Origin: Thermovirgaceae bacterium
Lineage (GTDB): Bacteria > Synergistota > Synergistia > Synergistales > Thermovirgaceae
Reading direction: 5' to 3'
DNA: 64,000 nucleotides
Assembly: GCA_040767805.1 (NCBI GenBank)
Contig: JAXGNU010000005.1
Coordinates: forward strand, 32,001 to 96,000
In this document: positions 1 through 64,000 of the stretch, piece by piece
How the letters are laid out: each line of letters opens with the position of its first letter
How positions within the stretch are numbered: position 1 is the stretch's first letter
Notes under the pieces: generated by a model
The model's database searches: none
What the model saw: only the letters and a program-made list of their open reading frames with translations
What the model was told of the DNA's origin: nothing
Program-made: the position numbers and the translations under genes

Positions 1-365
1 AGGTGAATGTAGCGCGAAAGTTCAGCAGCGTAGGCGTCGGCCTCGACCAGGGTCGCCTTGTAGCGCCCCTGGAGTAGGTGGCCCGCTCTTTGATGCTTAA
101 GGTTGAAATAGGTGGTATAGGACCCGTTGATATGCTTCATCACGCGCGAGAGATTCCCGTCGGGGGTTTCCACCATCAGGTGGTAGTGGTTGTTCATGAG
201 GCAGTAAGCATGGAACACCGCCCCATACCTCTCCCAGGCCGACAACAGGTACGAAAGAAATTTTTCCCTGTCCCGCGCGGTCTTGAAGATATCCTTCTTT
301 TCATTGCCCCGGGACATAACGTGGTACAAAGCGCCGGGGTATTCGATCCTCAAAGGTCTGGCCAA
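1..365 (-). CDS. REP-associated tyrosine transposase (RAYT/Y1 HUH family), truncated by the window edge
   Basis: Manual minus-strand translation gives MARPLRIEYPGALYHVMSRGN...AYCLMNNHYHLMVETP...GHLLQGRYKATLVE..., containing the HUH motif (NHYH). TTG start at 365 with a GGAGG RBS. Not in the ORF track. Confidence 0.88.
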   Translation of the reverse strand, partial: MARPLRIEYPGALYHVMSRGNEKKDIFKTARDREKFLSYLLSAWERYGAVFHAYCLMNNHYHLMVETPDGNLSRVMKHINGSYTTYFNLKHQRAGHLLQGRYKATLVEADAYAAELSRYIH

Positions 366-411
366 GGGAAAAACCTCCTGTCGTGAAAGGATGAAAAAAT
401 TTTCTTTGATT

Positions 412-559
412 ACGCCAAATTAGTCAAAAGTGTAGACCTGACCCTGCTCTTCCACGCCAAATTAGTCAAAAGTGTAGACCTGACCCCGCTTTTCCAGTCA
501 AAAGTGTAGACCTGACCCCGCTTTTCCAGTCAAAAGTGTAGACCTGACCCCGCTTTTCC
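412..559. repeat. Tandem repeat array, 4 copies of core AGTCAAAAGTGTAGACCTGACCC
   Basis: Two 42-bp units (412-453, 454-495) followed by two 32-bp units (496-527, 528-559). The 32-bp unit AGTCAAAAGTGTAGACCTGACCCCGCTTTTCC is identical at 464, 496 and 528. Confidence 0.95.
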
Positions 560-806
560 AGGTTTAATATGATAGGGTTGCACGAGACAGGGAGAAGAGA
601 CCGGGCGAAATCACTGGGGAAAAAAACGAGATATCGCGCTGGTTGGGGCATCGGGACCCGGTTTTTCGGAGGACGGGGTTCACGGAAATCCTGGTCTCAA
701 CTCGGAAATCCATGGCCTCAACCAGTGGTTGAGGGTTCCCATTTTCATTATTTTCGATGAGGTCTGTTCCAATGTTGAAGATACCAGGAAGTTACAATCT
801 ACGATA

Positions 807-1967
807 ATGTTCAAGTTGGCTGTTCTTTCCCTTTCCCTACTTACTTTGATGTCCAACAGCGCCGTATCTCCGGCCCTAGGGGAGATTAGTGATTATTTCT
901 GTTACAGCAAAGAGAGCCTTATTCGACTTGTACCTGTCATTCATGCGATTACGATTGTCCCCACAATTTTTTTTGTGGGACGCCTTTCAAGAGTTTTCCC
1001 CGGTAAGGCCTTGCTTGTTTTCGGACTTTCGGTTTTTACCCTGTCGGGGACGATAGGGGGTTTTGTCTCCAACATATTTACTCTACTGTTGACTAGGCTC
1101 TTCATGGGTTTTGGCCTTGGCCTGGTGATCCCCTTTTCTACGGCATTGATTTCGGATTTTTTCGAAGGTGATGAAAAGACCAGGCTGATGGGACTTTCCA
1201 GTTCTCTTAATATGTTTGGTGGGATGATTGCTCTGCTTGTTGCGGGACAGCTGGCTTCCTTTTCCTGGAGACTACCTTTTTTGATTTATTCTTTTGGTAT
1301 TCCTGTTCTGGGTTTGACCATCCGCTACCTACCCAACCTGGCAATAAGCGCCACCGAAGAAGCTACCGTTGGAACAAGCCCTGGAAGGTCCATCCTGCCG
1401 ATAGTACTGTCGATGTTTTTATTTAACCTGGTTTTCTTTATTCTCACTCCCACCATGGCCTTTTATCTTCGTTACAGCGGCCTTGGTGACAGCAGGATAA
1501 CGGGAATGGTCATTGCTTCCGCGAATATTGGAGGTTTCGCTGCGGGTATTTTGTTGCCTCAGACAAGAAAAACCTTGGGGAAATTTTTTATTCCAGTTGT
1601 CCTTTTCTCGATAGGAACAGGGTTTATCTTGCTATCGAAGGCGACCCTGATCGCCGTCGTTTTCCTGGGCACCATTGTTATAGGCTTCGCCAATAGGTCC
1701 ATCTACCCTCTTTTTTTCCTGAAAGTGACGGAAAACACCACGCCGGCGGAAGCAATCCGAAGAACTTCTCTATTAAGCACAATGGTGTACCTAGGGCAGT
1801 TCATGGCCCCTATCTTCCAGCAATTTGTCGGTATAGCTTTTCAAAGACCCGACATACGTTTCCTATACGGTTTTGTGGCCGTCCTTTCGATGGCCGCATC
1901 TTTCCCATTTTTTACCTATGCTTCGATCAAGAGGGGAAATGCTCTCCAGGCGATAAAAAAGGAATGA
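807..1967 (+). CDS. MFS transporter
   Basis: About 12 hydrophobic segments and MFS-like motifs (GRLSRVFPGK, RLFMGFG). The ORF track starts at 729; ATG 807 is more plausible. Confidence 0.85.
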   Translation: MFKLAVLSLSLLTLMSNSAVSPALGEISDYFCYSKESLIRLVPVIHAITIVPTIFFVGRLSRVFPGKALLVFGLSVFTLSGTIGGFVSNIFTLLLTRLFMGFGLGLVIPFSTALISDFFEGDEKTRLMGLSSSLNMFGGMIALLVAGQLASFSWRLPFLIYSFGIPVLGLTIRYLPNLAISATEEATVGTSPGRSILPIVLSMFLFNLVFFILTPTMAFYLRYSGLGDSRITGMVIASANIGGFAAGILLPQTRKTLGKFFIPVVLFSIGTGFILLSKATLIAVVFLGTIVIGFANRSIYPLFFLKVTENTTPAEAIRRTSLLSTMVYLGQFMAPIFQQFVGIAFQRPDIRFLYGFVAVLSMAASFPFFTYASIKRGNALQAIKKE

Positions 1968-2453
1968 CAATTTGACCGCTCACGCGCTCCCTGTACCGGG
2001 AAAAGCGAAAACAGCCCTGTTAAAAATGTGAATCAAACTCCACCCCAAGAGCGCTGCCTATAACATAGGGGAAAGGGACGAGCGACGGTCCTGCACCGGC
2101 CGCGCAAAGTCGCAAAAATCCCTTCCGGGCAAAATCATAGGTTCCCATCCATCCGCACACGATCATCGAGTATCGCCGTTTGTGCGATGCTGAAGATCTT
2201 CCTTCTCACCCCCATGATCTCTTTCGAAGAGCAGTTTTTTTGATACCTTTTTGAAAGGCCTGGAAAGACAAGGTTCGAGTCCACTTTGACGAAGTCAAGT
2301 TAATCGACCGAAGAGAGGTATTTCGAGAGGTTAGAATTAAGGAGACCGCCCAACAGCCTGCCGTCTAATAGTTTTAAGGCAAGTGATACAATTATCTTGA
2401 ACGGGATGAAGGGATGGCAAGAGATAGATTAAACCACGACGGGAGGTTCGATC

Positions 2454-3959
2454 ATGACCTTTTCACCCAGTATGAGTTCGGGCTTTACGGCGGCCAGGAA
2501 CAGGAGCAAGTATATTTCCCCCCAGTCGGGGATGTGCTCCCTGTGCACCGAAGAGTGCCCGGGGACTTGCGAGATAGCCCAGGCGGCCGTCCTGGGGAAG
2601 ATAACGGTTTATCCCACCACCACCGGCGCCAACCAGATCGCGTCGGAAAAGGATTACCCCATCGATTTTTCCCATTTCAATATAAACGGCCGTTGTTTCG
2701 GCGCCCTGGGGGTGGAGGCGGACCTCGAGCACGGGGAGATTTTCAACGTCAACCTGGCCTCGGAGTACGGCTATGATCACAGGGTGAAACTCGACCTGCC
2801 CATCGTCCTGCCCGCTATCATCAAGATGAACTGGGTCGACTACTTCGGCGGCGCCGCCATGGCCGGGGTGACCTGCATGATCGGCGAGGACGCCAGGGAA
2901 AAAGACGCCGAACTGGAAATGACGGACGGGAGGATCACGTCCTTTCCCATGCTGCAGAGAATACACGACAGCTTCCATAAATATTACCGTGGTTCGGGGC
3001 AGATGGTGCTCCAGTGCAATGTCGACGACCATCTCACGGGCGTTCCGGAGATAGCGCTTGAAAAATACGGCTTCGAGGCCCTAGAGTTCAAGTTCGGCCA
3101 GGGTGCCAAGGGGACCCAGCCGGTCAACAGGATCAAGGACTACGACGAGGCCGTGAAAAAGGTAGAGAAGGGGCACCTCGTCCACCCCGACCCCTTCGAT
3201 CCCAAGGTGATGGAACTCAGGGAAGAGGGCTGCTGCCCCAACTTCTACACCTACGGGAGGCTCCCGATGTGGACCGAGGAGACCATGGCAAAGCGGATCA
3301 CCGAGCTTAGGGAGAGGGGAACGAAGAACGTCTATTTCAAGATGGCCGGCTTCGACCTGGCCGATGTGGAGCGGGTCATCCGCATGGCGATAGAGAACAG
3401 GGTCGACATGGTCACCTTCGACGGGGCCGGCGGCGGTTCCGGCTACAGCCCCTCGAAGATGATGGACGAATGGTCCCTCCCGACGGTCATGCTTGAAAAG
3501 GGCGTCGTCGATATCTGCGACAAACTGGAAAGGCAGGGCAAAACGCTGCCTGCCATGGTCATCACCGGGGGCTTCATAAGCGAGGACCAGGTATTCAAGG
3601 CCCTCGCCTACGGCGACGGGTTCATCAACGCCGTCGGCGTCTGCCGCGGCGCGATGGCGGCGGCCATGACGGGCAAGACCATCGGCGACGAGATAAAGGC
3701 GGGCAGGACGCCGGAATTCTTCAAAAAGTTCGGCGATACCGTCGACGAGGTCTTCCGCGACCTGGCTGACCTTAAGGGGATCTACGGGAAAGAGGCCGAG
3801 AATTTCTCCACGGGGGCGATCGGGGTTTTCTCCTACCTGAACAAGCTGGCCTTCGGTTTGAGGCATTTCGCGGCCTTGAACCGGAAATTCGACCTTATGT
3901 ACCTGGACAGGAGCGACCTGATCCCGCTCACCTACTACGCCAACGACCTCTTGGGCTAG
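2454..3959 (+). CDS. FMN-binding glutamate synthase family protein (stand-alone FMN domain)
   Basis: EFKFGQGAKG and TFDGAGGGSG motifs, N-terminal Cys cluster CSLCTEECPGTC, GGAGG RBS. Confidence 0.85.
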   Translation: MTFSPSMSSGFTAARNRSKYISPQSGMCSLCTEECPGTCEIAQAAVLGKITVYPTTTGANQIASEKDYPIDFSHFNINGRCFGALGVEADLEHGEIFNVNLASEYGYDHRVKLDLPIVLPAIIKMNWVDYFGGAAMAGVTCMIGEDAREKDAELEMTDGRITSFPMLQRIHDSFHKYYRGSGQMVLQCNVDDHLTGVPEIALEKYGFEALEFKFGQGAKGTQPVNRIKDYDEAVKKVEKGHLVHPDPFDPKVMELREEGCCPNFYTYGRLPMWTEETMAKRITELRERGTKNVYFKMAGFDLADVERVIRMAIENRVDMVTFDGAGGGSGYSPSKMMDEWSLPTVMLEKGVVDICDKLERQGKTLPAMVITGGFISEDQVFKALAYGDGFINAVGVCRGAMAAAMTGKTIGDEIKAGRTPEFFKKFGDTVDEVFRDLADLKGIYGKEAENFSTGAIGVFSYLNKLAFGLRHFAALNRKFDLMYLDRSDLIPLTYYANDLLG

Positions 3960-4031
3960 GTGGGGCCGGCCCCGGCGCCGGGGATAAAACAGCGGCGACT
4001 CATAAACCCGATAAACGCCGGGGCCCCATTG

Positions 4032-4040
4032 TGCTATAAT
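4032..4040 (+). promoter_or_regulatory. Extended -10 promoter element upstream of the glycyl-radical operon
   Basis: TGCTATAAT (TGn-TATAAT) about 170 bp upstream of the activase start. Confidence 0.5.
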
Positions 4041-4212
4041 GACTTACGTCGAAGCAAGATTTTTGGGAGAGGGTTGAGGACTCTCCGGTTTTGGTGTAAT
4101 CATATTGGTAATGCCAAGGACTTATCAGAATGACTTTCAGGGGAAGGTCTTGTTGAAACCGGCTTCTGTCCTTGGCGCCGATCTCGATACTGGCCGGAAA
4201 AGGGGAACCCTG

Positions 4213-5022
4213 ATGTCGTCTGGAACCGCCGACGAGAAAGGAATGATCTATAAGATAGCCCGTTACGCCATCCATGATGGACCGGGGATCCGCACCACCG
4301 TTTTTTTGAAAGGCTGCCCCGCCCGCTGCCTCTGGTGCTGTAACCCCGAGTCGCAGCGCCGGGAACCGGAACTGGCGAAAAAGGTAGAGTTGTGCCGGAC
4401 CTGCCCCGCCGACGCGCTGGAATGGATAGGTCGGGAGATCACCGCCTCTGACTTACTCCGAGAAGTAGAACCTGACCGCCCTTTTTGGCGAAGGTCGGGA
4501 GGGGGCGTGACCCTTTCCGGTGGTGAACCTCTTTTCCAACCCCGGTTCGTGAAGCGATTCCTTCAACTTTGCCGGGAAAAACACATACACACCGCCTTGG
4601 AGAGCAGCCTTTTCGGCGACTGGAAGTTCCTGGAAGAATTGATGGATCTCGTCGATTTCTTCCAGTTTGACTTGAAGGCCATGGATCCCGAGGAGCACCT
4701 TCAATTGACCGGTCTCGACAACCGGGTCATTTTGGATAATGCCGCCAGGCTCCTCGAGAGCGATAAACAGCTCCTGGCGAGGATACCCCTCGTCCCCGGA
4801 TGCAACGATGGGGAGTCCAACCTTCGTGAACTGGGGGCCTTCCTGGAACGCCACCGCCCCGGGGCCCACCTGGAGGTCCTACCTTACCACCGCATGGGAG
4901 TCGGTAGATACGAAGAGTTGGGCAGGCCTTACCCCTTGCCTGACACTCTCCCGCCGACGGAGGAAGAGATGGAGAGGGCCTTGGGGATCCTGAAGGATTA
5001 TTCAATCCGGGTTATCAACTAG
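4213..5022 (+). CDS. Glycyl-radical enzyme activating enzyme 1 (radical SAM), ferredoxin insert largely missing
   Basis: HDGPGIRTTVFLKGCPARCLWCCNPES (CxxxCxxC), GGGVTLSGGEP and LPYH motifs. ATG 4213 with RBS. Confidence 0.92.
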   Translation: MSSGTADEKGMIYKIARYAIHDGPGIRTTVFLKGCPARCLWCCNPESQRREPELAKKVELCRTCPADALEWIGREITASDLLREVEPDRPFWRRSGGGVTLSGGEPLFQPRFVKRFLQLCREKHIHTALESSLFGDWKFLEELMDLVDFFQFDLKAMDPEEHLQLTGLDNRVILDNAARLLESDKQLLARIPLVPGCNDGESNLRELGAFLERHRPGAHLEVLPYHRMGVGRYEELGRPYPLPDTLPPTEEEMERALGILKDYSIRVIN

Positions 5023-5035
5023 GGAGGTCGATAGC

Positions 5036-7426
5036 GTGCCCAAGACAACCACGAAAAGACGCGAACAGACCGTTGAACGGATCGCATCGATGAGAAAGAG
5101 GATGATCCTCGAACAGCCCACGGAACTGCTCCCGGAAAGGGCCCTCCTGGTCACCGAGGCCTACGAGGAGCACGCCGCTGAGCCGGCCTTGCTGCAGCGG
5201 GCCTACGCCCTGCAGAAGGTGCTCTCGGAAATGACCCTTTTCATGGATGATGAGGAACTTTTCGTCGGCCATCCTTCGCCGCAACCCCGGTCACCCATCG
5301 TCTGCCCGGAATTCGGCGCCCGCTGGATCCTGGAGGACCTGGATAACTTCGCCACCCGCAGCGCCGACGCCGTGGGGCTCACGGAAGAGAACAAGATCCT
5401 TTTGAGAGACTGCCTGACCAAGTGGGAACGGAGTTCCCTCGATGCCGTCGTCGACCGGCTTATCTCCCAGGAGGTCAAGGACGCCCTCGATGAGGGAATG
5501 ATCACTGTCGGCGGCCGAGGGACGGCCCAGGGCAACATCTCCATAAACTACAGCAAGCTGCTCGCCAGGGGCCTCCGAGGGATCATCGACGAGATCGACG
5601 AAAAACTGCGTACCGATGCGCCCAAGGGTATCGACGGGACGAAGAAACGGACCTTCTGGAAAGCCGCCCGGATCAGCTGCGAAGCCGTGATCGATTTCGC
5701 CCACCGCTACGCGGACCTGGCCGCCCGAAAGGCCGCCGGGACCAACGACACCCGGAGGAAGGAGGAACTCCTCCAGATAAGCGAAATCCTGAGGCGGGTC
5801 CCCGAGTTCCCGGCGACGACCTTCCGGGAGGCTGTCCAATCGGTATGGCTCGTCTACTCGGTGCTTCACATCGAGTCGGACCCCCACGCCATACTCCTGG
5901 GGCGCGTCGACCAGTACCTGTATCCTTTCTACCTGAAAGACAAGGCTGAAGGCCGCATCACCGATGAGGACGTGGTGGAGATCCTGGCCACGCTCTGGAT
6001 AAAGTGCACCGCCATCATCAAGCTCATGGATTCAGTCACCACTCGTACTTTCGCCGGTTTCCCGCTCTTCCAGAACGTGACCATCGGCGGCCAGGGGAGC
6101 CACGGGGAAGACGCCTCCAACGAGCTATCCAGGCTCATCCTCGACGCGGCCCTCGTCGCCCGCGTCACCCAGCCCTCCATCGGTTTCCGCTACCACAACA
6201 AGGTGGACCCGGACCTGCTGCAAAAAGTGGCAGAGACGATCCGGGAGGGACTGGGCTACCCCGCCATCATGAACGACGGGTGCATTATCCCCAAGCACCT
6301 GATCCGGGGGGCCACCCTGGAAGAGGCCCGCAACTACTGCACCAACTGCGTCGAGACCGATATCGAGGGGATGACCGATTCCCGCGCCCATTCGGGCTAT
6401 GTCAACTTCCCCAAGTGCTTCCTGCTGGCGATGAACGACGGCGTCGACCCCGAGTCCGGCCGCCGGGTCGGGCCTGCGACGGGGAAGCTCGAGTCCTTCA
6501 CCTCCTTCGACGAACTTTTCTCGGCCTACAAGGCCCAGGTGGCCCATTTCACTAAGCTCATCGTCGATGCCTACGACCTGGTCGACGGGGCCCACGCTGT
6601 CCACACTCCCGAGCCTTTCATGTCGAGCCTCCTCGATGACTGCATCGAACGGGGAATGAGCCGCCAGGAAGGCGGGGTTCGATACAACTTTTCGGGGATC
6701 TTCGGCGTAGGCCTCGCCTCCGTGGCCGATTCCATGGCGGCGGTGCGCCGGCTGTGCTTCGATGAACGATCGGTGCCCCCTTCGAAAATGCTCGAAGCTC
6801 TGAAAAACAACTTCCAGGGCGAGGAAACCCTCCTCGACGCCTGCGAGAAGGCGCCCAAGTTCGGCAACGATGACGACTACGTCGACCTCATCGCCCGCGA
6901 CGCTGCCCATGTCTTCTGCAGCGAGGTGACCCAGTACCCCTGCATGAGGGGCGGTTTCTACATCCCCGAGCTTCACTCCGTCTCGACCCACGTCTACTTC
7001 GGCGAGGTCACCGGGGCCACTCCCGACGGCCGCCTCAGGGGCATCGCCTTCTCCGACGGCGCCTCCCCCGTGGGTGGCAGGGACCGCAAGGGCCCCACGG
7101 CGGCGGTGCGGTCGATGACCAAGATCGACCACCAGGAAGTCCTCCAGGGGGTCCTTTACAACCAGAAGTTCTCCAGGAGCCTCCTGAGAAAGCCTGGCGA
7201 AGTGGGGGCCTTCACCGATTACATCCGCTCCTACTGCGACCTTGGAGGCCACCACATCCAGTTCAACATGATATCCACCGAGGAATTGCGGAAAGCCCAG
7301 GAGAACCCCTCGGCCTTCCGCGACCTGATAGTACGGGTGGCAGGGTACAGCGCCTATTTCACCGAGCTCAACCGCAACACCCAGGATGAGATCATCGCCC
7401 GTACGGAGTACGAGGAGCTCTCCTAA
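5036..7426 (+). CDS. Glycyl radical enzyme 1 (PFL2/dehydratase-lyase family), substrate unknown
   Basis: 796 aa. Gly loop LIVRVAGYSAYF, Cys loop NYCTNCVE, GRVDQYLYPFY and ATPDGR motifs. Confidence 0.93.
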   Translation: MPKTTTKRREQTVERIASMRKRMILEQPTELLPERALLVTEAYEEHAAEPALLQRAYALQKVLSEMTLFMDDEELFVGHPSPQPRSPIVCPEFGARWILEDLDNFATRSADAVGLTEENKILLRDCLTKWERSSLDAVVDRLISQEVKDALDEGMITVGGRGTAQGNISINYSKLLARGLRGIIDEIDEKLRTDAPKGIDGTKKRTFWKAARISCEAVIDFAHRYADLAARKAAGTNDTRRKEELLQISEILRRVPEFPATTFREAVQSVWLVYSVLHIESDPHAILLGRVDQYLYPFYLKDKAEGRITDEDVVEILATLWIKCTAIIKLMDSVTTRTFAGFPLFQNVTIGGQGSHGEDASNELSRLILDAALVARVTQPSIGFRYHNKVDPDLLQKVAETIREGLGYPAIMNDGCIIPKHLIRGATLEEARNYCTNCVETDIEGMTDSRAHSGYVNFPKCFLLAMNDGVDPESGRRVGPATGKLESFTSFDELFSAYKAQVAHFTKLIVDAYDLVDGAHAVHTPEPFMSSLLDDCIERGMSRQEGGVRYNFSGIFGVGLASVADSMAAVRRLCFDERSVPPSKMLEALKNNFQGEETLLDACEKAPKFGNDDDYVDLIARDAAHVFCSEVTQYPCMRGGFYIPELHSVSTHVYFGEVTGATPDGRLRGIAFSDGASPVGGRDRKGPTAAVRSMTKIDHQEVLQGVLYNQKFSRSLLRKPGEVGAFTDYIRSYCDLGGHHIQFNMISTEELRKAQENPSAFRDLIVRVAGYSAYFTELNRNTQDEIIARTEYEELS

Positions 7427-7447
7427 TTTCAAGAAAGGGATCTGGAG

Positions 7448-9856
7448 GTGTCGATAATGGCTAACAGTTTCAATGCACCCTATGCGGACCGGATAAACAG
7501 GTTAAAGGAGAAGGTGCTGACCACCTACCCCGAGATCGACCTTGAGAACGCGAGGATCCTCACGCAAAGCTTCCGTGAAACCGAGGGGGAGGTCTTTGTC
7601 CTGAGGAAGGCCAAGGCCTTCCGGCGCCAGTGCCAGGAGAAGACCGTGGAGATCTGGGACGATGAACTGATCGTAGGCAACGCCGGCAGCAAGATCCGCG
7701 GCGGTATCCTCTCCGCCGACGTCTGCTGGTCCGTACTCGACAAGGAGTTGGACACGATCAACACCCGTCCCTACGACAAATTCCACCTCCGGCCGGAGGA
7801 CCGGAAGATCTTCGAGGAGGAGATCCGCCCCTATTGGAAAGGACGCTCCAATTACGAGGCGTGGCTGGCCCAGATACCCGAGGACGTGGCCGCCCTAAGG
7901 GACAATGGCGCCCTTTACATCGACAAGAAGGCCGTCCGCGGTTGGGGCGAAGTGACGGCCGGTTACGAGTGGTTCATAAAGAACGGAGTCAACGGGATCG
8001 TCAAGCTCGTGGAGGCCCAGAAGGCGGGCCTGGACGCGACGCGCCCCGGCGACTACGAAAAGGAGGCCTACCTCGACTCGCTTTTAGTAGTGGCCGAAGG
8101 GATGCTGACCCTGGCGGAACGCTATGCCCTCGAGGCCGACCGCCTGGCCTCGGCCGAGAAAGACCCGGCCCGCCAGAGAGAGCTCCGGAAGATCGCCGAG
8201 ATCTGCAGGCACGTCCCGGCCCAGCCGGCCCGCACCTTCCACGAGGCGTTGCAGTCCTTCTACTTCTACCAGATCTTCCTGTTCATGGAGCAGAACGCCG
8301 CCGCCTATAACCCCGGCAGGATGGACCAGTACATGTACCCCTACTACAAGGCCGATCACGACGCGGGTCGCATCACTCCCGAGGAAGCCCAGGAACTGCT
8401 GGATTGCCTTTGGGTCAAGTTCTCCGAACAGTGCCTGTTCCAGGACGGCAAATCGGCCGAGTACTCTTCGGGGTACCCCATGTTCCAGAACCTTTGCGCC
8501 GGCGGTGTGGACCACCAGGGCAGGGACGCCGTCAACGACCTCTCCTACATGATCCTCCAGGCGACGATGGATACCCAGCTCTACCAGCCCTCGCTCTCGG
8601 TGCGGTATAACATGGCCAAGAACCCCGACACCTTTCTTCGCAAGATCGTCGATCTCATTAGCCTGGGGACGGGTTTCCCCGCCTTCCACAACGACGAGGT
8701 CGGCATCAGGATGCTCATGAACAAGGGGGTCCCCCTTCGGGAGGCCCTCGACTGGAACCCCGGGGGATGCGTCGAGACGAACCTGGCCGGTAAGCTCCGG
8801 GCCTATTCAGCCTTGGCTGATATCAACCTCGGGAGCGTGGTGGAGTACGTGCTCCTCGGCGGGAAATGCCGCAAGACGGGCGCCCAGGTGAGCATCGACA
8901 CGGGCGACCCCAGGTCCTTCGCCACCTGGGAGGAATTCGAGGAGGCCCTCAAGGCTCAGCTCCATTACGTCATCCGGGTCGTCGTCAAGGCCAGCCATAT
9001 CATCGACGAGATCTGCATGGACCGCCCCGTGCCGGCCCTGTCCTTCAGCTTCGAGGAATGCATCACCAGCGCCAAGGATTACGCCTGGGGCGGAGCCAAG
9101 TACAACACGGGCAACGGCATCATTTGCATCGGCGTCGCCGACCTGATCAACAGCGCCGCCGCCGTGCGCCACCTCGTATACGAGACGAAGGCCCTCACCA
9201 TGGGCGAGCTCCTCGAGGCCCTGGACCGCGATTTCGAAGGCCGCGAGGAGACCCTCCGGCTCTGCCGGGAGGCGCCGAAGTACGGCAACGACGACCCCCG
9301 CGTCGACGACCTGGCGGCGGATCTTTTCTCCTACATCGCCGACGAGATCGAAAACTACCGCAGCAAGTTCGGCGTCATGACCCCCGGCATCCTCCCCGTC
9401 TCAGGGAATACCCCCTTCGGGAAGGAAGTGGGCGCCCTGCCTTCGGGACGGCGGGCGTGGAAACCCCTCGCCGACGGGGTCAGCCCGAACGGGGGAACGG
9501 ACCTGAACGGCCCCAGCGCCGTCCTCAAGTCCGTCGCCAACATTCCCCACGACCGGTTTGTCCAGGGGACGTTGCTGAACATGAAGATCGATCCTGAAAT
9601 GCTCCACACCGAGAACGGGATCATCCGGTTCATGGCCCTGCTGAAGAGCCTTTACTCCCTGGGGATCTATCACGCCCAGTTCAACGTCGTCGACCAGTCC
9701 AAACTGATCGACGCCCAGAAAAACCCCGATAACTACAAGGGACTCCTTGTCCGCGTCGCCGGTTACACGGCCTTCTTCGTCGAACTTGGCAAGGACGTCC
9801 AGGACGAGATCATAGCCAGGACGGTTCACGGAGAAAAACCCTCCAGGACCTGCTGA
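7448..9856 (+). CDS. Glycyl radical enzyme 2 (PFL2/dehydratase-lyase family), substrate unknown
   Basis: 802 aa. Gly loop LLVRVAGYTAFF, Cys loop WNPGGCVE, GRMDQYMYPYY motif. Confidence 0.93.
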   Translation: MSIMANSFNAPYADRINRLKEKVLTTYPEIDLENARILTQSFRETEGEVFVLRKAKAFRRQCQEKTVEIWDDELIVGNAGSKIRGGILSADVCWSVLDKELDTINTRPYDKFHLRPEDRKIFEEEIRPYWKGRSNYEAWLAQIPEDVAALRDNGALYIDKKAVRGWGEVTAGYEWFIKNGVNGIVKLVEAQKAGLDATRPGDYEKEAYLDSLLVVAEGMLTLAERYALEADRLASAEKDPARQRELRKIAEICRHVPAQPARTFHEALQSFYFYQIFLFMEQNAAAYNPGRMDQYMYPYYKADHDAGRITPEEAQELLDCLWVKFSEQCLFQDGKSAEYSSGYPMFQNLCAGGVDHQGRDAVNDLSYMILQATMDTQLYQPSLSVRYNMAKNPDTFLRKIVDLISLGTGFPAFHNDEVGIRMLMNKGVPLREALDWNPGGCVETNLAGKLRAYSALADINLGSVVEYVLLGGKCRKTGAQVSIDTGDPRSFATWEEFEEALKAQLHYVIRVVVKASHIIDEICMDRPVPALSFSFEECITSAKDYAWGGAKYNTGNGIICIGVADLINSAAAVRHLVYETKALTMGELLEALDRDFEGREETLRLCREAPKYGNDDPRVDDLAADLFSYIADEIENYRSKFGVMTPGILPVSGNTPFGKEVGALPSGRRAWKPLADGVSPNGGTDLNGPSAVLKSVANIPHDRFVQGTLLNMKIDPEMLHTENGIIRFMALLKSLYSLGIYHAQFNVVDQSKLIDAQKNPDNYKGLLVRVAGYTAFFVELGKDVQDEIIARTVHGEKPSRTC

Positions 9857-9866
9857 CCTTGCAATC

Positions 9867-9900
9867 CCGGGGCGGCGGAGCTCCCGCTTCGCCGCCCCGG
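9867..9900 (+). other. GC-rich intergenic hairpin without a U-tract
   Basis: CCGGGGCGGCGGAGC-TCCC-GCTTCGCCGCCCCGG between GRE2 and activase 2. Confidence 0.7.
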
Positions 9901-9939
9901 TCACTTCCGATCCAAGGATCGAATCAGGGGAGTCATGCC

Positions 9940-10908
9940 ATGAATAACCTTACAAAAGGGACCGACGGAGAACGGGTCGGCAGAGTGCTGCGGATCGAGA
10001 GGTCCTCCATCCATGATGGGACGGGGCTGAGAACGGTCGTTTTTTTAAAGGGCTGCCCCCTGCGCTGTCTCTGGTGTTCCACTCCTGAGTCTCAAAACCC
10101 TCTGCCCGAGAAAGGTTACGCCAAGGAACGCTGCACGTTGTGCGGCCTCTGCATTGAAAACTGTCCCCAGGGGGCCCTGAGCCTCGATGAGGCGGGAGAG
10201 AGGATCGTCACCGACCGGGATAAGTGCGTCAATTGTTTCGAGTGCGTCAGGGTCTGTCCCTCCGGTGCGATGAAAAGCTACGGTGGCTTCATGACCGTCA
10301 ACGAGGTTGTGGAGGAGGTCGTAAAGGACGCCGTCTTCTACTTCCATTCCGGCGGAGGCGTCACCATCAGCGGCGGGGAACCCTTGGACCAGCCTGATTT
10401 CGTCCAGGCCCTCCTGCGGGAATGCCAAAAGCATGGTATCCACCGCGCCCTGGAAACGAGCTTTTTCGCCCCCTGGGAGACGATCGAGCCCCTGCTCCCC
10501 TTGGTGAACCTGCTTTTCGTGGATATGAAGCACTCCATGCCCGAAGAACACCGGCGCCTTACCGGTGTCGACAACAACCTGATCGCTGAAAACATCCTCA
10601 AGGCCGATGCCTCGGAGTATCCCTTTGACCTCGTCATCCGCACCCCCCTGGTCCCGGGGCTAAACGATTCGGATGAGGCCCTCGCAAAAGCGGCGCATTT
10701 TCTCAAAGGCTTGAGAAAGCTGAAAGAGGTCGAATTTTTAGCCTATCACCGTCTTGGCACCGATACCTACGCTCACCTGGGGATTCCTTATCCCCTGAGC
10801 GAGATAAAAAGTCCGAACAAGGATTTCATGCTATCCAAGGCAAGGTTTTTCATGTCAGAGGCCAAGGGAATCCCCGTCGCGATCAACGGAGTCCCCGTAA
10901 ACCCCTAA
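9940..10908 (+). CDS. Glycyl-radical enzyme activating enzyme 2 with 2x[4Fe-4S] ferredoxin insert
   Basis: GCPLRCLWCSTPES, CTLCGLCIENCP, CVNCFECVRVCP and GGGVTISGGEP motifs. Confidence 0.92.
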   Translation: MNNLTKGTDGERVGRVLRIERSSIHDGTGLRTVVFLKGCPLRCLWCSTPESQNPLPEKGYAKERCTLCGLCIENCPQGALSLDEAGERIVTDRDKCVNCFECVRVCPSGAMKSYGGFMTVNEVVEEVVKDAVFYFHSGGGVTISGGEPLDQPDFVQALLRECQKHGIHRALETSFFAPWETIEPLLPLVNLLFVDMKHSMPEEHRRLTGVDNNLIAENILKADASEYPFDLVIRTPLVPGLNDSDEALAKAAHFLKGLRKLKEVEFLAYHRLGTDTYAHLGIPYPLSEIKSPNKDFMLSKARFFMSEAKGIPVAINGVPVNP

Positions 10909-10948
10909 CAATTTGAACACATACCTTAGCTTTTGGGGAGGACCCGCC

Positions 10949-11890
10949 ATGGAGAGAAAAGATTTTGCCCTGGCCTTCTTGGTCGTGACCATATGGGGCG
11001 GCAACTTGATCGTGATCAAATTGGGTCTCAACGACGTACCGCCCATGCTTCTCGCCGCCCTGCGCTACATCTTCACGGCTCTGCCGGCCATAGCTTTCAT
11101 AAAACCGCCCCGGCTGGAGTGGCGTTATACAATCGCCTACGGCATGACCATCGGTTTCGGGCAGTTCTCCTGCCTCTTCTACGCCATGTACATCGGCATG
11201 CCCGCGGGGCTCTCCTCGATCCTTCTCCAGACCCAGGCCTTTTTCACTATCTTCTTCGCCGCTTTCCTCTTCGGGGAAAAACTCGAGGCCCGACAGATGA
11301 TAGGCCTCGCGACGGCCCTAATGGGCCTTTTCCTGATCGGCGGCATCAAGAGTCCCGCCGGCATACCTCCCGTCTCTTTCACGGCCTTCGCCCTGACCAT
11401 GGCCGCCGCGGCTTTTTGGGGACTATCCAATATAGTCGTACGGTTGGCCGCCAAGCATACGGCATCCCGCGGGGAAAAACTGAACACCCTGAGCCTCGTG
11501 GCATGGTCCAGCCTTGTACCGCCCCTGCCACTCCTCGGCCTGGCCGTGCTGATGGACACCCCCCGGGAGCTGATCGGCGCGGTGACGCATATGAACCGCG
11601 TCTCCCTCTTCGCCATCCTTTACCTGGCCTACCTGGGGACCATTTTCGGGTCTTCCCGGTGGAGCGGCCTGCTGGCGAAGTATCCCGTGGGGAAGGTTGC
11701 CCCCTTTTCCCTGCTCACGCCGCTGACCAGCCTCGTCATGGCCAGGCTCATCCTCGGGGAGGAACTATCCCTGCACCAGTACCTCGGCAGCATGGTGGTC
11801 CTCCTCGGTTTGTGCATCGTTAACTTCAACGGACGCTTCAAAAAAGATGATCTAGGTCAGCCTGATCAAGGGAAACCGCCTTCGACTTAA
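10949..11890 (+). CDS. EamA/DMT family transporter
   Basis: About 10 TM segments; motifs IWGGNLIVIKLGL, PPMLLAALRY and VAPFSLLTP resemble the EamA O-acetylserine/cysteine exporter type. Confidence 0.88.
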   Translation: MERKDFALAFLVVTIWGGNLIVIKLGLNDVPPMLLAALRYIFTALPAIAFIKPPRLEWRYTIAYGMTIGFGQFSCLFYAMYIGMPAGLSSILLQTQAFFTIFFAAFLFGEKLEARQMIGLATALMGLFLIGGIKSPAGIPPVSFTAFALTMAAAAFWGLSNIVVRLAAKHTASRGEKLNTLSLVAWSSLVPPLPLLGLAVLMDTPRELIGAVTHMNRVSLFAILYLAYLGTIFGSSRWSGLLAKYPVGKVAPFSLLTPLTSLVMARLILGEELSLHQYLGSMVVLLGLCIVNFNGRFKKDDLGQPDQGKPPST

Positions 11891-11978
11891 GCAAACCCCG
11901 GGCAAGACTTACGCAGCTTCACTCAGGAAACACACAAACAAGCGCTCCCTAATCGGATCAACCGCGGAGTCTAACAGG

Positions 11979-12018
11979 AAAAGATCGCCCGGGGACCGAG
12001 GTCCCCGGGCGAAGTTTT
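11979..12018. terminator. Probable bidirectional intrinsic terminator
   Basis: Stem TCGCCCGGGGACC/GGTCCCCGGGCGA flanked by AAAA and TTTT, between convergent operons. Confidence 0.7.
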
Positions 12019-12032
12019 ACCGGGATCGCCCC

Positions 12033-12705
12033 CTAGCGCAGTCCCAGGACGTTGCTCGGTAGCCACAGGGTGAGCTGGGGGAAGAAGATGACCAACAGGA
12101 CCACGGCGGCCTGGATCAGGATGAAGGGCCAAACCGATCGGTAAAGATCCATCGTCGTGATCTCCGGCGGGGCCACCCCCTTCAGGTAAAAGAGGCAGTA
12201 ACCGAAGGGGGGCGACAGGTAGCCGATCTGCATGTTGATCATGAAAAGGACGCCGAACCAGACGGGATCGAACCCGTAGCTGGCCAGGATCGGCGCGTAG
12301 ATGGGCAGGGTCAGGCACATCATCGTTATCTCTTCCGTGACGCACCCCATGATGATGTAGGTCATCTGCATGATCATGACCATGACCAGGGGAGTGACGT
12401 TGAGGTTCAGGAAAAACTGGCGGATCAGGTCGGCCGCCCCCACGGTGACGAACATGGTGGCGAAGAGCTTGGCGCCGACTATGATCCACATGACCATGTT
12501 GCAGATCCGGAAGGTCCTGTCGCAGGACTCCCACAACAGGGCAAAGGTCAGCTTTCTCTTGGCGGCCACGCAGAGAAGGGCCACGCCGGCGCCGATGGCG
12601 GCTGCCGCCGAGGGTGAAGGCCATGGGGAAGCCGAGAAAGAGTCCGCCGAAAAGAAGCCCCAGAAGCATGATGAGGTAAGTGGACGCAGTCAGCTCCATG
12701 ATCAC
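12033..12705 (-). pseudogene. dctM: TRAP large permease (DctM) with large internal deletion and frameshift
   Basis: The N-terminus ...GLFLGFPMAFTLGG joins out of frame to AAAIGAGVALLC...GFDPVWFG...SPPFG. Roughly half of a normal DctM is missing. Confidence 0.82.
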
Positions 12706-13200
12706 ACCTTCTTCTCGAAAAGGCCGTAGAGAGTTTCGACGAACTGGGCGATCCCCTGGAGGATCATCAGCATCGAAGCGGCAGGGATGAAGAGCTTCAC
12801 GGGGTAAACGGGCGGACGGAGGAAGGAGACCGTTGTCTCACTGTACAGGACCGACATGTAGGCCATCTTGCAGCCGTGATAGAAGATCACGCCCATCAAC
12901 AGGAAGAAAAAGGGGTAGGTGATCAGATCAACGACGGCCATGGCCCGTTCGGAGAAAAGGGCGTAAAGGACGTCCGATTTGATGTGTTCCCGATGCAGCA
13001 GTACGTACCCACCGCCTATGATGGCATAGGCGCCGAAAATGTGGCCCGAAATCTCGTGGGCCCAGATCGTGGGCGCGTTAAACACGTACCTTGAAACAAC
13101 CTCGTAGCACAAGATGCCTATCAAGGGCAAGATCAGAAAGCATAAGGTCTTACCAAAAAAAGGTGTTCAGTTTCCCGATAAACCGGATGAAGTACCTCAT
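12702..13200 (-). pseudogene. dctQ: TRAP small permease (DctQ), +1 frameshift in an A7 tract
   Basis: ATG at 13200 (MRYFIRFIGKLNTFF) hits a stop. Removing one base of the 7-A run at 13155-13161 restores GKTLCFLILPLIGILCYEVVSRYVFNAPTIWA. Confidence 0.8.
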
Positions 13201-13809
13201 CGACAACCCCCCCATGCTATCGCAAAGCGATAGGCACCCTTGAGGCGAATGTAAAAGGTATCCAAAATCCGCGCTCTGGAACAACCTAAAAAAACACGCA
13301 ATACCGAAAGTATAGGACCCGAAGCCCGCCCTGGTTTCCAGACCCTGAAAAGCAAGAGCAGGGCATTTGTTCAAAAGGATTGAGGCTATGAAGAAACCTG
13401 GCAGTGGTCCGGCCTTTGAGATACTCCTCCGGCGCCGCCTGGAAACCGTCGAAGCATAAAAAGGCGTCACTATCGTCCTGTTGAAGATCGTGATACCGCT
13501 CTTGGTTCATCCGAATGCACCGCACCCGGTGATTACCCCAAGCTGGCGGGGAACAGAGTAAACCTGCAAGGTCCCCCAGGGCGTTTGGCTCCTTCCCCGG
13601 TAAGAGGGGAACCTTGCAGGCCTATTACGGTTGAAAAAAACCTTCCGCCCGTGCCTGAGCCGATCATGATAGGCACCGGCGGGATCCCTAACGAGAATCG
13701 CCGGGGATCACGTAACAGTCACTTCAAGGAGGGACTTCGGCTTCCTTATCGGCTGAACCCGATCAGGCCTCCGTTACCTCGGCCGGGCCGATCCGGCCCG
13801 GCGACCAGG

Positions 13810-14898
13810 TTATTGTTCCATCAAAGCTTTTGCCAGTTCAGGCCTGTATTCCTGGAGGTAGGCCTTAAGCACTTCGATGGCTTCCTTGCTGGCGGCGTCC
13901 TTGCCGAAATCGGGCAGGAAGGAAGCCACCGTGGCGTTCCACTTCAGGGCATCCTCTTCGGACCAGTCCACGATGGTAACGCCCAGATCCTTGGCCTGGC
14001 CCCAGGCTTTGCCGTTGTCGGCCGATCCCTGGAACTCGGCGAAGGCGTTGCCCGCCGCAAGGGCGGACTCGACGACGGCCTTGAGATCGTCGGGAAGCTC
14101 TCTCCAGACTTTGCCGTTGACGATGAAGTAGTCAACATTGACCGGGCCCATCAGGGGCGTCCGGAGCCAGTACTTGGCGACCTCGTGGAAGCCCATGGCG
14201 ATGCTGTCGGCGGGACCGCAATAGGTACAGGCATCGATGACTCCCGATGAGAGGTTCGTGTAGATTTCCTCCCCGGGCGACCAGGTGACGGAGGCCCCGA
14301 GAGCACCGAGGGCGTTGGCCACGGGGACGTCGCCGCTGCGAAACTTCATGCCCTTGATCTTATCGATGCTGTCGATGGGCACCTTGGAGTTCATGATCAT
14401 CTGGAGCACGTAGTAGGCGGGGCCGACCACGTGGACATCGCCGTATTTGGCCAGTTCTTCCCGAAGGAGGGCCAGGATCCGTCCGTCGTTCTGCTTCTCT
14501 ACATACTGGTGGAGTTCCCAGGTGTTGTTAAGCAGGAAGAGGGGGTTGGCGACCAAGCTCAAGAGGGGTATCTTCCCCGAATAGTAGTCGGTATAGATAA
14601 TCATTGCCGGGGTTGCCCCGGTGTCCACGGCATCCAGCTGTTCAGCGACGGGGCAGACCATCCCCAGCGCGGTAGGCGTAACCTTGATGCGGCCGTTCGA
14701 AGCGCGGGTGATGAGGTCCGAGACGTAAACCAGCCGGTCCTATACGACGCCGCTGGGCTGCCAGGTTGAAGGATACCACTGCCAGGTTTTTTCCTTGGTC
14801 TCGGCCGCGATGGCCCCAGTCTGGAAACAGGAGGCAACGAGGGCGAAAGCCAAGAGTACAAATATCCCAACTTTCAGTGCCTTACTTTTCTTTCTCAT
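13810..14898 (-). pseudogene. dctP: TRAP substrate-binding protein (DctP) with in-frame TAG
   Basis: Signal peptide from ATG 14898 (MRKKSKALKVGIFVLLAF...) is in frame with ORF 13810-14661 but interrupted by TAG at 14740-14742. KGMKFR and EIYTNLSSGVIDA motifs present. Confidence 0.82.
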
Positions 14899-15027
14899 TA
14901 CAAAGAGCACCACTGCAATTCACCGGCATTTTCCCCACAGGTGATGTTAATCCGATCCGATGGCACCCCTCTGCTCCGGCTGAATTTTGCCTTATTCCCT
15001 GATTTTAGCGTTGGGGAAAGAGCTTGA

Positions 15028-15765
15028 TCAGTCCATCAACATTCCGCCGTTTATGTTTAGGACCTCTCCCGTAATATAAACGGCCTTCTCGGAAAGGAGG
15101 AAAGAGACGGCATCGGCTATTTCTTCGGGTTTGGCCAAACGCCCGATGGGGATCTTCTTGATCGCTTCTTTCCAGCGGTCGCTTTTAAGGATATTGGGCG
15201 TCTCCACCCATCCCGGCGCGACGGCGTTCACATTGATATGGAATTCCGCCATTTCCGCCGCCAGGGACCGGGTCAAACTGATCACCCCGGCCTTGGCCGC
15301 CGAGTAGGCGGCGTTCCCTGGTCCGGGCGTCTTCCCGTCGATGGAAGCCATGTTGACAATCTTCCCCGACCGGTGGGCCATCATATCGACGAGGCACTCC
15401 TGGCTGCACCATAAGAAAGATTTCAGGCATACGTTCATGACCAAGTCCCAATCCTGGTCTTTTATTTCCATGAAGGGTCCGCTGGGGTAAATACCCACGT
15501 TGTTGATAAGGGCGTTGATGGGTCCAAAGGTGGATCGTGCTTTAAGGATGGCGCCTCGGGCAGCATCCCGGGTCGAAAGATCACAGGCGATACCTTGGGC
15601 AGTCCCCCCATTCAGGGCAACTTCATTCGCCACAGCTAGGGCATGCTCTACGGAAAAGCTGACAATGCTGACGGTCCACCCTTCACTTGCCAGCGTCCTA
15701 GCTATAGCCCTGCCTATACCGCTTCCTCCCCCGGTGACAACAGCGTGGCCTTTTTTCGGTGTCAA
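15028..15765 (-). CDS. Short-chain dehydrogenase/reductase (FabG-like)
   Basis: TGGGSGIG, NNVG, YSAAK and NAVAPGW motifs. Confidence 0.92.
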   Translation of the reverse strand: MTPKKGHAVVTGGGSGIGRAIARTLASEGWTVSIVSFSVEHALAVANEVALNGGTAQGIACDLSTRDAARGAILKARSTFGPINALINNVGIYPSGPFMEIKDQDWDLVMNVCLKSFLWCSQECLVDMMAHRSGKIVNMASIDGKTPGPGNAAYSAAKAGVISLTRSLAAEMAEFHINVNAVAPGWVETPNILKSDRWKEAIKKIPIGRLAKPEEIADAVSFLLSEKAVYITGEVLNINGGMLMD

Positions 15766-15943
15766 CGCTATCCCCCTCAGATAGACAGACTATTGATTCC
15801 AAGGAAAACCCCGTTGGGAAAACAATTCTACACTAACCATAGCGATGGCAAAACCTTTCGTGGGGTTCCTTGTGTTCTGTCTGTCAGGCTTCCGGCTACT
15901 CACAAAGGGTCAATTCCTTTTGGATCCGCATGACACAATAGAA

Positions 15944-15980
15944 AATGGTAATATTGGATTTACCAAGATAATACCAGTTT
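15944..15980. promoter_or_regulatory. Candidate FadR-type (GntR) operator cluster
   Basis: TTGGATTTACCAA palindrome at 15954-15966 plus flanking TGGT/ACCA half-sites, upstream of the SDR gene. Confidence 0.4.
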
Positions 15981-16328
15981 GGGAAACATTTTAACACGCG
16001 ATCGGATAACGTCAGGAAAGGGGTCACCAAGGCCATTCATGTATACTGATGCTCGGAAACGCACCGGGAGCGTTGTATCCGCCCGGTAACGTCCCCGAGT
16101 AACTGGAGCTGACCGCGGGGGTCGGCAGGCTTCTCGGGTAAAATAGAGAACCGGGGAAAAAGGACATCCGCCAGGAAGGCGTGCCTTTAACCTTTCAAGG
16201 CCTGTTGTCACCAACACCCATATGATGGATCTAAATTTACATCCAGATTCCCGCACATGGATACAATCTTGAGGTGAAGTCTTGTAAACGGATATGGCAT
16301 TCTTTGTTCAGGAAGGACCTGGACGGGG

Positions 16329-17613
16329 GTGCCAACCGTGGCGAAGCTAAAGGAGCATCACATCATGTGCGCGGAAGAACTAGCAAACCACAAAAGCATC
16401 AGGGATATAGCGTCCACCTTTTGCGTGGACGAAAGCACCTTGAGATACAGGCTCGAACGGCATCGGACAGGAGCCGTGGATGGCAGATCGCTCCAGGAGG
16501 AAGCGTGCGCTCCTTCCGACCCCTTGTCCTCGAGTGGATACAGGGGCAGGAAGGGCAGGAGCGGCCGGAATCCGTTCGGGCATTGTATATGAAAGACTTC
16601 TGCGCGGACCACGGATACACGGGGAGCTATGGGTGTCTACAGGTTCGTCAAAAGGAGGCGCAAGGCCCCTTTCCCTGCCCCCTTCCGCCGGAGTGGAGAC
16701 CAAGCCGGGGGCGCAAGCTCAGGCCGACTGGCTTCAAAAGAAGATCTATATCCACGAACTTGGCGGAGAGACAAAGATCTCGGCATTCATAATGACCCTG
16801 TCCCACTCCCGGATGTGGTCCGTCGTCTGGAGCCGGAGCGAAAACATGCTCACCTGGCTTGCCTGCCACAACAGGGCCTTCGAATTCCTGGGAGGTGTCC
16901 CGTATACGGTCAGGATAGACAACCTCAAAACGGGAGTAGCCTGCGGCTGCGGAGCCCTGGGCAAAGCTCAACGAAGAGTACGCCTCCTACGCGAAGCAGA
17001 TGGATTTCGCCATAGACCCCCACAGGGTCAGGACACCCAGGGACAAGGGCAAGGCGGAACGTAGGGTCCAGGATGTGAAGACGCTCCAGATTACGGAGAA
17101 GGACCGGTTCGAGGATATGGAGGACCTGCAGGAGACCAGCACCCTCCGGATCCTTGCCAGATCACGGAAGTTACTATGCCCAGTAACGGGCAAAAGCATC
17201 TACGACAGCTGGAACCTTGAAAAGCAGCATCTAAAGCCCCTTCCATTTTCTTCCTGTACCCTTCGATGTACACAGGTCTCGAGGAAGTTGGCCGGGATTG
17301 CCTTGTCTCCTTCGAGGGAAGACGTTACATCCCCTACACTTGGACCCAAACGGACGGTCAGGTCAGGGGGTGTGCGGACACCGTCGAGATATGGGGGAGA
17401 GGGAAACTGCTCTGCACCTTCCCGCGCAAAACGGACTGCAGGCTTCTCATTGACCAGGGCCACTACGAAGGGGCCAGCGAAGGCGCAGGAAAGACCCCTG
17501 TTCCTCTTGGGAAAATTGGCAGGGAGATCGTAATACCCAGAAGCTGGGAGATAGAAGATGCCCCCAGGCGTTCCATAGATCGCTACGCGGAAGCTGTGGG
17601 TACACGGTCATGA
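16329..17613 (+). pseudogene. istA: IS21 transposase IstA, multiple frameshifts
   Basis: Fragments across frames: HTH, ETKPGAQAQADW, AFEFLGGVPYTVRIDNLKT, PRDKGKAER. Confidence 0.85.
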
Positions 17614-18404
17614 CCAGGCCAGAGGCAGTGACCGGTCTGGACGCGAGCAGGTCTTTGCTGGAAGAGATGGGCTTTGAGCATGCCCAGCATCTCGTGGCGG
17701 AGCTCATGGAACAGGCCGTAAAGGACAACGCCTCCTACGGTGACTTTCTGGAAAAAGGTTTGAGAAGAGAACATGAATACCGGGAAGAGCGCAGGATAAG
17801 GACACTCCTTTGAAGCTGTCCGGCCTGCCCCAGGGCAAGACCCTTGAAAGCTTCGACTTCACCTTTGGTCGGAGCGTGAACAAAGGAGATCGAGCTGCTT
17901 TCGACCTGCGAATACGCCAAGAGGAAGGAGAACATCCTCCTCCTCGGCCCGCCCGGAGTGGGCAAGAGCCACCTCGCGCCGCGGCGTTGGGGGTGCGGGC
18001 CGTACAGAATGAAGCTTCTCCGTCTCCTGGCTGACTGCCGACGACCTGCTTTTCGCCTCAGGCGGGACGAGGAGAACCCTTCCAGGCGAAACAGGAGGAG
18101 GAAATACTGTCTCCTCGGGCGTTCTCGTCCTTGGAGCGAGCTGGGGTTCCAGGTCCTGGGCCGGGGCGACGCCCACCTGCTCTTCAAGGTGGTAAGCGCC
18201 AGGTACGAAAGGGCGAGCACGATCATCACGTCGAACAAGAGCATACGGGATTGGCCGGAGATGCTGGCAGGAGACGAAGTCCTCACTACCGCTATCCTGG
18301 ACAGGCTTTTACACCATTGCCACGTCGTTCATGTCGACGGAAGCAGTTACCGCCTCTGGGAGATGGAACAACGGACCAGACCCGCACCGCGGAAGGAGGG
18401 ATGA
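17610..18404 (+). pseudogene. istB: IS21 helper ATPase IstB, stop codon and frameshifts
   Basis: KTLESFDF, LLGPPGVGKSHLA (Walker A), RYERASTIITSNK and AILDRLLHHCHVVHVDGSSYR motifs. Confidence 0.87.
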
Positions 18405-18462
18405 CCTGAACGGTCAAACATTTCAGGTTCACGAATCACCCCAACGCGTTCAAGAAGGAATG

Positions 18463-19896
18463 GGTAGTGTCAAGAATTTTTCGCACATTTTTTTCTCGGG
18501 CTTAATATTCAGCAGTCTCCCCGAATAGGGGTGTCATTTTATTAAACGCATCCGGCCATAACCTCAGGTTCACGATCCCTTTCGTATGCATATAGCTTTT
18601 CCATGTCCATGTACTTTCGAGTTCCCCATTTGGTAGATACTATATGTCTTAGTCTGGCAGCCACCAGCATGAGGGCCGAATTGCCGTCCGGGAAAGCGCC
18701 CACCACCCGCGTTCTGCGCCGGATCTCGCGGTTAATTCGCTCAAGGGGATTGTTCGTCCTGAGACTTCTGCGGTGCTCCGGGGGAAAGTTATAGTAGCTG
18801 AAGGTCTCGGAGACGCCTTTTTTTACTATCTCAGCAGCCTTCTGAAGCTTCATTTCCCGCAGTTTCACCACCACGTCCTCCGCTTTTTTCTCCGCAGCCT
18901 TAAGATCTTCAGAAGCGTGAATCGCCTTGAGCATGTCCGCCACCATGCGCATCTTGCCACGGGGAGTTACGGTGAATACGTTGCGATAGAAATGAACCGC
19001 GCACCTCTGCCACCTAGATTCAGGAAAGGCTTCACCAAGGGCATCCACAAGGCCTGAGCATTTATCAGAGATGAAGAGGCGAACACCCTTCAGCCCCCTT
19101 TCCTTCAAGTGTCTCAGAAAGTTCAGCCAGCTCTCCTTGTCCTCCTTGCCTCCTTCAGCCACGCCGATAACTTTTCTGTAGCCCTCGCTGTCTACTCCTA
19201 TCGCCACTAGTACGGATACGTTCTCAACCTCGCCTCCCCAGCTTCTCTTCAGCCAGATTCCGTCAAGATAGACATAGGGGTGCTCTTCCTCAAGGGGACG
19301 ATTTCTCCAGCTTTCTATATGGCCATAAATCTTCTGGTTCATGTTGCTTATGGTCGAGGGGCTTACCTTGGTACCCCAAAGGGCTTCCGTGATATCTTCA
19401 ACACGCCTCACGGATACACCGGCGAGATACATCTCAATCATGGCCTCCTCTACCGAAGCCTCCCTCCTGCGGTACCTTTCTATTATGGAGGTCTCAAAGG
19501 TCAACGTTCTGAGCTTGGGCATCCGGAGGGTCACTTCGCCGGCCTTCGTATGCAGCTGCCTGGTGTAGTAACCTGCCCTGGTATCCACACGGTCCGGGGA
19601 ACGCTCATATCGCGTGGCCTTGCACAAAGCGTCAGCCTCGGCGTCCAGGAGACTGTTCAGCGTGTCTTCCACACTCTTCTTTACCATCTGGTCAAGATGA
19701 TTGCGGATCTCTCCCTCGTCAATGCTGATGATTTTAGAAACCGGCCGTGTCTCACACGCTTTTTTTGTGATATCTTTCATATGCAGCAGCCTCCGCTTCA
19801 GGGGTAAGTTTTGTTGTCGCAGATAAAACCTTACACCCTTCAGGGGACTGCTGCACCTTATTGAACAAGATTGTGCGAAAAATATTGTACGTTATC
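18463..19896 (-). mobile_element. IS256-family element, intact copy (1434 bp)
   Basis: Imperfect 25-bp TIRs (GGTAGTGTCAAGAATTTTTCGCACA / GATAACGTACAATATTTTTCGCACA). 8-bp TSD AAGGAATG at 18455-18462 and 19897-19904. Confidence 0.93.
18542..19780 (-). CDS. IS256 (mutator-type) DDE transposase
   Basis: 412 aa; MYLAGVSVRRV, YVYLDG, LFISD, WQRCAVHF and TNNPLERINREIRRRTRVVGAFP motifs. Confidence 0.95.
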   Translation of the reverse strand: MKDITKKACETRPVSKIISIDEGEIRNHLDQMVKKSVEDTLNSLLDAEADALCKATRYERSPDRVDTRAGYYTRQLHTKAGEVTLRMPKLRTLTFETSIIERYRRREASVEEAMIEMYLAGVSVRRVEDITEALWGTKVSPSTISNMNQKIYGHIESWRNRPLEEEHPYVYLDGIWLKRSWGGEVENVSVLVAIGVDSEGYRKVIGVAEGGKEDKESWLNFLRHLKERGLKGVRLFISDKCSGLVDALGEAFPESRWQRCAVHFYRNVFTVTPRGKMRMVADMLKAIHASEDLKAAEKKAEDVVVKLREMKLQKAAEIVKKGVSETFSYYNFPPEHRRSLRTNNPLERINREIRRRTRVVGAFPDGNSALMLVAARLRHIVSTKWGTRKYMDMEKLYAYERDREPEVMAGCV

Positions 19897-20016
19897 AAGG
19901 AATGTGTATATCTGCGGGAAAGTGGATGTAAATTTACTGCGGGAATCTGGGTGTTAATTGACACCTGTCATCGTGGGTTTAGGTGGGCCGCTAGAAAAAT
20001 TTAAGGGGGAACTACA

Positions 20017-20733
20017 GTGAGCAAGCGAGGAGCCTTGGTCAATCAGATACTCGAAGGAATTAAAAACGGTTCCCTGGTCGAGAACGGCCAATTGCCCTCA
20101 GAAAGGGCCCTGGCGAATAAATATGGCATCAGCCGTATCCTCCTTCGAGAGGCAATCGTGGTCCTGGAGACTCTTGGTGTTGTCGAAAGCAGGGAGAGGC
20201 TTGGTATTTTCGTCAAGAAGCCCGATATAAACGGACTGGCGGAATCCCTTCGGATAATGCCTTACTGGTCTGAGAGTTTTGTTCTCCAGTTGATCGAAAT
20301 ACGCCTCATGACTGATGTACGGGCCGCGGAGCTGGCGGCGTTAAGGAGAAACGGGAAGCAGCTGGAAGCACTTCGGCAGTGCCTTGCCACCTTTCTTGAA
20401 ATAGGTGTGGATACTCTCCAAGAAGCGAAGCTTTCTTCTCATTATGAATTTATTTTCCACAGGCTTATTGTGGAAGCCGCGAACAACGATATATTGATCA
20501 GGATCTATGAAGGCCTAAGCTCCCTGATGGAGAAAAACAATGATTTCCTTCACGAAAAACTGACCCGGGACGCAACATGGGGAAAACGTGTGAAGGAGCA
20601 TCATAAGAATATTTTTCAGGCAATTCAGGATGGAGACTCGGAAAAAGCGAAGCAATGGATGCGTACTCACCTTTTCGAGACGCGGGATAGATACTGCAAG
20701 ATCTTGGAGGAATTGAAAGGACTTTTTATATAA
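20017..20733 (+). CDS. GntR/FadR-family transcriptional regulator
   Basis: QLPSERALANKYGISRILLREA winged HTH; FCD domain with FHRLIVEAANN and EHHKNIFQAI. Confidence 0.92.
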   Translation: MSKRGALVNQILEGIKNGSLVENGQLPSERALANKYGISRILLREAIVVLETLGVVESRERLGIFVKKPDINGLAESLRIMPYWSESFVLQLIEIRLMTDVRAAELAALRRNGKQLEALRQCLATFLEIGVDTLQEAKLSSHYEFIFHRLIVEAANNDILIRIYEGLSSLMEKNNDFLHEKLTRDATWGKRVKEHHKNIFQAIQDGDSEKAKQWMRTHLFETRDRYCKILEELKGLFI

Positions 20734-20838
20734 AAGAAGGTAATTACTCAACGGCCTGTTGCCCAAATAGCGTTTCTTGAGGTGGAAGTACCTGAATACC
20801 CTTAAAATCAGTGTAGGCAGCGCAAGGGGGTGCTCTCC

Positions 20839-22695
20839 ATGATGGGTATTCAAGAACCCGACGGCGGCAAATTCTTTTACACCAACATAAGAATCGCTCA
20901 AAGGGTCCGCAGGGACCACCCTCTCCGGGAGATAGCGGCGAGGGTGGACTTTGACTTCATCTAAAGCGAAGTGGCGGACAAATACGGGACGAGGGACAAC
21001 GTATCGGTTCCTCCCCCGGTGATACTGAAGCTGAGATAACGTACAATATTTTTCGCACAATCTTGTTCAATAAGGTGCAGCAGTCCCTGAAGGTGTGGGT
21101 TTTATCTTAAGACGGCAAGAACTTACCCCTGGGCGGGGGCTGCATATGAATATCACAAAAAAAGCGTGTGAGACACGGCCGGTTTCTAAAATCATCAGCA
21201 TTGACAGGGAGAGATCCGCAATCATCTTGACCAGATGGTGAAGAATAGTGGAAGACACGCTGAACAGTCTCCTGGACGCCAGGCTTGACGCTTTGTGCAA
21301 GGCCACACCCCGATATGACGTTCCCCAGACCGTGTGGATACCAGAACGGGGCCCACTACACCAGGCAGCTGCAGCCACGAAGGCCATGCCAGTGACCCTC
21401 CGGATGCCCCGCTCAGGGCGCAGGGCAGGCACCACGAACTCCATAATAAGGCCTGCACGGAGGAGACTCAAACCCAGAGAGGCCATGATTGGATGTATCA
21501 CCGGTGTATCCCGTGAGGCGTGTTGAAGATGGAGAACCAGGTAAGCCCCTCGACCGCCAGCAACATGAACCAGAAGACATGGCCATATAGAAAGCTGGAG
21601 AAATCGTCCTTGAGAAGAGCACCCTATCTGTCTCTTGGCTGGAGATCTGAAGAAAGAGAAGCTGGGGAGACGAGGTTGAGAACGTATCCATGCAAGTGGC
21701 GATAGAGGAGAGAGAATAGACAACGAAAATTTGAAAAAGTTATCGGCATGTGCTGAAAGAGCACAAATTGAACACTTGAGAAGGAAAGGGCTGAAGAGTG
21801 TTACCTCTTCATCTCTGATAAATGCTCGGGCACTTGTGGATGCCCGCAGTGGCTTTCACAGATCTAGGTGGCAAGTGCGCGGTTCATTTCTATCGCAACG
21901 TATTCACCGTAACTCCCCGTGGCAAGATGCGCATGTGTGGCGGGTTGCTGGGGCGATTCACGCTGAAGATGCCAAGGCTGCGAAAAAAAGCGGAGGGACA
22001 GTGGTGTGAAACTTGCGGGAAATGTCTTCGAAAGAGGCTCGCGAGATAGTAAAAAAAGGCTCGGACCTCAGCTATAACTCCCCCGGAGCACCGCGGAAAT
22101 CTCAGGACGAACAATCGAGCGAATTAACCGCGAGATCCGGCACCAGGAGCGCACGCAGGTGGTGGGCGCTTTCCCGGACGGCAATTCGGCCCTCATGCTG
22201 GTCCGGTATGAGACAAGACGCCTGAAATCTGCAAATGGGGAACTCGAAAGTACGCCGGACGCCGGGCTTATATGCATACGAAAGGGATCGTGAACCTGAG
22301 GTTATGGCCGGATGCGTTTAATAAAATGACACCCCTATTCGGGGAGACTGCTGAATATTAAGCCCGAGAAAAAAATGTGCGAAAAATTCTTGACACTACC
22401 AAGCTGATGCTTCTTTTGGTCTTTTACAACGTCCGGTCCGAGCGTGAGCTCATGGCTACCCTTCCGGAGAGGCTGGACTGGCTCTGGTTCCTGGGTTACG
22501 ACCTCGACACGAAAATCCCCGACCACAGCGTCCTCTCCAAGGCTCGGAAGCGCTGGAGGGCGGAGGTGTTCAGGAACTTCTTCGAGCGGATAGTTTTCCA
22601 GTGCGTTGAGGCAGGTTGGTGAACGGCGGCAAGATCTTTGTCGACGCCAGCCTTGTCGAAGCCGACGGGTCGAACAACTCGTTCTAGTGATGACT
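20839..22695 (+). pseudogene. IS1182-family transposase N-terminal remnant split by IS256 copy 2
   Basis: MMGIQE...DHPLREI...VDFDFI*...PPPVILKL continues after the IS as MLLLVFYNVRSERELM...WFLGYDLD...PDHSVLSKAR...IFVDAS. Contains an internal stop and is truncated. Confidence 0.8.
21035..22400 (+). mobile_element. IS256 copy 2, inverted relative to copy 1, interior riddled with indels
   Basis: Termini match copy 1; flanked by AAGCTGA duplication (21028-21034, 22401-22407). Transposase survives only as fragments. Confidence 0.9.
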
Positions 22696-22744
22696 AAGCA
22701 CAACCTTAATCTATGTCAAATATTACTAACAAAGTATTGGTACG

Positions 22745-24424
22745 TTATGAAAATCGGTCTTCCATCATAGCACCAAGATGTGCCTGTAGTGCATTGTTAG
22801 CGTAAATGCCAACTATGCCACATTCTTTCTTCTCAGGTTTCTCCCAACTTTCAATACGTTTTGTAATCTCATCTTTCGAAACGTCAAGGTCGACGGTACG
22901 ATTTACAATATCAATCTTAAGGACATCACCATCTTGAATTACGCCAATTACTCCGCCAATTGCTGCCTCAGGTGAGACATGTCCAATTGCCATTCCTTCC
23001 GTAAAACCCGAGAAACGGCCATCTGTGAGGACAAAAACGTCATGTCCCATACCTTTTCCCACCAATGCATCTGTTGTGAGCATAACTTCTCTCATGCCTG
23101 GAGCTCCGCGTGGCCCTTCATATCTGATTACGACGACATCGCCAATCTTGATCGTTCCGTTAAGTACCGCCTCATGTGCATCTTCGTCACAGTCAAAGAC
23201 CTTTGCTATACCCGTAAAAGCATATTTTTCTTTTGGGATTGTCGTTGTCCTGCAAATGGCACCGTTTAGTGCAATATTGCCTTTCATTACCGCTATGCCT
23301 CCATTGGGGAAGACGGGATTGTCCACGGTCGTTATAACGTTACAATCACGAGATTTTGATTTTTCTGAAATTTGTCCTATCGTTAGCCCTGATACTGTTA
23401 TGCAATCCTTATGTAGGAATTGCTTTATCTCGCCCATCAAAGCAGGCACACCACCAGCACGGTAAAAATCGACAACAGTTGCCATGCCCGTCGGTTTTAC
23501 TCTACTGATCACTGGCACAATTTTTGACAACCTGTCAAAATCAAGAAGCGTGAGATCAACTCCAACTTCGCGCGCAAAACTCAAGAGGTGCAATACAGCG
23601 TTAGTAGAACCGGCTACTGCCATTGTCGCCGCTATTCCATTTAAGAAAGCTGCTTTTGTCATAATATCACTAGGCTTTATGTTTTTTTCAACAAGTGTAA
23701 TAATACTACGGCCAGTTTGGGTAGCAAAGCGTTCCTTTTCTGCGTATGTTGCAGGTATTACAGAAGATCCTGGCAAAGAGAGCCCGAGCACTTCCGTAAG
23801 TATTTGCATTGTGTTCGCTGTCCCCATGAGGGAACATGCCCCAGGACCAGGACAGACATTGTTTTCAAGATATTTTATCTTTTTGTCGATTTCTTCATTG
23901 TGATCAAATTGATTACCAAAAACAATTTGATCAAGCTCGCTGATTAATGTTTGTTTATTGTTATACACACACACATCTTGGCATCCCCCCGTTATAACAA
24001 TGGTAGGAATTTTGGCACGTATTGCACCAATAATTACACCTGGTATGATGCTATCGCATGATGCTATCAACACCAGACCGTCAAAAAGATGACTGCCCGC
24101 CATAATTTCTACAGAAGATGCGACGACGTCCCTAATCATCAGTTCATGGCGGAAATATGGTGTACCTATGGATACAGTTCCACATGTAGAAATAGTGCCA
24201 AACTCGAAGGGGGTACCACCAGCTTCGAGGATTCCGTTGCGCACTCTTTTCGCAAGTCTGCCAAGATGTACATGTCCAAGAGCCGCATCGTTGGCCGTAT
24301 TTACGATGCCTATTAACGGCTTTTTCAACTCGTCATCATCGTAGCCACAACCTTTATATATTGCACGGCGTGACCCAGAACTTCTCTTGGAATATCCAAA
24401 TCTCGTATTAAGATAGTCCGTAAT
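22745..24424 (-). CDS. IlvD/Edd-family dehydratase, divergent
   Basis: [49 protein letters not shown] and GHVSPEAA motifs. The frame is open upstream of TTG 24328 to an ATT at 24424 behind AAGGAG. Confidence 0.88.
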
Positions 24425-24534
24425 GGGTAATCTCTCCTTTAAAAAATACTTAAACCTAACATTAAATATCGATTCGTTATCCTCTTTAGATACTTTAATT
24501 ACAACGTTAGGAAAAACAGAAAACTCATTTCTTG

Positions 24535-25521
24535 TTAGATTTTAATCTCGCGCCCAATTCCAGCTCTTATAGCATTGTTATAAATGTTCCATGCAGCAAC
24601 CACGTCCAGCACTGCATATCCCACCGTTTTCATCACCGTGATCTGGTTCGGATTCTGACGACCATCGATCTTACCGTCTAGAACCTCTCCAAGCTCACCG
24701 GCGATACAATCAAAACTGTACTTGCCCTCGTTGATTGGTATAATAAAATCTCCAGCTTCGGCAAATACAGATTCTTTGTTGTCAACAAATACGCGCGCCC
24801 TCCGGATTAACGATAAATCAAGTTCTCTTTTGTTTGGTGTGTATGAACCTACTCCGTTTACATGGGCCCCATATTTTATCCTTTTACCATCAAAAACTGG
24901 AGTTTCGGATGTCGTTACGGTTGTTATTACATCTGCTTCATCTGTCGCTTCTTCTGGCGAAGACGTAGCTACCAGTTTTACTCCGAATCGCTCCGCCGTA
25001 TCCATTTCTCGGGTGACGAAACTTTTTATCCTTTCTTTCGATACATCATATATTCTTACTTCTTCGATATTTCTTACCATAAGCATTGCTTCAAGCTGTC
25101 TATGCGCTTGCCCTCCAGTACCAAAAAGAGCCGCAACTTTGCTGTTATTTCTTGCAAGAATGTCAGTAGCCGCACCGGATATTGCTCCTGTCCTTATCCT
25201 TGTAACCTCTGTACCATCGATCATCGCACAAACTTCACCTGTCTCATGATCCAGCAATAATACCTGAGCAGTAACAACGGGAGTATTCTTATTTATGTTG
25301 TCCAGAAAAGTGGACACAATTTTTATTCCTATACGGTTTACATAACTCTTCACGTATGCCGGCATAAACTGTGACATGCTAGCCTCATTTACTCTAAAGC
25401 TAATGCGCACCGGAACCTCTGTCTGCCTCTGCGAATGGAGTAAAAACGCCGTTTTATTCGATTGGATTGCATCCCGCATTGTAAAAATTTTGTTAATATC
25501 CTGTGCGTCCAATAAAAGCAT
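24535..25521 (-). CDS. Ornithine cyclodeaminase/mu-crystallin family (imine reductase-like)
   Basis: MPAY...[28 protein letters not shown] and KTVGYAVLD motifs. Confidence 0.9.
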
Positions 25522-25556
25522 TAATATTTCCTCAACCTATTATTATTAAAACTATT

Positions 25557-26294
25557 TTAGAGGTGCCCTTCATATTGCTTCGGGGTAACTGCGTTATATA
25601 CGTGTTTAATCATCGTTATAAAATCATAGATTGGAAGGCCTGTGTGATCGTGGAGCAGTTTCGCATACGGAGGTAGGTCGCTGCATTCAAGAAGAATCGC
25701 ACCGATGGTCCCTTCTCTCTCTATCATCTCATCAACAACCTCAATGATCTCTTTCTGCATTAGCTCATTGTCAAGTGTGCCCCTACAATGAAGAATGGCT
25801 TCAAGGAATTCAGGCTTATTCTCCATGCCGTAAACGACAACAGGCATATCTTCAGTGACACCAACACTGCGGAAATGACTAGTGGTGAGCTTTGATTTAT
25901 TAGCTGTAATGACCCCCAATTTCTGTCTTGAACTTAAGGTCTGTACTATAAAAGGTATCTGTAACAAACTTGAAAGGAACACGGGAACATCAACGGCATC
26001 CGCAACTTCCTTTTGGAAAAGGGCCATAAAACCACATGCTCCTGTTATTGCGCGTACGCCTTCTCTTTCCAGCTGCTTTGCACCTTCGACAAAAGCGGAC
26101 ACCAAACTTTTGTCAGCCTGATAAACCATCCTTTGCGTATCCGCTCCCTTAACTTCATGGTACCTTACTGGAAATGGATAGGTATTAGCATTTGCAACAT
26201 TTCCTGGAATATAAGGATACGCACAATCCAGCACCAGTATACCAACAGCCTCACCACTCCACGATTTACTTCTCTTATCAAGTGTGTAAATCAT
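25557..26294 (-). CDS. Asp/Glu/hydantoin racemase-family protein
   Basis: Two catalytic-type Cys motifs, ITGACGFM and LLECSDLPPY. Confidence 0.85.
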   Translation of the reverse strand: MIYTLDKRSKSWSGEAVGILVLDCAYPYIPGNVANANTYPFPVRYHEVKGADTQRMVYQADKSLVSAFVEGAKQLEREGVRAITGACGFMALFQKEVADAVDVPVFLSSLLQIPFIVQTLSSRQKLGVITANKSKLTTSHFRSVGVTEDMPVVVYGMENKPEFLEAILHCRGTLDNELMQKEIIEVVDEMIEREGTIGAILLECSDLPPYAKLLHDHTGLPIYDFITMIKHVYNAVTPKQYEGHL

Positions 26295-26431
26295 TTTTTA
26301 ACCCTCCAAATTTTTTAATATGTATCTTTTGTTCAGTCACAAAATACCAAAGTATCTTCTGAACATCATGATGATTAATATGCGTTTTATTTGGCAGATA
26401 ATTTTTTTCGAGATAAAGTGGATTGTTTAGT

Positions 26432-27736
26432 TTATACTGTCCCCAAAACCAGCTTGGGTAACCAGAGAGAAAGCTCTGGGAAATATGTTACGGCTATCAG
26501 TGTAGGAAACCATGCGAATAATATGAACCACATTGTTGGGGGAAGCATCTCTAAAGCAGAAACTCCTGAAACTCGGGAGCCAAGGTAGAGCAAAGGGGCA
26601 CACGGCGGTGTTATAACTCCAAGACCAAGGTTTACACCAACAATTGCAGCAAGATGCACAGGGTGAACGCCGAAACTTGCCACCACAGGGACAAGGATAG
26701 GAACGCTGAGCAACATAGCTGATAGGTCATCCATGATCATCCCCAAGCCGAGAAGCATCAAGTTGATTATCAGCAATATAACTCTCGGATCCTTGCTTAT
26801 ACTCTTAAGTACGCCCATCATTAGCTCGGGAAGTTCTTGCATTATAAGCAAGCGGCTTAGAATCATTATGCCAAATGACATCACGAGGACGGAGCCAGTA
26901 GTTTCTGCCGCATCGAGAAGGGCTTCCATTAAGAATCTCAATGTTAACTTCTTGTAAAATAAAAACCCCACAGGGATAGCATAGAAAACTGCTATGGCCG
27001 CAGATTCAGTTGGCGTAAATATCCCTGAATAAGTTCCGCCAAGAACGATTATCGGCATAAGCAGAGCTGGCGTACCCCACTTAGTCTTGGTCTTTATTTC
27101 GTCCCAACGTTCTCGACCGTATTTCTTCTCCACCAGCTGTATGTTTGTGTTATTACGAAGCATTACAAGGTTCGTTATCGAAAGGGTTGTTGCAAGAAAT
27201 AAACCAGGTAAAACCGTCGCAAGGAAACAAGCTAATATTGACTGCCTTGCAACCCATGCGTAAATGATCATTGTTGAACTGGGCGGTATCAAAAGCCCAA
27301 GAGGCGCCGCATTTGTAATCAATGCCGCAGCATGGCCTTTCGGATAACCTTGATCGTACATCTTAGGCAGCATGACCGAACCAATGCACACTAGCGTAGC
27401 GTTGCAGCTTCCAGATATAGCTCCGAATACTGCTGAGGAATATACAGATACTACTCCAAGTCCTCCACGAATATTTCCGACAAATAGATCAATAAAATCT
27501 ACAAGTGCTTCCCCTATTGCACTTTTCTGCATAATATTACCTACCAGAATATAAAGGGGAACACAAAGCATCACTACAGCATTTAAGACATCGAAACCAT
27601 AAGGAAGCATAAATGAGGGATCAAGTTTCAAATGGTACACCAGGATAAAAACTGCTGTTATAAACGAATACATTACAGGGACACTTAATGTTAACATTAT
27701 AACGACAATGAGCATAGCCAGTCCGACTACAAGCAT
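26432..27736 (-). CDS. dctM: TRAP large permease
   Basis: GAISGS, LGLLIPPS, FTPTESAA and GVITPP motifs. Confidence 0.92.
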   Translation of the reverse strand: MLVVGLAMLIVVIMLTLSVPVMYSFITAVFILVYHLKLDPSFMLPYGFDVLNAVVMLCVPLYILVGNIMQKSAIGEALVDFIDLFVGNIRGGLGVVSVYSSAVFGAISGSCNATLVCIGSVMLPKMYDQGYPKGHAAALITNAAPLGLLIPPSSTMIIYAWVARQSILACFLATVLPGLFLATTLSITNLVMLRNNTNIQLVEKKYGRERWDEIKTKTKWGTPALLMPIIVLGGTYSGIFTPTESAAIAVFYAIPVGFLFYKKLTLRFLMEALLDAAETTGSVLVMSFGIMILSRLLIMQELPELMMGVLKSISKDPRVILLIINLMLLGLGMIMDDLSAMLLSVPILVPVVASFGVHPVHLAAIVGVNLGLGVITPPCAPLLYLGSRVSGVSALEMLPPTMWFILFAWFPTLIAVTYFPELSLWLPKLVLGTV

Positions 27737-27756
27737 TTAATCATCCCCACAATACA

Positions 27757-28269
27757 TTATTCATAAATCCCAGCTTTATATTTACGAATATCTCTCGATA
27801 GATAAACAATAGAAAACAACAACATAAGAAGGTATCCAATTAATATCGCACTTTGGGGCACAAGAAGAGGTATTTTCCATATCACAGTCACTGGATTAAA
27901 TTCAAGGTCAAATAGAAGCATCTGAACTGCTAGAATAACAAGTGGAATTCCTAAGATAACCTGAATTATTTTTGAAATCAGTGAAACTATTAAACTAGTC
28001 TTTTTTGACACAAAAACAGCCAGAAAATCTGCCTTTATTTCAGTTTCTCGAAATGAGGAATAGGCGGCACCAATAAAATACATCCAAAACGCCCCAACAA
28101 GAACAAATTCTTCATAACCAATAAAATTTTTGTATAAAACATAACGAAATAATACGACAACACCCAATATTACTGTTACAAGTACAGTTGACAAAATCAT
28201 TAAAAATCTTAAGGTTTTTAAAAGAACCTTCCAGAAGATTGTGCGCTGAATTCTTTCGTCCCAGTGCAT
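27757..28269 (-). CDS. dctQ: TRAP small permease
   Basis: 4 TM segments, between dctP and dctM; ATG 28269 chosen as start. Confidence 0.85.
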   Translation of the reverse strand: MHWDERIQRTIFWKVLLKTLRFLMILSTVLVTVILGVVVLFRYVLYKNFIGYEEFVLVGAFWMYFIGAAYSSFRETEIKADFLAVFVSKKTSLIVSLISKIIQVILGIPLVILAVQMLLFDLEFNPVTVIWKIPLLVPQSAILIGYLLMLLFSIVYLSRDIRKYKAGIYE

Positions 28270-28404
28270 TACTTCTCTCCTTCCTACTTCTTTCTTGCGC
28301 GAATCTCTTGTAAGAATAAGCGAAGCAACATAACATGCTTGAAAACAATGCCATGCCATGTTGCCTCGCTCATGTTTAAAATTGGGGAATAAACCTCTTC
28401 CCTG

Positions 28405-29415
28405 TTATTTTGTGATATAGGCGACAATCGAATCCATCAGTTCTTTAGAAAAAGTATCGGAATACTTTGGCCATATTGTATCGCGAGCGAGTTTCGCCAT
28501 AAACTCCCTTTCGTTTTGAGTAGGTTCTATCACCTCTATACCAAATTCTTTCATTTCTGCGATATATTGGTTATGGCTCCTTTCTGCTTCCGCGTTCGTC
28601 CACTTTGCGACTTCCGCAAAAGCTTCTCTCATTATTTTCTGATTCTTTTCACCAAGTGCTTCCCATGCCTTTTTGCTTATGACGTAATCATTAAGTGCAA
28701 AAACGCAGTCATAAGTGATGTATGATCCTACAGCATCACGAAGTTCGAGAAAAACGGCTTCTGGACTGTCACCTGTATTCCCGTTGATGACGTTTGTCTG
28801 CATTGATGAGAAAACTTCTGTGCGAGGCAATGTAGCTACCTGATAGCCCATTGCCATGTACCACTCTCTCTTCGGGGGTGTCGCTTCAACTCTGACCGTC
28901 ATCTTTTTTGTATCTGTCGTAAAGGGCGTAGTGACAGTTTTCCCTTTTGAAATGGCGGCGCCCTGAATTCCGTCAATAACGGAACCAATATAGACAACTC
29001 CGCATTCTTCGTATGCCATCGCAAAAAATTTCGCAAAGGGTGATTCTGGTTCAAGAAGCGCATTCAACTCTTTAAAATCTTTAACAATGAATGGTAATGT
29101 TTGAATGTCAAACTTTTTGTTAAATCTCGGAGTTGCATAATTACCTTCCATATCAACGGTTCCACGAATCACTTCCTGAAACACGTTCTCGTAACTACCA
29201 AGCTGACTTGATGGGAAAACTCTAATCTCGACTTCCCCGTTTGTACGTTCTTTCATTATTCGAGCAAATTTTTCATAGCCTTCTGTTAGAAATGAGCCAG
29301 GGGGGAACAACCCAGAAAAGCGAAGTTTCAGCGGCTGTGCTTCTGCAGCCATACATAAAAATGGAACTAGGATTATTGTCAATAATACTGTGCTAACAAA
29401 CGTTTTTTTGGTCAT
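28405..29415 (-). CDS. dctP: TRAP substrate-binding protein
   Basis: Signal peptide; RTNGEVEIRVFPSSQLG and EVFSSMQTNVING motifs. Confidence 0.9.
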   Translation of the reverse strand: MTKKTFVSTVLLTIILVPFLCMAAEAQPLKLRFSGLFPPGSFLTEGYEKFARIMKERTNGEVEIRVFPSSQLGSYENVFQEVIRGTVDMEGNYATPRFNKKFDIQTLPFIVKDFKELNALLEPESPFAKFFAMAYEECGVVYIGSVIDGIQGAAISKGKTVTTPFTTDTKKMTVRVEATPPKREWYMAMGYQVATLPRTEVFSSMQTNVINGNTGDSPEAVFLELRDAVGSYITYDCVFALNDYVISKKAWEALGEKNQKIMREAFAEVAKWTNAEAERSHNQYIAEMKEFGIEVIEPTQNEREFMAKLARDTIWPKYSDTFSKELMDSIVAYITK

Positions 29416-29995
29416 AATAATTACCTCCCTGCATTATCTAAATAAAAGTACGAATGAAACACTGCGTGCTATTATTCATGATCCTCTTCTCACTATCTGA
29501 GTCTGATCTAATCACCTCCATTCAAGTTCACATATTTCGCTTGTCAATCGTCTGAACCACTAGATTCTTAGTCATCTCGGTCGTAATACTCTCAGTCAGT
29601 TCGGAATTGCTTTAAATATTTAACAACTCTGAAGGATTTTATAATCTCAATTTTCCGCGCCAGGTTAGAATAACCTCCTTCCTGGACTACTTATTTCCCC
29701 TATCGTTCTCTGAACTCCCTATGGTGAATTAAAAGCAATCCAATCCTTTGCATCAAACCTTTTTCCCAAAAAGTAAGAACCAAATAAGAAGTCATGAAAT
29801 TCTCTACTTCTATGTTTTATGTGGTGGAATAAATTAAAGTTAATAATAAGGTTTTTTATACTGGCACTACCATGGATAGACCATAAATATAAGTGACTAT
29901 ACAATAGAACCATTTTTTTGTCTAGCTTCCGAGTTACCTCTGTGATCGGACAGCGGTAATTTCCCACCTCAGGGTTTTGTTAGAGATTGTATCCC

Positions 29996-30325
29996 ATGAA
30001 GGACGAGGGTGACATCAGGTTGCCCATCAAGCAGGCGCGGAGACTTCACGTTCTTGAAGAGGTGACGGGCGGGGTGATAACCAACAGGGAGGCTTCAGCC
30101 GCTTTGGGGCTGTCGGTGCGGCAGATCCAGAGGATAAAGACCGGCTACGAGGAGGCGGGAGCGTCATCGCTGGTCCACGGCAACACCGGCCGCAAGCCTT
30201 CCAACTTCATCCCTACCGACATAAGGGCCTTGGTGGCAGAGCGTGCCGTTGGCCTGTGGAAGGGAGCCAGCGCCAGCCACATGTCGGAGCTACTCTTTAC
30301 CGAAGCGGGGCGGCGGACCCGTTAA
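29996..30325 (+). pseudogene. ISNCY-type transposase N-terminal (HTH) remnant
   Basis: EASAALGLSVRQIQRIK...LVHGNTGRKPSN; truncated. Confidence 0.75.
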
Positions 30326-30529
30326 GGACCCGGCGGTGATAGCCCGGGTCCTGAAGGTGGATCATACCAAGGCCTTTGTTCTTTTTTCAAAGATTCTCAA
30401 ACGATTCAGCTTTGCTCACAAGGGACGACCGATTACCTGTCCCGCCTTATTTGTTTTTTGTAGAACTCAAAGGACTCAATTGAGCAACAGCTGAGCAACA
30501 GCCCGTCAAGACCTGACACCAATCAGGTC

Positions 30530-31438
30530 TTACCGGTGATAATCCTTATTCACGAGCCAGAAAGCCACAGAGCCGTCCTTTTCCCTGTAAAGGAAGACTT
30601 TGTACCGTTCTCTCTCCCAAAGGCTGCTTTTATTCGGCGAATAGGTATCGGCCGGGCCGAGGAAGCTCTCAAAAAATGCTTTCAGCCCCTCAAAGGCCTC
30701 CCTGTCCTTGGGCAATGCCGTGCCCCTCAGCATGGAGAAGGTGGAGTTTTTGAAACCGTACAGGAAAGCGCCCTTCTTCATGGGGATCCCGCCCAATTCT
30801 GAAACTTTGAGGTCCCCTTGTCCAAGGTAGTAACTGATGTTCAGGTCGTGATCCCGAGAGATGAACTGGATATTGACCGTTCCGTAGGACTTGGCTCCCC
30901 ACCTGAGGCCCTTGAATCCGTCTTCGAAGGGATCCTCCGGGGCCGGCGGGCATGACTCCTCGCCATCCAGGCCCTCCAGGAATGCCCCGGCGGAGACCAG
31001 GTTGCTCTCGTCGTCAGGGTCGTGGACTATCTGTACCCAGTTGTTGGGGCTTTCCCATCTCACGTAGTCCAACTCGGCCGAGCCTCGAGACGGGGTCCCC
31101 AGCTCCCTCTCCAGGACTTCGCACCAGGTCTCCCATTCAGCCCGCCCGGGACATCCCTCGGCCAGGAAACCCTCGAACCTGAGTTGGTTGAAGAAGAAAA
31201 GGGGGCTTTCAACGAACTTAAGACCCTTCCAGGTCCTGGCGACACTGTCGGCGCGGGCCCAGGTCAGTTGCCCCTCTTCCTCGTCGCATTCCTCGTGGTC
31301 CGACAGGTCCTGGAACTCCGAAAAGGGCTGACCCCACCGGTAGCTGTCGTAACCCTCCGGTTCATTGAAGGAAAAAGCCGGCGAGGCCGCCAACAATGTC
31401 AACAGGGTGAAAAATACCAGGGCCTTTTTCAAAGCCAT
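30530..31438 (-). CDS. Hypothetical exported protein with two related subdomains
   Basis: Signal peptide; repeated EGYDSYRWG / DGFKGLRWG motif. Confidence 0.7.
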   Translation of the reverse strand: MALKKALVFFTLLTLLAASPAFSFNEPEGYDSYRWGQPFSEFQDLSDHEECDEEEGQLTWARADSVARTWKGLKFVESPLFFFNQLRFEGFLAEGCPGRAEWETWCEVLERELGTPSRGSAELDYVRWESPNNWVQIVHDPDDESNLVSAGAFLEGLDGEESCPPAPEDPFEDGFKGLRWGAKSYGTVNIQFISRDHDLNISYYLGQGDLKVSELGGIPMKKGAFLYGFKNSTFSMLRGTALPKDREAFEGLKAFFESFLGPADTYSPNKSSLWERERYKVFLYREKDGSVAFWLVNKDYHR

Positions 31439-31724
31439 CCCTCCCTTGCCTAGGTCACGGGCTCTCTAGAAATTCCTCTTAAATCAACACTGTCGAAGGC
31501 CGGATCAGGGACCCTGTCAAATGGGCCCAAAGGTTCGCATGAAAGGGCTTTCCTTGGAAAAAACAGGCGAAGAAGAGTTGACCGGTGGTCCCGTCGGGCC
31601 GGGACGTTTTTTGATCTCCCCTTTCCTGGTGACCCTGCAGGGCCTGTAGCCGGGAAAAGCCTTCATTCCCATGGTTTTCACCTCTCCACCCAACCCCGGT
31701 AATTGAAATGATTGTATACTATTC

Positions 31725-31752
31725 TTGCCTTTCAGGGATTTGTGTCTATAAT
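31725..31752 (+). promoter_or_regulatory. Sigma70-type promoter
   Basis: TTGCCT-16 bp-TATAAT upstream of the SLT gene. Confidence 0.5.
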
Positions 31753-31819
31753 ACCCGCGTCAGTATGAAATCACCCCTAAAGCCCATGGGGGTGACCCTA
31801 TTTCAAAGGGGGCGGGTTT

Positions 31820-32557
31820 TTGACCCGAAGACTCCTGAGGGATCTTGTCCCGGCGGTCGCCTTGGTGTGCGCGGCTTTAGCCCTGCTTCACACCATCCAA
31901 GGAGAACGCCCGGAGAGTTCCCCGGTGAACGCCGTCTCCGAATGGAGCCGGGAGCGTGCCGTAGCCGACCGTGTTTCTCAGCTCGACGGCACCGTCACCT
32001 CAACGCTCAAGGAAATGAACCTTAAACCCGAAGATCTTGTCCAATGGCAAATGGAAAACCCCGAGTCGGTCCTTCGCAGGCTCTGGCGCATGGACCCTGC
32101 CAACCAGAAAAACGCCTCCGTCATCGCCCTTTACATCCTTCACCAGAACCGTAACATCGAACCCCTCACCGCCTGGCGGGAAGCGGTCTCCTTCGTGTAC
32201 TACAGCCGCAAGTACGATGTCCCCCTCACGCTCGCCGTGGCGGTGGGCAACGCCGAGAGCCACTTTGACCCCGAGGCGAGGAGTTCCTACGGCGCCGCCG
32301 GGGTCATGCAGGTGGTATGGAGGGTCCATTCGTACCTCCTCGTGGCTCACGCCGGGCTCGAGGCCGAAGAGGACCTCTGTCACCCGGAGAAGGGCGTGTC
32401 CGCCGGCATCCTGCTGCTTTCAAGGTACATGAAGACTTACGGCAGCACGAAGAAGGCCCTGGGGAGATACTGCGGCGGGGGCGTCGAGCGGTACTGGTCC
32501 AGGGTCTCCAGGGGCATGAAGCAGGTCGCCAGTTACGGCCTGGACCCCGAGATCTGA
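31820..32557 (+). CDS. Lytic transglycosylase (SLT domain)
   Basis: AESHFDPEARSSYGAAGVMQV motif; N-terminal membrane anchor. Confidence 0.88.
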   Translation: MTRRLLRDLVPAVALVCAALALLHTIQGERPESSPVNAVSEWSRERAVADRVSQLDGTVTSTLKEMNLKPEDLVQWQMENPESVLRRLWRMDPANQKNASVIALYILHQNRNIEPLTAWREAVSFVYYSRKYDVPLTLAVAVGNAESHFDPEARSSYGAAGVMQVVWRVHSYLLVAHAGLEAEEDLCHPEKGVSAGILLLSRYMKTYGSTKKALGRYCGGGVERYWSRVSRGMKQVASYGLDPEI

Positions 32558-32663
32558 TCTCTCTTTGTCCACAAGATCTTCCCCACCCTGTGGATGCCCG
32601 CCGGTGAGGCGCGGCGTTCCGAGGGCCTGTGCGCTGTGCAGGCCATGGAAGGCCTTCGAGTCC

Positions 32664-33449
32664 CTACAGCCTGAATTCGGCGACGACCACGGTGTGGTCC
32701 GAGGGCCTTTCCCAGGCTCGGGGTTCCCTGTCGGCGTAACTGTCGACGGAACGCTCGGCCAGCGGGGCCGTGGCAAGAATGTGGTCGATCCTCCAGCCGA
32801 TGTTCCTCTCGAGGGAGTTAGGGACCCTGTAATCCCAGAAAGAGTACTCCCCCTCTCCGGGGCGGTGCTTCCTGAAGACGTCCACCAGGCCCAGGGAGCA
32901 GAGGCTCCAGAAGGCCTTCCTGACGTCCTCGTGGAAGCAGACATGGTTCTTCTTGTTCCCGGGATTGGTCACGTCCATCTCCGTGGGCGCCACGTTGAGG
33001 TCGCCCACCAGGGCCAGCTGCCCCCCCGGGACCCCCTTGGATCGCAGCAACCCCTCTAGCCTTTTGAAGAACCGGAGTTTCATGGGGTAATCGGGGTTGT
33101 CTATGGTTTTGCCCTGGGGAACGTAGGCGTTGACCACCCGGAGTTCACCGAAGCGGCACCAGGCGATGCGGGTCTTGCCCGAAGGCTCCTCGCCGTCGCC
33201 GAGGCCGAAGCCGTACTCGTCGGGGGGGACCATCGACGCGATGGCCACGCCGTTGTAGGACTTCTCGCCGCTGAAGCAAAGGTGGAAGCCCAGGTCCTCG
33301 AAGAAGGAGGCCGGGAACGAGCTGTCCTCCACCTTCGTCTCCTGGAGGCAGAGGCAGTCCACCCTGTTGCCGGCGAGCCACCTTTCGAGGATGGGCAGCC
33401 GGCTCCTGACGGAATTCACATTGAACGTGGCGATCTTGAAATTGCCCAT
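32664..33449 (-). CDS. xth: Exodeoxyribonuclease III
   Basis: ATFNVNS, LQETK, YNGVAI, GDLNVA, GWRIDHIL and PSDH motifs. Confidence 0.95.
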   Translation of the reverse strand: MGNFKIATFNVNSVRSRLPILERWLAGNRVDCLCLQETKVEDSSFPASFFEDLGFHLCFSGEKSYNGVAIASMVPPDEYGFGLGDGEEPSGKTRIAWCRFGELRVVNAYVPQGKTIDNPDYPMKLRFFKRLEGLLRSKGVPGGQLALVGDLNVAPTEMDVTNPGNKKNHVCFHEDVRKAFWSLCSLGLVDVFRKHRPGEGEYSFWDYRVPNSLERNIGWRIDHILATAPLAERSVDSYADREPRAWERPSDHTVVVAEFRL

Positions 33450-33612
33450 GCTTCAACCCCTTCCCGGTCGCCCGTTACGAGGACCTGGTTTTGTATTCAG
33501 GGCGGCGAAGACGAGGCCCTTTTCCCCCGCCGTGACAGTGGGGGCATGCCCTTGGCCTTTCACGTCCTTCAGGCCCAAGCCTCGCGTCTTCCTTTTCACT
33601 ATCTTATTCACT

Positions 33613-34365
33613 TCATAGGCTAATCGAGTACTGGATCGTGACGACGGCCTTCACGGCTTTTTCTATCGTCGACGTGTCGTACCTCCCCCAGTCCTCCACG
33701 TCGGTGGAGAAAAGGGGCGTGATCTGGAATACCCCCTGGCTCGCCGCCCTCAGGGGCCCCACCTTCCCGCCGCTGTTGACGGCCAGCTGCTCCGCCCTCT
33801 GGCGGGCGTTCTTCGTCGCCTCACCCAGCAACCGGATCTTTATGTCCTCGATCCCCGAGTAGTAGTACTCCGGCGAGAAGGAGAAGAACTCCACCCCTTC
33901 CCTTATCAGGGTGGTGGACTCCCTCGAGAGGGACGCCACCAGGTCCACTTCCTTCGACCTCACCGTGACGGTCTGGTCCAGTACGTACTGCTCGATCTCG
34001 TTGGTGTCGTACCCCTGGGAGGTCTTGCGGTACTGGATCATGGTGGTGACGGCCGAGACTTCGATCTCCTCCCTGGCGATGCCGCTCCTCCCCAGGAAGC
34101 CCAGCACCTTCTCCAGGTCCGACTCGAGCCTGGAGTAGGCCTGGACCAGGTCCGCGTCCCTGGTGGTGAAGCGCCCCGTCCAAAGGGCTATGTCCGACCG
34201 TACGTCCAACTGGGCGGTGCCCTTGACGGCAATTGTCTGGTTGGCCAGTTTTACGTTCTTCACCGTGTCCGACACGAGCCATGACGAGAGGACCATTCCC
34301 GCCGCGAGGGCGATGCCGAGAACGACGAGCCCCCCGTTGATGGACCTCTTCCCGCTCTCCTCCAT
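33613..34365 (-). CDS. SIMPL/DUF541 domain protein
   Basis: TIAVKGTA...DIALW, ATKNARQRAEQLA and GVFQITP motifs. Confidence 0.85.
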   Translation of the reverse strand: MEESGKRSINGGLVVLGIALAAGMVLSSWLVSDTVKNVKLANQTIAVKGTAQLDVRSDIALWTGRFTTRDADLVQAYSRLESDLEKVLGFLGRSGIAREEIEVSAVTTMIQYRKTSQGYDTNEIEQYVLDQTVTVRSKEVDLVASLSRESTTLIREGVEFFSFSPEYYYSGIEDIKIRLLGEATKNARQRAEQLAVNSGGKVGPLRAASQGVFQITPLFSTDVEDWGRYDTSTIEKAVKAVVTIQYSISL

Positions 34366-34370
34366 GGCGA

Positions 34371-34898
34371 TCAGCCTTCCTTTCCCGTTTTATGGCGGGG
34401 CAGCCCGCCTTCGGAACCGAACTTCTTCCTGTAAAGCGCCATGAGCCTCGCCAGGTCCTCGGCGACGTCGTCCCTTCCCACCGCGGGGCGGACCTCCTCC
34501 AGGCAGGCGGCGACCTCACCGGCGACGGGCTTCAGTGGCTTGGGTTCACGCGACCTTTTCTCGGGGGGTTTCCTCCCGCGGGGCCTCCCGACCCTGGCAC
34601 TGACTCCCGAGACCTCGAGGCCCCATTTTTCCTTCACCCTGGAGGCGATGTCCCCCCCTCTCATGGTTATCTCCTGGCACAGGAGGGGGTCGGAGGCCAC
34701 GACGACGAGGGTGCCGTCGAGCAGTTGCCCCGGGGAACTTCTCCGGGCGAGCTTCGGACCCACCACCTCGCACCACCGGGAGCAGAGGTCGGCGAAGAGG
34801 AGCATCGACGCCTGCTCCCGGGAGAGGGAGGCCATGAGGAGCGACCCGACCTTCGAAAGACCCTGCCGGCTACACCTCGCCCTTTTCCTGGCCGCCAT
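34371..34898 (-). CDS. dciA: DUF721/DciA family protein
   Basis: W.EVVGPKLARRSSP...GTLVV motif; located in the dnaA-dnaN-recF operon. Confidence 0.72.
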   Translation of the reverse strand: MAARKRARCSRQGLSKVGSLLMASLSREQASMLLFADLCSRWCEVVGPKLARRSSPGQLLDGTLVVVASDPLLCQEITMRGGDIASRVKEKWGLEVSGVSARVGRPRGRKPPEKRSREPKPLKPVAGEVAACLEEVRPAVGRDDVAEDLARLMALYRKKFGSEGGLPRHKTGKEG

Positions 34899-36780
34899 TG
34901 CCCCTCTCCCTCCGGAGGCGTTCGATGAAGACCTCCAGCAACATTATATCCGCTGGCGTCACCCCCGATATCCTCCCCGCCTGCCCAAGGTTCCTGGGGC
35001 GGACCGCCTCCAGTTTCTGCCTGCTCTCGTCGAGGAGGCCCGTCACGGAAGAGTAGTCCAGCTCCTCGGGTACGCACACCTGTTCCATTCTCTTCATCCT
35101 CTCCACCTGGGAGAGCTGCCGGGCCACGTACCCCTCGTACTTGATCTCCACCTGGGCCCGTTCCGTAATCTCCCGGTCAAGGGGTTCCGGCGGCGGCGCG
35201 GCACGGGCCACCATCTCCCAGGTCACGCCGGGCCTCTTCAGCAATTCGGCGGCGGTGACGCCGGGCTGGGACGAACCGCTCCCGGCCCCCCCCAGGACCG
35301 TCTCCACCAACCCAGCGTCGCGGATCCTGGTGTTTTTCAGCCTATCGATCTCCCCGTCCAGGGCGGCCCACCGGGTCTTTAGGACCTTCCAGCGGCGGTG
35401 GTCCAGCAGGCCGAGCCTCCTCGCTACGGGGGCCAACCGCCTGTCGGCGTTGTCGTGCCTCAGCAGGAGCCTGTACTCGCAGCGGCTGGTGAGCATCCTG
35501 TAGGGTTCGTCGGTCCCCCGGGTGACGAGGTCGTCCACGAGCACCCCCAGGTATCCCCGGGACCTCTCGATCACCAGCGGCTCCTCCCCCCGGGTCGAAA
35601 GGGCCGCGTTGATGCCGGCCAGGACCCCCTGGGCGGCGGCTTCCTCGTAGCCCGAGGTGCCGTTGACCTGCCCCGCGCAGAAGAGACCCCCGATGCCTTT
35701 CACTTCCAGCCAGGGCTCCAGCTGGGTGGGGGGGATGAAGTCGTACTCGATCCCGTAGCCGGGCCTCATTATCCTGGCCTTCCCACACCCGGGGAGGGAC
35801 CGGACCATCTTCAACTGGACGTCGAGGGGGAGGCCGGTGGTGAAGTTCTGCATGTAGATCTCAACGCTCTCCCTGCCTACGGGTTCGAGGAAGACCGGGT
35901 GGCTCTCCTTCTCGGGGAACCGGGCCACCCTTTCTTCGATGGAGGTGCAGTACCTGGGTCCCTTGACCTCGCCCGTCTCGAGGGATTCGGGCGACCTTTC
36001 CTGGCAGTCCCTGATGATCCGGTGGGTCTCCACGCCGGTCCTGGTGGAGTAGCAGGCGTGGCCGCTGTAGACCCTCGGGGTCCCCCAATGGCTGAAGCAG
36101 TGGGGTTCGGCGTCGCTCTCCTGCCTGGTGAGGGAGCCCCAGTCGACGCTGCCGGCGTGGATCCTGGGGGTAGTGCCCGTCCTCAGCCTCCCGACCTGGA
36201 GGCCCGCCCCCCGGAGGTCCGCGCCGAGGGCCTCGGTGGAGACCTGTCCCAGCGGCCCCGACGGGAAGGAGACCTGCCCGATATGGACCCTCCCGCCTAG
36301 GAAGGTCCCCGTGGCGATGACGACCGCCCGGGCCTCGTAGAGGGTGCCCATCCTGGTCCTCAGGCCCCTGACCCTCCCGCCATCGACCCAAAGGCCGGTG
36401 ACCTCGTCCTGCATGACCTCGAGCCCGGCCTGGCCGTCGCAGGCCCTTCTATACCAGCGGTGGTAGTCGCCCAGGTCGCACTGGGCCCTCAGGGCCCTGA
36501 CGGCCGCGCCCTTGGAGGTGTTGAGCATCCTGATGTGGAGGGTGGAGGCGTCGGCGGCGGCGCCCTGTTCACCGCCGAGGGCGTCCACCTCCCGGGTGAG
36601 GTGCCCCTTGGCCGGGCCCCCGATGGAGGGGTTGCAGGGCATCATGGCCGCGTTGTCCAGCAGGAGGTTGAGCAGGAGGGTCCTCGCCCCCATCCTGGCC
36701 GAAGCCAGGGCGGCCTCGCACCCGGCGTGGCCGCCGCCCACCACTATGACATCGAAGGGACCGTCACGCCGCATCGACAC
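34870..36780 (-). CDS. mnmG: tRNA uridine-5-carboxymethylaminomethyl synthesis enzyme MnmG (GidA)
   Basis: VVGGGHAGCEAA, CNPSIGGPAKG, GQVNGTSGYEEAAAQG and EPYRMLTSR motifs. Confidence 0.97.
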   Translation of the reverse strand: MSMRRDGPFDVIVVGGGHAGCEAALASARMGARTLLLNLLLDNAAMMPCNPSIGGPAKGHLTREVDALGGEQGAAADASTLHIRMLNTSKGAAVRALRAQCDLGDYHRWYRRACDGQAGLEVMQDEVTGLWVDGGRVRGLRTRMGTLYEARAVVIATGTFLGGRVHIGQVSFPSGPLGQVSTEALGADLRGAGLQVGRLRTGTTPRIHAGSVDWGSLTRQESDAEPHCFSHWGTPRVYSGHACYSTRTGVETHRIIRDCQERSPESLETGEVKGPRYCTSIEERVARFPEKESHPVFLEPVGRESVEIYMQNFTTGLPLDVQLKMVRSLPGCGKARIMRPGYGIEYDFIPPTQLEPWLEVKGIGGLFCAGQVNGTSGYEEAAAQGVLAGINAALSTRGEEPLVIERSRGYLGVLVDDLVTRGTDEPYRMLTSRCEYRLLLRHDNADRRLAPVARRLGLLDHRRWKVLKTRWAALDGEIDRLKNTRIRDAGLVETVLGGAGSGSSQPGVTAAELLKRPGVTWEMVARAAPPPEPLDREITERAQVEIKYEGYVARQLSQVERMKRMEQVCVPEELDYSSVTGLLDESRQKLEAVRPRNLGQAGRISGVTPADIMLLEVFIERLRRERGNGGQEKGEV

Positions 36781-37819
36781 ACCCCCCTTCCACGGACCAG
36801 ACCTTCCCGGGCCATTCGGGTGCGCAGGCCTCCGCCGTGGCGGCGAAGACTTGCCAGCCAGTGCGGAGGAGGACCTCGATGAGCCTCTCTCTCCCCTCCA
36901 GGTCCAGTTCGGCCATGACCTCGTCGAGGAGGAGGATGGGCTTTCTCCGCATCTTCCTCTCCACGGCCCATCCCGAGGAGATCAAGAGGGCTATGGCGAC
37001 CCTCCTCCTGTAGCCGCGGCTGAAACACCGTGCCACGTCCTTTTCGCCGAAGCGGATGAGGAGGTCGTCCCTGTGGGGCCCGACGGGGCAGGCGCCCATG
37101 CCCCTCTCGTGACCCTGGCAGGCCTCGAGGGACTCCCAGAAGTCGAGGTGAAGGTCTTCGAGCCCCTTGCCTCCCCTCTTGAGTTCCACCGTGACGCCCT
37201 GGGGGAGAAGGCCCCCGCCGTTTTCGAGGCCCTTGCGGAGGAGGTCCGTGGCGGTGAGCCGGCAGGCCCATATCCAGGCCGCCAGGGGGGCCATGACCCT
37301 GGCGGTGGCGGCCAGGTTCCTTCCCTGCCGGAGGGCGGCGTTCCTTTGCCTCAGGGCCTTGCCGTACTCGTGGAGCCTCAAGGCGTACACGGGGAAAAGG
37401 AGGGCGCAAAGACGGTCCACGAGCCGCCTTCTCGTCGCCGGGGAACCCTCCACCAGCGAGAGGTCGTTGGGAAGGAAGATCAGCGAGGGGACCAGGGGCC
37501 TGAGCTGGGAAGACCGTATTGAAGACCCTCCCTTCTTCGCTACGATGCGGGCGCCGATGCCGACCCTGACGTCGAGGGCTTCTTCCCCTTCGAAGCCGGC
37601 GGAGAGGAAGGTTCCCCTGCCTGGGTCGGACCAGCTGCGGAGGTCGGAGGTCCTCTCTCCCCTTAGGGACCCCCACCCCGTCAGCACGTGGAGCGCCTCG
37701 AGAATATTGGTCTTTCCGGAACCGTTCGGACCCAGAAGCAGGTGAAGCCCCTCCGCCCATTGCAGGCGCCGGGGCTTCAGGTTTCTGAATCCTTCCCATT
37801 GGGTGACCGCGATCTTCAT
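36764..37819 (-). CDS. recF: DNA replication/repair protein RecF
   Basis: FRNL, GPNGSGKTNILEA, GPHRDDL and PILLLDEVMAELD motifs. Confidence 0.92.
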   Translation of the reverse strand: MKIAVTQWEGFRNLKPRRLQWAEGLHLLLGPNGSGKTNILEALHVLTGWGSLRGERTSDLRSWSDPGRGTFLSAGFEGEEALDVRVGIGARIVAKKGGSSIRSSQLRPLVPSLIFLPNDLSLVEGSPATRRRLVDRLCALLFPVYALRLHEYGKALRQRNAALRQGRNLAATARVMAPLAAWIWACRLTATDLLRKGLENGGGLLPQGVTVELKRGGKGLEDLHLDFWESLEACQGHERGMGACPVGPHRDDLLIRFGEKDVARCFSRGYRRRVAIALLISSGWAVERKMRRKPILLLDEVMAELDLEGRERLIEVLLRTGWQVFAATAEACAPEWPGKVWSVEGGCVDAA

Positions 37820-38958
37820 GCCGTCTCTTGCCCGCTCTCCTCCTCGGGAAGGGTTATGGGCATCAGGACGTAGAGGAAGCTGTCCTCCCTCGGCCTGGAT
37901 AGGGTCATCTGGCCGTTGGGGCCGTTGAAGGACAGGTGCGCCACAGTGCCGTGAAGGGCTTTCAGCCCTTCCAGCAGGTACTTCACGTTGAAGGCTATCC
38001 TGATGGGTTCCCCATCGCAGTCGCCGGCGATCTCCTCGAAGGCCTCGCCCACCTCGGGGGCTTTGGCCCGCATCTTGAGGTTACCGGCGGGGGCGAACTC
38101 GAGGACGACCATTCGACTGAAATCGCGCACCACCACCTCGGCCCTCTCGAGGGCCTCGATGAAGAGATCCCGGTCGATGGTCAACCAGGATGTCCTGTCC
38201 GTGGAAAGGACCTTTTCGTAGGGTGGGAACCTCGATTCCACCCTCCTCACGGAAAACTCGATACTTTTCGTCTTGAAGTAGACCTGGGCGTCGTCTTTAA
38301 GGACGACGACCTCCTCATCGCCCTCTACAGCGGAGAGGGCCCTCTGGAGTTCCCTCAGCCCGGCAAGGGGGAGCAGCACCTGGTCCGGTTCCCCCTCCAC
38401 GGTGACTACGCCCTGGGAGAGGGAAAGCCTCCTGCCGTCGGTGGATACCACCCTGACCTTGTCCTCGATGGTCTGGACCAGGCCGGCGCTAAGGTACTGG
38501 GGAAATTCCTCCCCCGGCGACCCCGAGAAGGTGCCCTCCTCGAGGAGCCTCTTCAGGTCGACGCACTCCACCCGGAAAAAGGGCTGGGCCTTGTCCGAGG
38601 TCGGCAATTTCGGAAATTCCGTTACGGGATAGGTGGCGAAAGAATAGACACTGGCGCCGGAGACGACCGTGGCCTTCCCCTTGTCCACCTCGACGGTGAA
38701 GTTCTCCCCGGGGGCTTTCTTGAAGAACTCGCCGATGTTCTTGACGGGGAAAATGGAACCCCCTTCCCGGAGAACCTCCACCCCGTCGGCGTCGCAGCTT
38801 ATCGAGGTCTTGAGATCGGTCGCCTTCAGGAACACCCCTTCAGCCGAAGCCTCGCACTTGACGCCGGTGAGGACCGAGATGGTGCTCCTCTGGCCCGCGC
38901 TCCTTTCCGCCAGGTTCCAACTTTTCAGGAACTTCGCCTTGTCCACGAGGAGCTTCAA
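37816..38958 (-). CDS. dnaN: DNA polymerase III beta clamp
   Basis: ATDL, STDGRRLS, FPPYEKV, IAFNVKYL and YVLMP motifs; directly follows dnaA. Confidence 0.96.
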   Translation of the reverse strand: MKLLVDKAKFLKSWNLAERSAGQRSTISVLTGVKCEASAEGVFLKATDLKTSISCDADGVEVLREGGSIFPVKNIGEFFKKAPGENFTVEVDKGKATVVSGASVYSFATYPVTEFPKLPTSDKAQPFFRVECVDLKRLLEEGTFSGSPGEEFPQYLSAGLVQTIEDKVRVVSTDGRRLSLSQGVVTVEGEPDQVLLPLAGLRELQRALSAVEGDEEVVVLKDDAQVYFKTKSIEFSVRRVESRFPPYEKVLSTDRTSWLTIDRDLFIEALERAEVVVRDFSRMVVLEFAPAGNLKMRAKAPEVGEAFEEIAGDCDGEPIRIAFNVKYLLEGLKALHGTVAHLSFNGPNGQMTLSRPREDSFLYVLMPITLPEEESGQETA

Positions 38959-38974
38959 GGTGGCACCACTCCCT

Positions 38975-39180
38975 TCTTCTTATCACTTATATATGAAATA
39001 AATAAGTAGGTCTAGTAGTAAGGGTGTGATTCATGGGGATAACTGTCGAAACCCATGGAGCCCCCGTTTTTTTCCTGTGGGTATCATCGCCGGAAATTGT
39101 GGAGACCCTTCCACATGGCCGCTCCTTTTCGCGTCGGGGGAGAGGGTTCTGTGGAGTACTTTCCCAGGAACACACCGGGT
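38975..39180 (-). other. oriC unwinding half (dnaA-dnaN intergenic region)
   Basis: Minus strand reads TTATCCCCA TGAATCACA CCC TTACTACTAGACCTAC TTATTTATTTCATATATAAG: tandem DnaA boxes, GC spacer, DnaA-trios, AT-rich tract. More degenerate boxes follow. Confidence 0.85.
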
Positions 39181-40500
39181 TCACAACTTTTCCCTGAGGT
39201 TGTCCACCATGCCCTTCATGTTCGGGTCTTTCTTTATGGATTCCTCGATCTTCCTGCAGGCGTGGATCACGGTGGTGTGGTCCTTCCTGTTGAAGGCGTA
39301 GCCGATCTGCTGGAGCGTTGTGCCCGTCAGGTCCCTGCTGAGGTACATGGCCACCTGCCGGGCCAGGGCTATCTCGGAGGTCCTCTTGTTGCCCGAAAGG
39401 GAGGAAACGGGTATGCCGAAGGACTCGGCCGTCACCTGCTGGATGAGATCGATGGTCACCTGGCCCCGGGAGGACCGCCGGATGAGGTCCTTGAGCCATC
39501 GCGAGGCGTTCTCCACGGTCACCGATTCATTGTTCAGTTCGGCGAAGAACATGACGCTGTTCAGGGAGCCCTCCAGCTCGCGGATGTTGCTGGGTATATT
39601 CTGGGCCAGGAAGTCGATCACGTCGTCGGGGATGAAGTAGTTCCTCAGGGCCGCCTTCTTTTTGAGGATGGCGATCCTGGTCTCCAGGTCGGGGGGTTGT
39701 ATGTCCGTGACCAGGCCCCACTCGAAACGGCTCACCAGCCGCTCCTCGATGTTGTGTATGTCCTTGGGGGGCTTGTCGGAGGTGAGGACGATCTGCTTCT
39801 TGGCGTCGTGGAGGCTGTTGAAGGTGTGGAAGAACTCCTCCTGGGTGCTCTCCTTGTTGGCGAGGAAGTGGATGTCGTCGATGAGAAGGACGTCGACGCC
39901 GCGGTACTTCTGCTTGAATTCGTGGGTCTTGTTATTCTGGATGGAGAGGATGAATTCGTTGATGAACTTCTCGGAACTGATATAGGCTATCTTGATCCCC
40001 TCGTTGTGCCGGGCGACGAAGTTGCCGATGGCGTGGAGGAGGTGGGTCTTCCCCAGGCCGACGCCTCCCCAGAAGAAGAGGGGGTTGTAGGCGACGCCGG
40101 GGGATTCGGCCACGGCGAGGCTGGCGGCGTGGGCGAGCCGGTTGGACTTGCCCACCACGAAGGAGTCGAACTGGTAGTCGGGGTTGAGGCCGTTCCTGGG
40201 CCTCTCCGCTTCCCGGGAGATCCGCTCGGCCCGCTTGATCTCGTCCTTCTTGGCGCCGCCCACCTCGAGGACGATCTTGTCGGCCAGCCCCCTCTGGGAG
40301 GAAAGGGCGGTGAGCTTCTCGATGAACCTCGACTGGATCTGCTCCCTCACGAAGACGTTCGGGACGTCCAGCGTGAGCACCTTGCCCTCCAGGGAGACGG
40401 GGAGACACGTCTTGAGCCAGATGTCCGCGGCTCCCTTGGGCAGACTCTCCTCGGCTATCCCGAGGATCTCTCTCCAGACCTGATCGGTTTTTTCCTGCAA
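39181..40500 (-). CDS. dnaA: Chromosomal replication initiator DnaA
   Basis: YNPLFFWGGVGLGKTHLL, LLIDDIHF, QEEFFHTFN, NIRELEG and RKDHTTVIHA motifs. Confidence 0.98.
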   Translation of the reverse strand: MQEKTDQVWREILGIAEESLPKGAADIWLKTCLPVSLEGKVLTLDVPNVFVREQIQSRFIEKLTALSSQRGLADKIVLEVGGAKKDEIKRAERISREAERPRNGLNPDYQFDSFVVGKSNRLAHAASLAVAESPGVAYNPLFFWGGVGLGKTHLLHAIGNFVARHNEGIKIAYISSEKFINEFILSIQNNKTHEFKQKYRGVDVLLIDDIHFLANKESTQEEFFHTFNSLHDAKKQIVLTSDKPPKDIHNIEERLVSRFEWGLVTDIQPPDLETRIAILKKKAALRNYFIPDDVIDFLAQNIPSNIRELEGSLNSVMFFAELNNESVTVENASRWLKDLIRRSSRGQVTIDLIQQVTAESFGIPVSSLSGNKRTSEIALARQVAMYLSRDLTGTTLQQIGYAFNRKDHTTVIHACRKIEESIKKDPNMKGMVDNLREKL

Positions 40501-40549
40501 GGGGGCTCACCTCACGACCTTTTTGGACCGATGGCGAAGTCAATATTAC

Positions 40550-40760
40550 CATATTTGAATCCACAAATTTTATCCACATATCCACATTTTGTTCATAATG
40601 CCCGGATAAGGGGAAAAACCCGCAGGGTGATGTATGTTTTCAAACTGGTCGTAAAAAAAATACTATTTGACCAATCGTAATTAAGCCGGTCCTTTCGGGC
40701 CGAAAAGTTGTTCGCATTCCTGTTCACATCGGCTGTGGATTTCTGGCCTATAATACCGGT
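40550..40760. promoter_or_regulatory. DnaA-box cluster upstream of dnaA (second oriC half/autoregulation)
   Basis: Perfect TTATCCACA at 40570-40578, flanked by GAATCCACA and ATATCCACA; further degenerate boxes to about 40742. Confidence 0.85.
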
Positions 40761-40816
40761 AGCCCGCCGCCGCCCCGCGGGGCGCCGATCCTCGGGCTGG
40801 GAAGGAGGCCCCTACC

Positions 40817-41827
40817 ATGAGCCGTGCCGGCCTTCACGTGATAAGCCATACCGATCTCGACGGCGTGACGTCGGCCCTCGTGGCGTGGACCTACGCCCGC
40901 CCCAGGATGAGCCCCGTCAGGGTTTCCCTGGTCGGCTACGGCGAGGTGGACCTCCTGGTGATGGATTCCCTCTCCAGGGGCGAGCCCTTCGTGGTGCTGG
41001 ACCTCTTCTGCCAGAGGCCCCAGACGGTGGAGGAGATCGACCGCGCCTTCGTCCAGGGTGATCCTCCCCTGTTCTTCGACCACCACCAGAGCACGCTGGA
41101 ACGGTACGGGAACAGGCCCTGGGTTCACGGTGACGTGAAAAGCTGCGCGGCCCTGGTCTATTACCGCTGGCTCATGGAGAAGGCCGCCGGGGAGGACCGC
41201 CGGCGGCTGGCTCGCCTGGAGGGGATCGTGGAGACCGCCAACGACCGCGACCTCTGGCTCAACCGGATCCCCGAGAGCAGGCTGTGGCAGGCCCTGGTCA
41301 CCCTCTGCGGCCCGTGGGCCGTCCTGGCCCGCCTGATCGAGGACCCTTCACCGGGGCTGGGGCCCGACGAGAAGGCCTTCACCGAGGCCTTCGTCCGGGA
41401 GCAGGAGGCGCGATTCGGCCTCGCCCTGGAGAAGGCGATGCGGTCCGGTGAGGACCTGCTCTTCGTCGGCCCTGGTTCACTCGAGTTCGGCGACGTCTCG
41501 GACTTCTGCGGCCTCGTCCTGGATCGGATGGCGTCGCCCCCGAGGCTGGTGGCGGTCCTCAGCCGGCGCCCCGCCGGCGACTGGAGCGTCTCCCTCAGGA
41601 GCAGGGAGGGCTTTGCGGGGAGGGTGACGGGGCTGCTCCGGGACGGCAAAAAGGTCCGGGGAGGCGGCCACGAGGACTCGGCGGGGCTTTACTTCCCGCC
41701 CCATTACAGGCCCGAGGAGATCCGCGATTCGCTCCTATCGGCGGTGAGATCCGCCCTGGAGTCCGACGCCCCCTCGGGGCTTACGCTGGGCGACCTGCTG
41801 AAACAGGCCATGAAGGAAAAGGAGTGA
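40817..41827 (+). CDS. DHH-family phosphoesterase
   Basis: HTDLDG, FFDHH and GGGH motifs. Confidence 0.85.
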   Translation: MSRAGLHVISHTDLDGVTSALVAWTYARPRMSPVRVSLVGYGEVDLLVMDSLSRGEPFVVLDLFCQRPQTVEEIDRAFVQGDPPLFFDHHQSTLERYGNRPWVHGDVKSCAALVYYRWLMEKAAGEDRRRLARLEGIVETANDRDLWLNRIPESRLWQALVTLCGPWAVLARLIEDPSPGLGPDEKAFTEAFVREQEARFGLALEKAMRSGEDLLFVGPGSLEFGDVSDFCGLVLDRMASPPRLVAVLSRRPAGDWSVSLRSREGFAGRVTGLLRDGKKVRGGGHEDSAGLYFPPHYRPEEIRDSLLSAVRSALESDAPSGLTLGDLLKQAMKEKE

Positions 41828-41839
41828 AACCCGGGGAGG

Positions 41840-42961
41840 GTGAGGTCCTTGTCATTTCGAGCGGCCCTTCTTTACGCTTCCGTCGGGACCGGCCACAGGA
41901 GCGCGGCCCTGGCCCTGGAGAAGTGGTTCGGGCGGGAGGTGCCCCACTCGCGGGTCCTCTGCCTGGACACGCTCTCCTTCGCCCTACCCATAGTGAGGGG
42001 CGTCTACACCAGGTCCTACCTGGAGATGGTGAGGCACATGCCCCACCTCTGGGGTTACTTCTACGAGACCACCGACGACCTCCAGACGAGGGACGGCGTT
42101 CTAGCTACCCTGGGGGAACTGACGGAAAAACTGAACCTCCAGGGGCTCAAAAAGGCCCTCTCCTCCTTTTCACCCGACGTCATCATCTTCACCCACTTCT
42201 TCGGCGCCGCCGCCATAGCCGAGTCCTTCGCCCCGGGCGTTCCCATCTGCTACGTCAACACCGACTTCCTGAGCCACGTCTTCCACCGTAATCCCTCTTT
42301 CTCGGCCTGGTTCGTCTCCAGCGACGAGACCCTTCGCCAGTACCTGGCCGACGGCCTGCCCCCCGACAGGGTCTTCCCGACGGGTATCCCCGTGGACCCC
42401 GTCTACGCCGAGCCCCCGGGGAAGGAAGAGGCCCGCCGGCGCCTAGGCCTGGACGCCGATGACAGGGTCGCCCTGGTGATGGGAGGGGGGATAGGGGTGG
42501 GCCCCATCGAGGAAGTGGTGGCCTCCCTCGTGAGGGGCGGTTTCACCGCGGAGGTCATCTGCGGCATAAACGAGAAGGTCCGGGAGGCCATCCTGGAAAG
42601 GTTCACCGGCCGGCCGGGCCTGCGGGTCCACGGTTTCGTGGACGACATGCCCTACCGCTACGCTTCGGCGGACATCATTTTCATGAAACCCGGGGGTCTC
42701 TCCACCTCGGAAGCCCTCTGCGTGGGTACCCCCATAGTGATCACCGACCCCATACCGGGGCAGGAGCAGCGCAACAGCGACTTCCTGCTCGACCGGGGAG
42801 CCGCCAGGACCCTCTTCGACTACCGGCTGGCCGCCGAGAAGGCCGAGGCCCTTCTCTCCGCCGGTGGTGAGAGGGATCGCCTCCGGCGGGCGGCGGCCGA
42901 AATAGCCCGACCCCACGCGGGAAGGGATATCGTCGGGAAGGTCCTGGGACTCAAAGGTTAG
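41840..42961 (+). CDS. Diacylglycerol glycosyltransferase (MGDG synthase/UgtP family)
   Basis: GTGHRSAA, TGIPV, MGGGIG, KPGGLSTSEA and PIPGQE..N motifs. Confidence 0.88.
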   Translation: MRSLSFRAALLYASVGTGHRSAALALEKWFGREVPHSRVLCLDTLSFALPIVRGVYTRSYLEMVRHMPHLWGYFYETTDDLQTRDGVLATLGELTEKLNLQGLKKALSSFSPDVIIFTHFFGAAAIAESFAPGVPICYVNTDFLSHVFHRNPSFSAWFVSSDETLRQYLADGLPPDRVFPTGIPVDPVYAEPPGKEEARRRLGLDADDRVALVMGGGIGVGPIEEVVASLVRGGFTAEVICGINEKVREAILERFTGRPGLRVHGFVDDMPYRYASADIIFMKPGGLSTSEALCVGTPIVITDPIPGQEQRNSDFLLDRGAARTLFDYRLAAEKAEALLSAGGERDRLRRAAAEIARPHAGRDIVGKVLGLKG

Positions 42962-43127
42962 TAAAAGATAAGGTTTTCGTCCTCTTATTTTCCCTTCTCC
43001 TCTCCCGCCCGCAGGGATCCTCTCCCGCCACCACCGGCCGTCGGGGCGAACCCGGATCGGGCCTGAAGAGAAAGCTCCTTTTCGTGTATCATCGACCCAG
43101 GCAAGTCCTTACCAGGAGGTGTTGATC

Positions 43128-44105
43128 ATGAAGATCGATCCCGGTATTACCGACGTTCTGCTGGCAGCCCGCTTCCTCCAGGGGAGGGTCCGCCGCACTC
43201 CGACGGAGCGGTCCGAGCCCTTGAGCAGGATCACGGGGGGCGAGGTGTTCCTGAAATGGGAGAACCAGCAGCTCTGCGGCTCTTTCAAGATCCGGGGGGC
43301 GCTGAACAGGATGTACAGCCTCACCGCCGAGGAGAGGGCCCGGGGGGTTGTGACGGCCTCCAGCGGGAACCACGCCCAGGGCGTCGCCCTGGCCGCCAGG
43401 GCCCTATCGACCAGGGCGGTGATATGCGTGCCCGGCGTCTGCCCCGAGACGAAGAGGGAAGCCATCAGGAGGCTGGGCGGCGACAGGGTCGAACTCAGGG
43501 TCACGGGTCATTTCTACGACGACGCCGAAGAGACGGCCCACCGCCTACAGGAAGAGGAAGGCATGACTTATATATCATCCTACGCCGACCCCTTCATCAT
43601 CAGCGGTGCCGGGACCCTGGGGCTGGAGATGGTCATGGACGAGCCGGAACTGGACATGGTCATCGTGCCGGCCGGCGGCGGCGGGCTGATAAACGGCGTA
43701 GCCATAGCGGTGAAGGCTCTAAGCCCCGAAACCCAGGTATGGGGCGTCCAATCGGTGGCGTCCAACCCCTTCGTGGTCTCCTGGCCGGGCGGCAAGGTGC
43801 TCGAGGTGGAATACCAGGACTCCCTGGCCGACGGCCTCACGGGACTGATACCCCAGAGCCTCCTGGACCTGGCGAAAAAAAGGGTGGCGGGCTTCGTGGA
43901 TGTCGAGGAGGTGGACATCGCGAAGGCCATAGCCTTCCTTCATTCCAGCCATCACCAGGTGGTCGAGGGTTCCGGGGCCGTGGGCGTGGCGGCCATGGCC
44001 AGTGGCAGGATCGCCGTGAAGGGTTTGCGGGTGGGCGTGGTCATCTCAGGCGGGAATATCGACCACCACCGCCTCATGGAGATCCTGCAAGAATATTCCC
44101 ATTGA
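43128..44105 (+). CDS. Threonine/serine dehydratase (PLP, catabolic-type, no ACT domain)
   Basis: LKWENQQLCGSFKIRGA, ASSGNHAQG, PAGGGGL and ISGGN motifs. Confidence 0.9.
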   Translation: MKIDPGITDVLLAARFLQGRVRRTPTERSEPLSRITGGEVFLKWENQQLCGSFKIRGALNRMYSLTAEERARGVVTASSGNHAQGVALAARALSTRAVICVPGVCPETKREAIRRLGGDRVELRVTGHFYDDAEETAHRLQEEEGMTYISSYADPFIISGAGTLGLEMVMDEPELDMVIVPAGGGGLINGVAIAVKALSPETQVWGVQSVASNPFVVSWPGGKVLEVEYQDSLADGLTGLIPQSLLDLAKKRVAGFVDVEEVDIAKAIAFLHSSHHQVVEGSGAVGVAAMASGRIAVKGLRVGVVISGGNIDHHRLMEILQEYSH

Positions 44106-44114
44106 AGGGACCGT

Positions 44115-44130
44115 TGTTTCACGTGAAACA
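44115..44130. promoter_or_regulatory. parS site
   Basis: Perfect palindrome TGTTTCACGTGAAACA. Confidence 0.93.
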
Positions 44131-44158
44131 TGGGCGGCCCGGGCCGCCCATGTTTTTT
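44126..44158 (+). terminator. Intrinsic terminator overlapping parS
   Basis: AAACATGGGCGGC / GCCGCCCATGTTT stem followed by a T-tract. Confidence 0.75.
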
Positions 44159-47100
44159 AATCGCCGGCGCTCTCCCCCGTCGGGATGCTGATGGTCACCT
44201 TGTGTCCCCTGTCGTCCTGCAAAGTCTGGCCCGTGCCGTTGGGGTCCTGTGGGGGTCTGGAGGCATCCCGGGGCGGAGCCACCCTGAAGTTGGTGAAGAG
44301 GGGGTTGGACCAAGTACCTTCCACCCGGAAGCTGGTGTCCCGAAAGTCCTGCTTCCCCATGCCCCCAACGACCCCCCCGATGAGGCCTTCCAGGATCGCC
44401 CCGGGGGAGGCCGTCCCCGCCACGGCCAGCCCCTGGATGGCGCCGAGCAGGGTATTCAGGGCCTGCACGTTGACGAGCCCCGAACAGTAGAGGTTGAGGT
44501 TGCCGCCGGGGCCGGCCGCCCCGTCGACGGTGAGGTAGCGGTAAAGGGCGTCGTCGCCCCGGGCGGTGGCCCGGCTTCCGGGGAGGAGAGTCACCACGTT
44601 GCCGTCCACCTTGAAGTTGGCGTCGATCCTCCCGTAGCGAAGGGAGGACACGCCGTAGGTCGAGGAAATGGCCTTGAGGGCCTTGAAACCCGACACCTCC
44701 CCCTCGGTGGCGGTGAAGTTTCCGCCGCCCGTCACGAGGAGGTGCTTCCCGAGGGCTCCCGAAAGGGCAAGGTCAAGGTCGCCCCTCCCGGTGATCCTTC
44801 CGTCGATGTCCGTGAGGGCTTTGACGGCCCTGTCTATGTCGGCGCCCCGGAGGGAGGCCCTGATGTTCCAGCGGCCCGTGCCCGTTTCGAGACCGCCGCC
44901 GCCCTCGAGGCGCCCCTCGAAGAGCCGCGCCGAAACGTTCTCGGCCCTTACGCCCCCTTCCCCGAGCACCAGGGGAAGGGTGACCCCATCGAAGTCTAGG
45001 CCGAAGGCCCTCATCCTTTCGGAACGGAGTTCTCCCCTGCCGGCCCAGGCTCCATCCTTCAGGGAACCCGAGAGGGTCACGTCCGCCGTGCCCGACAAGG
45101 CCGGCGAACCGTTACGCTTGAGTTCTTTCGTTACCTGGGCGAGATCGAGGTCGGAACCTTCCAGGCTGAAATCCAGTTCTACGCCGCCCGGCAGGAGGTC
45201 CACCGTCCCCGTCGCCGTAAGGGCGCCCCGGCCGGCGTAACCCTTCAGCTCCTCCAGGGCCATGTGGGTACCGTCGCCCCGGGCGGTGAAGACGAGGTCC
45301 GTCAGGTGGAGTCCGCCGAGGAAGATGGAGGGTGAGCGCCCCGTGAGGGTGATCGTGGGGCCGGGCAGGGCGCCCTTGATGGAGAAGTCCGTCTCCAGGG
45401 GCCCGTGAATGTCGAAGGGAGCCTTGTCGCCCAGGATGGATAAATCCACCCCGGTGGCGGTGCCCCTGAGGTCAACGCTGCCGGCCCCGCTGCGCCCGGG
45501 CAGTTTCGCCGACCCGGTGAGGGAGAAGGAGGCGCCGAGGGTCTCGCCCTGGGCGTTCTCGATGTTCATGACCCCTGAAGTGACGGTGAAAGCCGTCCTC
45601 AATCCTGTGAGTGTCCCCGAGGGGAGTTCAAGGCTTTCGGCGGCCAGGTCGAGCCTCATGTCGGGGGTGTCCCCCGACGATGGAAGGTAGACCTTGGTGA
45701 GGATCTTCATCCCCGAAAGGCACGCCCTTTCGGGGACGGTCACCCTGGGGGAGCGTATTTCCAGGGCGAGGACGGGCCTCTCGAGGGGGCCCTTGAGAGA
45801 CCAGGCCGTCGTAGCGGTGCCCTCAAGGCCCAACTCCTTCAGCGCCGGGACAAAGGCGGCAAGGCTGGAAACGGGCCCTTCCGTGGCGTTCCCCCTGAGA
45901 TCGAAAGCCCCGGCGCCGCCCTTCAGGCCCGTGACCTGCCCCGATCCGGCGACGGCCGAACCCCTCCACCGGGCTGCCAGGGAGCTGAAGGTCAAAGTCC
46001 CGTCGGAGTAGGCGAAGGCGACCTTCGGTTTTTCGAGGATCTCCCCCGATGCTTCGACTCGCTCGGAACGGATGGTCCCCTCGGCTTTAAGGGCGTCGGG
46101 AGCGCCGAAGAGGCGGACCTTGGCGGCGGCCCTGCCCGAAAGGGTCAGTTTCAGGTAGGGCAGGGCTTCCGCGGTGCGTTTTAGGTCTAGACCGCTTCCA
46201 GAGAGGGTGAGGTCCAGGGCCGGCCCGGCGCCGAAGGCGACGGTTCCCTCCCCCTTCACGACGGAGCCTAGCCATTCCGCCCCCAGGTCCAGCTCCAGGG
46301 TCGAACTATCCTTGAGTTCCAAGGCGCCTTCGATCCCTGAGAGGGGCTGTCCCGCCAGTTTTAGTTCCGAGGTCTTGAGGGTGATCATCCCCGACAGGGA
46401 GTTCGAGGGACCGACGAGGTTAACGTCGAGGGAGTCGATGACACCCTCGGCCAGGGGGTGGAGCCAGGGGAAGGTTTTCGCCCACGACTTAACCTCGGCT
46501 CCGCGGGCCGTGATGTCGATGGCCGTGACGGGCGGCAGGGCGCTGAAGGAAAATCGCAGCGTCCCCGATAGGGCTGTTCCGTTGGCCGCGCCCCTGACTT
46601 CCCTCATTTCCAGGGTGTCGCCGCTGTAGGACCAGGAGGAGGAAAGGTCCTCCACGTCGATGCCGTAGACCTCGCCTCGGGTGGCGACCAGGCGGCCTTC
46701 CATGGCGACCCCTGGCCAAGGGCCCCTGGCCGTGAAAGATGTAGAGAACTTCCCGGAATAACCCTGCCCTGCCAGTTCGGGCCAGAATCCCTCCAGCACC
46801 CCTACGTCCAGATCGGAGACCTCACCCGCCAGGTCCATCACGGGGAGGACCCGCCCTGAAGCGGTCAGACCGCCCTGGGCGGTCTTGACGAAGAGACGGC
46901 GAAGGAAGAGCTCCTCCCCGGCCGGTTCGAGTTCCGCCCTTATCGAAAAAGGTGTCTCCCTGTAAAGGAGGGACCCCGACGCGTCGATCGTCCCATCACC
47001 GAGGGAAACCTTACCTTCCTCTATCTTGAGGTCGCCCTTGGGTGTCCGCAGGATGCATTTTTGGACCAGCAGCGTGTCGAAGGGAAGCGCCATCGGCCCC

Positions 47101-47477
47101 GGCGCCCCATCCTTGGGAGGCCGGAGGTGAAGGTCGCCCGGGTCAAACAGGGCTCCGCCGAGGGAGATGGACCTGATCCTCGGCGATCCCTTGAGCAGCG
47201 AGAGGGGTTCAAAGGCTACGGCCACCTCGGGTGCGGAAAAGAACACCCGGCCGCCGCGCCTGAGGGCGACGTTTTTCATCTTGAAGCCCTTGATGGGGTT
47301 ACCCGACAGCGACGAAAGGGATAGTTCGGCATCCAGTTGCCGCCTGGCGGCCTTCCCAAGTTCGGAGACGGCGAAACCGGCCCCTATGTCGCCCCTCGAG
47401 ATCAGGACGAGGACCCCTGCGGCGGCCAGGGAGAGCAGGATGAACAGGACCAGCAGAGCCTTCCAGCATTTTGCCAA
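44157..47477 (-). CDS. AsmA-like/TamB-like lipid-bridge protein
   Basis: N-terminal TM anchor followed by about 1100 aa of Gly-rich beta repeats; TTG 47477 behind GGGAGGT. Confidence 0.75.
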   Translation of the reverse strand: MAKCWKALLVLFILLSLAAAGVLVLISRGDIGAGFAVSELGKAARRQLDAELSLSSLSGNPIKGFKMKNVALRRGGRVFFSAPEVAVAFEPLSLLKGSPRIRSISLGGALFDPGDLHLRPPKDGAPGPMALPFDTLLVQKCILRTPKGDLKIEEGKVSLGDGTIDASGSLLYRETPFSIRAELEPAGEELFLRRLFVKTAQGGLTASGRVLPVMDLAGEVSDLDVGVLEGFWPELAGQGYSGKFSTSFTARGPWPGVAMEGRLVATRGEVYGIDVEDLSSSWSYSGDTLEMREVRGAANGTALSGTLRFSFSALPPVTAIDITARGAEVKSWAKTFPWLHPLAEGVIDSLDVNLVGPSNSLSGMITLKTSELKLAGQPLSGIEGALELKDSSTLELDLGAEWLGSVVKGEGTVAFGAGPALDLTLSGSGLDLKRTAEALPYLKLTLSGRAAAKVRLFGAPDALKAEGTIRSERVEASGEILEKPKVAFAYSDGTLTFSSLAARWRGSAVAGSGQVTGLKGGAGAFDLRGNATEGPVSSLAAFVPALKELGLEGTATTAWSLKGPLERPVLALEIRSPRVTVPERACLSGMKILTKVYLPSSGDTPDMRLDLAAESLELPSGTLTGLRTAFTVTSGVMNIENAQGETLGASFSLTGSAKLPGRSGAGSVDLRGTATGVDLSILGDKAPFDIHGPLETDFSIKGALPGPTITLTGRSPSIFLGGLHLTDLVFTARGDGTHMALEELKGYAGRGALTATGTVDLLPGGVELDFSLEGSDLDLAQVTKELKRNGSPALSGTADVTLSGSLKDGAWAGRGELRSERMRAFGLDFDGVTLPLVLGEGGVRAENVSARLFEGRLEGGGGLETGTGRWNIRASLRGADIDRAVKALTDIDGRITGRGDLDLALSGALGKHLLVTGGGNFTATEGEVSGFKALKAISSTYGVSSLRYGRIDANFKVDGNVVTLLPGSRATARGDDALYRYLTVDGAAGPGGNLNLYCSGLVNVQALNTLLGAIQGLAVAGTASPGAILEGLIGGVVGGMGKQDFRDTSFRVEGTWSNPLFTNFRVAPPRDASRPPQDPNGTGQTLQDDRGHKVTISIPTGESAGD

Positions 47478-47666
47478 AGGGTGAACCTCCCGGAGATCGA
47501 TCACAGGAGACCTCATAATAAAGGCGGGCCGGGAAAGAATCAATCGGGGTAAATACCTAGAGACCCGCAAGGGCGGAAAGATTTTCTAAATACCCGTTAA
47601 GAACGGATGCCGGAAACCCGGGGGAGTCAAGGTTGCATGCACAAGGCGGCCTCGGGGGGTATTCTC

Positions 47667-47738
47667 TGTGGAGTACTGTCGATTAATGTCAAAATGACCG
47701 GAAAGGGGATGTGGAGATGTGGAAAAACTTGTGGATAA
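47667..47738. promoter_or_regulatory. Distal DnaA-box cluster
   Basis: Perfect TGTGGATAA at 47730-47738 plus TGTGGAGAT, TGTGGAAAA and TGTGGAGTA in the same orientation. Confidence 0.7.
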
Positions 47739-47745
47739 GACCGGG

Positions 47746-48522
47746 TCATCGGGATGACAATACCTGGGACGGATCGGTCAGCAGGATCTCGGGTCCTCCG
47801 AAGCCGGGCGTGACCTTTCCCACGACGGTGAGGGTTTTCCCGACTGACTCCTCGAAGGGGCCGAATTGACCGGCATCGCTCTTGTGGACGATGAGGGAGG
47901 CGTTGCCCTTATCGGAGCGTAGGGTGATGCGGGTCTCCGATGAGACCACCTCCTGGACCTTGAAACGGACAGTGATGAAGTGCCCGGCCACCGTGGGCAG
48001 TTCAGCCCAGACCTGGGCCGGCGTGAACACTCTCCCCCGGGCCCTGGACCAGAGGCCCTTCCCCGAAGCCCGTGCACGGCCGAAGGCCTCCCTGAAAAGT
48101 TCCGTGTGCCGCAGATTCGGGGGAAAGCTGTAGGGGAGGGCGAAGCCCTCGGCCACCATCAGTTCGTTGATCATGGCGCCCTTTCCCTCGTCGGCGAGCC
48201 ACAGGTAGGCCAGGGTCCTCCCGTAGCGGTCCCTCCTCTGCAGGTCAAACTCAAGGAGGACCCTCTTCCCCAGCACCAGCGACTCGTTGAACCGGGAGGC
48301 CTCCCGCCCCAGTTCTTCCACCCTCCTGCGAGGGTGGTGGGTCTCAGGGGAGTCGATGCCGATATAACGCACCTGCTCGACGGTCCCATCGTCGGTGGCG
48401 ACGGTCACCGTATCACCGTCGGCGACCCTCACGACCCGGCCCGGGAGGGCCGCCCCGGGCCAGGCCTGAAGGGGCGTGAGAAGGAGCAGGAGGCAGGCGG
48501 CCAGGGCCGCGAAGCCCTTCAT
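47746..48522 (-). CDS. Thermonuclease (SNase) family exported protein
   Basis: VADGDT, VRYIGIDSPE, DRYGRTLAY and GKGLW motifs. Confidence 0.9.
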   Translation of the reverse strand: MKGFAALAACLLLLLTPLQAWPGAALPGRVVRVADGDTVTVATDDGTVEQVRYIGIDSPETHHPRRRVEELGREASRFNESLVLGKRVLLEFDLQRRDRYGRTLAYLWLADEGKGAMINELMVAEGFALPYSFPPNLRHTELFREAFGRARASGKGLWSRARGRVFTPAQVWAELPTVAGHFITVRFKVQEVVSSETRITLRSDKGNASLIVHKSDAGQFGPFEESVGKTLTVVGKVTPGFGGPEILLTDPSQVLSSR

Positions 48523-48944
48523 TTTTTCCCGGGGAAGAATCTCATGGGCTCTCCCTCTACGACGAGCTTCCTTTCGAAGGCAAGTCCCTTGGGCACCAGG
48601 AACACCATCTCGCAGGTGAAGTTGACCGTCGCGCTGAAGAGATGGCCTCCGACGACGGAATGATCCTTGCCCGCCAGTGAGGCATGGGCGTGGATAAAGG
48701 GCTTTCCGTCCTGCTGGCGGTTCACCGTCCCCGAAAGGGAGAGGATCTCGCAGGGTTCGTGGAATCGTTTCTTCTCGTAACCTTCGGGGCCCAGCCAGCC
48801 TATTTCAAAGTCGCGGAGCATGCCGACGGCGGAGATGATCACCGCCGATGTTGTATCACCCAGGGTCTCGAGGAGGCGGGGCATGAGGTCCTCGCCGTCG
48901 TCGAAACGCAGGGCCACCATGTTCTCGTCCCGTTCAACGATCAA
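48519..48944 (-). CDS. PPC/DUF296 domain protein
   Basis: EILSLSG, IHAHASL and GGHL motifs. Confidence 0.88.
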   Translation of the reverse strand: MIVERDENMVALRFDDGEDLMPRLLETLGDTTSAVIISAVGMLRDFEIGWLGPEGYEKKRFHEPCEILSLSGTVNRQQDGKPFIHAHASLAGKDHSVVGGHLFSATVNFTCEMVFLVPKGLAFERKLVVEGEPMRFFPGKK

Positions 48945-49050
48945 ACTTTACCCTCCCTTCCGTGATCTATCCAGGGTCCCTTGCCCCTTTAACACCAGTC
49001 TATCACCGAAAAGCACCATCCACACGCCGGGTTTTTCGGGTAAGATAGCA

Positions 49051-49803
49051 ATGCGGGAGGGAACTTGGAAGGGGTCGGCCTCCCCGGAAGGATGGATAAG
49101 CTTGCCTGAAACCTTTCCCGAATACAGGCTGCAGCCGGAGGATTATCTCGTCGAACTCCAGAAGAACAGGGAAAGGATAGAGTATTACGCCTTCCTCCTG
49201 GCTTCATTCAACGAGAGGGCGAGGCTCACCGGTCCCACGGAGCCACCGGAGATAATGGAACATATCAGGGATTGCGCCGTATCCCTCGTCTTCGCCCCCG
49301 ACATCGGCGCCGTCGTGGATATCGGGACCGGGGGGGGCCTTCCGGGGATTGTCTGGGCCCTGTGCAGGCCGAAACTGAAGATCACACTGGTCGAGAGCGT
49401 CGAGAAAAAGTGCGGTATCCTCGAGGAGATGGCCCGGATGCTCCGGCTGCCCAACGTGGAGGTGGCCTGCGCCCGGTCGGAGGCTCTCTCCCTGGAGCGG
49501 CGGGAGAACTATCGCATCGCCCTTTCAAGGGGTGTGGGCCACCTCGGGGTCGTCGCCGAATACGCCTCCCCCCTCCTCGGTGTGGGCGGTTTCGCCTACT
49601 TTTTCAAGGGGCCCAAGGCCGCCGAGGAGTTGCGGGATGTGGGGGACCGGTGGGTGACCCTGGGTTTTGACGACCCCGTGATCTATCCTTACGATCTGGA
49701 TGGGAAGAGCCTTTGCCTGGTGGGGCTCGAAAAGACCGCCCCCTGCCCGGTCAAGTACCCGAGGCGCCCCGGCAAGGCCGGCAAAAGTCCCTGGTGGAGG
49801 TGA
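49051..49803 (+). CDS. rsmG: 16S rRNA m7G527 methyltransferase RsmG (start uncertain, 49051 or 49102)
   Basis: DIGTGGGLPG, LVESVEKK and YPRRPG motifs; immediately upstream of parA. Confidence 0.92.
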   Translation: MREGTWKGSASPEGWISLPETFPEYRLQPEDYLVELQKNRERIEYYAFLLASFNERARLTGPTEPPEIMEHIRDCAVSLVFAPDIGAVVDIGTGGGLPGIVWALCRPKLKITLVESVEKKCGILEEMARMLRLPNVEVACARSEALSLERRENYRIALSRGVGHLGVVAEYASPLLGVGGFAYFFKGPKAAEELRDVGDRWVTLGFDDPVIYPYDLDGKSLCLVGLEKTAPCPVKYPRRPGKAGKSPWWR

Positions 49804-50579
49804 GGCTTTTGAAGACCGTCGCCGTCGCGAACCAGAAGGGGGGTGTGGGCAAGACCACCTGCTGTGTGAACCTGGCCGCCGAACTCGGCAGGCAGGGCAA
49901 GAAGGTGCTCGTGCTCGATATCGACCCCCAGGGCAACAGTACCAGCGGCCTTGGTGTGGATGTCTCCAACGTCAATAACAGCATGTATCACGTGATCCTC
50001 GACGAGGTGTCCCCCACCAGCGCGATCATCCCGTCGGCCTGGGAGGGGGTCTGGGTACTTCCGGCCACCCTCGACCTGGCCGGCTCCGAGGTGGAACTGG
50101 CCGGGGTGATGAGTCGCGAGACGAGGCTGGCGAGACATATGGACGCTATGAAGGACTTCGACATCGGCTTCATCGACTGCCCCCCTTCGCTGGGACTCCT
50201 CACCGTCAACGCCCTCGTCGCCGCCGACAGCCTCATGGTCCCGATCCAGTGCGAATATTACGCCCTGGAGGGCGTGGGTCAGCTCATGAGGACCATTTCG
50301 CTGGTTCAGCGTTACCTCAACGAGAATCTCAACCTCGACGGCGTAGTCCTCACCATGTACGACGTCAGGACCAACCTCTCCAAGGAGGTGGCCGACGAGG
50401 TCAGGAACCAGTTCCGCGAGGCCGTCTTCGATACCCTCATACCGAGGAACGTCAGGCTTTCCGAGGCCCCCAGCCACGGCAAGCCCATCTGCTACTACGA
50501 CCCGGATAGCGCCGGCGCGGGCGCCTTCCGGAACCTTGCCCGGGAGGTGCAGCAGCGATGGCTCGCCCAAGAGCGCTAG
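49800..50579 (+). CDS. parA: Chromosome partitioning ATPase ParA/Soj
   Basis: NQKGGVGKTT, DIDPQGN, DCPPSLG and IPRNVRLSEAPSHG motifs. Confidence 0.96.
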   Translation: MRLLKTVAVANQKGGVGKTTCCVNLAAELGRQGKKVLVLDIDPQGNSTSGLGVDVSNVNNSMYHVILDEVSPTSAIIPSAWEGVWVLPATLDLAGSEVELAGVMSRETRLARHMDAMKDFDIGFIDCPPSLGLLTVNALVAADSLMVPIQCEYYALEGVGQLMRTISLVQRYLNENLNLDGVVLTMYDVRTNLSKEVADEVRNQFREAVFDTLIPRNVRLSEAPSHGKPICYYDPDSAGAGAFRNLAREVQQRWLAQER

Positions 50580-51442
50580 GGAAAGGCCTGGGGGCCCTCA
50601 TACCGGGGGCGCAGGCGGAGCCCCTGCCGCCGGAAGGTGCGACGGAGGTCCTCCGCTTGAACCTTGGGGAGATAAAACCCTCGCCGAACCAGCCCAGGAA
50701 GGACTTCGACATCGAGGGCCTGGAAGCCCTGGCAGCCTCCATCAGGGAGCACGGCGTCGTCCAGCCCGTGGTCGTCCGAAAGCTCGATGGCGGTTACGAG
50801 ATCGTGGCCGGTGAGAGAAGGTGGCGCGCCGCAGGTATGGCGGGCCTTGACGAGGTGCCCGTCCGGGTCATCGATGTGGACGAGAACAGGGTCATCGAGC
50901 TGTCCCTGGTGGAGAACCTCCAGAGGGAGGACCTCTCCCCCCTGGAGGCCGCCAAGGGTATAGGCGAGCTGGTGGATAAGTTCTCCCTCACCCAGGAACA
51001 GGCGGCCCGGAAACTGGGGTGGAGCAGGGCGGCCGTGGCCAACAAGCTGAGGCTTCTGAACCTCCCCGAGGAACTCCAGGCGATGCTCCACCGGGGGGAC
51101 TTGAGCGAGGGGCACGCCAGGGCGCTGCTTTCCCTGGAGGATCCCCTGGAACAGGTCCAGCTCGCCAGGCAGTGTGTGGACCGGGGCATGTCCGTCCGGG
51201 AGGTCGAAGAGGCCGTCCGCAAGCCCTCGGGCGGGGGGAAGTCCGGGAGGAGCCGGTCGTCCCAGTCGATCCTGGTCCCTGAGCCCCTTCTCAGGGTCTC
51301 GGAACGCTACGGCATTGATATCAGGGTCAGCGGGCGCGGGGACAACGTGAGGGTCATGCTGGGCGGGTTGAGCGAGGACGAAGCCCGCAGGCTCTTCGAA
51401 ATGATAGACCGGAGCGGGGAGATACTCTTCCCCGGCAAGTGA
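50558..51442 (+). CDS. parB: ParB/Spo0J
   Basis: ALGKGLGALI, QPRKDF, AGERRWRA, ENLQREDL and HTH motifs. Confidence 0.96.
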   Translation: MARPRALGKGLGALIPGAQAEPLPPEGATEVLRLNLGEIKPSPNQPRKDFDIEGLEALAASIREHGVVQPVVVRKLDGGYEIVAGERRWRAAGMAGLDEVPVRVIDVDENRVIELSLVENLQREDLSPLEAAKGIGELVDKFSLTQEQAARKLGWSRAAVANKLRLLNLPEELQAMLHRGDLSEGHARALLSLEDPLEQVQLARQCVDRGMSVREVEEAVRKPSGGGKSGRSRSSQSILVPEPLLRVSERYGIDIRVSGRGDNVRVMLGGLSEDEARRLFEMIDRSGEILFPGK

Positions 51443-51672
51443 AGCCGAGGGTCGCGGCGATGTCGAGGCTCACCGGGGACCTAGCCGCCTTCTCCAGGGT
51501 GCTTTCCTCGGCGCTTCTCCTCTGTGGCTTCATTATCCTCGGCGTGGTGGGCGGAAGGGCCCTGGTCACGCGGGGGTACCCCGGGTGGACACAACCGGCG
51601 GCGATCGTGGGTGGAACAGCCCTCGGCGCCTGGCAGGCCTGGGGTTTTCTGAAGGCCGGGATGAAGAGGTGA
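51439..51672 (+). CDS. Small 2-TM protein (possibly AtpZ/AtpI-like)
   Basis: 77 aa, two hydrophobic helices, overlaps the parB stop codon. Confidence 0.5.
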   Translation: MKPRVAAMSRLTGDLAAFSRVLSSALLLCGFIILGVVGGRALVTRGYPGWTQPAAIVGGTALGAWQAWGFLKAGMKR

Positions 51673-51685
51673 CGGGAGCGGAAGC

Positions 51686-51713
51686 CGTGAATCGTAAATC
51701 GTGAATCGTGAAT
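51686..51713. repeat. Heptamer tandem repeat (CGTGAAT) x4
   Basis: CGTGAAT CGTAAAT CGTGAAT CGTGAAT. Confidence 0.85.
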
Positions 51714-51876
51714 CGGAAAGGCAAGGAGGCAGAAAACCCCGGAACTAAGACAAAACCTAAAGGCGGGAGACGAAAGGGCAGGGTCCGGGAAGCGAAAGAC
51801 CTTGAGCTGGGGTTTGCAGCCCTTGACCATTGAATCTCTCAGGCTTTTCATTTTAAGACCGGCGGCCCGCCGCGGG

Positions 51877-51892
51877 TGTTTCACGTGAAACA
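51877..51892. promoter_or_regulatory. parS site
   Basis: Perfect palindrome TGTTTCACGTGAAACA downstream of parB. Confidence 0.93.
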
Positions 51893-51928
51893 TACACGGT
51901 CACGGCCGTCATGGAAGGGGGGGGCTCT

Positions 51929-52426
51929 TTGGACCAACTCTTCGCACCCTGGCGGATGGCCTATATCGACGGGGCCGACAAGCAGGAAGGGTGCATCTTC
52001 TGCGATTTTCCCAAGGCGAATGAAGACAGGAAGCGGCTCATCCTCGCCCGGGGGGAACTGGTTTTCGTGATACTCAACGCCTTCCCCTACAACCCCGGGC
52101 ACCTCATGGTGGCCCCCTTCAGGCACGAGGGGGACTACGAGAACCTCAAGGACGAAGAATGCCTGGAGATGCACCGCTTCGGGCAGAGGTGCGTCACCGT
52201 CCTCAAGGAAGCCATGAACCCCCAGGGCTTCAACCTGGGCATAAACATCGGCAGGACCGCCGGGGCGGGCTTCGCCGATCATGTCCATCTTCACATCGTC
52301 CCCAGGTGGAACGGGGACACCAACTTCATGCCCGTCATAGCCGGCACGAAGGTCCTGCCGGCCTCGCTGCAGGAGACCTGGGAGAGCCTGAAGAAGGTTT
52401 GGGAGGCCCATGACCGGCGGCGGTGA
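51929..52426 (+). CDS. HIT-family hydrolase
   Basis: LFAPWR, CIFC, PYNPGHLMV and HVHLHIVPRW motifs. Confidence 0.92.
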   Translation: MDQLFAPWRMAYIDGADKQEGCIFCDFPKANEDRKRLILARGELVFVILNAFPYNPGHLMVAPFRHEGDYENLKDEECLEMHRFGQRCVTVLKEAMNPQGFNLGINIGRTAGAGFADHVHLHIVPRWNGDTNFMPVIAGTKVLPASLQETWESLKKVWEAHDRRR

Positions 52427-53036
52427 ATTCTTCGAGCCGGCCACCTTCGCCGAGGTCGAAACTAGGCACAAGCGCTCCCTTTTCATTGGTAGGGTCTTTC
52501 GCGCGGGCACCGAAGAGGAAGCCCGGGAATACGTCAGAGAGATATCTCGGCGACATGCTGACGCTACGCATCACTGTTGGGCCTACAAAGTGGGCTTCCC
52601 CCAGGCGACGGAGTACTACTCCGATGCCGGCGAGCCTTCGGGGACGGCGGGCAGGCCCATCCTCGGGGCCATCCACCGGGCCGGCGTCGTCAACACGGTG
52701 GTGGTGGTCACCCGGTACTTCGGGGGGACGAAGCTGGGCGTGAGGGGCCTCATCGAGGCCTACGGCGAGTGCGCCGCGCTGGCCCTGGCGGCGGCCGGGC
52801 GAAGGGGGCGCGTCAGGTCCAGGGAGGCTTCCCTGGAGTGCCCCTATGAGCACGCCCGGTCGGTCCTGAAGCAGCTGGCGGACCTCGGCCTGCCAGAGAG
52901 CGCCGTGGAGACGGAGTGGGGTGCCGCGGTGACCCTCACAGCGGCGGTGCCCCTGTCCCTCGCCGACGATGCCGCTTCCCTCTTCGATAATTACGAAGAA
53001 AGAGGTTTAATTACCCGCTGGGAATGGAAAAAATAG
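52410..53036 (+). CDS. IMPACT/YigZ family protein
   Basis: ATHHCWAY, DAGEPSGTAGRP and VTRYFGGTKLG motifs. Confidence 0.92.
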   Translation: MTGGGEFFEPATFAEVETRHKRSLFIGRVFRAGTEEEAREYVREISRRHADATHHCWAYKVGFPQATEYYSDAGEPSGTAGRPILGAIHRAGVVNTVVVVTRYFGGTKLGVRGLIEAYGECAALALAAAGRRGRVRSREASLECPYEHARSVLKQLADLGLPESAVETEWGAAVTLTAAVPLSLADDAASLFDNYEERGLITRWEWKK

Positions 53037-53054
53037 GACTGGAGGGGATCATCA

Positions 53055-54560
53055 GTGCAGCACACCGATGACCGTTCATCGTTCAGTGAGAAGCTGGCCC
53101 ACCCCGTGAGCCGGAGCCTCCTCCGGGACGTCACCGAGGATGAACTCAGGGCCATGGCTTTCCACGAAGCCGTGCCCAACGACCAGGGAGCCTCCCTCTA
53201 CGTAACGAAAATCCGCTCCAGGAGCGCGGCCTTCACCGATATCGTCTACGAGGTCGACGAGCCCCTGGTGGCGCTGCTGGAACAGGTATGGGGTTACCTC
53301 CGGTGGCAGCAGATGATCCGCGTAACGGCCAGGATAGGCTCACCGGACCGCCGGCCGATGCTGGCGAACTTCTACGTGACCCGCAGGTATGCCAGGCTGG
53401 CCCAGATGTTCGCCATGAACTTCTCCACGGAACTGGACCGGGACTATGCCGACATAGTCACCGTGGCCGTCCCCGAGTGGCACCAGCGCAAGATCATCGT
53501 CCTCCCCAGGCAGAGGGTCACCTACATCCTGGGGAGCGACTACTACGGCGAGACCAAGATGGCCACCCTGAGGATGGTCATGCACCTGGGGCGCGAAACG
53601 ATGAACGCCCTCGGCCTTCACGCCGGCAGCAAGGTCATCAGGGTGAACACCCCCAGGGGGCTGGAGGAGAAGGGAGTGCTCATCTTCGGGCTTTCCGGCA
53701 CCGGCAAGACCACCATCACCACGGCCGATCACGGCCTGGAGGCGCCCGAGGGCGTGGAGGTGCTTCAGGACGATATAAACATCCTCCTCTCCAACGGCAG
53801 CGCCCTGGGTTCGGAGGCCAACTTCTACATAAAGACCGACAACGTGACGAAGCAGCCGGCTCTCCTGTGGGCCGCCCGGGACAGGAAGGCCCTCATAGAG
53901 AACTGCTGGGTGGACGATGACGACCATATCAACTTCGACGACCACGCCCTGACGACCAACGGCAGGGCCGTCGTCCCCCGGGAGGCGATACCCAACACGT
54001 CGGGCCGGATAGACCTGGACAAGGTCGACTGCCTGCTTTTCAACATGAGGAGGTACGACACCCCGCCCATCGGGCGCCTCGTCTCGCCGGAGCAGGCCGC
54101 GGCCTACTTCATGCTGGGGGAGTCGACCATCACCAGCGCGGACGACCCCTCCAGGGTGGGCCAGGCCAAGAGAGTGGTTGGCTTCGACCCCTTCGTCATC
54201 GACAACCCCCACATCAACGGCAACAGGCTGTTGAGGATCCTGAGGGACAACCCGGGCATCCGGTGCTACCTCCTCAACACCGGGAGGATTGGGGGCAAGG
54301 ACGGGGCCAACATCACCGTCGAGGCCACCACCACGGCCGTCAGAGAAGCCATGAGGGAGACCCTGGAGTGGCGCTACGACGATATCCTGGGTTACGAGGT
54401 ACCCTCGTCGCTGCCGGTGCCCCAGGGAGGGGACCTCGACCCCTACCGGTGGTACTCCCGGGAGGAATACGCCTCCATGATCGGCGACCTTCGCAGGGAA
54501 AGAAAGGAATACCTGCAACAGTTCAAGGGCCTGGCCCCGGAGATCGTCGACGGGGTCTGA
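53055..54560 (+). CDS. pckA: Phosphoenolpyruvate carboxykinase (ATP)
   Basis: YYGETK, LHAG, FGLSGTGKTT, QDD, TTNGRA and YLLNTG motifs. Confidence 0.9.
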   Translation: MQHTDDRSSFSEKLAHPVSRSLLRDVTEDELRAMAFHEAVPNDQGASLYVTKIRSRSAAFTDIVYEVDEPLVALLEQVWGYLRWQQMIRVTARIGSPDRRPMLANFYVTRRYARLAQMFAMNFSTELDRDYADIVTVAVPEWHQRKIIVLPRQRVTYILGSDYYGETKMATLRMVMHLGRETMNALGLHAGSKVIRVNTPRGLEEKGVLIFGLSGTGKTTITTADHGLEAPEGVEVLQDDINILLSNGSALGSEANFYIKTDNVTKQPALLWAARDRKALIENCWVDDDDHINFDDHALTTNGRAVVPREAIPNTSGRIDLDKVDCLLFNMRRYDTPPIGRLVSPEQAAAYFMLGESTITSADDPSRVGQAKRVVGFDPFVIDNPHINGNRLLRILRDNPGIRCYLLNTGRIGGKDGANITVEATTTAVREAMRETLEWRYDDILGYEVPSSLPVPQGGDLDPYRWYSREEYASMIGDLRRERKEYLQQFKGLAPEIVDGV

Positions 54561-54584
54561 CGGGAGAACCGCCCTAAGGCCAAG

Positions 54585-55220
54585 CTAGAGCCCTTCCTGG
54601 ACGGCCCTCTCCCAGGCGCTCCCGAGGTGGCAGGCCTCGCCCAGGACGAGGACCTCCAGCCCCCGGGGCGTCTCCTCCAGGAGGGTGATGCTGCCGTTCC
54701 CGAGGCGGAACCTCCAGAAGCTGTCCAAGGGCGCGTCGAAGACCCGGCAGAGGAGGACCTTGAGGACCGCGTCGTGGGAGAAGAGGGCCAGGGTGTCCCC
54801 CGGGCCCGCCAGGATCTCCCTGAAGGCCCCCCATGCCCGGCGGGAGACCCCGTGGAGGTTCTCCCCCCCCGGCATGGTCACCTCCTCCGGCCTGGAGTGC
54901 CAGAGGGAGAGCATCCCCGGCCACAGGCTTTCCACTTCCCCGGCGGTGTGCCCCTCCCAGAGACCATGGTCTATTTCGATCAAGCCCGGGTGGGTCTCAA
55001 TACCTAACCCAAGGAGGGAGGCCGCGGCCTCCGCCGTCCCGGCGGCGCGGGAGAGGGGGCTCGACACCACCCTGTCCACGGAAGAACGCAGGAGCGCCCC
55101 CGCGGCGGAGCGGGCCTGCCCCCTGCCCAGGTCGTTCAGGGGGATGTCCCTCCTGCCCTGGAAGCGCCCTTCCCGGTTCCAGTCCGTCTCGCCGTGCCTT
55201 ACCAGGAAGATCCGCCTCAT
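54585..55220 (-). CDS. Histidine-phosphatase family protein, probable metal-independent phosphoserine phosphatase
   Basis: RHGETDWN, EIDHGLWEG and SHD motifs; directly follows serA. Confidence 0.8.
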   Translation of the reverse strand: MRRIFLVRHGETDWNREGRFQGRRDIPLNDLGRGQARSAAGALLRSSVDRVVSSPLSRAAGTAEAAASLLGLGIETHPGLIEIDHGLWEGHTAGEVESLWPGMLSLWHSRPEEVTMPGGENLHGVSRRAWGAFREILAGPGDTLALFSHDAVLKVLLCRVFDAPLDSFWRFRLGNGSITLLEETPRGLEVLVLGEACHLGSAWERAVQEGL

Positions 55221-56867
55221 CTAGAGGTCCTCCGTAAAGCGGACCTTCACCGCCCAGAGCAGGTCCACATCCTTTTTCAGTTCCTCCAGGACGGGCATGG
55301 GGACGTCGTCGTCGATCTGCAGGGCCCCCACGGCCAACCCGCTCCCGTTCCTGCGCCCCAGGGCGAAGTTGGCGATGTTCGTCCCGGCTCTCCCCAGGAG
55401 GGTCCCCACCTTCCCGATCACGCCGGGGCGGTCGTGGTTGCTGAAGAGGAGTACCGTCCCCTCGGGGATGAACTCTATCCAGTAGCCCCCTATGTTGACC
55501 ACCCTCTGGCGTCCCTCTTCGGTTATCGTCCCCGACACGGTGATGCCCTCCCGGGAACCGGGCGACAGGAGCTCCAGTTCGACCTGGTTGCGCCAGGTCC
55601 CGGGGCCGGTACGGCTCTCCTCGATCCTGATGCCCTTGTCCTCCGCCAGCATCGGCGCCGACATGTAGTTCACCTCGGGACCGTGGGAGTATTCCAGGTA
55701 GCCCTTGAGCCCAGCCACAGTGAAGGGGGAGAAATGATAGGGTATTTCGAAGCACACCGGCTCGTCGGCGGGCGAGAAGAGGGGGCCCCGCAGGCTGACC
55801 TTCAGCCGCGTAGCCGGCTCCCGCGAGAGGTGCGCCGCCAGGTAACCGAGTTTGCGGGCCAGCGAAAGGAAGGCCCTGGTGCCCTCGGGGAGGGACTGCT
55901 CCACGAAAGGTAAGTTCACGGCGTTCTCGCAGGGTTTCCCCTTGAGGGCGGCCAGGAGGTTCGAGCAGGCTATGACGGCCACCGCCGACTGGGCCTCCTC
56001 GGTGTTGGCCCCGATGTGGGGCGTCAAGACCACCTTCTCACGGATATCATCGGCAAGCAGGGGGTTGTCGGGCCGCGGGGGTTCGCCGTCGTAGACGTCG
56101 ATGGCGGCCCCGGCCAGGTGCCCTGAGCGCAGGGCCTCCGCGCAGGCAGCCTCGTCCACGAGCCCGCCCCTGGCGCAGTTGACCAGGTAGGCTCCCGGCC
56201 TGCAGGCTTTTATTGCCTCCCCGTCGATGATACCCCGCGTCTCGGACGTCAGGGGGACGTGCAGGGTGACCACGTCGGCCAGGGACAGGGCGCCCTTGAG
56301 GTCTTCCATCAGGCGGACGCCGGCCCTGTCGGCCTTGGCCTGGGAGACGTAGGGGTCGTAGGCGGAAACCTCCATGCCGAAAGCCCTGCACCGGGCCGCC
56401 ACCTGGGTCCCTATCCTGCCCAGCCCGACGATGAGGAGCCTTTTGCCCGAGAGCTGCCTGCCCAGGAAGCGGCTCCTCTTCCACTCCCCGGAGGTCAGCG
56501 ATTGAAAGGCCTGGGGTACCTTCCTTACCATGGAGAGCATCACGGCCATGGTGTGTTCCGTCGCCGCCAAGGTGTTCCCCGTGGGCGCGTTTATGACCAC
56601 GACGCCCCTGCGGCTAGCTTCGGCCAGGTCGATGTTGTCCAGCCCTACGCCGGCCCTCGCCGCAGCCCGCAGCCTTTTCGCGGCGTCCAGGATCTCGGGG
56701 TCGAGGGGGGTCCCGCTCCGGGTGATCATCCCGTCCACGTCCCCCACCTCCGCGAGGAGTTCCTCCCGGGAGAGGCCCGTTTTGACGAGCAACTGCACCT
56801 CCGGGTCCTGCCGAAGTACATCCAGCCCAGCCTCGGAGATATTTTCCGTTACCAGTACCTTCAGCAT
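55221..56867 (-). CDS. serA: D-3-phosphoglycerate dehydrogenase with C-terminal ACT domain
   Basis: RAGVGLDNID, NAPTGNT, GLGRIG, NCARGG, TPHIGA and DRPGVIG motifs; true start is ATG 56867. Confidence 0.95.
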   Translation of the reverse strand: MLKVLVTENISEAGLDVLRQDPEVQLLVKTGLSREELLAEVGDVDGMITRSGTPLDPEILDAAKRLRAAARAGVGLDNIDLAEASRRGVVVINAPTGNTLAATEHTMAVMLSMVRKVPQAFQSLTSGEWKRSRFLGRQLSGKRLLIVGLGRIGTQVAARCRAFGMEVSAYDPYVSQAKADRAGVRLMEDLKGALSLADVVTLHVPLTSETRGIIDGEAIKACRPGAYLVNCARGGLVDEAACAEALRSGHLAGAAIDVYDGEPPRPDNPLLADDIREKVVLTPHIGANTEEAQSAVAVIACSNLLAALKGKPCENAVNLPFVEQSLPEGTRAFLSLARKLGYLAAHLSREPATRLKVSLRGPLFSPADEPVCFEIPYHFSPFTVAGLKGYLEYSHGPEVNYMSAPMLAEDKGIRIEESRTGPGTWRNQVELELLSPGSREGITVSGTITEEGRQRVVNIGGYWIEFIPEGTVLLFSNHDRPGVIGKVGTLLGRAGTNIANFALGRRNGSGLAVGALQIDDDVPMPVLEELKKDVDLLWAVKVRFTEDL

Positions 56868-58012
56868 GACCGATCCCCTTCCCTTTCCCACGTCTTGAAG
56901 GCTTTGTCCAGAAAACCGCCCCCCGCGTCGATGCCGCATTCCCTGGCTGCGCCGAAGACTCCGCCGGCCAGGAGGCATACCTCCGGCCACCCACCGGGGT
57001 TGTAGTGGGCGATCCGCAGGGTGCCGCCGCCCCTTCCCTGCCCCTCGGCGACGGTGATGCCCATATCTTCGAGGGCCTTCTTCATGGGCCGCTCTTTCCC
57101 TGAGGGCACCTCGAGGGCGGTCATGACGGGCGATCGGTACTCCCTTTCCCTCACGAAAAGTTCGAAACCCATCGCCTCGCAGGCGGCCTCGAAGGAGCGA
57201 GCCTTCCTGCGCGTCCTGTCGGCCCAGGCGTCCCATCCGAAGCCCTCGAGAAGGCGGAGCGACTCGGCCAGTCCGTAAAAGACGCTCACGGGAGGAGTGA
57301 AGGGGTTCTGGGGCCTCCCCTTTTTCAGGAATCTCCTGTGGAGGGTCAGGTCGAAGAAGTATGAGGGGCAGGCCCCCTTGGCGGCCCTTTCCCAACCCCG
57401 TTCCGAGAGGTGGACCAGGGCAAGGCCGGGGGGAGCGAGAAGCCCCTTCTGGGAGCAGGAGGCGAGGCCGTCGATCCCCCACTTCGAGGGGCGGCAGGTC
57501 ATGGCTCCGAGGGAGCTCACGGCGTCGACCAGCACAAGCGGTCCGTCGGCGGGGACCTCCGCCAGGAGTTCTTCCAGGGGGTTGACCACGCCCGTGGAAG
57601 TCTCGTGGTGGGTGAAAAGTAGTGCATCAGCCCCGGGATATCTTTCCAGGGCTTCCCTGACGTGCCCTCTCGTGAATCCCTCGCCCCGGGGTGCGTCAAG
57701 GGCGTGGATCTTGGCGCCTCTCCTCGATGCGATCTCCCGGAAACGGTCCCCGAAGGTCCCGCAGGAGAAGGAGATCACCTCGTCGTCGGGCGACAACAGG
57801 TTGGCCGTCAGGGTTTCCAGGGCCCCTGTGCCGGAACCCGGAAGGATGACCACGGGTTCCTCGACGTCCAGGAGTCTTTCAAGGCGGCCCGTTACTTCCT
57901 CCAGCAGGTCGGACCATTCCTCGCTCCGATGGCTGATCATGGGCCCGGCCGCCGCCCTCCTGACGGAAAAGGGCACGTCCACCGGCCCGGGAGTGTACAG
58001 GTATCGCGTCAT
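56861..58012 (-). CDS. Class V PLP aminotransferase (serine-pyruvate type; probable phosphoserine aminotransferase role)
   Basis: TPGP, HRS, GSGTGA, HETSTG, DAVSS, SQKGL and PFTPP motifs; first gene of the serA operon. Confidence 0.88.
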   Translation of the reverse strand: MTRYLYTPGPVDVPFSVRRAAAGPMISHRSEEWSDLLEEVTGRLERLLDVEEPVVILPGSGTGALETLTANLLSPDDEVISFSCGTFGDRFREIASRRGAKIHALDAPRGEGFTRGHVREALERYPGADALLFTHHETSTGVVNPLEELLAEVPADGPLVLVDAVSSLGAMTCRPSKWGIDGLASCSQKGLLAPPGLALVHLSERGWERAAKGACPSYFFDLTLHRRFLKKGRPQNPFTPPVSVFYGLAESLRLLEGFGWDAWADRTRRKARSFEAACEAMGFELFVREREYRSPVMTALEVPSGKERPMKKALEDMGITVAEGQGRGGGTLRIAHYNPGGWPEVCLLAGGVFGAARECGIDAGGGFLDKAFKTWEREGDRSC

Positions 58013-58032
58013 GGGATCCCCTCCTCGTAGAT

Positions 58033-58064
58033 AAAAAAGGCCGGGAGAACACTTCTCCCGGCCT
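58033..58064 (-). terminator. Intrinsic terminator in the 5' leader of the serine operon (attenuator)
   Basis: Minus strand AGGCCGGGAGAA-GTG-TTCTCCCGGCCT-TTTTT, about 20 nt before the aminotransferase ATG. Confidence 0.88.
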
Positions 58065-58108
58065 GTATCTCCCTGAAACGCTGTGTTTTTTCCCCAGTTG
58101 TCCTGGGT

Positions 58109-58222
58109 CTACCGCGGTCCTCCCCCTGCCGGCAAAGAGAGGCCTGCCCTTCCGGGCCAACCGGAAGAGGAGCTGGAAGAAGAGCTACCGGCCTTGCCGA
58201 CAAAAAGGTAAACCTCGATCAA
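58109..58222 (-). CDS. Putative serine-operon leader peptide (37 aa, Ser8 run)
   Basis: TTG start gives MIEVYLFVGKAGSSSSSSSSGWPGRAGLSLPAGGGPR*. Ser codons AGC TCT TCT TCC AGC TCC TCT TCC at 58186-58163. Purine-rich GGGGAAGTG upstream. Confidence 0.75.
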   Translation of the reverse strand: MIEVYLFVGKAGSSSSSSSSGWPGRAGLSLPAGGGPR

Positions 58223-58255
58223 GAGAAAACACTTCCCCGTGAAAACATTGTCCGA

Positions 58256-58284
58256 TTTATACCACGAGAGCGTTCAAAGGTAAA
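58256..58284 (-). promoter_or_regulatory. Sigma70-type promoter of the serine operon
   Basis: Minus strand TTTACC-17 bp-TATAAA with extended TG. Confidence 0.55.
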
Positions 58285-58413
58285 TAGCCGCCCCGGGCCC
58301 CGGGCGGCGCCTCTTGTTTGACGTATGCGTCTGCAGCCTCTACGATGATGCCTCAAATAGACCCTCCAAGGGGCTCGATCTTTAACGGGAAAACGCGAAG
58401 GGAGATGTAGAAA

Positions 58414-59976
58414 ATGAGGATAGCCTGTGTCCAGATGGAAGCGCCGGAATTGGCCGATTTTGAAAAGACTTTTAGCAGGATCCAACGTCTCCTGGATGAG
58501 GCCCTCCGGCCCGGCGTCGACCTGGTGGTGTTCCCGGAATGCTCATGGCCGGCCTACTTCATCGATCCCGCGGAGAAACAGTCCCTCAAGGAGGCCCTGT
58601 CGCTCAACGAACGATTGATCGACCATATCAGCAGGAAAGCCAGTGAACACGCTTCCTACGTGGCTTTCGGGCTGGTGGAGGAAAAGGACGGGAAGCTCGG
58701 CAACAATGCCATCCTCGTGGACCCCTCGGGAGAAATAGTCCTCAGGGTGTCAAAGATGAACCTTTGGCATTTCGACAGGGACCTCTACGAGCCGGGCCGA
58801 AGTTTTGACGTGGTCGATTCACCCTTTGGGCGGATCGGCCTCCTGATATGCGCCGACGCGCGTCTCCCGGAAATCGCCCGGGTGCTCTCCGTGATGGGGG
58901 CCGATCTCATCATCGACCCGGCGAACCTCACGGGCTACGCCGCTTCACACCAGGGCCTGACTAACCCGCAGCTGGATTTCATGCTGCCCGCCAGGGCTTT
59001 CGAGAACGGGGTATGGTGGGTCCTCTCAAACAAGTGCGGGATCGAATCGGCGGCGGTGCCCTACGTGGGCGGCAGCAGGGTGATATCCCCGGAGGGGGTC
59101 CTCGTCGCCTCGGCAAGCCCGGACAGGGAAGAAGTCATCTTCGCCGATATAGACCTGCCGGTGAAAAGGCCCGCGGCCCTTCCGGAAAGGGCGCCGGCGG
59201 CGTACGGGGTGCTCACTGAGCCCACCGAGAATCTTCCTGTGACGGGGATCACTACCCAACCCGCCATCCCCTCCTGCAATAGCTTTTTCCTGGGAGCCGC
59301 CCAGTTCGGGGCCGGTGATGCCGAAGAGTACGTCCTCAAGGCAGGGAAGCACCTGGCCGCACTGGGGCGGCTGCATGCGTCCGTCGCGGCCCTCCCCCCG
59401 GCCGGCTTTCTTCCCCCCAAGGGGATCCTCCATTTAGCCGAAGCAATAAGGGAAAGGTATGGAGCGGCGATCGGGGGGATGGTCGTCGCCCTCGCCCACG
59501 GCGGGGGTGACGGTGAACCCCTTGGAGTACTTTTCGACGCGGGGAAGATCCTGGCATCCTCCCGGGGCCTTCCGCCCCTCTCGGGATCGGATGTCATCGG
59601 GACGCCCCACGGTAACTTCGCCTTCGTCCACGGCGAGGGGATCGTCCTCCCCGAATACGCCAGGATCCTGACCCTCCTGGGCGCGGATTTGCTGTTTTCC
59701 CTTACGGACACCTTGACGGGGCCTTCCCTTGAGATCGCCAGGACGCGGGCCTACGAGAACAAGGTCTTCCTGGTGCGCGCCGCCTCCCCCGGTGAGGGCA
59801 AGAGGTCCTTCATCTGTGACCCCTACGGGAGGGTCCTCTCCAGTGCCTTCATCGGGGTTGAGCAGGTCTTCGGCTGCCAGGCGGAACTCTTGTCGGCGAG
59901 GTGCAAAGAGGTCGTCCCGGGCACCGACGTGATAAGAGGCAGGAGACCTTCCGACTATCGGTCGCTCTGCCGGTAA
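58414..59976 (+). CDS. Carbon-nitrogen hydrolase (nitrilase superfamily), tandem two-domain
   Basis: Domain 1 has FPEC, SKMNLW and LICADARLPE (E-K-C triad). Domain 2 is degenerate (PEYARILTLLGAD, TRAYENKVF). Confidence 0.88.
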   Translation: MRIACVQMEAPELADFEKTFSRIQRLLDEALRPGVDLVVFPECSWPAYFIDPAEKQSLKEALSLNERLIDHISRKASEHASYVAFGLVEEKDGKLGNNAILVDPSGEIVLRVSKMNLWHFDRDLYEPGRSFDVVDSPFGRIGLLICADARLPEIARVLSVMGADLIIDPANLTGYAASHQGLTNPQLDFMLPARAFENGVWWVLSNKCGIESAAVPYVGGSRVISPEGVLVASASPDREEVIFADIDLPVKRPAALPERAPAAYGVLTEPTENLPVTGITTQPAIPSCNSFFLGAAQFGAGDAEEYVLKAGKHLAALGRLHASVAALPPAGFLPPKGILHLAEAIRERYGAAIGGMVVALAHGGGDGEPLGVLFDAGKILASSRGLPPLSGSDVIGTPHGNFAFVHGEGIVLPEYARILTLLGADLLFSLTDTLTGPSLEIARTRAYENKVFLVRAASPGEGKRSFICDPYGRVLSSAFIGVEQVFGCQAELLSARCKEVVPGTDVIRGRRPSDYRSLCR

Positions 59977-60050
59977 ACCGTTCCTTCGAAGTCGCCTGCG
60001 GGCCTATTTCCCAGTTCACCAGGGTGATCCTCTATAAGTGCATTGCCGTC

Positions 60051-60084
60051 TTGACAAGATTCATATAGTCTATATTCTATAGAC
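60051..60084 (+). promoter_or_regulatory. Promoter with overlapping palindromic operator
   Basis: TTGACA at 60051 and TATTCT -10. Inverted repeat GTCTATA-TTC-TATAGAC at 60068-60084. Confidence 0.6.
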
Positions 60085-60130
60085 CATAGGAACTGGACCA
60101 CGCCATCCACTATTCTCAGGAGGTGCTTGT

Positions 60131-60529
60131 ATGGAGAAAAAGGTCATACCGTTCGGCAGCGCCATGGGAATGAAGGTAGCCTTCAGTACCGCCGTAAGCG
60201 TGGATGTCAAGTCCGTCGAGAAGATCATCTGGGTCTCCGGCCAGGTCTCTTTCGACGAAAAGGGGAACATCCTGGGTAAGGACGACATGTTCGTCCAGAC
60301 GGAGCACGTTATCCGGAACATTCAAAGCGCCCTGGCGGAGTTCGGGGCCGGCCTGGATGACGTGGTCGAGGTCAACGTGTTCGTCAGGGACATGAGCCGG
60401 CTCAAGGAGATCCACGAAGCGAGGCTCAAATATTTCAAGGAGCCTTTCCCCACCAGCACCCTGGTTGAGGTCAACAAATTCGTGCATCCCGACGCCCTGA
60501 TCGAGATCAATGCCGTGGCAGTGATCTAG
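60131..60529 (+). CDS. RidA/YjgF family protein
   Basis: VSGQV, FPTSTLVEV and LIEINAVA motifs. Confidence 0.88.
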   Translation: MEKKVIPFGSAMGMKVAFSTAVSVDVKSVEKIIWVSGQVSFDEKGNILGKDDMFVQTEHVIRNIQSALAEFGAGLDDVVEVNVFVRDMSRLKEIHEARLKYFKEPFPTSTLVEVNKFVHPDALIEINAVAVI

Positions 60530-60578
60530 AAACCAGGTCCGGGAAAGCAGATATCTGACATCGTAAGGGGGAGAAGAG

Positions 60579-61631
60579 ATGAAAAGGAAGAGCTTTATCG
60601 CGGTTCTGCTGGTTGTACTGGTTATGAGCCTGGCCTCGGCCGCCGTGGCCGAGGAAAAGTTCCACTGGAGACTGCAGTCCAGTTGGGCCACGGGGCTGGA
60701 GATCCAGAGGCAGGTCGAGAGGTTCGCCGAACTCGTGACAAAAATGAGTGGAGGACGGTTGACTATTACTGCCCTTCCGGCGGGCGCGGTGGTGGGGGGG
60801 CTTGAGGTTTTCGACGCCGTGAGCCAGGGCGTCATTGACGCCATGAACAGCCTTTCCGCGTACTGGATCGGGAAAGAGCCCGCGGCGCCCATGTTCTCGG
60901 CGATCCCGCTCGGTATGGATGTCATGCAGTACTACGCCTGGTATTACTACGGTGACGGCCTCGACCTCATGCAGGAGATGTACGCCAAGCACAACATCGG
61001 TTACGCCGCTTTCTGCGCGATAAACCCGGCCGAGGACTTCCTCTGGGCCCACAAACCGATCACGAAGCTCAGCGATTTCAAGGGCCTGAAGATCCGCACC
61101 GTCGGCTACTGGGGCGAGATCGCGACCAAACTCGGTGCCCGCGTCGTCACCCTCCCGGGCGGTGAGCTCTACGGCGCCCTTGAGAAACGAATAATCGACG
61201 CGGCCGAGTTCTGCAACCCCGAGTCGGATTTCAAGTCCGGCCTGCATGAAGTGGCGAAGTACGTCCACGTCCCCGGCGTCCACCAGCCCGTGTCTTTCCT
61301 CGAGCTCCTCATCAACAAGCAGTCCTGGGACGCCCTGCCCGAAGACCTCCAGGAGATCGTGAAGTCGGCGGCAAAGGCTTCCGTCCTGGAAGGGTATGTC
61401 ACCTGCCTCATGGCCGACGGCGAGGCCCTGAGGGAATTCGAGAAGAATAAGAACGTCATAGTGAAGCTCCCCCCGGAGATGATCGCCGAACTGAAGAAAC
61501 TCGCATGGGAGCTCTACGACGAGAAGGCGGCGAAAGACCCGTTCTTCAAAAAGGTTTGGGATTCCCAGCGCAAGATCATAGCTGATTACGACCACTGGGC
61601 ATCCTACATGGTCCCGCCGAGGCTGGACTAA
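60579..61631 (+). CDS. dctP: TRAP substrate-binding protein
   Basis: Signal peptide; WRLQSSW, MSGGRLTI, FKGLKIR and ELYGALEKRIIDAAEF motifs. Confidence 0.93.
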   Translation: MKRKSFIAVLLVVLVMSLASAAVAEEKFHWRLQSSWATGLEIQRQVERFAELVTKMSGGRLTITALPAGAVVGGLEVFDAVSQGVIDAMNSLSAYWIGKEPAAPMFSAIPLGMDVMQYYAWYYYGDGLDLMQEMYAKHNIGYAAFCAINPAEDFLWAHKPITKLSDFKGLKIRTVGYWGEIATKLGARVVTLPGGELYGALEKRIIDAAEFCNPESDFKSGLHEVAKYVHVPGVHQPVSFLELLINKQSWDALPEDLQEIVKSAAKASVLEGYVTCLMADGEALREFEKNKNVIVKLPPEMIAELKKLAWELYDEKAAKDPFFKKVWDSQRKIIADYDHWASYMVPPRLD

Positions 61632-61744
61632 GTTCGCCTGTCCGTCCCCCCGGACGGTCGGGCTTATGGGGGGCAGGGCCACGGATCGTTCCTCCGTGGC
61701 CCTGATCTTATTGACCCAGGAGACGTTCTGAGAGGAGAAATTCC

Positions 61745-62269
61745 ATGGTCCGTAAATTCGTGAATTTCATCGATGCCCTCAACCTTTTCGTCGGACGGTC
61801 CGCGAGGTGGCTCGTGCTCATATTGACGGGCTGTTTCACCTATGAAGTGATAATGCGGTACGGGTTCAACAACCCCACGGTCTGGATCTTCGACGTCAGC
61901 TACATGCTCGGGGGGAGCTTCTTCGTCCTCGGGATGGGTTACACCCTGTTGAAGAACAACCACGTCAGGGTCGATGTTTTTTCTTCCAAGTTCAACGTGA
62001 AGGTGAAGGCCTTCATAGAGATCGTGCTCACCCTTTTCCTCTTCTACCCGGCGTGGGGCATCCTGATATACCGGGCTATCCCTTACGTCTACCGGTCCTG
62101 GATCACCAGGGAAAAGGCCCTGGAGAGTTTCTGGCAGCCCCCGATATACCCATTCAAGACGATCTTTCTCCTGGGCGTGATCCTGCTCCTGCTCCAGGTG
62201 ACGGCCGAATTGTTCCGTTCCTTCGAAGTGTTCTTCAGCAAGGGAGGTGCCGGTGATGCCAACGTTTAG
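61745..62269 (+). CDS. dctQ: TRAP small permease
   Basis: YEVIMRYGFNNPTVW, HVRVD and PIYPFK motifs. Confidence 0.9.
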   Translation: MVRKFVNFIDALNLFVGRSARWLVLILTGCFTYEVIMRYGFNNPTVWIFDVSYMLGGSFFVLGMGYTLLKNNHVRVDVFSSKFNVKVKAFIEIVLTLFLFYPAWGILIYRAIPYVYRSWITREKALESFWQPPIYPFKTIFLLGVILLLLQVTAELFRSFEVFFSKGGAGDANV

Positions 62270-63605
62270 CCCCGAGATGAACACCCTCCTGATGTTCGGC
62301 TCCTTGCTGATCCTCCTGTTCCTCGGTTTCCCGCTGGCCTTCGTGTTGACCGGCATCGGCCTCCTGTTCGGCGTCTCCCTTTTCGGGCTGAATTACGCCG
62401 GGGCTTTCATCCTCGCCTTCCTGTCGACGATGAAGAACTACATCCTGCTGGCGATCCCCCTTTTCGTGTTCATGGGGGCGATAATGCAGTACTCCGACGT
62501 CAGCGACAGGCTTTTCGGCACCGTCTACGTGCTGTTCGGGAAGTTGCGGGGAGGCCTTGCTATTACCAGCAACATACTGTCGACCATTTTCGCCGCCTGC
62601 ACGGGGGTCGTGGGGGCGTCGGTGGTGACCGTGGGGCTGCTCTCCATGCCCCCGATGCTGAAAAGGAACTACGACAAGAAACTCATCGCCGGGATAATCT
62701 GCGCCGGCGGCTGCCTGGGGGTCCTGATCCCGCCGAGCATCATGGTGATAGTCTACGGGCCCGCGGCAGGGGTCTCGGTGGGCAAGCTCTTCATGGGACT
62801 GATCGGGCCGGGGCTTTTGCTCTCAGCCCTTTACACCCTCTACATCGTCGTCCTGACGTCGATCTTCCCTGAAGCGGGCCCCCCGATCTCAAAGGAGGAC
62901 CTCGCCGATTTTCCCTGGGCTAAAACAAAGAGAGGCGTGGCCTTAAGGGTCCTCTCTTCCCTTGTGGCGCCCCTCGTGATCATCCTGGCAGTCCTCGGCA
63001 CCATATTCTTCGGCGTGGCTTCCCCGACGGAAGCGGCCGGGGTGGGCGCGGCGGCGGCGATAGCCCTCGCCTTCGCCTATAAAAAACTGAACGTGAAGAT
63101 GCTCGTCGACGCCTCGGACTCGGCCCTCAAAACGACCTGCATGATCCTGACCATGACGGTGGGGGCCGTCCTGTTCGTGTCAACCTTCATGTCGATGGGA
63201 GGCGGCGCCGTCGTTGAGCGTTTCATCATGGGTCTCCCCTTCGGGAAATGGGGGATCTTCTTCCTCATGTTCGCCGTCGTCACCATACTGGGCATGTTCC
63301 TGGACTGGATTGGGATCGTCCTCCTGATCGTCCCCCTATTCACGCCCATCGCCGCCAACCTGGGTTTCGACCCGGTCTGGTTCTCCATAATGATGATCCT
63401 CTTCCTGCAGCTGTCCTACCTTACGCCGCCCTTTGCGCTGGCGATATTCTATTTCAAGGGCATCTGCCCACCGGAGATCACGACGATGGACATCTACAAG
63501 GGGGTCGTTCCCTTCATCGCGATCCAGGTTTTCGCCTTCACTCTCTGCATCCTGTTCCCGGGGATCATCCTGTGGCTGCCCTCCGTGTCAGTCACGGGCT
63601 GGTAG
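62256..63605 (+). CDS. dctM: TRAP large permease
   Basis: LAIPLFVFMG, GVLIPPS, SPTEAAGVG, FDPVWF and TPPF motifs. Confidence 0.93.
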   Translation: MPTFSPEMNTLLMFGSLLILLFLGFPLAFVLTGIGLLFGVSLFGLNYAGAFILAFLSTMKNYILLAIPLFVFMGAIMQYSDVSDRLFGTVYVLFGKLRGGLAITSNILSTIFAACTGVVGASVVTVGLLSMPPMLKRNYDKKLIAGIICAGGCLGVLIPPSIMVIVYGPAAGVSVGKLFMGLIGPGLLLSALYTLYIVVLTSIFPEAGPPISKEDLADFPWAKTKRGVALRVLSSLVAPLVIILAVLGTIFFGVASPTEAAGVGAAAAIALAFAYKKLNVKMLVDASDSALKTTCMILTMTVGAVLFVSTFMSMGGGAVVERFIMGLPFGKWGIFFLMFAVVTILGMFLDWIGIVLLIVPLFTPIAANLGFDPVWFSIMMILFLQLSYLTPPFALAIFYFKGICPPEITTMDIYKGVVPFIAIQVFAFTLCILFPGIILWLPSVSVTGW

Positions 63606-63650
63606 CAGCGCTGTCGAGGGTTTTATCATGAATTCAAGGAGGGTTCGCTC

Positions 63651-64000
63651 GTGAAAGAGATCCTGGTCAAGGGAGGCACCGCGGAAGCTTTCGAGGTCCG
63701 GAAGGGCGGGAAGTTCAAACTTACCGACGTCGTGGGCGGCCAGGTCGCCGATTTCGTGGCCTTCAACAAGAACGACCTGAAGGAAAAATCTTCGCCCGGC
63801 CATACCCGCATCTCCAACCGTTCACTGAGGTTGAAGACCGGTGACAGCATCCGCTCAAACTTGAGGCATGAGATGATCCGACTGCTGGAGGAGACCGCCG
63901 GGCACCACGACATCCTGATCGTCGCCTGCGATGAGCAGCGGTACCTCGTGGATTACGGGGTGGCCGATCATCGAAGCTGCGTGAACAATTTCGAGCAGGT
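63651..64000 (+). CDS. DUF1989 / urea-carboxylase-associated family protein, truncated by the window edge
   Basis: Manual translation MKEILVKGG...GGQVADFVAF...HHDILIVACD...YG..HRSCVNNF, with AAGGAGG RBS. Not in the ORF track. Confidence 0.82.
   Translation, partial: MKEILVKGGTAEAFEVRKGGKFKLTDVVGGQVADFVAFNKNDLKEKSSPGHTRISNRSLRLKTGDSIRSNLRHEMIRLLEETAGHHDILIVACDEQRYLVDYGVADHRSCVNNFEQ

What the first reader, a model, noticed from the sequence alone, without database searches (positions are those of the whole stretch)
58033..58222. Serine-sensing leader-peptide attenuator upstream of the serine operon
Seen on the minus strand: a 37-aa ORF (58222-58109, below the ORF-track cutoff) with eight consecutive Ser codons of mixed type (AGC, TCT, TCC, so not a simple nucleotide repeat), followed by a strong intrinsic terminator (58064-58033) just before the first gene. 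Mutually exclusive pairings can be drawn by hand. Segment 1 UGUCGGCAAG (58202-58193, beside the Ser run) pairs with UUUGCCGGCA in segment 2 (58144-58127). Segment 2 GGCCU-CUCUUUG alternatively pairs with CAGGGAG...AGGCC (58075-58060), which sequesters the 5' base of the terminator stem. Known: this is the 1:2/2:3/3:4 logic of trp/his/thr/leu attenuators. I do not know of a characterised serine leader-peptide attenuator; serA control is usually by feedback inhibition, transcription factors or T-boxes. Inference: ribosome stalling on Ser codons frees segment 2, causing antitermination under serine limitation.
Basis: partly seen in the sequence, partly recalled or inferred. Interest (0 to 1): 0.85.

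Follow-up and report, generated by a model that had tools for sequence, protein, structure and literature searches.

The report
Serine-sensing leader peptide attenuator
A tiny upstream gene full of serine codons, followed by a transcription stop signal, sits in front of the serine-synthesis genes of this bacterium and its whole order, and most likely turns those genes on when charged serine tRNA runs short: a textbook type of switch, but not one I could find described for serine.

Summary
On the minus strand there is a 37-codon ORF (58222-58109) with eight consecutive Ser codons, then a strong terminator (58064-58038 plus U-tract), just before a class-V aminotransferase/serA/PspA-like phosphatase operon.

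No Rfam family matches it (no T-box). The relatives are Thermovirgaceae/Synergistales MAGs.

Of 151 genomes sampled in the order, 60 have the orthologous gene. A Ser-rich upstream ORF (at least 6 Ser in 12 codons) occurs in 46 of 60 on the sense strand and 1 of 60 on the antisense strand. A hairpin plus U-tract follows the ORF in 52 of 60.

The leader peptides are 25% Ser and use all six Ser codons. Indels inside the ORF are all multiples of three; in the spacer they are not.

It is therefore very probably a ribosome-mediated, serine-sensing attenuator. The exact switch is less certain.

I found no published serine leader-peptide attenuator. Earlier unchecked notes of this scan report analogous Ser leaders on unrelated DNA of other lineages.

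The same genome also has a Tyr-codon leader before a DAHP synthase gene.

The parts
58256..58284 (-). Candidate promoter: -35 TTTACC (58284-58279), 17-nt spacer, extended -10 TGG-TATAAA (58264-58256)
   Evidence: Read by eye. It was not called by the consensus scan, because the -10 ends in A. A TATAA[AC] box lies 40-140 nt upstream of the core in all 23 full-length clade leaders, but those alignments were anchored on that box.
58232..58238 (-). Shine-Dalgarno-like GGGGAAG, 9 nt before the TTG start of the leader ORF
   Evidence: Relatives have GGGAG at the same place. An SD-like motif precedes a start codon in 45 of 53 leaders across the order.
58109..58222 (-). Leader ORF, 37 codons plus stop: MIEVYLFVGKAGSSSSSSSSGWPGRAGLSLPAGGGPR*
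   Evidence: It is conserved in frame in relatives. Indels inside it are multiples of three in 4 of 4 distinct spans.
58163..58186 (-). Run of eight Ser codons (AGC UCU UCU UCC AGC UCC UCU UCC): the proposed sensor
   Evidence: Runs of 8 or more Ser occur at 3 places in six frames of the genome. Runs or clusters of Ser codons sit at the same place in relatives.
58193..58202 (-). In the ribosome-free fold it pairs with UUUGCCGGCA (58136-58127).
   Evidence: MFE fold. The pairs at columns 66-74 with 132-140 of A2 are standard pairs in 19-22 of 23 sequences for 8 of 9 pairs.
58159..58168 (-). Segment A, the tail of the Ser run (UCUUCCGGUU = Ser-Ser-Gly-U). It is nearly identical to the terminator's 3' arm. 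It can pair either with B (a local hairpin) or with the terminator's 5' arm (the proposed antiterminator).
   Evidence: A:T5 duplex is -15.7 kcal/mol. It is the MFE partner of T5 when the A-site is on Ser codons 1-3. 98.3% of cells are paired in 23 sequences, with no double changes.
58147..58155 (-). Segment B (CCGGAAGGG). It forms a 9-bp hairpin with CUCUUCCGG (58169-58161).
   Evidence: Isolated hairpin is -13.3 kcal/mol. The stem is invariant and the loop variable in 23 sequences.
58116..58144 (-). C:D hairpin (GGCCUCUCUUUG-CCGG-CAGGGGGAGG-A-CC).
   Evidence: -15.1 kcal/mol. 92.4% of cells are paired, and 3 pairs change on both sides in 23 sequences.
58069..58075 (-). CAGGGAG motif just upstream of the terminator.
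   Evidence: fold before T5 emerges. It is not conserved in genus g4.
58033..58064 (-). Intrinsic terminator: T5 AGGCCGGGAGAA (58064-58053), loop GUG, T3 UUCUCCCGGCCU (58049-58038), then the U-tract
   Evidence: Called (12 pairs, 8 G-C). -22.5 kcal/mol. 95% of cells are paired, with 2 pairs changed on both sides in 23 sequences.
56861..58012 (-). First regulated gene: a class-V aminotransferase (SerC-like, 383 aa), preceded by the SD GAGGAGGGG (58026-58018)
   Evidence: PF00266, 91.5 bits. It is below the cut-off of every NCBIfam equivalog. No canonical SerC passes the cut-off in 0 of 5 genomes searched.
55221..56867 (-). serA, D-3-phosphoglycerate dehydrogenase (548 aa). Its start overlaps the stop of the aminotransferase gene.
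   Evidence: TIGR01327, 563.1 bits against a cut-off of 454. Coordinates.
54585..55220 (-). Histidine-phosphatase family protein (211 aa), a candidate phosphoserine phosphatase of the PspA type
   Evidence: PF00300, 195 bits. NF045917 PspA scores 130.7 bits, below its cut-off of 350.

Best explanation
This is a ribosome-mediated (leader-peptide) transcription attenuator that senses charged tRNA-Ser. It controls a three-gene serine-biosynthesis operon: a SerC-like aminotransferase, SerA and a PspA-like phosphatase.

What is shown:
- The anatomy is a promoter-like site, a 37-codon ORF with SD and start codon, eight Ser codons, and a terminator 26 nt before the first gene.
- The combination of a Ser-rich ORF and a terminator is conserved in front of the orthologous gene throughout the order Synergistales, while the nucleotide sequence itself diverges.

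What is inferred:
- When Ser-tRNA is plentiful, the ribosome runs through the Ser codons towards the stop at 58111-58109. The leader folds into local hairpins (Ser run with B, and C with D or 'up' with C). The terminator's 5' arm (T5) stays free, the terminator forms and transcription stops.
- When Ser-tRNA is scarce, the ribosome stalls on the first Ser codons (58186-58178). It then masks segment 'up' and the front of the run.
- The exposed tail of the run, UCUUCCGGUU (58168-58159), is a near copy of the terminator's 3' arm. It pairs with T5 (GGCCGGGAGA), so the terminator cannot form and RNA polymerase reads into the operon.
- Without any translation, this clade is predicted to terminate, as in trp 'superattenuation'.

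In other families of the order, the T5 partner is instead a segment near the 3' end of the ORF. This is the classical 2:3 helix, which a terminating ribosome would mask.
For: Anatomy.

No known RNA family matches: 8 Rfam matches at E up to 10, the best at 22.3 bits against a gathering score of 50, and none is a T-box.

The operon fits serine biosynthesis:
- PGDH scores 563 bits against a cut-off of 454.
- The first gene is Aminotran_5 and the third is His_Phos_1.
- No canonical SerC is over the cut-off in 0 of 5 genomes, three of them 99-100% complete.

Conservation within the family: the orthologue is present in 16 of 19 genomes.
- A Ser-rich upstream ORF is visible in 15 of these.
- The 16th (G001) is cut by a contig end and keeps only the 3' part of the ORF.

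Conservation across the order: 60 of 151 sampled genomes have the orthologue.
- At least 6 Ser in 12 codons occurs in 46 of 60 on the sense strand against 1 of 60 on the antisense strand.
- A hairpin plus U-tract lies after the ORF in 52 of 60.

The signal is at the coding level:
- Leader peptides are 25.1% Ser against 6.0% in the operon's proteins.
- All six Ser codons are used, and 36 of 53 leaders mix AGY and UCN.
- An SD-like motif lies at a start codon in 45 of 53.
- Indels in the ORF are multiples of three in 4 of 4 distinct spans, against 3 of 13 in the spacer.

The switch:
- With the A-site on Ser codons 1-3, keeping T5 single-stranded costs 5.2-9.6 kcal/mol.
- In 23 of 23 clade leaders, predicted T5 sequestration is higher at the first three Ser codons (median 0.85) than at the last three (0.50) or at the ORF end (0.45).
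- A:T5 is pairable in 98.3% of cells.
- In 41 leaders of other clades, T5 sequestration is higher at Ser codons than at the last four codons in 40.
- T5 has a partner better than 95% of shuffles in 16 of 52 leaders, against about 2.6 expected.

The same genome holds a Tyr-codon leader with a terminator before a DAHP synthase gene, so the lineage uses this kind of control.
Against: There is no experimental evidence. Only assembled contigs of RNA libraries were available. One 152-nt contig on 58075-58226 in one metatranscriptome shows presence in an RNA library, not a transcript end or translation.

The start codon is TTG and the SD is imperfect.

At equilibrium the terminator forms whatever the ribosome position (P = 0.98 at nearly all positions). 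The switch therefore rests on a kinetic argument that I could not simulate.

The A:T5 model has specific weaknesses:
- It works only for stalls on the first one to three Ser codons. Stalls deeper in the run would cover segment A, which sits oddly with a run of eight.
- A can also form a local hairpin with B (-13.3 kcal/mol) before T5 is made.
- A:T5 has no compensatory double changes.
- The duplex of T5 with its best partner is not significant for the window itself (p = 0.195). It is borderline in its clade (p = 0.02-0.065 in six members, but p = 0.805 in G004).

The 23 clade sequences are close relatives, not independent.

Ser-rich windows are common in off-frame readings of this GC-rich genome: 1085 short segments have 5 Ser in 8. 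A weak Ser cluster alone means little.

Of the 60 order-level regions, 14 have fewer than 6 Ser in 12 codons, and 8 lack a terminator by my criteria.
Confidence: 0.8

Rival explanations
1. It is the same serine-sensing attenuator but with a different antiterminator. Segment C (UUUGCCGGC, 58136-58128) or the reader's segment 2 (GGCCU-CUCUUUG, 58144-58133) pairs with the terminator's 5' arm and its upstream flank. That segment is freed when the stalled ribosome masks segment 'up' (58202-58193).
For: - up:C pairs are conserved.
- C:T5 is pairable in 98.4% of cells and has a duplex energy of -13.5 kcal/mol.
- In G001, where the Ser run is off the contig, C is the best T5 partner (z = -2.0).
- In family f4 and genus g6, the significant T5 partner lies in the 3' part of the ORF, which is topologically like C.
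- This scheme would work for a stall on any of the Ser codons.
Against: - In the energy model, C is locked in the local C:D hairpin (-15.1 kcal/mol), which has covariation support.
- T5 is then only 0.3-0.45 paired when the ribosome sits on later Ser codons, no more than at the stop.
Confidence: 0.25
2. The conserved leader is a structured RNA that senses something other than the ribosome, such as a riboswitch, a protein-binding site or a tRNA-binding element. The short ORF would then be incidental, and the Ser codons a by-product of a pyrimidine-rich RNA motif.
For: - Within the window's clade, conservation is at the nucleotide level, third codon positions included.
- The tail codons are always UCU UCC.
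- The fold is unusually stable (z = -2.97).
- T-boxes exist elsewhere in these genomes.
Against: - No Rfam family, T-box included, matches at E up to 10.
- Across families the RNA sequence is not conserved, but Ser richness in one frame of the sense strand is.
- All six Ser codons from two unrelated codon boxes are used.
- Indels respect the frame only inside the ORF.
- Start codons with SD-like motifs are present.
Confidence: 0.05
3. The ORF encodes a small functional protein, or a nascent peptide that arrests the ribosome by its sequence (TnaC/SpeFL-like), rather than acting through Ser-codon reading speed.
For: The peptide segment GW(S/P)GR(A/G)GL(P/S/L)(L/V)PA downstream of the Ser run is conserved in the window's clade.
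Against: That segment is also conserved at synonymous positions, so it looks like an RNA constraint. It is absent from the other families, which share only Ser (and Cys/Gly) richness. I did not search the peptide against protein databases.
Confidence: 0.04

Closest known systems
Classical leader-peptide attenuators of enterobacterial amino-acid operons (trpL, hisL, pheL, leuL, thrL, ilvL). The Rfam His_leader accession RF00514 is named in a passage of PMC9413887 that I read. The mechanism is also described in the abstract of PMC1183508 (search listing only).
   Same: A short translated ORF in the 5' leader carries a cluster of codons for the pathway's product, followed by an intrinsic terminator and competing upstream pairings. 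The predicted outcome is termination when the ribosome runs on and read-through when it stalls. The run of identical codons resembles hisL most closely (a comparison from my own knowledge).
   Different: The amino acid is serine, for which I found no described case. The phylum is Synergistota. There is no sequence or Rfam match. In the favoured model the last regulatory codons are themselves the 5' strand of the antiterminator and mimic the terminator's 3' arm. In other families of the order the leaders also carry Cys and Gly codons.
T-box leaders of serine genes in Firmicutes (title and start of abstract of PMC8002221 seen in the listing: serA of Paenibacillus polymyxa)
   Same: Both give transcription attenuation of serine-biosynthesis genes in response to tRNA-Ser charging, using a terminator/antiterminator pair.
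   Different: A T-box binds uncharged tRNA directly and needs no translation. Here no T-box match was found, while T-box matches lie at other loci of the same genomes.
serC-serA leader RNA motif of alpha-proteobacteria (PMC1273637, seen as a search listing and start of abstract only; the Rfam family name is recalled)
   Same: Both are cis-regulatory elements upstream of a serC-serA operon.
   Different: From recall, that motif is a small conserved hairpin without a leader peptide. No such Rfam match was found here.
Histidine leader peptides outside Proteobacteria (hisS/hisZ in Bacilli, passages of PMC2965389; three Firmicutes lineages, passages of PMC9413887)
   Same: These are leader-peptide attenuators found by comparative genomics in phyla where T-boxes or protein repressors were thought to dominate.
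   Different: The amino acid and the lineage differ. In Synergistetes the his genes are reported there to be under the HisR repressor, not an attenuator (PMC9413887 passages).
Earlier unchecked notes of this scan: Ser-codon leaders before serC-serA in rumen/gut bacteria (e1-3024275), before serB-serA-serC in CPR bacteria (e1-712102, e1-4528939), and before serS (e1-2091138, e1-3937194)
   Same: The idea is the same: a Ser-codon leader ORF plus a terminator before serine-related genes.
   Different: They are on other genomes. A sequence look-up with this leader found no look-alike window, so they are at most analogous. I did not test them.

Membership tests
Leader-peptide (ribosome-mediated) transcription attenuators | A short ORF with a start codon and ribosome-binding site in the 5' leader, on the sense strand | tested here: met
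   TTG at 58222 with GGGGAAG 9 nt upstream. The ORF is conserved in frame. An SD-like motif with a start codon occurs in 45 of 53 leaders.
Leader-peptide (ribosome-mediated) transcription attenuators | A cluster of codons for the amino acid made by the regulated operon | tested here: met
   Eight consecutive Ser codons here. At least 6 Ser in 12 codons in 46 of 60 sense against 1 of 60 antisense. 25.1% Ser against 6.0% in the operon proteins. The operon is aminotransferase/PGDH/phosphatase.
Leader-peptide (ribosome-mediated) transcription attenuators | An intrinsic terminator between the leader ORF and the first gene | tested here: met
   58064-58038 plus U-tract. Present in 52 of 60 order-level regions by my criteria.
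Leader-peptide (ribosome-mediated) transcription attenuators | An alternative pairing that sequesters one terminator arm (an antiterminator), mutually exclusive with the terminator | tested here: inconclusive
All are pairable in the clade. None has compensatory double changes. The shuffle test gives p = 0.195 for the window and p at or below 0.05 in 16 of 52 leaders.
Leader-peptide (ribosome-mediated) transcription attenuators | The position of the ribosome (stalled on regulatory codons or at the ORF end) selects between the two structures | tested here: inconclusive
   In the energy model this holds in 23 of 23 clade leaders and 40 of 41 others. The model is thermodynamic, ignores kinetics, and the sequences are related.
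Leader-peptide (ribosome-mediated) transcription attenuators | The ORF is translated and read-through rises on starvation for the cognate amino acid | not testable with these tools
   Only RNA-library contigs were available.
T-box leader (RF00230) | A match to the covariance model (Stem I with specifier loop, T-box antiterminator bulge) | tested here: not met
   No T-box match at E up to 10 in 57900-58450. The model does find 2 matches elsewhere in this genome (80.9 and 65.6 bits, below the gathering score of 93) and matches over the cut-off in G009.
Rfam amino-acid leader families (His, Thr, Leu, Trp leaders) and the serC leader | A match to the family's covariance model | tested here: not met
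   None of these is among the 8 weak matches.

The most novel reading that the evidence does not exclude
A phylum-wide, previously undescribed class of attenuator for serine, the one major biosynthetic amino acid lacking a textbook leader-peptide switch. In the window's clade the sensor and the switch are the same nucleotides. The first Ser codons stall the ribosome, and the last Ser codons (a copy of the terminator's 3' arm) then capture the terminator's 5' arm. In sister families the leaders add Cys and Gly codons, which would make the switch report on the whole serine-derived branch (Ser, Gly, Cys) through a single ORF.
Probability: 0.4. Interest if true: 0.7.

Novelty: new variant of a known kind. 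Interest (0 to 1): 0.6.

Why it matters
Serine biosynthesis is usually described as controlled by feedback inhibition of SerA, by transcription factors or by T-boxes. A ribosome-sensed serine attenuator would fill a gap in the list of amino acids covered by leader-peptide control.

It would also extend that mechanism to Synergistota, a phylum of amino-acid fermenters with almost no studied gene regulation. Together with the Tyr leader before a DAHP synthase gene in the same genome, it suggests the lineage relies on this mechanism more generally.

For annotation, it gives a rule for a conserved short ORF that gene callers miss in 60 of 151 sampled genomes of the order.

The two predicted designs could be told apart at the bench by a start-codon knockout. 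One terminates by default (the window's clade). The other reads through by default and is shut off by a ribosome that reaches the ORF end (family f4).

Tried and rejected
- **Known RNA families.** An Rfam scan at E up to 10 gave only chance-level matches, so a T-box or riboswitch was rejected.
- **Equilibrium probability of the terminator with a parked ribosome.** It is uninformative, because the terminator wins at nearly every position (P = 0.98). I replaced it with the test of whether T5 is paired before T3 exists.
The clade is too conserved and all are pairable.
- **Collection scan of genomes with a 20-nt hairpin motif.** It was useful only for the names of relatives and two extra leaders.
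- **RNA evidence.** Seven runs were listed, all as contigs. Of the four I laid, X1 is probably DNA. X2 and X4 have short contigs inside the aminotransferase gene only. X3 has one 152-nt contig on 58075-58226. There were no raw reads, so no 5' or 3' ends. Parts without cover mean nothing.
- **Ser clusters at the level of 5 in 8 codons.** These are common in off-frame readings of this GC-rich genome (1085 segments), so that threshold was dropped in favour of strand controls and the run length.
- **The other two runs of 8 or more Ser codons in the genome (C5:132825, C3:173263).** By eye they lie in what looks like coding DNA read in another frame. I did not pursue them.
- **Look-up of earlier scan notes by sequence.** Nothing was found.
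- **Literature phrase search that included 'serL'.** It was swamped by unrelated words and was repeated without that term.
- **Not done.** I did not search the leader peptide or the aminotransferase against the large protein databases, and I made no structure predictions. Neither would have changed the reading.
Full report
**The observation.**

- A 37-codon ORF runs from TTG 58222 to TAG 58111-58109 and encodes MIEVYLFVGKAGSSSSSSSSGWPGRAGLSLPAGGGPR.
- Eight consecutive Ser codons of mixed type lie at 58186-58163.
- A 12-bp, G+C-rich hairpin at 58064-58038 is followed by a U-tract. The consensus scan calls it, and it folds at -22.5 kcal/mol.

Upstream I read a promoter-like TTTACC-17-TGGTATAAA (58284-58256). 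The scan tool did not call it, because its -10 hexamer ends in A. A purine-rich GGGGAAG lies 9 nt before the TTG.

The 246-nt leader folds better than all 200 dinucleotide shuffles (z = -2.97). Runs of 8 or more Ser codons occur at only three places in the six frames of the 1.65 Mb assembly.

**The surroundings.**

Twenty-six nt after the hairpin stem ends at 58038, behind GAGGAGGGG, starts a 383-aa class-V aminotransferase.
- It matches PF00266.
- It is below the cut-off of every NCBIfam equivalog, with only weak similarity to SerC models.

Its stop overlaps the start of a 548-aa D-3-phosphoglycerate dehydrogenase (TIGR01327, 563 bits against a cut-off of 454).

A 211-aa histidine-phosphatase protein follows. 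One of its two best NCBIfam matches (E = 5.7e-38, just behind alpha-ribazole phosphatase at 1.1e-39) is the PspA-type phosphoserine phosphatase, but at 130.7 bits it falls below the cut-off of 350.

A canonical SerC model finds nothing over its cut-off in 0 of 5 genomes searched: this one (81% complete), one at 91%, and three at 99-100%. The aminotransferase is therefore the likely phosphoserine aminotransferase, and the operon plausibly encodes the whole phosphorylated serine pathway. That assignment is inferred from family membership and gene order, not shown.

**Known RNA families.**

A permissive Rfam scan of 57900-58450 gave eight chance-level matches. The best scored 22.3 bits against a gathering score of 50. 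None was a T-box or an amino-acid leader family. The T-box model does find two matches elsewhere in this genome (below the gathering score) and matches over the cut-off in one of the four relatives searched (G009). The lineage therefore has T-boxes, but not here.

**Relatives.**

blastn of the leader against 41 related genomes found it in seven genomes of three genera. An eighth match was only terminator-like. Record titles from a later collection scan label the matching contigs as Thermovirgaceae or Synergistaceae MAGs, which places them in the order Synergistales.

In these relatives the ORF is kept in frame, with a start codon, GGGAG upstream, and a run of 5-8 Ser codons.

The family holds 19 genomes in the collection, and the aminotransferase orthologue (46% identity or more) is present in 16. 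In the more distant genera the nucleotide sequence of the leader is different, but a short Ser-rich ORF followed by a different hairpin plus U-tract is still there. Examples:
- MTKSKKRLLGIGCSGAMGSSSSSWEGDSSS...
- ...ASGLSGSGSSSCGFSARV...

**The order-wide survey.**

In a sample of 151 genomes, 60 have the orthologue at E of 1e-70 or better. I took the upstream region of all 60.

The statistic was the largest number of Ser in any 12 codons, in any frame of the 330 nt upstream. It is 6 or more in 46 of 60 on the sense strand, against 1 of 60 on the antisense strand of the same DNA.

The misses include G001, whose contig ends inside the leader, and a few regions with no convincing ORF (G039, G099, G109).

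A hairpin plus U-tract of -11 kcal/mol or better lies after the ORF in 52 of 60. Several of the other eight have hairpins with poor U-tracts by eye.

**Amino-acid level or RNA level?**

In 53 leaders with at least 5 Ser in 12 codons:
- The peptides are 25.1% Ser, against 6.0% in the three operon proteins.
- They are 5.2% Cys, against 1.5%.
- All six Ser codons occur: UCY 297, UCR 146, AGY 66.
- 36 of 53 leaders use both codon boxes.
- 45 of 53 have an SD-like motif before a start codon.

I also aligned 23 distinct leaders of the window's clade, drawn from seven genomes, two extra genome contigs and 14 metagenome contigs. In that alignment, every indel inside the ORF is a multiple of three (4 of 4 distinct spans, 17 of 17 gap runs). 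Between the stop codon and the terminator only 3 of 13 distinct spans are.

These results are what a translated, Ser-codon-based sensor predicts. They are hard to reconcile with a purely structural RNA.

**How the switch may work.**

At equilibrium the terminator forms wherever a ribosome is parked, as expected for so stable a hairpin. I therefore asked whether its 5' arm (T5, 58064-58053) is already paired before the 3' arm is made. I folded only the RNA 3' of a ribosome footprint that ends 12-13 nt beyond the first base of the A-site codon.

In the window:
- T5 is sequestered (about 0.8) when the A-site lies on codons 7/8-14/15, the last two or three being Ser codons (the limits shift by one with the footprint offset).
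- It is not sequestered (0.3-0.45) on later Ser codons or at the stop.
- The partner is the tail of the Ser run, UCUUCCGGUU (58168-58159). This is almost the same sequence as the terminator's 3' arm, UCUCCCGGCCU.
- The A:T5 duplex is worth -15.7 kcal/mol.
- Forcing T5 single-stranded in these states costs 5.2-9.6 kcal/mol.
- Before T5 emerges, the tail is predicted to rest on the GGGAG motif just upstream (58075-58069).

Without a ribosome, the leader folds into a long closed structure, and T5 is left free. In that structure:
- Segment 'up' pairs with UUUGCCGGCA.
- The Ser run pairs with GGAAGGG.

Across the 23 clade leaders:
- Predicted sequestration at the first three Ser codons has a median of 0.85.
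- It is 0.7 or more in 21 of 23.
- In 23 of 23 it exceeds both the last three Ser codons (median 0.50) and the ORF end (median 0.45).

These sequences are close relatives, so this is one observation repeated rather than 23 independent tests.

**Covariation.**

On the 23-sequence alignment:
- The terminator is 95% paired, with two pairs changed on both sides.
- The C:D hairpin (58144-58116) is 92% paired, with three such pairs.
- A:T5 is 98.3% paired but varies only on one side.
- C:T5 is 98.4% paired.

Covariation therefore supports the terminator and the C:D hairpin. It cannot choose the antiterminator.

**Other families.**

The best T5 partner there usually lies in the 3' part of the ORF. 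An example is GCCGGUCCCG at codons C-R-S-R in family f4, with z from -2.4 to -3.7.

In 40 of 41 leaders, T5 sequestration is higher with the ribosome on Ser codons than on the last four codons. That contrast is partly trivial, because less RNA is free when the ribosome sits late in the ORF.

Over all 52 leaders with a terminator, T5 has a partner better than 95% of shuffles in 16, against about 2.6 expected. For the window itself p is only 0.195.

The f4-type leaders are predicted to read through by default and to terminate only when a ribosome reaches the ORF end. The window's clade is predicted to terminate by default.

**Weak points.**

- Nothing shows translation or regulation directly.
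- Only contigs of RNA libraries were on hand. One 152-nt contig of one metatranscriptome covers 58075-58226, which proves nothing about ends.
- The A:T5 model needs the stall to be on the first one to three Ser codons. It also has to compete with a local A:B hairpin (-13.3 kcal/mol).
I give it about 0.25.

**Is it known?**

Five full-text searches found no serine leader-peptide attenuator. The last used six exact phrases and returned no paper.

- Passages of PMC2965389 describe leader peptides for other amino acids only, and the text has no occurrence of 'serine' or 'serA'.
- Passages of PMC9413887 report that the his genes of Synergistetes are under the HisR repressor.
- PMC4117421 mentions ribosome pausing at Ser codons on serine starvation.
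- PMC8002221 (T-box control of serine synthesis) and PMC1273637 (RNA motifs in alpha-proteobacteria) were seen only as listings.
- Subscription-journal surveys of attenuation are outside the library, and I could not see supplements. A prediction buried there cannot be excluded.

Earlier notes of this scan are AI-written and unchecked. They report Ser-codon leaders before serC-serA in rumen and gut bacteria, before serB-serA-serC in CPR bacteria, and before serS in two lineages. None shares sequence with this leader. The scan has therefore met the idea before on other DNA.

**In the same genome.**

A scan for short ORFs with amino-acid runs, followed by a terminator and then a gene, returned 11 candidates. 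The Ser leader had the longest run (8 of 8 codons), though not the most stable hairpin.

Two others look real:
- A Tyr-rich ORF (...YYAYYSYTYY...) lies 35 nt before a DAHP synthase gene (PF00793, 259 bits, plus its ferredoxin-like domain).
- A Phe/Tyr-rich ORF lies before a gene with no Pfam match.

**Verdict.**

The reading as a serine-sensing leader-peptide attenuator is well supported by comparative evidence (0.8). The particular antiterminator is unsettled. It is a new variant of a known kind: new in amino acid and phylum, with a possibly unusual overlap of sensor codons and switch strand.

Noticed in passing
G000:C12 minus strand; locus L234 (= C12:36015-37564), gene at L234:117-1142:-: A Tyr-codon leader ORF (VRLMSSVLRFTRSVRYYAYYSYTYYVGTACWRLTDKDP, 7 Tyr in 10 codons) is followed by a -25.7 kcal/mol terminator. 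It lies 35 nt before a DAHP synthase gene (PF00793, 259 bits, plus PF18152). This is a candidate aromatic amino-acid attenuator in the same genome.
   Followed up: partly
G000:C6:103849-103939 plus strand; locus L235: A Phe/Tyr-rich short ORF (VRRMNDFFGCYFYGYYFYFALGSPSWRG) and a -22.3 kcal/mol terminator lie just before a 413-462 aa ORF with no Pfam match. It could be a second aromatic leader, perhaps before a transporter.
   Followed up: partly
Leaders of families f2, f4, f5, f6 and genus g7 (loci L029-L035, L051-L093): Besides Ser, these leader peptides are rich in Cys (5.2% overall, 3.5 times the operon proteins) and often alternate Ser with Gly, for example SSSCGGSGC and SGSGSSSC. This hints at multivalent sensing of Ser-derived amino acids. 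The window's own leader has no Cys.
   Followed up: partly
L011 (G012:C71:5035-8061), about 4.5 kb upstream of that genome's intact leader: This is a decayed duplicate of the 3' part of the leader joined to the first codons of the aminotransferase gene, with in-frame stop codons (ATGCAGTAG...). It is a pseudogene remnant.
   Followed up: partly
L006/L010 (G012:C126): The leader is interrupted by NN and its middle part is repeated. This is probably a scaffolding join of two strains. G012 also carries two copies of the operon start on different contigs, and its contamination figure is 4%.
   Followed up: no
L029, L030 (G017, G010; genus g7): The terminator lies 103-115 nt before the start codon. 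A second hairpin plus U-tract (GAGGCAACGCCUCAGUUUUUUU in G010) sits in between, so there may be tandem terminators or a second control element.
   Followed up: no
window 58287-58308, both strands: A perfect G+C palindrome (GCCGCCCGGGGCCCGGGGCGGC) lies just upstream of the -35 of the leader promoter. It sits between the ser operon and the divergent nitrilase-family gene (58414-59976 +). The scan calls it terminator-like on both strands. Its role is unknown.
   Followed up: no
G000:C10:8507-8730 and G000:C14:5123-5356: T-box matches occur elsewhere in this genome (80.9 and 65.6 bits, below the gathering score of 93). The downstream genes were not looked at.
   Followed up: no
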